Below the pieces are notes generated by a model. It saw only the letters and a list, made by a program, of their open reading frames with translations, made no database searches and was not told the origin of the DNA. A stretch of DNA of 27,925 bases from Pseudomonadota bacterium. Its GTDB lineage: Bacteria; Pseudomonadota; Gammaproteobacteria; Burkholderiales; Gallionellaceae. The stretch is taken from contig JAJZEQ010000171.1 of the NCBI GenBank assembly GCA_021851345.1, positions 1-27,925 on the forward strand, in the 5' to 3' direction. Below, piece by piece: positions 1 through 27,925 of this stretch. Position numbers and translations under genes: made by a program. Each line of letters opens with the position of its first letter. Within the stretch, counting starts at the first letter, position 1.

Positions 1-185
1 ATGTCTGTTTGCGCGCCAGTTCGCATCCCGAGTTTGATGCGTGGCGCTGGAACGATTACTGGCTGGACATCAATGCCGTGATTGAATTCAAGCGCGAGGT
101 GTACACGCTGGCGCTCAATGAGCTGGCCGGCTACCTCCCGGCACCCAAACATAACACCGCACATCTGCAACCTGCGCACAGGTGA
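1..185 (+). CDS. rppH: RNA pyrophosphohydrolase RppH/NudH, C-terminal fragment (5' end lies outside the window)
   Basis: Frame 3 is open from the window edge to TGA at 183-185. It reads ...[39 protein letters not shown]..., which matches the conserved RppH C-terminal block (E. coli [33 protein letters not shown], recalled from memory). It is missing from the ORF track because it has no start in the window. Confidence 0.7.
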
Positions 186-211
186 CCCAGAATTAATTAC
201 CGGGAGTCCGC

Positions 212-808
212 ATGATCAAGGAATATAGTCCGCTGCCCATCGTCCATTTGAAAACGGGTACATCGTTTCTGCGCCCGGTCCAGACACTGCCGGAACTCGT
301 CAAGCTGAGCGACCCGGCAATCAGCGTGATGACTGATTTGACCAAGGTTTCTGTGGTAAGCGTGCGCGCCAGGACCTCAATGGACAAGGCCAATGCCAAA
401 ATGATCCGCTATGGGGTACGCCTGCTGCTGGTGCTGGACGACAACGATCAAGTGGCGGGATTATTGACGGCCACGGATATCCTTGGGGAAAAGCCGATGC
501 GCTACCTGCAAAACATGGGCGGCACGCACGCCGACATCATGGTACGCGACATCATGACTACACAGCGCGAGCTGGAGGCCCTGAAAATCGAGGATGTGAA
601 AAATGCCCGGGTCGGAGAAATCGTCGCAACCCTGAAAAAATCCCACCGGCAGCACGCGCTGGTTGTGGCCGAAAGTGCGGATGGCAAACAGGCAGTATGC
701 GGCCTGTTCTCTATCACACAAATCGCGCGCCAGCTGGGTGCCCAGGTTCAAAGCTTCGAATTGGCGCGCACCTTCGCCGAGATCGATGCGGTGATCTCGC
801 GCGGCTGA
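212..808 (+). CDS. CBS-pair domain protein
   Basis: 198-aa ORF with an ATG start and GGGAG 5 nt upstream. It has two CBS-like repeats (VMTDLTKVSVVSVRARTSMDKA...LLVLDDNDQVAGLLTATDIL and VRDIMTT...ALVVAESADGKQAVCGLFSITQI). Confidence 0.8.
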   Translation: MIKEYSPLPIVHLKTGTSFLRPVQTLPELVKLSDPAISVMTDLTKVSVVSVRARTSMDKANAKMIRYGVRLLLVLDDNDQVAGLLTATDILGEKPMRYLQNMGGTHADIMVRDIMTTQRELEALKIEDVKNARVGEIVATLKKSHRQHALVVAESADGKQAVCGLFSITQIARQLGAQVQSFELARTFAEIDAVISRG

Positions 809-893
809 AAATCCAGCTTTGCGGGCATCCGCCACGCAGACTCCCTGCCTGGCCCGCCTCCTCCCAACTGCAAGTGCTGCCAGCCTTCCGGCC

Positions 894-922
894 AACCCGG
901 CGAAACAGGCCGGGTTAACTTT
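894..922 (+). terminator. Possible intrinsic terminator after the CBS gene
   Basis: Hairpin AACCCGGC-gaaacag-GCCGGGTT (894-916) followed by AACTTT. The T-tract is weak. Confidence 0.35.
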
Positions 923-1548
923 GGGTTGATAGTCATTTCACCACGTCGCCACAATGCGGCGAACAAGTAGCTGTTGATACCGCGTTTCAGCAAAGCCTGC
1001 CCTGTACAACATATGCTTCAAAGTGTGCACACAAAATTTTGGGTGTGCGCGTAGTGATGTATCAGGCAATGTCACTCCCGCCCCGCGGGTGTACTCCCAT
1101 GGAAGTATATCGCCTACCCCATATTAACTATAGACGACCATATGGTTATCGGGATTAGTATGAGCCATACAAAAATCATAAAAATTGGCTCAAGCGGGGG
1201 TGAATTCCTTTTTAAAAAATTCCTGGATACTGCGGCCTGGTTTTTTCGGAGGCAGCTTTTACTGGAAGATTTCTGGGTTCCCGAAAATCTTGCGTGAGGC
1301 GTTCCGGATCGAATTCAGTCCTGCAGCTAGCCCGGGTCATGCTGAAGATTTCACGGCGTACCCAACAAAAATACATCGCTGTTCGTTTGGCGCAAGTGTG
1401 AAATCACAGGATTCCCGTTCAGAAATACTGTTATTAACATTTGCAAACAAATACCGGCAATTGTTTCCTGCACTCCGTTTTTCGTATTAAAAAAGCAATG
1501 GGTTTCACATGCACTCAGAACTTAAAAAAACATCACAGGGAGATAAAA

Positions 1549-1848
1549 ATGGATTTTGATATCAACATAATTTTAAATGCCGTCGCCATACTGATCATGT
1601 TTTACTGCTTATATTTGGTGCTATCGCTCAAATCCAGCATCCCGGGCGGCATGATAGGCAAGCGCTGGAACTTTCTGACGCTGCTGGTGGCGCTGTTCAG
1701 TATCGGCTACCTGACAACTCCTTTCTTCGGCCGTCTGCCCGCTGAAATTCTGCGATTGGTTGATTCGCTCATTTTCATTTTTGGAGCAGTGTACGTGGCA
1801 GTAACCATACGCCTTATTTTCAACATTATTCGCGAGCTATCCGAATAG
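1549..1848 (+). CDS. Small integral membrane protein (about 3 TM helices), function unknown
   Basis: The internal ATG at 1549 of track ORF 1441..1848 is preceded by GGGAGA 5 nt upstream. The product MDFDINIILNAVAILIMFYCLYLVL...FLTLLVALFSIGYL...LIFIFGAVYVAVTIRLIF is dominated by hydrophobic helices. It follows a ~740-bp non-coding, A/T-rich region. Confidence 0.6.
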   Translation: MDFDINIILNAVAILIMFYCLYLVLSLKSSIPGGMIGKRWNFLTLLVALFSIGYLTTPFFGRLPAEILRLVDSLIFIFGAVYVAVTIRLIFNIIRELSE

Positions 1849-1860
1849 GCGGGGATAGCC

Positions 1861-2325
1861 ATGCGCTCCGATTTGATATTGTTTCGCACCCGGAAGGGTG
1901 AGGAGATTCTCCTTAGCCATGGGCATGAAATTTCCGTTAACCAGCGTCGTGCTTTGCTGGCCATTGATGGCAAGACGACAGTTGCCGATCTGGCAAAAAA
2001 AGTATTTTGGGTCAGCGATGTGATTTCGGTGCTTGATGGATTGTATGCAAAGGGATTCATTCATGATGACATCTCGATGATACCCACCGAAGCCAGCCAG
2101 GCCGGAGGCGCAGGGATATTATTAAAGCTCCAGCTTGCAGGCATTGCCAAAGAGCTGTTGGGCAATAACGCAGAACGCATTATCAAAAAACTGGAGGAGG
2201 TTGATGGCACGCCCGAGTCGCTGGAGCAGGCGTTGCTGGGCTGCAAGAAACTGATCAAATTAACCATCAGTGAAGAAATGGCTGATACTTTCCTCCAGCG
2301 CGCACTCCAGATAATTGGCAAATAA
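1861..2325 (+). CDS. Hypothetical soluble protein, probably co-transcribed with 1549..1848
   Basis: 154-aa ORF starting 12 nt after the preceding stop. It has no signal peptide or TM segment and I recognise no family. An 11-bp imperfect hairpin (CAACCATCCAG...CTGGAGGGTTG) starts right after its stop. Confidence 0.6.
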   Translation: MRSDLILFRTRKGEEILLSHGHEISVNQRRALLAIDGKTTVADLAKKVFWVSDVISVLDGLYAKGFIHDDISMIPTEASQAGGAGILLKLQLAGIAKELLGNNAERIIKKLEEVDGTPESLEQALLGCKKLIKLTISEEMADTFLQRALQIIGK

Positions 2326-2502
2326 CAACCATCCAGCGTAGCGATGATGGGCCTGGAGGGTTGATTGCACTTCAGGCCTTCAGCAACCGCGCGCTTTTTT
2401 AACGGCAGAGTTTTCAGCACAGCAGGCACATAGCCGCCCTGTTCCAGGCTCTGCTTTTCTGCGAGACATGTATTTCAGCGGACGCTGAATTTTAGAAGTA
2501 AA

Positions 2503-2958
2503 TCAGTGCTTGCCGGTGCTGCCGAACCCCCCGCTGCCGCGTTCGCTGGCCGGGAACTCTTCCACGACATTAAACTTCGCCTGCATCACCGGCACGATCA
2601 CCAGTTGCGCCATGCGCTCCATCGGCATCAGCGTAAACGGGATCTGGCTGCGGTTCCATAACGAAACGAATATCTGCCCCTGATAATCGGAGTCGATCAG
2701 ACCGACCAGATTGCCCAGCACGATACCGTGCTTATGGCCGAGACCGGATCGCGGCAAAATCATCGCCGCATAACCCGGATTACCCAAATGAATCGCGATG
2801 CCGCTCGGGATCAACTCGCTCTGCTTGGGCTGGATCACCATGTTGTGTTCGATGCAGGCGCGCAAATCTATCCCTGCCGAACCGGCGGTCGCGTAGCCGG
2901 GCATGTTTTCGTGCAAGCGATGATCGAGAATCCTGACATCCACGTCGATGTGTTTCAT
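2503..2958 (-). CDS. dut: dUTP diphosphatase (dUTPase)
   Basis: Classic dUTPase motifs are present ([46 protein letters not shown]). I prefer the start MKH at 2958 (GAGGAG 7 nt upstream) over the track start at 2973. It lies 11 nt downstream of the coaBC stop. Confidence 0.95.
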
Positions 2959-2969
2959 TGGGTGACTCC

Positions 2970-4253
2970 TCACTTAATGCGTTGTGCGATGCGCTGCATC
3001 AATTGACGTGCCAGCGTCAACTTGTCTGCGCGCGGCAGTGTTTGCCTGCCGCTGTCATCGAATAAAACCAGTTCGTTATCGTCGCTGCCGACAGCCCGCT
3101 GCACCAGATTGCCCACCAGCAGCGGCAATTTTTTCTCACGGCGTTTTTTCTCGGAATTTTCCGCAAGATTTTCGCTTTCGGCTGCAAAACCCACGCAGAA
3201 CGGGGGATTGGTCAGATTGGCGACGTACGCAAGAATATCCGGGTTGGGAACCAGTTCCAGGGTGAGGTTGGCAGCGCTCTTCTTTATTTTTTGCGCACTG
3301 GCTTGCGCGACGCGGTAATCGGCCACCGCCGCCACGCCGATAAAAATATCGCAATTGCCGACGTGCTGCTTTACAGCTTCGAACATCTGCTCTGCACTCT
3401 GTACATCCACACTTTGCACCCCTTGGGGTTTGGCAAGCGCGGTCGGCCCGGATACCAGCACTACTTTCGCACCCAGTTCCTGCGCGGCTTGTGCGATTGC
3501 ATAGCCCATTTTGCCGGAGCTTCGATTGGTGATGCCGCGCACGGTATCTATCGCCTCGTAGGTGGGGCCCGCCGTCACCAGGATATTTTTTCCGGACAAT
3601 TTCCTGGCCAACGACTGCACTTGCCCCACATCCCTCCGGGGGAGTGATGAAGCGACCTCGATCGATGTATTACCGGTCTGCAAAAATGCAGCAATTTCCT
3701 GCGCCAACTGGACAGCCTCCAGCATCCGCCCCATGCCTTCTTCCCCGCACGCTTGCACCCCGCTATCCGGTCCCAGCACCTGTACGCCATCGGCAATCAG
3801 TTGCTTGACGTTGCGTTGCATAGCGGCATTCAGCCACATCTCGCGATTCATCGCCGGAGCGATGATCAGCGGACACACACGCGCCAGACATAGCGTGGAG
3901 AGCAGATCGTCCGCCAGACCATGCGCAAGTTTGGCAATAAAATCTGCACTCGCCGGCGCAATCAGGATCGCATCGGCGGCACGACTCAGCTCGATATGCG
4001 CCATGTTGTTCGGCACGCTGGCGTCCCACTGGTCGGTGTACACGCGCCTGCCGGACAGGCCCTGCATCGTGATTGGCGTGATGAAATGACAAGCAGCCTC
4101 GGTCATCACGACCTGCACCCCGATGCCCTGCTTCACCAGCAGACGCAGCAACTCCGCAGCCTTGTAGGCCGCAATGCCGCCGCTGACACCCAGGATGATC
4201 CGGGTCGGCGGTGAATCGGGATTTGTGGTTTCTTGTTCCATCATGTCGCGCAT
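2970..4253 (-). CDS. coaBC: Bifunctional phosphopantothenoylcysteine decarboxylase / phosphopantothenate-cysteine ligase
   Basis: 427-aa ORF. It has an N-terminal flavoprotein domain ([28 protein letters not shown]) and a C-terminal CoaB domain ([36 protein letters not shown]). The coaBC-dut arrangement is the conserved one. The exact start among the N-terminal Met codons is uncertain. Confidence 0.95.
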
Positions 4254-4334
4254 CTTACAAGAAAAGGCCCATGCTTAACCACAGCGCTAGTTCCACCCGG
4301 AATTTGGCGCCGCCCGGCATATGGCCTGGTTCAC

Positions 4335-4368
4335 AAAATGAAAATGGGCCGGCATGCATTGCCGACCC
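4335..4368 (-). terminator. Intrinsic terminator (minus strand) between the sORF and coaBC
   Basis: The minus strand reads GGGTCGGCA-atgca-TGCCGGCCC followed by ATTTTCATTTT. This is a 9-bp stem with one mismatch plus a T-rich tail. Confidence 0.5.
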
Positions 4369-4511
4369 ATTGAAAGGCGGATTCCACCGGCCGGACAAGC
4401 TTGCGGCCAGCTCGATCTTACCAAGTTAACCCTAAATGTTCAGGATAGTTATAGTTCACCCGGATTACCGATCAGTACGCTTCGGGAACTCCGGGGCTTG
4501 TGCCGAACCGG

Positions 4512-4607
4512 CTATTTCTTCTTCCTGTCCCATCCTGCATCATCAGTAATAATGATAATACCTGTAAGGACAAACAAACCAATAAAGAATATCGCTACGT
4601 CCAACAT
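4512..4607 (-). CDS. Candidate 31-aa single-pass membrane peptide (sORF below the ORF-track length cutoff)
   Basis: The minus strand reads GAGGAGaaattatATG TTG GAC ... AAA TAG, giving MLDVAIFFIGLFVLTGIIIITDDAGWDRKKK. It has a strong SD at ideal spacing, one hydrophobic helix, a basic tail, and the terminator 4335-4368 downstream. Confidence 0.45.
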   Translation of the reverse strand: MLDVAIFFIGLFVLTGIIIITDDAGWDRKKK

Positions 4608-4966
4608 ATAATTTCTCCTCGATAGTAAATTGACAAGAACACCCCGGACAGCCCAACGTCACATCAACTTCCACAACCCGGCAGAGCAAATGCTACAGTA
4701 CTATTGGTTTCACCAGCCGACAAGCTACGGAAGCGACATAACCTTTCCAAACTGGGGATATTATAACGCTCATTAAAAGTTTTGGTAATTTTTTCATCTG
4801 TAGTCGACAAGAGTATTCGGGAATACGGCCTATTGTTTTTCACCGCAAAAGTACCCACACTGCCTGCCCTCGATGGTCGCAATTGCATTGAAAAATACCT
4901 GGAGGCACGTGAAGTTCCGAAAAATCCAGCGCATGGCTTGCTGCTCACCCGACCGGGACTGATATT

Positions 4967-5812
4967 TTGATTCCTTCATCATCACCAAATAAAGTAGTTT
5001 CCAGCCCCGCAGAATTAAGACTCGCGGCACTTTTCTGGCTTGCCGAAAGTGATCCGGCCCGCAAAGCCGCAGGCGTGCGCCTGCTGGCAAGGGCATGGCT
5101 GTCGGGCGAGATCGGGCTGGACACCGATGCGGCGCCGACAGCCCGGCAAACCATACCCGGCCATCCGGTCAAACCCGAACTGGTCGCGCCGCGCCTGGTC
5201 AAGCGCCGCTCGATGATCACGCCGGAAGGCCGCGCCATCCTGATCCACGCGCTGGCGCATATCGAGTTCAATGCGATCAACCTGGCGCTGGACGCGATCT
5301 GGCGCTTCGCCGGCATGCCGCGTGAGTATTACGCCGACTGGCTGCACGTGGCGGACGAAGAAGCGCTGCATTTTTCGCTGCTGGCCGGACACCTGCAAAC
5401 CCAGGGTTACGCGTACGGAGACTTTCCCGCGCACAGCAGCCTGTGGGAGATGGCGGCCAAAACCCAGCACGACATCCTAGCGCGCATCGCGCTGGTGCCG
5501 CGCACGATGGAAGCACGCGGACTGGATGCCACGCCGCAGGTGCGTGCCAAATTCGCGCAGGCCGGAGACATGGCCGCAGCCGCGATACTGGATATTATCT
5601 TAAGCGATGAGATCGGCCATGTCGCGACCGGCAACCGCTGGTACAACTGGCTGTGCGAGCAACGCGGCCTCGAGCCGGTCGCCACCTACGCCCGCCTCGC
5701 AGCCGAATACCGGGCGCCGGTCCTGCGCGGGCCGTTCAATCTGCCAGCACGGCGGGCGGCCGGATTCAGCGAATTGGAGCTGGCTGCGTTAGCCGATAGC
5801 TCTGGTCACTAA
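4967..5812 (+). CDS. DUF455-family ferritin-like (di-iron) protein
   Basis: 281-aa ORF with the motifs typical of DUF455 proteins (ALAHIEFNAINLALD, DEEALHF, EARGLD, ILSDEIGHVATGNRWY). The only upstream in-frame start is TTG at 4967, so the start is uncertain. Confidence 0.8.
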   Translation: MIPSSSPNKVVSSPAELRLAALFWLAESDPARKAAGVRLLARAWLSGEIGLDTDAAPTARQTIPGHPVKPELVAPRLVKRRSMITPEGRAILIHALAHIEFNAINLALDAIWRFAGMPREYYADWLHVADEEALHFSLLAGHLQTQGYAYGDFPAHSSLWEMAAKTQHDILARIALVPRTMEARGLDATPQVRAKFAQAGDMAAAAILDIILSDEIGHVATGNRWYNWLCEQRGLEPVATYARLAAEYRAPVLRGPFNLPARRAAGFSELELAALADSSGH

Positions 5813-6161
5813 ATGGGACTCAAATGCCGAAGCTTCACTTTCCATTCCAACTTGCAAAAACAATACAACCCGGGTTTATTTGGCTCAAGCAGCGCCAAGC
5901 GCTACCTATCGAAATGAACTTGTGACGATTGTTAATGTCTCCGTCTCGGATCCAAGTCCGTGTATCCGCAACGGGTAGTATCCATAGCGCGGCTATGGAG
6001 AAGAAGAGCATGCTATACGGCTAAGCCCATAGCCAAAGTATCAAGATTTTTAAAAACGGGCGGAATGCCGGCAGTTCAAAACTTTAATGTCGAACGATTT
6101 AAGGGGTTTTCGCATAAGAAGCGGATAGTAAATATTCTGGGCATAGGGCGGGCTGCAGTCC

Positions 6162-7907
6162 ATGAACTCAACAAGTAGAAAGAGGGTGAAAAATTGCCCG
6201 GCATTCTTCATATCCATGTTCATTTTCATGAGCGATGGCTATGCCGCCGTGGACACAACAGATAGCGAAGAACTGCGCAACCGCGCCATACAGCAAGCGC
6301 AGGAACGAGAGCGCCAGCAACAAGCTCCCAACGTTAATCTTCAAGGCGTAGTCCCGGAAGCACAACCATTTCAACTCCCTGCAGCAGAAACTCCCTGTTT
6401 TACCGTCAACACATTTGTTCTGGAACTACCCAGCCAGCTTTCTCCTGCAGCGCAGCGCTATGGTGCCAGCACATCCTTGCTGGACCCTTTTCATTTTGCG
6501 CAAAAATTTCTTGATCAATACAAAGGGAAATGTATCGGGCGCGAAGGCATCAATATACTCGTCAAGGGTGTTACTACGAAGATACTGGAACGCGGCTATT
6601 CCACCACGCGGGTGGCTATTCCTGAACAGGACATGTTGAGCGGCACACTCAAATTAACCCTGATTCCCGGCATCATTCATGAACTGCGGTTTGCCGATGC
6701 CGGTACTGCCGGAACCTGGAAGAACGCATTTCCGACTTCCGCCGGGAAACTGCTCAACCTGCGCGACCTCGAGCAGGGACTGGAACAGATGAAACGTGTA
6801 ACCAGCCAGGATGTGAGCATGCAGATCGTCCCCGCCGGAAACCTGGGCGAAAGTGACGTCATCATCTCGGTCAGGCGCAGCAAGCCCTGGAATGCCACCA
6901 TCAATCTGGATGACAGCGGTATCAAGGCAACCGGCAAGACCCAGGCCGGACTACAGGCCGGGTGGGACAACCTGCTCGGCATAAACGACCTGTTCAATAT
7001 CGGCACCAGCACCGATGCTGATCGCAACAACTACATGCGCGGAACATCGGGCAACAATTTTTCCTATTCAGTACCTTTCGGTTATTGGACGAGCTCGATA
7101 TCGGCGAATGAATTTGCCTATCACCAGCGCATCATGGGGATTGCGCAGAGCTTTGTCTCCAGCGGCAAAATGCAGAACCTTGATGCGAAAGTCAGCTACC
7201 TCTTCTATCGCGATCAATTCAGTAAAAGCAGCCTGCAATTCCGCACAGGAAGATATTTCAGCCATTCCTACATCGACGATACCGAAGTCTTGGTTCAAAA
7301 GCGCGATACCACTTTCGCCGAGATTGCGCTGATCCACAAACACTACATCGGACAGGCGCAGATCGATGCCACACTCGCCTGCCGCAAGGGGACACCCTGG
7401 TTCGGCGCGCAATCAGATCCCGCGAACTTGCCCGGTGCCAGTCCGCGATACAACTACACGCTCGAAACCCTGGATGCCATGCTGACCATGCCCTTCCAAC
7501 TGAATGAACGTCAGCTTAGCTACAGCGCCACCTTCCGCGCGCAAAATACCAACACCGCGCTCTATGCCGAAAACTGGTTTTCTATCGGCAACCGCTGGAC
7601 GGTGCGCGGCTTTGATGGTGAGTATCCGATGAGCGCCGAAAAGGGATTCTTTCTGCGCAACGAGATCGGCATTCCCATTGCCGACACCGCGCAATCCGCT
7701 TATGTGGGGCTCGATTTCGGTGCGGTGTATGGCAACAACACCGCCACACTGCTTGGCAACAAATTGGCCGGCTTAGTGGGCGGGCTCAGGGGTAACCTGG
7801 TGCAGGGCATGATGTATGAAGTGTTCGCCGGATTTTCGCTGTACAAACCAGAATACTACCCTACCAATGTACCCGCGGCAGGATTCAGTCTGATGTATCA
7901 AATGTAA
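6162..7907 (+). CDS. cdiB: ShlB/FhaC/HecB-family outer-membrane transporter (TpsB/CdiB) of a two-partner secretion system
   Basis: 581-aa ORF with a signal peptide and a POTRA-like region (GREGINILVKGVTTKILERGYSTTRVAIPEQDMLSGTLKLTLIPG). It has a beta-barrel C-terminus with the conserved RVRGF-type block (NRWTVRGFDGE) and ends in an aromatic-rich strand. It sits directly upstream of the TpsA gene. Confidence 0.9.
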   Translation: MNSTSRKRVKNCPAFFISMFIFMSDGYAAVDTTDSEELRNRAIQQAQERERQQQAPNVNLQGVVPEAQPFQLPAAETPCFTVNTFVLELPSQLSPAAQRYGASTSLLDPFHFAQKFLDQYKGKCIGREGINILVKGVTTKILERGYSTTRVAIPEQDMLSGTLKLTLIPGIIHELRFADAGTAGTWKNAFPTSAGKLLNLRDLEQGLEQMKRVTSQDVSMQIVPAGNLGESDVIISVRRSKPWNATINLDDSGIKATGKTQAGLQAGWDNLLGINDLFNIGTSTDADRNNYMRGTSGNNFSYSVPFGYWTSSISANEFAYHQRIMGIAQSFVSSGKMQNLDAKVSYLFYRDQFSKSSLQFRTGRYFSHSYIDDTEVLVQKRDTTFAEIALIHKHYIGQAQIDATLACRKGTPWFGAQSDPANLPGASPRYNYTLETLDAMLTMPFQLNERQLSYSATFRAQNTNTALYAENWFSIGNRWTVRGFDGEYPMSAEKGFFLRNEIGIPIADTAQSAYVGLDFGAVYGNNTATLLGNKLAGLVGGLRGNLVQGMMYEVFAGFSLYKPEYYPTNVPAAGFSLMYQM

Positions 7908-7956
7908 TAAAACGAATAATCAAACTAACAGCGGGCTGCAATCTGAAAGGCTCATC

Positions 7957-10900
7957 ATGTGCACACAAAAACAGGTGAACGATGAACAGTATCAGTATGG
8001 CAACACTCAGCTTCGGCAGTCGCCACTGCGCCCCTCGATTGCCTGGCTCACCCTTATTGCATATATCGGTCAGCCGCTGATCGTCACTGCACAGGTCATT
8101 GCAAACCAGGCAGCCGCGCCGAACAAGCGCCCCCTCATCGATACCACGGCCAACGGCATACCTTTGGTACAGATCGCCACGCCCAACGCAGCAGGTGTCT
8201 CGCAAAACCAATATACCCAATTCAACGTCGATCCTGCCGGGTTGATACTCAACAACAGCCAGTCCACCGTTCTCACCCGGCAAGCAGGCTACGTTGCAGG
8301 CAACCAGAACCTGGCCAATGGCGCTGCCAGCGTCATCCTGAATGAAGTGACCAGCACCAGCCGCAGTCAATTGAACGGCTACATCGAAGTGGCCGGGCAA
8401 CAAGCCCAGGTCATCGTTGCCAACCCTAACGGCATCACCTGTAACGGCTGCGGCTTCATCAACACCAGCCGTGGCGTGCTCACCACCGGCACTCCCGTCA
8501 TCGGGACTAGCGGCAGTCTGGATGCACTCCGCGTGACGGGCGGAGACATCCAGATCGGCACGGCGGGATTGAATGCCGGCAACATCGGCCAGCTCGACCT
8601 TATTGCCCGCAGCGTCCAGGTCAACGGCCAACTCTGGGCGGGCAACCTCAACGTCATTACCGGCGCCAACCTCGTCAACTACAACACACTGGGTGTACAG
8701 ATCATTGCAGGGGATGCAAACAAACCTACCGTCGGCATCGACGTTGCCTTGTTAGGCGGCATGTATGCCAACAAGATTCGCTTGGTCGGTACCGAAGCCG
8801 GGGTCGGCGTAAACAGCCTGGGCAATCTCTCGGCGCAGGCAGGCGATTTCACTTTGGACAATCAGGGCCAGATCACGTTGGGTGGCAGCACATCTGCCAG
8901 TGGTAACGTAGGTATCAACAGCAACACCGGCATTACCAACAGCGGAACCCTCTACAGTCAGCAAGCGGCACAGCTCACCACGACAGGTGACATCAACAAC
9001 ACCGGTATTCTGTCTGCACAGGGCAATCTTAACCTGAATGCGACGAACATCAACTCGACCGGAATTCTGGGGGCGGGGATTGCAGCCAACGGAGCGGCTA
9101 CTCAAAACGGTACTCTGACTCTAACTGCTGCGAACAGAATCGATGCCACCGGACAAAATTTCGCGGGAGGTAATTTTAGCTTGGTGGGAGCTGCCGTGAA
9201 TCTGGCTCATAGCCAAACCACGATAGGAGGATCTGCTGCACTGACCGCAACTACCGGTGACATAGTGAATACCGGAGGGGTGTTCCAGTCGCAAGGAGGG
9301 CTTGTATTAAATGCAACTGGCACTGTTAATAACGACAACGGCATTCTGGTCGGTGGCAGTTTGACTGCCAATGCAGCCGGTCTGAGCAACGCACAAGGTG
9401 TGCTCATTGCCAACACTGGCAACCTCTTGTTGAACATCACAGGCACATTGAATAACACGGGCGGTACGCTTGCCAGTGCGCTTGACACGAACTTGACTGC
9501 AAATTCCGTCAACGGGAGCGGAAAAATCATTGCCGGACGTGATGCCAGCCTGAACATGCAGGGGAATTACACCAATGCGACAGGCAATGTCATTCAAGCC
9601 AACCGGAACCTGGCAATTACTGCCTCCGGTACCTTCACCAATCAATCCACTATAGAGGCGATTGGCAATTTGACACTAACAGCGAACAGTCTCGACAATC
9701 AATCTGCCGCCATCATCAACTCGGCGAATACCACACTTAACAGCAATATCGGCAGCATCACCAATGCCGGACGGATCGAAGGTAATGCCATTGCCATTAC
9801 CAGCAATGCTTTTTCCAATACCGGAGCGGTTATCGGCGACAACATCATCTTGCGCGCCAATTCACTTACCAACCTCAATGCAAGTGCGATCATCGCGGGC
9901 ACGCAGAGTGTCAACCTTATCGTTCAGAACACACTCCTTAATCAGGGCGGTGCGACCATCTATAGTTTGGGCGATGTCAACATCGGTGCGAATCTGGCAG
10001 TTGATTCGAATGGTTACCTGACCGGCAATGCAGCCAATGTTACAAACTCGTCGGCGATCATCGAGGCGGGTGGCAATCTGCGCATCGGGGCAACTGCACT
10101 TGTCAATCAACGCACCGTAGTAGGTTTGCAGTGGGGGCCGGAGGTTTTGGGAACTTATGTTGCTGGTAATCCCCGATATACCCCAAGTTATTCCGATGAA
10201 CAATTCACGTCGACTACGACAGCGGCAGGTCAGCTGCTGTCCGGCGCGAGCATGTGGCTTGGAGGTGGGACGGTTACCAACAACTACAGCACTATCTCAG
10301 CGGCCAATACACTGGTTTCCAATGCTGTGCTGACCAACTCTGGCGCGCCTTTCCGTCAACGGATGACTGTTACGAATGGTACTCAAGACAATTGGGTATA
10401 TGTGCAGACCGGATCGCATTGGACGGTTTCATGTGGATGGACAGGTTGTTGGCCATCTCTTGTCCCAGACTACGGCTGGGTTAATTATCCAATCCCCTAT
10501 GCGCCGGCATCGACCTACACCACGATTACAGGGTCGGATGTGTGGAACAACCGCACTGCGGTGACATCGTCCAACGTATCCAAGTCTGCAGTTGTCAACG
10601 CTGTTGTTCCTGTCGCCAGAGGTGCTACCCTCACGGTGCCCAGCAACGGATTATTCAGCATCCACAGCCAACCGGGCCAGCCGTATCTGGTGGTGACGGA
10701 CCCGCGTTTTACCAACTACGCCAACTTTGTCTCCAGCAACTACATGTTGAGCCGCTTGTCACTGGATCCGCAGCAAATACAAATGCGTTTGGGCGACGGA
10801 TTCTATGAGCAGCAGCAGGTGACACAGCAGATCACCGCCGGCACGGGCCGTATGTATGTTAATGGCTACACCGATGCCCAGTCGCAATTCATTGCGCTGA

Positions 10901-13900
10901 TGAATTCAGGTGTCGATGCCGCCAAAGATTTTAATCTCACGGTCGGTGTGGCACTGACGACCGCCCAGATCAATTCTCTCAAGCATGACATAGTCTGGAT
11001 GGTGGATCGCAGCGTAACGCTGCCGGACGGCACGACCGGGCACGTTCTGGCTCCGCAGGTCTATTTGTCCAGCGTGCAGGAAGGGGACCTCAAACCGAGC
11101 GGCGCATTGCTTGCGGCGAACGTGATCAATATCAACAGCAATAGCGTCAATAACAGCGGCACCATCCGCGCCGACACAGCGCTCTCCATCAATGTGAACG
11201 ACATTACCAATCAAGGGGGGGCGATCAGCAGCGGTGGCAGCGCCATTCTGGTCGCCAGCAACGACATTCTCAACCTCTCAGGCAACATCAGCGGCGCCAA
11301 TGTCAGCCTGACGGCCGGGCGCGACATTAGCAATGCGCTCACCGGCCAGAATGTTACCCGCACGATCGGCAACGGCGTGGTGAACGGTACTGAGCTTAAC
11401 CCGGCAGCCGGTATCAATGCCACCGGCTCCCTTGGCTTGAATGCGGGGCGAGACATCTCCATTGTCGGAGCCATAATCAACGCGGGGGGTGATGCCACGA
11501 TCAACGCGGGGCGCAACCTTACCGTCGGTGTGCTCACTGCGACCAATTCTGCCACTGCAAATCAATACGCAGCTTACGACACCGGGGTCACGCAACACAC
11601 CAGCAGCATCCAGACGGGGGGTAACCTCAACCTCGCTTCCGGCAACGACATGCACCTCACCTCAGCCGCCCTCAATGTCGGCAAGGATGCCACATTGGTT
11701 GCCGGTGGCGACCTGACGCTCGACGCCAGCAAGAACAGCACCTCTTCCGGTTACAACACGGGTTCTGCGATAGGGCGCTTCAACGATGAAACCGTTCTCG
11801 GCTCCACTCTGAATGCGGGTGGCAACGTTACCCTGGTTGCCACCCGGTTGAATACGGCTGCTACAACTCAGACAAGCGACGGCGGCAGTTCATCCGGGCG
11901 TACCGATGGCAAGGGCAACATCACCTTGCAAAGCACCGACATCACCGCCAAGACTGGCACACTTACGGTCGCTGCGGATGCCAACGTCAACATCGGCACG
12001 ACAGCTGAGAATCACAATGCTTACACCGAGTCGCATGCTACAGGGAGTGGATTGTTCACACACACCACACTTGATGTGCGTAACGAAAGCTGGCGCACCG
12101 ACAACATCGGCAGCAACCTGAGTGCCGACAGCATCAGCATCACCAGTGGCAAGAACATCGGGGTTGTCGGCAGCACAGCCAGCGCGAAACACAACATCAA
12201 CGTTGCTGCGATGGGTGACGTCAATATCTCAGCCGCCACCAACACCTATGGCTCAGACAGCTACAGGCACGAAACCACCACCGGGCTGCAATTCGGCAGT
12301 GGCGGCAACCCCTACAGCATCACCGACAGCGGCCCGGACATCACCACCCAGGCCCGCACCGACGGCACCAAACAAAGCTACAGCCGCAGTAGTTTCACCA
12401 TAACCAGCGACTTGGCTGCCGACTTTGGGCAGCCAAGTCGAATGGCTAGTAGTTCCACCAGCAACAGCGGCCCTTCGACAAGCTCTGGACAGGCCAAGCT
12501 CAACATCATGGCGGGTGGGAATATCATCGCCAGCGGCACCGATCTCGCCGCCAATGCAGGCAACCTGGCACTGACCGCAGGCGGAACCGTCGCCCTGCTT
12601 GCCGGCCAGGACACCCTCAACCAAAGCAGCAGCACCATGATTGTCACCAACCCCAACTTCTTCACCAAGCAGCATCACACGATTACGGACATTTACGCCA
12701 GTCTCGACTACCAGGGCAGCACGGCACAAGGCAACAGTGTCAAAGTCAACAGCGGAGCCGACATCGTCTTGCAAGCATCCCGAGTCACCTCGGGGGCTGG
12801 CGGCATCAACATCGATGCCGGAGGCGACCTCAAACTGCTGGCTGCCGCAAACACCACCAGCAGCACCCATACCGAAACCCTCTCCACCGACGGCTTTGAC
12901 ATCAACTTCGATGGATCGCCTAACGGTTTGGCAACGCGCCGCATCAACAACACTGGCCAGAGCCAGACCCAAACCAACCGGGTCACCACCCTCACCAGCG
13001 CAGGCGACATCACCACCCACTCCGGCGGCGATACCCTGATTGAAGCCGGCAAGCTGAATGCGCAAGGATCATTCGACCTCTCCGCCACCGGATATGCCGC
13101 CACCACCAATGCAGACGGCAGCACCAACGCAGGCCGGGACGGCAAAATCACCTTCGCCGCCGTGAAGGACAGCACCTATACCAGTGTCGCCGACAGCAAC
13201 AACTCCCTGGCCTGGCAAAACAGCAGCGGGGGCGGCGACTACGTCGAAACCCTCAAGCTTGCCAACATCAACGCAGGCAAGGGCCTGAGCTTGAACGCCA
13301 ATGGCGGCATCGTCGTTGATATCCCTGAAGTGCCTGCAACGCCGGCCCCTGCACCGAAGCGGGACGCCAACGGCAAATTCATCCCGGTCGTTCCGTTGAC
13401 ACCGGAACAGCAAGCAGCGCAACGCCAAGCCGACTTTGACCAGGCCATCCAGAACCTGTCCAGCCAGCCCGGCCAGGCATGGATCGGCCAGCTTGCGCAC
13501 GACCCCAAGGTCAAGGTGCAGTGGAATCAGGTGCAGACGGCCGTGCAGCACTGGAACTACAGCCATGATGGCCTGACCCCGGAAGCGGCGGCAGTCATCG
13601 TGATCGTCGTAACGTATTTTAGTGCGGGTACGGCGGGCAGCGCGGCAGGCACCATGACGGGTGCTGCAGCAGGCACCACCACTGCGGCCTCTGCCGCCGT
13701 TTCGGCAGGACTCACCACACTGGCCAGCGAAGCCAGCCTCAGCCTCATCAACAACAAAGGCGACCTCGGCAAAACCCTCAACGATATGGGCAAGAGCGAG
13801 AACGTGCGCAACGTCGTTGCCGCGATGATTACCGCCGGCGTGATACAGGATTATTTGAAAACCTATAACCTGAAAAGTTTTGCTGCGAAAACATTGACCG

Positions 13901-14589
13901 GTTGCGCCACCGGCGATATGACCGGAAGCGGTTGCCAGAAAGGCGCAACCACGGCGGCTATCATGGCGGGATCGACATGGGCAAATTATGCAATGCGTAC
14001 TGCCATGGTCAACGACTCTAATACATTCAAAGGGGTTCAAGATGCCAACGACCCTTCCGGTAAAATTTATAGCAACAACACCGGTGGTGGTAGTGCAGGC
14101 ATTGATGGCTCTAACGATCGGGTTGCGGGGACACGCATCAGCATTAAGGGGCTGCAAGAATTGGGTACCATGACTCCGCCCAGCACTGCCAACCCTCTTT
14201 GGACGTTCGCAGGGAATACCATCAATCCTGATACCAAGAAGCTGTACACCCTAACTGAAGCGCTCACCGCACAAGGCGGCCTTACGGGTGGGTCGCAGGC
14301 ACTCTTACCAACCTTTTTGGGGATGTCCGTAACACCAAATAGCTTCCTGGATAAGCTGCTGGAATCCTTTGCCGGTCCCCATGATTACTTGGGCGGTCGT
14401 ATAGAAGGCGGATATGACAGCCTTGGTAATTGGAAGGTGGCCAGCGACACTGCCGACAACATCAGGGGGTTCATGGCGGGCGTCAATATCCCGCTGGCGA
14501 TGCCGTTGGTGATCCCTACCTTGCTACAGCAGATCAACTTTGACCCGGTAGCGATGAGTAATACTGTGCGTAACGAAACCACCCATTAA
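7957..14589 (+). CDS. cdiA: Filamentous-haemagglutinin-type exoprotein (TpsA/CdiA-like), 2210 aa
   Basis: The N-terminal TPS secretion domain is present ([46 protein letters not shown]). Long Gly/Asn/Thr FHA-type repeats follow, then a conserved central block (LPSNGLF...[12 protein letters not shown]...[10 protein letters not shown]...DIVWMV...LPDG...VLAPQVYLS). A DUF637-like block lies near the C-terminus ([34 protein letters not shown]). The final ~250 aa are unassigned. Confidence 0.9.
   Translation: [2210 protein letters not shown]
12408..12440. repeat. Perfect 13-bp inverted repeat inside the cdiA coding sequence
   Basis: CGACTTGGCTGCC-gactttg-GGCAGCCAAGTCG. It lies in frame, encoding [11 protein letters not shown], and is followed by a Ser-rich tract. 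Confidence 0.7.
13846..14586 (+). other. Compositionally distinct C-terminal module of CdiA (candidate polymorphic toxin region)
   Basis: After ...[10 protein letters not shown], codon usage shifts visibly toward A/T-ending codons (tat ttg aaa acc tat aac ctg aaa agt ttt...). The region is Gly-rich, has no VENN or (E/Q)LYN motif, and ends in a hydrophobic stretch ([19 protein letters not shown]). The boundary is approximate. Confidence 0.5.
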
Positions 14590-14591
14590 AT

Positions 14592-15311
14592 ATGAACCAA
14601 TATCTCATCTGCAAGCATTACCCGGCGTTAGTGGCAGTTTTGCTATTAGTCGCATGCCAAACCATTCCGGAATGGGACCAGGAAGCGATCGACAATCCGG
14701 TTGAAGATGGACGTTGCCCGGATCTGTCTGGTCGGTTTAACTACGAACATCTGGGGGCAAACGATACCAGGGGATTGGACTCGATACTGGATGATGACCT
14801 GCCAGACAATCTACCAGCAGATCGAGCCGTTCCGGCAGATTACAACCCCGGGTCTATCGGATGGAATGGACAGTTCATTCCCATACCTCGCCCCGCCCCC
14901 GGTGATTTTTATGCGGGGCACTATGCATCATCGGCTATCTACAACAAAATTCATAAGGGGAAAATTAATGCCTACCCGGGTACGGTCATCGTCACGCTGA
15001 CGCGTTTAGATCAACTTGGGCGTAAATACCACGTCAGGGTCGACTGGGACATAGAAGGATTGCTGGGTGAATACGATTTCAAATTCGATGATTTGTGGGT
15101 CTGCTCTGGCAATAAGCTCGTCCGGTCGGTGAAGCGTACGCTGTATGAGCGGCCCGACCCTGATGAAATCGACCCCAATGACTATCGCAGGATTTACGTG
15201 CTACCGAACGGCAATATCCGGATAGACAGGAAACACACCTACATTTACATGCGGGATCCAAATAATTTCGTGAGATACTACAAAAGCCGGGTATTTGCAC
15301 GAGTTCCATGA
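14592..15311 (+). CDS. Predicted lipoprotein; candidate immunity (CdiI-position) or BcpO-like accessory protein
   Basis: 239-aa ORF whose ATG lies 2 nt after the cdiA TAA. It has a signal peptide with lipobox LLVAC followed by Q. It is A/T-richer than the backbone and I recognise no family. Confidence 0.75.
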   Translation: MNQYLICKHYPALVAVLLLVACQTIPEWDQEAIDNPVEDGRCPDLSGRFNYEHLGANDTRGLDSILDDDLPDNLPADRAVPADYNPGSIGWNGQFIPIPRPAPGDFYAGHYASSAIYNKIHKGKINAYPGTVIVTLTRLDQLGRKYHVRVDWDIEGLLGEYDFKFDDLWVCSGNKLVRSVKRTLYERPDPDEIDPNDYRRIYVLPNGNIRIDRKHTYIYMRDPNNFVRYYKSRVFARVP

Positions 15312-15418
15312 ACCGGTACTTCATCAGCAAGTATTACCCGGCGTCTGCAACCTCCCTGCAAATAAGCTCACCGGTCATTTTGCAAACCATCCATCCCAGT
15401 TCGGATAATTCGGGATAG
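15308..15418 (+). pseudogene. Remnant 5' end of a second copy or allele of the 14592 lipoprotein gene
   Basis: 15308-15343 (ATGAACCGGTACTTCATCAGCAAGTATTACCCGGCG) matches 14592-14627 (ATGAACCAATATCTCATCTGCAAGCATTACCCGGCG) at 30 of 36 nt (MNRYFISKYYPA vs MNQYLICKHYPA). Similarity is lost afterwards, and the 36-codon frame runs into the cytochrome-gene fragment. The ATG overlaps the TGA of the preceding gene. Confidence 0.6.
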
Positions 15419-15447
15419 TAGCCGCGTCATAGACACCCATCGCGGCC
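15375..15447 (-). pseudogene. Detached, diverged duplicate of the 3' end of the diheme cytochrome c gene 16203..16778
   Basis: The minus strand reads AAMGVYDAATIPNYPNWDGWFAK-stop, against QAAMGVYDADTVNIPNYPNWDGWFAK-stop in the intact gene. At nucleotide level 15382-15447 aligns to 16210-16281 as 33/35 identical, a 6-nt (2-codon) indel region, then 25/25 identical. Homology ends abruptly at 15447/15448. Confidence 0.8.
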
Positions 15448-15505
15448 AAGCGTAACGTTTCGTTGAAAAGCGTAGCTCCACGCCCCTTACATTCGTTATG
15501 CCTTA

Positions 15506-16120
15506 ATGAGAGGTCTTATGGCAAATAGTTGGTTTAAATTGATGTCAGTTAGTTTTTCATTGGCATTAGCTGGCTGTGCCGGTGTTGGTGTAGTTGCTAC
15601 ATCGGACCCAAACGTCAAACTATCTGACGCCACCTACCTATTCGATCAGGAAGACCGACCACTGATTGCGGAACGTCTGATTCGTGAAGCAATTGAAATC
15701 TGTCAAAGCAAATCCGACCAATTGTGCCTTGCTGAAGGATATAGAACTTACGGGTTCTTCTTCCGCTCACCTTCTATCTATGGAAAGTGGGCTAAACATT
15801 ATCAAGAAGAAGGTTTCCTTGATAAATCCGCTACTTTTGAGCATAGATATACCAAGTCGATAGAGTATTTCGAGAAAGCCCATCAAATCGCCACAACCCT
15901 TGAACGCTTTGACATGCTAACCAACGTCAACCTGAATATGGGTTTCACATACGAACTAATGGGTGAGCCGAAACTGGCCTGCCAAGCGTTCGAGGCAAGT
16001 TCCGTTAGTAATCGCGAAAACTTGCGCCGCAATCCCAACGCCAAGCTGTCGCTCCCAAAGGGGTTCGCCTCATATGACGATTACCTCATTCCACAAAAGA
16101 AGCGAGCACATTGCCAATAA
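15506..16120 (+). CDS. Predicted lipoprotein, helical/TPR-like, function unknown (possible orphan immunity-type gene)
   Basis: 204-aa ORF with signal peptide and lipobox LALAGC. An alternative start at ATG 15518 is preceded by GAGAGG. A possible promoter is TTGAAA (15463-15468)-N18-TTACAT (15487-15492). It is visibly A/T-rich relative to neighbours and lies exactly between the two cytochrome-3'-end repeats. Confidence 0.7.
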   Translation: MRGLMANSWFKLMSVSFSLALAGCAGVGVVATSDPNVKLSDATYLFDQEDRPLIAERLIREAIEICQSKSDQLCLAEGYRTYGFFFRSPSIYGKWAKHYQEEGFLDKSATFEHRYTKSIEYFEKAHQIATTLERFDMLTNVNLNMGFTYELMGEPKLACQAFEASSVSNRENLRRNPNAKLSLPKGFASYDDYLIPQKKRAHCQ

Positions 16121-16202
16121 GTTAGCATAACACGCCAGTCGAGAGGAACGCTTCGCGTCAGGCACATTCCCAAGGATTCCCCAGTTCGGTCAAGCTCCCT
16201 GA

Positions 16203-16778
16203 TTACTTGGCAAACCACCCATCCCAGTTCGGGTAATTCGGGATGTTCACGGTATCCGCGTCATAGACACCCATCGCGGCCTGGGTGTGGCACTTGTCGC
16301 AGAAGCTCAGCGACCTCACGCCCTTGTTGCCCTTGATCATTTTCTCGGGGATATCGTGGTGCTTGCGCGAGATATACAGCAACCCGGTGATGCGCAGCGG
16401 AGCGGGACCTGTCTCGGTGGCGACGGCGATCTTGCGCGAGCGCTTGTACCAGGATTTATCCGCCGCATTGTCCACGGCGTAATCGCGTATCTCTTTCAGC
16501 GTGTCATCGTCGAGCTCGGCATTGGCGCCGAAATGCTTGCGCAACGCATCCTTGTTCAGCAGCGCCTCCCATGACCTGGCCGGCAGCAGGCCGGGCTGGT
16601 AGGCGAAGTGGCATCCGCCGCATTCTTCCAGGTAGGCTTTGTCGGTGACCGGCTTGACTCCCTTCTGGCGATTAAAGTTGATCAGCCAGCCCCCAAAACT
16701 TTGCTCCGCTACTGCATAAGCGCTATTCAATATCAGCGCTGCGGCCAGCAACGCGGCGACTTTCATTTTTTTCTGCAT
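16203..16778 (-). CDS. Diheme cytochrome c (DHC family), periplasmic
   Basis: 191-aa ORF with a signal peptide (AALILNSAYA) and two CXXCH motifs (CGGCH, CDKCH). It is a paralogue of 18450..18941. SD GGGGGAGAG lies upstream of ATG 16778, and the gene starts 13 nt after the upstream gene's stop. Confidence 0.85.
   Translation of the reverse strand: MQKKMKVAALLAAALILNSAYAVAEQSFGGWLINFNRQKGVKPVTDKAYLEECGGCHFAYQPGLLPARSWEALLNKDALRKHFGANAELDDDTLKEIRDYAVDNAADKSWYKRSRKIAVATETGPAPLRITGLLYISRKHHDIPEKMIKGNKGVRSLSFCDKCHTQAAMGVYDADTVNIPNYPNWDGWFAK
16210..16281. repeat. Direct-repeat partner of 15382-15447 (inside the 3' end of the intact diheme cytochrome gene)
   Basis: See the alignment given for feature 15375..15447. 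Weaker similarity continues about 15 nt past the stop codons (TAATCAGGGAGCTT vs TGACCGGTGAGCTT on the minus strand). Confidence 0.8.
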
Positions 16779-16791
16779 GATCTCTCCCCCG

Positions 16792-17493
16792 CTACCAGGT
16801 CAACTTGATGGCCACAACCATGGCAGCCGCGCCCAGTTCGGCGATGCCCGCATGGCTGGTTGGCACCGATGAATGAGCCGATTTATCTATTGCATACAGC
16901 ATCAGCAGCGCGCCCGTGCCGGCCAGCGCCACGTGCTGGTTATCCGGGTCGGCAAAGCCGTCGCCCAGATGAAAGTCGTCCCAGTGATACAGCAGTCCGG
17001 TAAGCACCGTGGCGATGGCCATTGCGCCGGTAGCACGGGCCAGCCTGGTGTGGGTGGTGCCGGATGTCTGCCTGGGCGGCTGCTGTGAAACGGGCGGGCA
17101 ATTCTGTTCGCAGCCGTCTCCTCCCGGCGCGGCCAGTGCCGTGAGTCCGGCCAATGCGATGGTGCCCAGCCCCAGATATTCATGGGCCTTCCTGCCCGAC
17201 ATCCACGGCGGATGAAATTCAGGCTCGGGAGTGAAAGAAGCATCGCCCGCGCCGCCCGGTACTGGCGCACCGTCATTCGCCGCAATCAGGTAGCCCTTCG
17301 AATTGGCTGGCGAATTTGCCGGCCGCGCTTCAAATGTCCGGTTTTTCAAGGACTGGAAATTATTGGTATAGAAGCTCGCCGCAGACGTCGGCAAGTCCTG
17401 CTTCGCCGTTGTATCGTCCGCGTATACCAAACCCGACAAGGTCGCCAGAAACAAGCTGGCGGCAGCATGCTGCAACATGAACCTGATTTTCAT
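16792..17493 (-). CDS. Exported/membrane protein of unknown function (signal peptide, low-complexity region, about 4 hydrophobic segments with conserved-looking His)
   Basis: 233-aa ORF with AGGAG 7 nt upstream of ATG 17493. It has a signal peptide ending VYA-DD, hydrophobic segments (LGLGTIALAGLTALAAP, GAMAIATVLTGLLYHW, VALAGTGALLMLYAI, IAELGAAAMVVAI), a CEQNC motif, and a C-terminal ...IKLTW. I recognise no family. Confidence 0.65.
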   Translation of the reverse strand: MKIRFMLQHAAASLFLATLSGLVYADDTTAKQDLPTSAASFYTNNFQSLKNRTFEARPANSPANSKGYLIAANDGAPVPGGAGDASFTPEPEFHPPWMSGRKAHEYLGLGTIALAGLTALAAPGGDGCEQNCPPVSQQPPRQTSGTTHTRLARATGAMAIATVLTGLLYHWDDFHLGDGFADPDNQHVALAGTGALLMLYAIDKSAHSSVPTSHAGIAELGAAAMVVAIKLTW

Positions 17494-17542
17494 TTAATAC
17501 TCCTGAAATTCACCCTAGACTCCGACGTATTGATACTTCCAT

Positions 17543-17705
17543 AATTCACGACACCCTTGCCGTCATTGCGAACGAAGTGAAGCAATCCAGTGGTTTGCTG
17601 TCCTGGATTGCCGCGTCGACTTCGCCTCTGCCGCGCTTCGCTCGCAGCTAAAGCCTTGTTGCAATGACGAGGCATTCTGGATTCCCCGAATTCACGGGAA
17701 TGACG
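17543..17705. repeat. Composite REP/MITE-like palindromic block in the intergenic gap of the cytochrome cluster
   Basis: Nested inverted repeats: GTCATTGCGAAC (17562-17573) pairs with GTTGCAATGAC (17658-17668), and GCAATCCAG (17582-17590) pairs with CTGGATTGC (17603-17611). A second hairpin is ATTCCC-cgaattcac-GGGAAT (17681-17701). AATTCACG occurs at both ends (17543-17550 and 17689-17696). Confidence 0.6.
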
Positions 17706-17816
17706 TGCCAGTTTTTTTAATTTCCTCTGACTGCATTCCAAAAGATGTGTCATTGTCATCAAATATGAAAACCTCAATAATCCGGACACACAAAACTTCG
17801 CGCCGCCCGCCTGCGC

Positions 17817-18437
17817 TCATCCAAGCGGATGCTTGACATAAGCGAACCAGAATACGACTACTGCAACCACCATCAACACACCCAGCCAACCATACTGATG
17901 ATGGATGCCTTTCTCCGACTCGGCTGGCTTCAATCCGCTAAACATCGAACGCACCAGATTTTCACGGTGCAGGAGGCTGCTCGTCAGCACGCCAACCAGG
18001 TGCAGCGCTATCACGCCCAACATGACGTTGGTTGCGAGGCCGTGCAGTTCGACGACCAGATCGCTTGCGTCATCCTGTAGCGCCAGCACGCCTGTCACGC
18101 CGATGAACAGGCCCAGCGCCAACAGCAGCCACACCGACACACTCCCCGCCGGGTTGTGCCCCGGGTAATGCGCGGGCCTGCCTTTGACCATAGCCGACAA
18201 ATAGGCGACGATCTCTTTGGGGTTGAACAGGAAAGAACTGAACCGCGCATAGCGTGTGCCGACAAAACCCCACAACAACCTGAACACGATCAGTCCCAGC
18301 AGGATGTAGCCGAGCGCCGCATGATAATTGCGCATGCGCTCCGAAAACGCGGTCAGATAGGCCACCGCAAAAGACAGCGCCTGCAGCCAGTGAAAAACCC
18401 GCGTGGGTACGTCCCATACTAAAATGCGTCGGACCAT
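17817..18437 (-). CDS. Cytochrome b561 / Ni-hydrogenase-type membrane b cytochrome
   Basis: 206-aa ORF with four TM helices and the family's conserved His pattern (VFHWLQALSF..., HNPAGS, ELHGLATNVMLGVIALHLVGV). Confidence 0.85.
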   Translation of the reverse strand: MVRRILVWDVPTRVFHWLQALSFAVAYLTAFSERMRNYHAALGYILLGLIVFRLLWGFVGTRYARFSSFLFNPKEIVAYLSAMVKGRPAHYPGHNPAGSVSVWLLLALGLFIGVTGVLALQDDASDLVVELHGLATNVMLGVIALHLVGVLTSSLLHRENLVRSMFSGLKPAESEKGIHHQYGWLGVLMVVAVVVFWFAYVKHPLG

Positions 18438-18449
18438 GATGTGATCTCT

Positions 18450-18941
18450 TTACCTGGGTATTTTTACATTGTCTTCGCTGAAATCACCGCTGTCCGCCGT
18501 GGTATGGCAGGCCCCGCAATTGGCGCGGCTCTTGACCCCGGGGTTTTTCCAGTGGCGCGCCGCCACTTCGCTGTGCTCGGACTTGAACCGGCGGGTTTCG
18601 GTGATGCGCAGCAACGGCTTGTCCGATAATTCATGTTTCCCGGTATCGGCATTCTTTTCCAGAAATGCCGTTATCTCATCGGCCGATGCTGCATCCAGAC
18701 TGGCATCGCTGCCGAAATGCCTGGCCAGCCCCGACATGATAGCGCGCCACGATTCGGCAGGAAGCAGGCCGGGCGGATAGGCGACGTGGCAGGCGCCGCA
18801 TTCGCTTTTCCATGTGGCATTGTTGACGTTGAATTTGTAGTCGTCATCATCGTCATCGGCGTAGGCAACAGACATTGCGGCCGCCATCAACAGCATTGCA
18901 ACAGCGAATACCCGGACGAAATTCGTAAAATCGAGCGCCAC
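18450..18941 (-). CDS. Diheme cytochrome c (DHC family), periplasmic
   Basis: 163-aa ORF with a GTG start at 18941 preceded by AGGGGA. It has a signal peptide ending AYA followed by DDDDDD, and two CGACH motifs. The shared block LPAESW/LPARSW marks it as a paralogue of 16203..16778. Confidence 0.85.
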   Translation of the reverse strand: MALDFTNFVRVFAVAMLLMAAAMSVAYADDDDDDYKFNVNNATWKSECGACHVAYPPGLLPAESWRAIMSGLARHFGSDASLDAASADEITAFLEKNADTGKHELSDKPLLRITETRRFKSEHSEVAARHWKNPGVKSRANCGACHTTADSGDFSEDNVKIPR

Positions 18942-18950
18942 GGTGTTCCC

Positions 18951-19370
18951 CTAGTTTTTGGGTACGGTGAGCAGGTAGGCGAGCACGTCGCCCTTTTCCT
19001 GGGGAGTGCATTCCCGGTCCAGCACATCATTGCAGTTGCGCTTGAACCACTTCGCCACTTTTTTCATGTCGGTGAATCTTTCGGAGTTGGCGGCCGGGGC
19101 AAGCGGCTTGATGAGCTTGTCGGTCTCTGCATGCTTGCCCTGCGCGGCGGGATTGTCGGTATGGCACGAGGAACAACTCAAATCGTGGCTGTGTTTGGTC
19201 TTGAAGAAACTCTCGCCGCGCGCGGCCGAGAACCCCTGGAAGCCCGGCGTGGCTGATGCCTCCGTTTTTAGAACCGCCAGCACTTCGACCGGGGTTTCAG
19301 CGTACGCCGGATTCACCAGCAGCCCGGCAGCCGTAATGAGCAAACCAAATACAGAAATTGCGCGCAACAT
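18951..19370 (-). CDS. DUF1924-type monoheme cytochrome c
   Basis: Only the last 139 codons of the 494-aa track ORF are credible. ATG 19370 is preceded by GGGGAGA. There is a signal peptide (LLVNPAYA) and a single CSSCH motif. The upstream part of the track ORF is an antisense shadow of hrcA. Confidence 0.8.
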   Translation of the reverse strand: MLRAISVFGLLITAAGLLVNPAYAETPVEVLAVLKTEASATPGFQGFSAARGESFFKTKHSHDLSCSSCHTDNPAAQGKHAETDKLIKPLAPAANSERFTDMKKVAKWFKRNCNDVLDRECTPQEKGDVLAYLLTVPKN

Positions 19371-19607
19371 CCATGTCTCCCCAAAAATCGAAGTGACGTT
19401 GAGTGGCTTGTGAATGGGAAGTTCAGCATCAAATATAAACTTATCGCGCACACCATTCAGCAAATTTGTGCTATGCCCTGAACAGCCCCGCCCGGCACCC
19501 ATGTGCCACGGCATAGCCATCCTCCCGGCAACTTCAAGCCCGTATTTGCACGGGAAAGATTCAAGCCGCTTGAGCCTCACCATGCCAATGGTAGAATCCA
19601 CCCCCAT

Positions 19608-20627
19608 ATGCTCAACGACCGCGCACAAATCCTGCTCAGGACACTGGTAGAGCGCTACATCAGCGAAGGCCAGCCGGTCGGTTCGCGCGCCTTGCAACAA
19701 TACTCCGGCCTGGAAGTCAGCCCGGCAACCATACGAAATGTGATGTCCGAGCTGGAAGAACTCGGCCTGGTCAGCAGCCCGCACACTTCCGCAGGCCGCG
19801 TCCCCACCGGCATGGCATACCGCCTGTTCATCGACACGATGCTGGTCACCAAGCCGCTGGACAGCGCGCGCGTGCAGCAGATGGAACACAAGCTGCAGCC
19901 GGACAACCCGTCGCGGTTGATCGCCCAGGCCTCCAACCTGCTTTCCGAACTGACCCACTTCGCAGGCGTGGTCGCCACGGGGAAACGCAGCGCGATCACG
20001 GTGCGCCAGATCGAATTCCTGCGCCTGGGCGAAAAGCGCGTGCTGCTGATCATCGTGATGCCTGACGGCGAGGTGGAGAACCGCGTGCTGTTGCTGGACC
20101 GCGACTACACGCAATCGCAACTCACCGAGGCGGGCAACTTCCTCAACCAGAACTACATCGGCTGCAGCTTCTCGCAGATACGCGACCGGCTGCGCGGCGA
20201 ACTGCAGCAGCTGCACCAGGACATGAGCGCGCTGATGGCTGCGGCACTGGCCGCCGGCGACGCGGCTGAAGCAAAGCAGGCCGGGGACTACGTCATCAGC
20301 GGCGAGCACAACCTGCTGCATGTGGCGGACCTGTCCACCGACATGAACCGCCTGCGCGGCTTGTTCAACCTGTTCGAGAAAAAGACCGAACTGCTGCAGC
20401 TGCTGGATGCCGGCGGCCGCGGGCAGGGTATCCACATCTTCGTCGGCAGCGAATCCGGGCTGGCCTCGCTGGACGAGTGCAGCGTGGTCACCGCGCCCTA
20501 CTCCGCCAACGGAAAAGTCGTGGGCACGCTCGCCGTGGTCGGCCCGAAGCGCATGGACTACGAGCGCGTAATCCCGATCGTCGACATCACCGCGCGCCTG
20601 CTCGGCAATGCGCTTTCGCAGAACTAA
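19608..20627 (+). CDS. hrcA: Heat-inducible transcriptional repressor HrcA
   Basis: From ATG 19608 the product starts [29 protein letters not shown]...[14 protein letters not shown], the canonical HrcA N-terminus. The track start at 19503 adds a non-homologous extension. Confidence 0.92.
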
Positions 20628-20662
20628 AGCCCTTCAAGACCAACTAATATAGATGCAGGCCA

Positions 20663-21104
20663 GTCCACGAAAAACACGAAAGACACGAAAAATATGGATG
20701 GTGAAATCTTGTACAGGGAAGAGTGTTATCAGATACAAGGTGTTGTGTTTGAAGTTTATCGGGAGATAGGAAGTGGTTTTCTGGAGGCTGTCTATCAGGA
20801 ATGTCTGGAAAAAGAATTATCAAAACGAGGAATTCCATTTGTAGCGCACCCAGAACTTGGCCTTTCATACAAAGGTGAACCGTTGCGCCAAACTTATATC
20901 CCCGACTTTATTTGCCACAAAGCCATTATCGTTGAACTTAAGGCGCTTGCTACTACAGGCGAACATAAGGCTCAGGTACTGAACTACCTGAAAGCATCAA
21001 GAATGCGCTTGGGATTGTTAGTCAATTTCGGTTGCTATCCAAAAGCAACAATTGAAAGGATTGTCCTTTAAAGTTTTTTCGTGCTTTTCGTGTCTTTCGT
21101 GGAC
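20663..21104. mobile_element. Possible miniature insertion module: GxxExxY gene bracketed by ~30-nt imperfect inverted repeats
   Basis: The left arm is 20663-20692, GTCCACGAAAAACACGAAAGACACGAAAAA. The reverse complement of the right arm (21074-21104) is GTCCACGAAAGACACGAAAAGCACGAAAAAA. Both are built from CACGAAA units and abut the ORF within 1-3 nt. The module sits between hrcA and hemH. Confidence 0.4.
20694..21071 (+). CDS. GxxExxY protein (PD-(D/E)XK nuclease-like small protein family)
   Basis: 125-aa ORF with the eponymous motif GFLEAVY and a D..(E/V)LK-type core (IPDFICHKAIIVELKA). Length and sequence fit the GxxExxY family as I recall it. Confidence 0.8.
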   Translation: MDGEILYREECYQIQGVVFEVYREIGSGFLEAVYQECLEKELSKRGIPFVAHPELGLSYKGEPLRQTYIPDFICHKAIIVELKALATTGEHKAQVLNYLKASRMRLGLLVNFGCYPKATIERIVL

Positions 21105-21145
21105 AGTAGGTAAAATACAATTTAACTATCCTCAGGATATTATTC

Positions 21146-22234
21146 ATGGCATATCAAACCGAACCGGCTTTCGCTCACGGCACACCCGTCAAGACCGGCA
21201 TCCTGCTGATCAATTTAGGCACGCCCGATGCGCCGACGGCACAGGCGGTGCGCCCCTACCTGAAGGAATTCCTCAGCGACCCGCGCGTGATCGAAATTCC
21301 CCGGGCGATCTGGTGGCTGATCCTGAACGGCATCATCCTCAACACCCGCCCGAAAAAATCCGCCGCGAAATACGCCTCGGTGTGGTCGCCGGAGGGTTCA
21401 CCGTTGCGCGTGCACACCGCAAAGCAGACCGCGTTGCTGCAAGGTTATCTGGGCCAGCGCACCAGATCGCCTTTCGTCGTTGACTACGCGATGCGCTACG
21501 GCAGCCCCTCTATCGCCAGCGTGCTGCGCAAGCTCAGGGAACAGAACTGCCAGCGCATCCTGGTCGTGCCCATGTATCCGCAATATGCCGCCAGCAGCAG
21601 CGGCACCGCCGTCGACGGCGTGCTGCGCGAATTGCTGCAGATGCGCAACATGCCGGCGCTGCGCACCGTCAAGAATTTCCACGACCGTCCCGGCTACATC
21701 AAGGCGCTGGCAAACAACATCAGCGAGTACTGGATGAAGAACGGCCGCCCGGAAAAACTGGTGATGAGCTTCCACGGCCTGCCGCAATTCTCGCTGGACA
21801 AGGGCGACCCCTATCACTGCGAATGCCACAAGACCGGGCGCCTGCTGGCACAGGAACTCGGACTGCAAGACGGGCAGTATTTCGTCAGCTTCCAGTCGCG
21901 CTTCGGCAGGGCCGAGTGGCTCAAGCCCTACACCACCGCGACGCTCAAGGAACTCGGCAAGCAAAAGACCAAACGCGTCGACGTGGTCTGCCCCGGCTTC
22001 GTCGCCGACTGCCTGGAAACGCTGGAAGAGATCGCGATCGAAGGCAAGGAAGATTTCCGGCACGCCGGCGGCGGCGAATACCGTTACATCCCCTGCCTCA
22101 ACGAACGCGACGACTGGATGCACGCGCTGACCGACCTGGTGATGGATAATTTGCAGGGCTGGCTGGTCGAGCCGAATGCGGCGGAGCTGGAACAGGGCAG
22201 GTTGCGCGCGCTGGGGATGGGCGCGAAAAAGTAG
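21146..22234 (+). CDS. hemH: Ferrochelatase
   Basis: 362-aa ORF with ferrochelatase hallmarks ([44 protein letters not shown]...WL.PYT, ETLEEI). Confidence 0.95.
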
Positions 22235-22235
22235 A

Positions 22236-22275
22236 GGGGCCGTTCGCCCTGAGGTATCGAAGGGTGAGCGGACCC
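22236..22275. repeat. REP-like hairpin immediately after hemH
   Basis: GGGGCCGTTCGCCCT-gaggtatcga-AGGGTGAGCGGACCC forms a 15-bp stem with 1 mismatch and 2 G-T pairs. There is no T-tract. The sequence type (CCCTTCGA...CTCAGGGCGAACGG on the minus strand) resembles widespread intergenic REP motifs. Confidence 0.5.
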
Positions 22276-22427
22276 AACATCAAAATCAACACCGCCCAGG
22301 ATAAAGCTACAACTGCACGCAAATAACTTAACCGGCGTCTTGTGACGGATTAGTCAGCAACTGGCCTTGAATAAAAAGCAAGAACAACTATCTTCCACCT
22401 GCAAATACTATACTAATACATTCAGTA

Positions 22428-24911
22428 ATGGCATCTATGGTAAACGCAATCCAATTCCTACCAACACCGCCAGACAGAAATCTTCTTTACATTGGCTCAT
22501 ATTATCCGGTATGGGTCGTCATCTCAATACTACTCGCCATTCTTGCGTCCTACGCTGCGCTGAAAGCCGCCGCACGAATCGACCCGCTGCATGACACCAC
22601 AACAAAACTGCTTTGGACATTGATCGCGGCGTTCACGCTGGGTATCGGTGTCTGGGCAATGCATTTCATCGGGATGACAGCACTAAGTCTGCCTTGCAGC
22701 GCCCGCTACGATCCGCTTATCACCATGGTTTCGATGATTCCGGCCGTGTTAGCCAGCGGAGTTGCGCTGGGTATAGGCTGGAACCAAAACACGAAACAGC
22801 TACCACTGGTATTCAGCAGCATTCTGCTCGGAGCCGGAATTGGAACCATGCACTACACCGGCATGTCCGCGATGAATCTGGATGGATTTGTGCGCTATGA
22901 CCCGACCTGGTTTGCACTATCTATCGTTGTAGCTGTCGGGTTGTCATACCTCGCATTGCGTGTAAAAAATAGTGCGTCCAGTTTAATGAAGTATGGTGAT
23001 GTGCTAGTTGCAGTCATCCTGGGTGGCGCAGTTTCTGGCATGCATTACACTGCCATGTTCGCTGCTTACTTTGTGCGGGGTGGCGTGGGAACATTACCTC
23101 CCTCCCTATTTACCACCCACGAAATCGCCTTTCTGGTCGCCTTAACCACAGCGTTTCTGGCACTTGGCGCACTGGCGCTCTCTGCCATTTCACGTAATCG
23201 CGAAATGGCGGATGAACTACGTATTGCAGCAACCTCGTTTGAGACCCAGGAAGGCATCCTGATCACCGATGCCGACAACGCAATCCTTAGAGTGAATCAT
23301 GCCTTTACCAAGATAACCGGGTACTCACCCGGCGAAGTGATTGGCCGGAACCCTAGAATTCTCAAGTCTGGCCGCCATGATATGAACTTTTATACGGCAA
23401 TGTGGAATGAAATCATGCATGCAGGCGTTTGGGATGGTGAAATTTGGAACCGCCACAAAAACGGTGATGCCTACCTTGAACATCTCATTATCACCGCTGT
23501 AAAAAACAAAAGTGGCGCCGTTACGAACTATGTTGCCACAATCACCGACTTCACGATGAGCACGGAGGTGGCGAACAGAATCAATTATTTGGCGTTCTAT
23601 GATCCGCTCACCGAACTGCCCAACCGGCTGCTGCTCATGGACCGGCTTCAGCAAGCCTTGAATGCAAGTGAACGAAGTGGACGGTCAGGTGCACTGGTGT
23701 TTCTTGATTTAGACCAGTTCAAGACACTCAACGATACGCTCGGCCATGACATCGGCGACCTGCTGCTGCAACAGGTAGCGCAACGCCTGGCCGCCTTAGT
23801 GCGCGAAGGCGACACCGTGGCCCGCCTGGGCGGTGACGAGTTCGTGGTGATACTGGAAATGCTGAGCGAATTTGCTCAAGAAGCCGCGGAACAGGCGGAA
23901 ACCATCAGCAAAAAAATTCAAGCTGCACTTAATCAACCCTACCAGCTTGCTGCTCATCAATATCGCAACACCCCCAGTGTTGGCGTCACTCTATTTCATG
24001 GTCACCAGACATCTGCAGAAAACCTGATGAAGCAAGCCGATATCGCCATGTACCAGGCCAAGCAGGCGGGCCGCAACACCATGCGTTTCTTTGACCCCAA
24101 GATGCAGGAAATCATCAACGCTCATGCCGCTCTTGAACACGATCTGCGCCAGGCAATAGAACAGCAACAATTCCAGTTGCATTACCAGATTCAGGTGGAA
24201 GGCATGAACCGTGCCTTTGGTGCAGAAGCATTGATCCGTTGGAACCACCCCCTGCGTGGAATGGTACCGCCTGCCGAGTTTATTCCATTGGCTGAAGAAA
24301 CCAAGCTGATCCTGCCCATCGGACTTTGGGTGCTGGAAGGGGCATGCGCCCAGCTCAAAGCATGGGAACAGAACGAGTCCACCCGCGATCTTGTCTTGGC
24401 CGTAAACGTCAGTGCCAAACAATTTCACCAGGCAGATTTCGTGAATCAAGTGCAAGCCGCCATACAACATCATGCCATCAACCCGGCGCGTCTCAAACTG
24501 GAACTAACCGAAGGAATTTTACTGGCGTCTATTGAGGACACCATAGTAACGATGAACACTTTGAACAAACTCGGTGTCCGTTTTTCATTGGATGACTTCG
24601 GCACCGGCTATTCATCTTTGCAATATCTCAAACTACTACCGCTGGATCAGATCAAAATCGACCAATCCTTTGTGCGTGATATAGCCACCGATCCTAACGA
24701 TGCAGCCATCGTGCAGACCATTATTGCAATGGCCGAGACATTGGGATTGAATGTGATTGCGGAAGGGGTTGAAACCGAAATGCAGCGTGAATTTCTTGAA
24801 CTGTGCGGCTGCACTCACTATCAGGGGCACTTGTTCGGCAAGCCGTTACCAATTACTGAATTCCATGTGCTACTGAAGGAAATTGATTACAGGCGGCATG
24901 GCGAATCTTGA
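22428..24911 (+). CDS. MHYT-PAS-GGDEF-EAL signalling protein (c-di-GMP turnover)
   Basis: 827-aa ORF. The membrane domain carries three MHYT-type motifs (MHFIGM, MHYTGM, MHYTAM). The PAS block is ILITDADNAILRVNHAFTKITGY. The GGDEF motif is intact (RLGGDEFVV), as are the EAL motifs (EALIRW, DDFGTGYSSL). Confidence 0.92.
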   Translation: MASMVNAIQFLPTPPDRNLLYIGSYYPVWVVISILLAILASYAALKAAARIDPLHDTTTKLLWTLIAAFTLGIGVWAMHFIGMTALSLPCSARYDPLITMVSMIPAVLASGVALGIGWNQNTKQLPLVFSSILLGAGIGTMHYTGMSAMNLDGFVRYDPTWFALSIVVAVGLSYLALRVKNSASSLMKYGDVLVAVILGGAVSGMHYTAMFAAYFVRGGVGTLPPSLFTTHEIAFLVALTTAFLALGALALSAISRNREMADELRIAATSFETQEGILITDADNAILRVNHAFTKITGYSPGEVIGRNPRILKSGRHDMNFYTAMWNEIMHAGVWDGEIWNRHKNGDAYLEHLIITAVKNKSGAVTNYVATITDFTMSTEVANRINYLAFYDPLTELPNRLLLMDRLQQALNASERSGRSGALVFLDLDQFKTLNDTLGHDIGDLLLQQVAQRLAALVREGDTVARLGGDEFVVILEMLSEFAQEAAEQAETISKKIQAALNQPYQLAAHQYRNTPSVGVTLFHGHQTSAENLMKQADIAMYQAKQAGRNTMRFFDPKMQEIINAHAALEHDLRQAIEQQQFQLHYQIQVEGMNRAFGAEALIRWNHPLRGMVPPAEFIPLAEETKLILPIGLWVLEGACAQLKAWEQNESTRDLVLAVNVSAKQFHQADFVNQVQAAIQHHAINPARLKLELTEGILLASIEDTIVTMNTLNKLGVRFSLDDFGTGYSSLQYLKLLPLDQIKIDQSFVRDIATDPNDAAIVQTIIAMAETLGLNVIAEGVETEMQREFLELCGCTHYQGHLFGKPLPITEFHVLLKEIDYRRHGES

Positions 24912-25119
24912 ACGGCTGCTTCGAAGCGATTCGAAAGTCGCCTATGTGCGGAGCACTGCAAAAGGGTGGCAACTTAAGGCGATTTGTATAACCTTTCGAC
25001 TAAACTGGCAAACACCTCCGGCTGAGTCGTAGGCTACAGCTGCCAGGCAATCTCGAAGATGTTGATTGTGATGTTGGTTTTTGCTCCCTATCAAATTAAA
25101 GGATGTTTTTACAATTACC

Positions 25120-25764
25120 ATGTACACCCCCAAACATTTTGAAGAACCCCGCATCGAAGTCATGCACGAGCTGATGCGTGCTCGGCCGCTGGCGACCCTG
25201 GTCACGCTGTCTTCCGGCGGACTCGATGCAAATCACATTCCGCTGCACCTGTCGGATGCGCCTGCGCCGTTCGGCACCCTGCGCGGCCATGTTGCGCGCG
25301 CGAATCCGCTGTGGCGCGACTTCGCAAAGGACGTCGAGGTGCTGGCGATATTCCACGGCCCGGACAGCTACATCACGCCGTCCTGGTATGCCACCAAGCG
25401 GGAAACCGGCAAAGTCGTCCCCACCTGGAATTACGCGGTCGTTCATGCCTATGGCACGTTGCGCATCATCGATGATCCCGTGTGGGTGCGCGCCCAGCTC
25501 GAAGCGCTCACCGCGCACAACGAAGCGGGCTTTGCCCATCCCTGGTCGGTGGCGGACGCGCCGCACGATTACACCGAAAAACTGATAGCGACCATAGTCG
25601 GATTCGAGATCATCATCACCAAACTGACAGGCAAATGGAAAGTGAGCCAGAACCAGCCTGCGCAAAATCAGGCTGGCGTTATTGCCGGGCTGAGCGGCAG
25701 CGGACTGCACGATTCAGAAGATATGGCAACGCTGGTTGCCGCGAACCCGCAGAGTTTTAACTGA
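25120..25764 (+). CDS. paiB: FMN-binding negative transcriptional regulator, PaiB family
   Basis: From ATG 25120 the product reads MYTPKHFEEPRIEVMHELMRARPLATLVT...HIPL...GHVARANP...ITPSWY...VPTWNY..VH..G...KLTGKWKVSQN, the typical PaiB pattern. The track start at 25081 is a TTG extension. Confidence 0.85.
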   Translation: MYTPKHFEEPRIEVMHELMRARPLATLVTLSSGGLDANHIPLHLSDAPAPFGTLRGHVARANPLWRDFAKDVEVLAIFHGPDSYITPSWYATKRETGKVVPTWNYAVVHAYGTLRIIDDPVWVRAQLEALTAHNEAGFAHPWSVADAPHDYTEKLIATIVGFEIIITKLTGKWKVSQNQPAQNQAGVIAGLSGSGLHDSEDMATLVAANPQSFN

Positions 25765-25821
25765 GCGTCATTGAATCATTTTTCGCAGACATATTGTTTC
25801 ATCAAATCCAAGGTGGCTGAA

Positions 25822-26748
25822 ATGAGAACTGTCGTTGCTTGCCTGGGAATCACACTATTGATATTGCTGAACCCGTGCGCATCGGCAGGCCCGATTCGTG
25901 ACCGGATAATCGCCGAACGAATCGCGAAGGCCCAAACCGATGAAGACGACGGTAGCGCGAGCGGCAAATTTTCCCTGCCGGCAGGTATCACCGTGCAGCG
26001 CGATGTAGCCTATGGCGCGGACGCTGCGCAACGCATGGACGTTTATATTCCGCAGAATGCGCACAATGCACCCGTGGTATTCATGGTTCATGGCGGCGCA
26101 TGGTTTATTGGCGACAAGGGGGCGGCGGGCGTAGTCGAAAACAAGGCTGCTCGCTGGCTACCAAAGGGCGTTGTGTTCGTATCCGTCAATTACCGGATGT
26201 TGCCCCAGGCATATCCGCTGGAGCAGGCGAACGATGTTGCGATGGCGCTTGCCAAGGCGCAAAGTCTCGCGGCCTCGTGGGGTGGCGACCCTGCCGGTTT
26301 TGTTCTGATGGGGCACTCTGCCGGAGCACACCTCATTGCACTCATCGCCTCTTCACCCGCACTCGCCAAACAGCATGGAGTGCGCCCGTGGCTAGGGACG
26401 GTGATGCTCGACAGCGCGGCGCTGGATGTCGTGCGTATCATGGAATCGAAACACCTGCGCTTGTATGACAACGCCTTCGGGAGTGACCTGTCCGGCTGGC
26501 AAGCCGCTTCGCCATTCCACCAGTTGTCCGGCATGACGGTACCTCTGCTGGCAGTATGTTCCACGCAACGCGACGACTCTTGCACGCAGGCGCGCAGCTT
26601 TGCCGCAAAGGCTTCCTCGCTCGGCGTCCGAGCCAGTGTTCTGCCCGTTGACCTGACCCACAAAAAAATCAATCATGATCTGGGATTACCCGGCACTTAT
26701 ACTGACAGTGTCGAATCGTTCATGCGCTCGCTGGGTTTACCGTTGTAA
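25822..26748 (+). CDS. Secreted alpha/beta hydrolase (esterase/lipase-type, HGG and GHSAG motifs)
   Basis: ATG 25822 is preceded by AAGGTGG. There is a signal peptide (LLILLNPCASA), an oxyanion HGGAW motif and the nucleophile elbow GHSAGA. The track start at 25771 is a TTG. Confidence 0.8.
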   Translation: MRTVVACLGITLLILLNPCASAGPIRDRIIAERIAKAQTDEDDGSASGKFSLPAGITVQRDVAYGADAAQRMDVYIPQNAHNAPVVFMVHGGAWFIGDKGAAGVVENKAARWLPKGVVFVSVNYRMLPQAYPLEQANDVAMALAKAQSLAASWGGDPAGFVLMGHSAGAHLIALIASSPALAKQHGVRPWLGTVMLDSAALDVVRIMESKHLRLYDNAFGSDLSGWQAASPFHQLSGMTVPLLAVCSTQRDDSCTQARSFAAKASSLGVRASVLPVDLTHKKINHDLGLPGTYTDSVESFMRSLGLPL

Positions 26749-26801
26749 TTCGTGGCGTACGCATTATTTCATCGATGTGGCCGATCTATTGATTGCGCCG
26801 G

Positions 26802-26826
26802 CGTAATGTGCGCACTGCGCGCATTA
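26802..26826. promoter_or_regulatory. 25-nt near-perfect palindrome between the hydrolase and Lon-like genes (operator or transcript-end hairpin)
   Basis: GTAATGTGCGC-act-GCGCGCATTAC, with 10 of 11 arm positions complementary. No T-tract follows. Confidence 0.3.
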
Positions 26827-26884
26827 CATCCTGTTCCGACTAGTGGTTACAATTCGTGCATCTACCTGCGCCCATAATTAAACA

Positions 26885-27925
26885 ATGCCTATCCAAAATC
26901 TGACTCCAGCAGAACTCCGCCTTACCATCGCGCCCGATACGCTGGGCTACTCCGACACGTCCGAATTGCTCGATCTTCCACTGCCGTGGATCGGGCAGGA
27001 GCGCGCGGAAGAAGCCGCGCGTTTCGGGCTCGGCATGAACCAGCCGGATTACAATTTATTCGTACTGGGCGAGGTCGGCAGCGGGCGCTCGTCTCTGCTG
27101 AAACAGGCGATGCAGGCCAGCGCCGCCAACCGGGCGGTGCCGCCCGACCTGTGTTATCTGCACAACTTCGATGCGCCGGAACGGCCGCGCGCACTGCGCC
27201 TGCCTGCCGGTCAGGGACGGCTGCTGCGGCAACTGATGGCACAGATGACGAAATCGCTGCAAACGGAAATACCGCAGCGCCTGGACGGGCAGGATTACAA
27301 GACCGAAAGTGCGCGCATCGAAAAAATACACAAGGCTGAAGAAGCCAAGGCCTACGCCGAGCTGGAGGCGTTTGCCGAGGCGCGCAGTTTCACGATGCAC
27401 CGCGAGACCGGGCACATTTTGTTCACGCTGATCGGGAAAAAAGGCCGCGCCTATACCGAGGACGAAGTGCTTGCATTGCCGAAGGATCGCCGGACCAAAA
27501 TCACGCAAGCCGAACTGGAACTGCGCGCGGAGATCGCCCGCTATTTCGACAAGACCCGGCCTATGGAACGGACAATGAACGAGGCGCTGGCGGCGCTGCG
27601 GCGCCAGGTTGTAAAGCCGCTGCTGGAACACGAGTTGCAGGAGATCCGCGTCGCACTGAAGAAGCAGATCAAGGATGCCGTCAAGCTGAACGCATACCTG
27701 GACCAGGTCATGCATGACGTGCTCGAAAATCTGGAGCTGTTCAAGGCTTCGGATACCGACGAGGATGCCCGGCGCGAGGCGTTGGCCACCGTGCTGTCAC
27801 GCTACCGGGTCAACCTGGTCGTCGACAACGACGGCCTGCACGGCGCGCCGGTGATCGTCGAAGACAACCCGCTGTTCCGCCCGCTGTTCGGCAGCATCGA
27901 ACACCAGTCCGAAAACGATGTGCTG
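26885..27925 (+). CDS. Lon-related AAA+ protease family protein (LonC-like, helical insertion), N-terminal 347 codons; 3' end outside window
   Basis: The frame is open from ATG 26885 to the window edge, and it is absent from the track because it has no stop. The product runs MPIQNLTPAELRLTIAPDTLGYSDTSEL...WIGQERAEEAARFGLGMNQPDYNLFVLGEVGSGRSSL...YRVNLVVDNDGLHGAPVIVEDNPLFRPLFGSIEH, with a long charged coiled-coil-like insertion. This is the pattern of Lon-like proteases with an insertion domain. Confidence 0.75.
   Translation, partial: MPIQNLTPAELRLTIAPDTLGYSDTSELLDLPLPWIGQERAEEAARFGLGMNQPDYNLFVLGEVGSGRSSLLKQAMQASAANRAVPPDLCYLHNFDAPERPRALRLPAGQGRLLRQLMAQMTKSLQTEIPQRLDGQDYKTESARIEKIHKAEEAKAYAELEAFAEARSFTMHRETGHILFTLIGKKGRAYTEDEVLALPKDRRTKITQAELELRAEIARYFDKTRPMERTMNEALAALRRQVVKPLLEHELQEIRVALKKQIKDAVKLNAYLDQVMHDVLENLELFKASDTDEDARREALATVLSRYRVNLVVDNDGLHGAPVIVEDNPLFRPLFGSIEHQSENDVL

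Follow-up and report, generated by a model that had tools for sequence, protein, structure and literature searches.

A contact-dependent inhibition locus encoding a probable periplasm-acting toxin of an unannotated family and its lipoprotein partner

The window, by which we mean the whole stretch of 27,925 nucleotides that was analysed, carries a locus of contact-dependent inhibition (CDI) type, in which the gene for an outer-membrane transporter, tpsB, is followed by that for a large exoprotein, tpsA, and the latter by a gene encoding a lipoprotein (Table 1). An earlier reading made from the sequence alone (hereafter the sequence-only reading) had described a cdiB-cdiA pair with a TPS domain, FHA repeats and a DUF637-like block, and Pfam matches confirm all of these. 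The TPS domain of TpsA spans aa 45-308 (nt 8089-8880; E 1.8e-53), the Fil_haemagg_2 repeats lie at aa 1584-1703 (nt 12706-13065), and the match to DUF637 is partial, covering aa 1914-2017 with profile positions 1-86 of 168 (E 3.9e-14); TpsA also matches TIGR01901 of NCBIfam. The same arrangement, with tpsB preceding tpsA, recurs in the related loci L001, L005 and L029. The tpsA stop codon (TAA, 14587-14589) is followed by the nucleotides AT and then by the ATG of the lipoprotein gene at 14592, so that the close spacing noticed earlier, with a 239-aa lipoprotein encoded 2 nt past the stop, stands, as does its lipobox. A further gene, for a TPR lipoprotein (15506-16120), was considered as part of the module and rejected, since conservation of this gene does not extend to L001 or L005.

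Table 1. Features of the locus, with positions in the window
Feature	Position (nt)	Strand	Basis or remark
tpsB/cdiB, Omp85-type outer-membrane transporter, 581 aa	6162..7907	+	Pfam POTRA_2, POTRA_3, ShlB (E 2.1e-96)
tpsA/cdiA exoprotein, 2210 aa, carrier and tip	7957..14589	+	TPS, Fil_haemagg_2
DUF637-like pre-toxin region, aa 1914-2004	13696..13968	+	Pfam DUF637; ends in GC.QGAT..A....W, not VENN
C-terminal predicted toxin domain (tip), aa 2005-2210	13969..14586	+	family profile; large unnamed polymorphic-toxin tip family
239-aa lipoprotein, predicted cognate immunity protein	14592..15311	+	signal peptide and lipobox; position after tip or remnant

None of the motifs VENN, ELYN, QLYN, LYN, WVHN or DAMV occurs in the 2210-aa translation of TpsA, which bears out the earlier statement that VENN and (E/Q)LYN are missing. 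The position equivalent to VENN or Nx(E/Q)LYN is occupied by a non-VENN junction motif, GC.QGAT..A....W and then A.MR..M..DS, and comparison with relatives places the module or recombination boundary at about aa 2005-2008 (nt ~13969-13980). Base composition changes before this point: G+C is 0.62 and GC3 0.76 over aa 1701-1963, compared with 0.52-0.53 and 0.58 over aa 1964-2210, and the lipoprotein gene has a G+C of 0.50. The A/T-richer DNA that the sequence-only reading took for the start of a swapped module is thus present and begins near aa 1964, but the module itself begins some forty residues later, and a module drawn from nt 13846, as it was in that reading, takes in part of the DUF637-like block. 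The glycine richness that it ascribed to the C-terminus is not distinctive, the tip containing 12.1% Gly and the whole of TpsA 11.8%.

The tip is modular and polymorphic. A search for homologues of the pre-toxin region gave just three proteins, and polymorphism was for this reason established through the loci that we fetched. In a Gallionella CdiA (L011), the pre-toxin region is common with that of the window up to W2008, after which similarity is lost and an unrelated tip follows; this is the comparison that had been proposed for locating the collapse of conservation among CdiA relatives, and it shows that homologous TpsA proteins do not all conserve the C-terminus. The L011 tip has its own 121-aa lipoprotein partner. 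An AGLHDW motif and a tail of similar kind made it a candidate for distant membership of the family, which was rejected because the family profile gives it a score below 0 bits. Between L029 and the window, on the other hand, the carriers are 45% identical, the tips 66% and the lipoproteins 74%. The tip domain is also borne by an Rhs/SpvB/TcdB protein, and a degraded orphan tip lies behind a CdiA/PoNi pair. In L032/33, an orphan array holds a 502-aa orphan with its lipoprotein, adjoining an orphan with Pfam CDI_toxin_EC869_like and a Pfam CdiI. The 2-nt gap between tip and lipoprotein gene is found in the window, L001, L005, L029 and L032, and is thus kept in the array. These comparisons support the view that the last ~206 aa form a swappable toxin tip, and that tip and lipoprotein gene move as a unit between divergent carriers.

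The tip is obligately linked to lipoprotein genes. Genes of the 239-aa type lie directly downstream of a tip or its remnant in L001, L005, L002-4, L011, L029, L031 and L032/33; in L002-4, L011 and L031 it is truncated tip remnants that precede intact lipoprotein genes, and L002 keeps the lipoprotein beside such a remnant in a locus that has neither tpsB nor tpsA. L011 holds three tandem, toxin-less copies of the lipoprotein gene, and the window-type lipoprotein is absent behind the different tip of its own CdiA. Judged by this distribution, the lipoprotein partner behaves like an immunity gene.

A profile search (E<=1e-3) finds the tip domain in 545 clusters at 50% identity, and among the 107 full-coverage matches examined it lies almost always at the extreme C-terminus. 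Fourteen columns, mostly polar, are invariant in tip sequences that are 24-66% identical: S2046, G2058, R2060, G2111, G2112, Q2114, D2132, E2136, G2140, H2142, D2143, Y2153, G2157 and N2158. The tip has no annotated relative. Even at E<=10 it matches nothing in Pfam or NCBIfam, and neither six distant members nor any of the 38 members of the family alignment match these collections; the HMM searches proposed in the sequence-only reading matched neither the C-terminus nor the lipoprotein, and the tip maps to no known non-toxic domain. Sequence searches of the PDB with the tip (phmmer and profile) returned nothing beyond a weak match with the peptidoglycan-binding CW_7 repeats of Cpl-7 (5i8l), whose whole-sequence E of 0.0013 arises from summed repeats, the per-domain i-E-values being 8.4 and 63. 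We treat this match as chance, or at most as a faint lead, because the secondary structure predicted there misfits the CW_7 helix bundle.

Nor does the tip have a structural relative. An AlphaFold2 model built from 11 sequences was unusable (pLDDT 51.5), and the alignment of 38 diverse family members was used instead, which gave a model with pLDDT 91.6 and pTM 0.85. The tip is predicted as one compact alpha+beta domain that lacks a separate entry domain, with three long helices in its C-terminal half, and the predicted helix at model residues 126-145 bears the invariant D, E, H and D. With its 14 invariant, mostly polar columns and this compact alpha+beta model, the tip looks like an enzyme. 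Foldseek comparison of the model with the PDB and BFVD gave no match better than E 1.7, and its results included no fold of a nuclease, deaminase or ADP-ribosyltransferase. The Lipocone superfamily (TelC, Min-Wnt, CapCone), which has a four-helix core and for which structures of TelC, Wnt and SAA have been solved (PMC12419801), is likewise unsupported as a home for the tip, as no PDB match has E<1.7. The same paper lists no type Vb-borne family (PMC12419801), and Lipocone toxins have only the logic of lipoprotein or transmembrane immunity in common with the pair in the window.

The 239-aa lipoprotein has a signal peptide with lipobox LVAC (aa 1-22, nt 14592-14657), Gln at position +2, and a lipobox Cys22 that is invariant in 22 homologues; Cys42 and Cys171 are also invariant. 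Beyond the signal peptide it has no transmembrane segment, the mature protein containing no hydrophobic segment (maximum Kyte-Doolittle 0.52). A larger and more distant tip subfamily pairs with a second family of small lipoproteins. In 13 of 16 further genomic loci, the ORF right after the tip encodes 122-146 aa with a signal peptide plus a Cys of lipobox type, a second-family lipoprotein ORF likewise lies directly after the tip on a Ralstonia solanacearum megaplasmid, and a distant Paraburkholderia tip is also paired with a lipoprotein. We rejected kinship between the two families, because hhalign aligns them in the signal peptide alone; both have further invariant Cys residues beyond that of the lipobox, and neither matches Pfam or NCBIfam (the window's lipoprotein even at E<=10). 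By their sequences, the partner lipoproteins appear to be periplasmic. A survey in 2012 listed Imm65 as the sole lipoprotein immunity family (PMC3482391); identity of our pair with Imm65 and Tox-JAB-1 was rejected, as neither protein has a Pfam match at E<=10. In the one annotated record that we inspected, that of the Ralstonia megaplasmid, the partner gene had been called with a truncated start, and for this reason, together with the lack of a Pfam or NCBIfam model for either protein, such pairs are easily overlooked.

Cysteines in the tip occur in even numbers in all of 81 tips, and a C..C pair is present in 72 of these, while the tips of the window's own subfamily contain no Cys. The entry domains that carry CdiA-CTs into the cytoplasm can also contain disulfides formed in the periplasm. 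The even counts thus point to folding in the periplasm and not necessarily to action there.

We propose that the locus probably encodes an enzymatic CDI toxin that acts in the periplasm and is neutralised there by a periplasmic lipoprotein. The order of the genes is the B-A-I of E. coli. In the mechanism that we propose, TpsB would export the TpsA filament, and when this touches a neighbouring cell its last ~206 residues (aa 2005-2210) would be transferred into the neighbour's periplasm, where the tip would stay and act enzymatically on a component of the envelope. That the antidote is a periplasmic lipoprotein suggests an attack on the envelope and not on DNA or RNA. The most likely targets would be peptidoglycan, the lipid-linked precursor of peptidoglycan, or the head group of a membrane lipid; any substrate named here is a guess, since the tip has no relative in structure or sequence that would point to a reaction. 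The putative catalytic residues form an invariant polar set: D2132, E2136, H2142 and D2143, which the model places on one long helix, together with S2046, R2060, Q2114, Y2153 and N2158. The lipoprotein, whose gene may be translationally coupled to tpsA across the 2-nt gap, would bind the toxin and neutralise it in the periplasm, both in the producing cell and in its siblings. The analysis shows the architecture of the locus, the modularity and polymorphism of the tip, its linkage to lipoprotein genes and its want of annotated or structural relatives; toxicity, periplasmic site, enzymatic nature and substrate are what we infer. The proposal made in the sequence-only reading, of a CDI toxin that acts in the target-cell envelope and is paired with a lipoprotein immunity protein, gains support from the polymorphism of the tip, its co-transfer with the partner, the orphan arrays, the remnants, the tandem copies and the second lipoprotein family.

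Killing at the envelope need not be enzymatic, and the tip might instead insert into the membrane as an ionophore or pore-former like the EC93 CdiA-CT, with the lipoprotein blocking it on the side of the membrane that faces the periplasm. CDI systems do deploy a large family of ionophores (PMC11630599), three long helices are predicted in the C-terminal half of the tip, and the hydrophobic stretch near its end to which the sequence-only reading drew attention, FMAGVNIPLAMPLVIPTLL (aa 2172-2190, 19 residues), is indeed present and reaches a Kyte-Doolittle value of 1.76 in the window's tip. Across the family, however, this stretch has a median of 1.38, with no more than 15 of the 81 members at 1.6 or above, so that a transmembrane segment is not conserved here. 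The invariant D, E, H and D on the helix at 126-145 would be unfavourable in a bilayer, the tip is modelled as alpha+beta and not as a purely alpha-helical bundle of five helices, and a glycine-zipper motif was not noted in it; moreover, known ionophore immunity proteins are integral to the membrane (PMC11630599), unlike the mature lipoprotein with its low hydropathy. We consider an ionophore unlikely. That the tip acts in the cytoplasm, with nucleotides or nucleic acids as possible targets, strikes us as quite improbable as well. Nearly all characterised CDI toxins do act there (PMC9086364), and the lipoprotein might, in principle, give protection by capturing the tip in the periplasm before import and so intercept a toxin bound for the cytoplasm. 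The conserved Cys pairs would be compatible with an entry step that involves folding in the periplasm. Such an arrangement would nevertheless leave the producer unprotected against toxin that reaches its own cytoplasm; the tip, moreover, does not have the bipartite layout of entry domain and toxin but is one compact domain in a model of high pTM, and the Foldseek search gave none of the nuclease, deaminase and ADP-ribosyltransferase folds named above. Its partners come from two unrelated families, both of them lipoproteins, and selection for this location in both is most easily explained if the toxin works there.

Two other readings would remove the immunity function altogether. The sequence-only reading had allowed that the lipoprotein could be a BcpO-like accessory for the secretion or maturation of TpsA, and Burkholderia BcpO is indeed an outer-membrane lipoprotein of a CDI locus that is needed for full CDI activity (PMC3415462, PMC9086364). 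BcpO, however, has ~74 aa, follows a separate bcpI, and is allele-independent, its mature part being near-identical across alleles (PMC3415462), whereas the 239-aa lipoprotein is the sole gene after the toxin and co-varies with the tip. No other candidate immunity gene lies between tpsA and the lipoprotein gene, the lipoprotein family switches with the tip subfamily, and the lipoprotein persists with a tip remnant in L002, occurs in orphan arrays and in tandem copies, and is missing behind the different tip of L011, which has its own partner. We therefore reject an accessory role as highly improbable. That the C-terminus is a non-toxic functional domain or pro-domain of an adhesin of FhaB/HMW type, with the lipoprotein an unrelated neighbour, is scarcely credible: many TpsA proteins are adhesins and the C-terminus of this one shows no known toxin signature, but the tip domain is swapped at a fixed junction, is found on Rhs and divergent CdiA carriers and in orphan arrays, and is linked to a lipoprotein in every context examined.

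Characterised CDI toxins are nucleases or pore-formers, for which entry into the inner membrane or passage across it is needed (PMC9086364). A widespread family of tips that acts in the periplasm would, if our reading is true, represent a third mode of CDI killing, and since action there skips the step that depends on an inner-membrane receptor, that route to resistance would be removed. The known antibacterial activities would also gain a new enzyme fold and perhaps a new target in the envelope. More tentatively, we suggest that with the tip a new enzyme fold is founded, which both CDI and Rhs proteins deliver to kill from the periplasm. Type Vb CDI, familiar to date for nucleases and ionophores, may in that case also deploy envelope-degrading enzymes in hundreds of lineages of proteobacteria, Ralstonia solanacearum among them, and the lipoproteins that guard against these would come from two or more immunity families, each recruited independently. 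The family can be tested directly, because its members occur in culturable bacteria, including on Ralstonia solanacearum megaplasmids and Enterobacter plasmids.

Among known systems, the E. coli-type cdiBAI loci (EC93, EC869, 536) have the B-A-I order, the TPS domain, the FHA repeats and the DUF637-type pre-toxin region in common with the locus in the window, as well as a swappable C-terminal tip with the partner gene immediately after it. Orphan arrays of tips and partners are common to both, and the array of one relative holds an EC869-like toxin/CdiI pair. The E. coli-type proteins have VENN, however, in place of the junction motif of the window's TpsA; the window's tip is a single compact domain with no recognisable entry domain; and E. 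coli-type CdiI proteins are cytoplasmic or located in the inner membrane, whereas the partner here is a lipoprotein. Burkholderia bcpAIOB loci are also TPS-based and VENN-less and include a lipoprotein predicted in the outer membrane, as does the locus in the window, but their order is A-I-O-B rather than B-A-lipoprotein, and the Nx(E/Q)LYN motif of the Burkholderia type is absent from the window's TpsA. The CDI ionophores (PMC11630599) resemble the window's tip in that they act at the envelope, as it would do, form a large polymorphic family and have diverse cognate immunity proteins; they differ in combining an all-alpha five-helix bundle and glycine zipper with an N-terminal entry domain and an integral-membrane CdiI, as against the alpha+beta model, the many invariant polar residues and the lipoprotein partners found here.

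The logic of immunity has a match outside CDI. Tae/Tsi amidases and Tle/Tli phospholipases of the T6SS rely on periplasmic or lipoprotein immunity as the pair in the window would do (PMC12419801), and in TelC/TipC and in colicin M/Cmi, whose toxins cleave lipid II, immunity likewise resides at the periplasm or membrane since the toxin hits the envelope (PMC12419801). The tip has no likeness in sequence or fold to T6SS effectors, TelC or colicin M (best Foldseek E against the PDB 1.7; no Pfam match), and its delivery would be by a type Vb exoprotein rather than by T6SS, T7SS or colicin import. By analogy with these systems, the pair in the window most likely works by the same periplasmic-effector logic as those of the T6SS, TelC and colicin M.

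The locus consists of three co-directional genes in an ordinary chromosomal neighbourhood, with dut, coaBC and a DUF455 gene upstream and dihaem cytochromes, cytochrome b561, DUF1924, hrcA and hemH downstream; two related metagenomic betaproteobacterial contigs (L001 and L005) carry an orthologous locus with the same flanking genes. Several features reported in the sequence-only reading were confirmed. VENN, ELYN, QLYN, LYN, WVHN and DAMV are all absent from the 2210 aa of the tpsA product; G+C falls from 0.62 (GC3 0.76) over aa 1701-1963 to 0.52-0.53 (GC3 0.58) over aa 1964-2210, and is 0.50 in the adjoining lipoprotein gene; only 'AT' separates the TAA stop (14587-14589) from the ATG at 14592; and the 239-aa protein starts MNQYLICKHYPALVAVLLLVAC followed by Q, with a lipobox Cys22 that is invariant in 22 homologues. 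The glycine richness ascribed to the C-terminal domain does not hold, as Gly makes up 12.1% of it vs 11.8% of the whole protein. Pfam/NCBIfam searches at E<=10 gave no match for the last 247 aa of the tpsA product or for the 239-aa protein; when the C-terminal 511 aa were scanned separately, aa 1914-2017 matched part of DUF637 (positions 1-86 of the 168-position profile).

Features of the locus and its surroundings
Feature	Position	Strand	Description
Low-G+C region	1001-2500		G+C 0.446-0.50; several ORFs, upstream of dut and coaBC
Two ORFs scanned from this region	1441-1848; 1861-2325		No Pfam match
tpsB	6162-7907	+	581 aa; Pfam POTRA_2, POTRA_3, ShlB
tpsA	7957-14589	+	2210 aa; TPS domain aa 45-308, Fil_haemagg_2 repeats aa 1584-1703 (Pfam)
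Second low-G+C stretch of tpsA	8881-10956		aa 309-1000; G+C 0.528, GC3 0.58
Variable module	13969-14586		aa ~2005-2210
Lipoprotein gene	14592-15311	+	239-aa ORF
Second lipoprotein gene	15506-16120	+	Lipobox LAGC, weak TPR_12 match, G+C 0.454
Mechanical ORF	18951-20435	-	494 aa; DUF1924 match confined to last ~90 residues; overlaps hrcA
hrcA	19503-20627	+	
Nuclease-family gene	20694-21071	+	PD-(D/E)XK_3; between hrcA and hemH

Within the tpsA product, aa 309-1000 has the lowest identity to the L005 orthologue (34-53% vs 60-90% over most other parts); a swap of the receptor-binding or shaft region probably accounts for this stretch. The second lipoprotein gene is absent from the equivalent position in L001 and L005, which rules it out as part of the toxin module. 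On the 1.29-Mb contig L001, gene calling breaks the tpsA orthologue (4113-9998) into three genes of 837, 384 and 358 aa, separated by uncalled gaps and followed by an intact lipoprotein gene, which reflects either a decaying toxin gene with kept immunity or assembly frameshift errors. L001 also has no called gene between hrcA and hemH, unlike the window, and its DUF1924 gene of ~140 aa is probably the true length of the one overlapping hrcA here.

The boundary of the variable module is set by comparison with L011, a Gallionella MAG contig encoding the 3' end of an exoprotein homologous to the tpsA product. The two proteins align through ...NWNYS..GLT.EAAAVIVIVV...INNKGD...AAM(I/L)TAGV...GC.QGAT..A....W up to W2008, beyond which similarity collapses. 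Because this similarity ends at W2008, and because profile matches in most of the distant members begin at the position of aa ~2005 (A.MR..M..DS..F.G), sequence comparison places the start of the module, hereafter the tip, at aa ~2005. The shift in G+C near aa 1964 noted earlier is real, but the variable module begins ~45 residues further downstream.

Ten relatives came from a direct search with the tip, and most of them are short fragments or ORFs that stand alone; two of these (P0009 and P0010) carry the domain behind a wholly different pre-toxin region, FDADKVK.EIEAQVTITQEF... A family profile made from these relatives and scored against 1.84 billion representatives matched 545 clusters at E<=1e-3, 255 at E<=1e-10 and 61 at E<=1e-30, and the domain ends 0-4 residues from the C-terminus in nearly all of 107 full-coverage matches. 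Most large carriers have ESPR-type signals or TPS-like N-termini, and four of the five scanned have TPS and/or haemagglutinin repeats, the fifth (P0210) being an Rhs/SpvB/TcdB protein. Orphan copies also occur: P0007 is a degraded tip preceded by a large CdiA, a PoNi immunity gene and a transposase, and at L032/L033 three more modules lie beyond the main CdiA and its partner: a 502-aa orphan with DUF637 and the tip (E 4e-69), 2 nt ahead of the lipoprotein gene; an orphan with Pfam CDI_toxin_EC869_like and Pfam CdiI; and a third orphan module. At L029 identity to the window is 45% in the pre-toxin region, 66% in the tip and 74% in the lipoprotein; since the tip and lipoprotein exceed their carrier, the pair must have moved from carrier to carrier as one unit. 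(Just downstream of another CDI locus copy, L029 also holds a ribonucleotide reductase large-subunit gene, 8517-12476, with an intein bearing a LAGLIDADG endonuclease and adjoining a ParE/ParD pair.) A scan of one genome per species recovered 17 tip loci, from sources including Methylophilus, Curvibacter, Limnohabitans, Rhodocyclaceae, Stenotrophomonas, Paraburkholderia and three Pasteurellaceae genera. The tip behaves as a polymorphic-toxin module.

The 239-aa lipoprotein has 55 homologues (identity 53-78%), with Cys42 and Cys171, like Cys22, invariant across 22 homologues. In every context examined, the gene lies directly downstream of this tip, a tip remnant or a further copy of the gene. 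The full loci L001, L005 and L029 all have it. At L002-L004, a chromosomal site without tpsBA, the tip is reduced to its last 51-55 residues, still 2 nt upstream of an intact lipoprotein gene, and at L031 the gene is overlapped by a 179-aa remnant in which only the C-terminal tail matches the tip profile. At L011, the resident CdiA (1-1318) has a different tip, scoring <0 bits against the family profile, and its own 121-aa lipoprotein (lipobox LLGGC), beyond which lie a tip remnant of 38 aa and three tandem genes of the 239-aa family; the resident tip may be another envelope-directed CDI type. These contexts form the classic pattern of displaced, accumulated CDI immunity genes, and the 239-aa lipoprotein behaves as the predicted cognate immunity protein of the tip. 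A standalone tip from Paraburkholderia, about 45-49% identical, overlaps a downstream gene for a 205-aa lipoprotein that aligns weakly with the 239-aa family and shares the motif CPD(I/L)SG(K/R)(Y/F).

Among the further genomic loci, 13 of 16 have a lipoprotein-type ORF directly after the tip. One of these, L012, the window-locus orthologue, has a member of the 239-aa family; the remaining 12 use a second, small lipoprotein family (HP.P.GA.WVK.G....R..DW..CGG; invariant C19, C59 and C95), and at least two of the three exceptions have an ORF following a truncated tip at a rearranged site. In a profile-profile comparison, the signal peptide is the sole part that the two families have in common. 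Because two unrelated partner families are both lipoproteins, we argue from these sequences that selection acts on the location of the partner and not on one particular fold. The arrangement also occurs on Ralstonia solanacearum megaplasmids (42 records) and two Enterobacter plasmids. On the RS639 megaplasmid (CP084739.1) the small partner spans 4684-5082, with MRLKLAMMAVVLITSGC beginning at 4684, and its annotation as a 'hypothetical protein' uses an internal start (4810-5082) that hides its signal peptide and lipobox; mis-annotated starts of this kind may be why the pairing has been overlooked.

In an alignment of 38 sequences, 24-66% identical to the window tip, 14 columns are invariant (S2046, G2058, R2060, G2111, G2112, Q2114, D2132, E2136, G2140, H2142, D2143, Y2153, G2157 and N2158) and R2014, S2021 and N2040 nearly so. 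AlphaFold2 gave from it a confident single-domain model (mean pLDDT 91.6, pTM 0.85), in which an N-terminal helix and a small alpha+beta part precede three long helices, the first of them (model residues 126-145) bearing D..E.....HD. Foldseek found no neighbour of this model in PDB (best E 1.7) or BFVD, and a profile search of PDB sequences returned nothing but a sub-threshold match to a CW_7 repeat, treated as chance. All 81 family tips have an even number of Cys (0, 2, 4 or 6), with a C..C pair just past the G(T)R motif in 72, a pattern that fits folding in an oxidising compartment.

Comparative evidence thus shows a locus in cdiBAI order and an exoprotein with a mobile, polymorphic C-terminal tip that is tied genetically to a lipoprotein gene, and it backs the earlier proposal of a swappable, envelope-acting tip with a lipoprotein partner. 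Upon contact, the tip would be delivered into the target-cell periplasm, as is known of other CdiA proteins (PMC9086364, PMC11630599), and would remain there as an enzyme whose invariant polar residues act on an envelope component. Other toxins with periplasmic or lipoprotein immunity suggest, by analogy, peptidoglycan or lipid-linked precursors as the best candidate substrates, then membrane lipid head groups, then other envelope targets. The lipoprotein, because of the Gln at +2 (+2 rule), is predicted to face the periplasm from the outer membrane, where it would bind and block the tip, both in the producer and in its kin. When CdiA is only partly exported, its C-terminal half stays in the producer's periplasm (PMC11630599), so that the producer too would have use for a periplasmic antidote.

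An ionophore is disfavoured. The hydrophobic stretch pointed out earlier is present (aa 2172-2190, Kyte-Doolittle 1.76), but it is not a conserved transmembrane segment (family median 1.38); moreover, the key helix bears charged invariant residues, the predicted fold is alpha+beta, and the immunity proteins here are non-membrane. That the tip acts in the cytoplasm and is intercepted by the lipoprotein in the periplasm is possible but less economical. The other role suggested for the lipoprotein, a BcpO-like accessory factor, is contradicted by the size, position and allele-independence of BcpO together with the orphan contexts found here, and modularity and orphan arrays likewise contradict a non-toxic adhesin domain.

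Its architecture, polymorphism and orphan modules make the window locus a CDI/polymorphic-toxin system, one with neither VENN nor ELYN junction motifs. According to a 2022 review, characterised CDI toxins are nucleases and one pore-former only (PMC9086364), and a 2012 survey of polymorphic toxins lists a single lipoprotein immunity family, Imm65 (PMC3482391). Our literature search found no description of the tip family, and the folds described in a 2024 study of CDI ionophores (PMC11630599) and a 2025 Lipocone study (PMC12419801) differ from that of the tip. CDI tips of a new type without assigned function are not rare in themselves; the envelope-toxin proposal lends itself to tests in E. coli or Ralstonia. 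What we see is a known delivery system with an uncharacterised, structurally unmatched toxin family and an unusual location of immunity.
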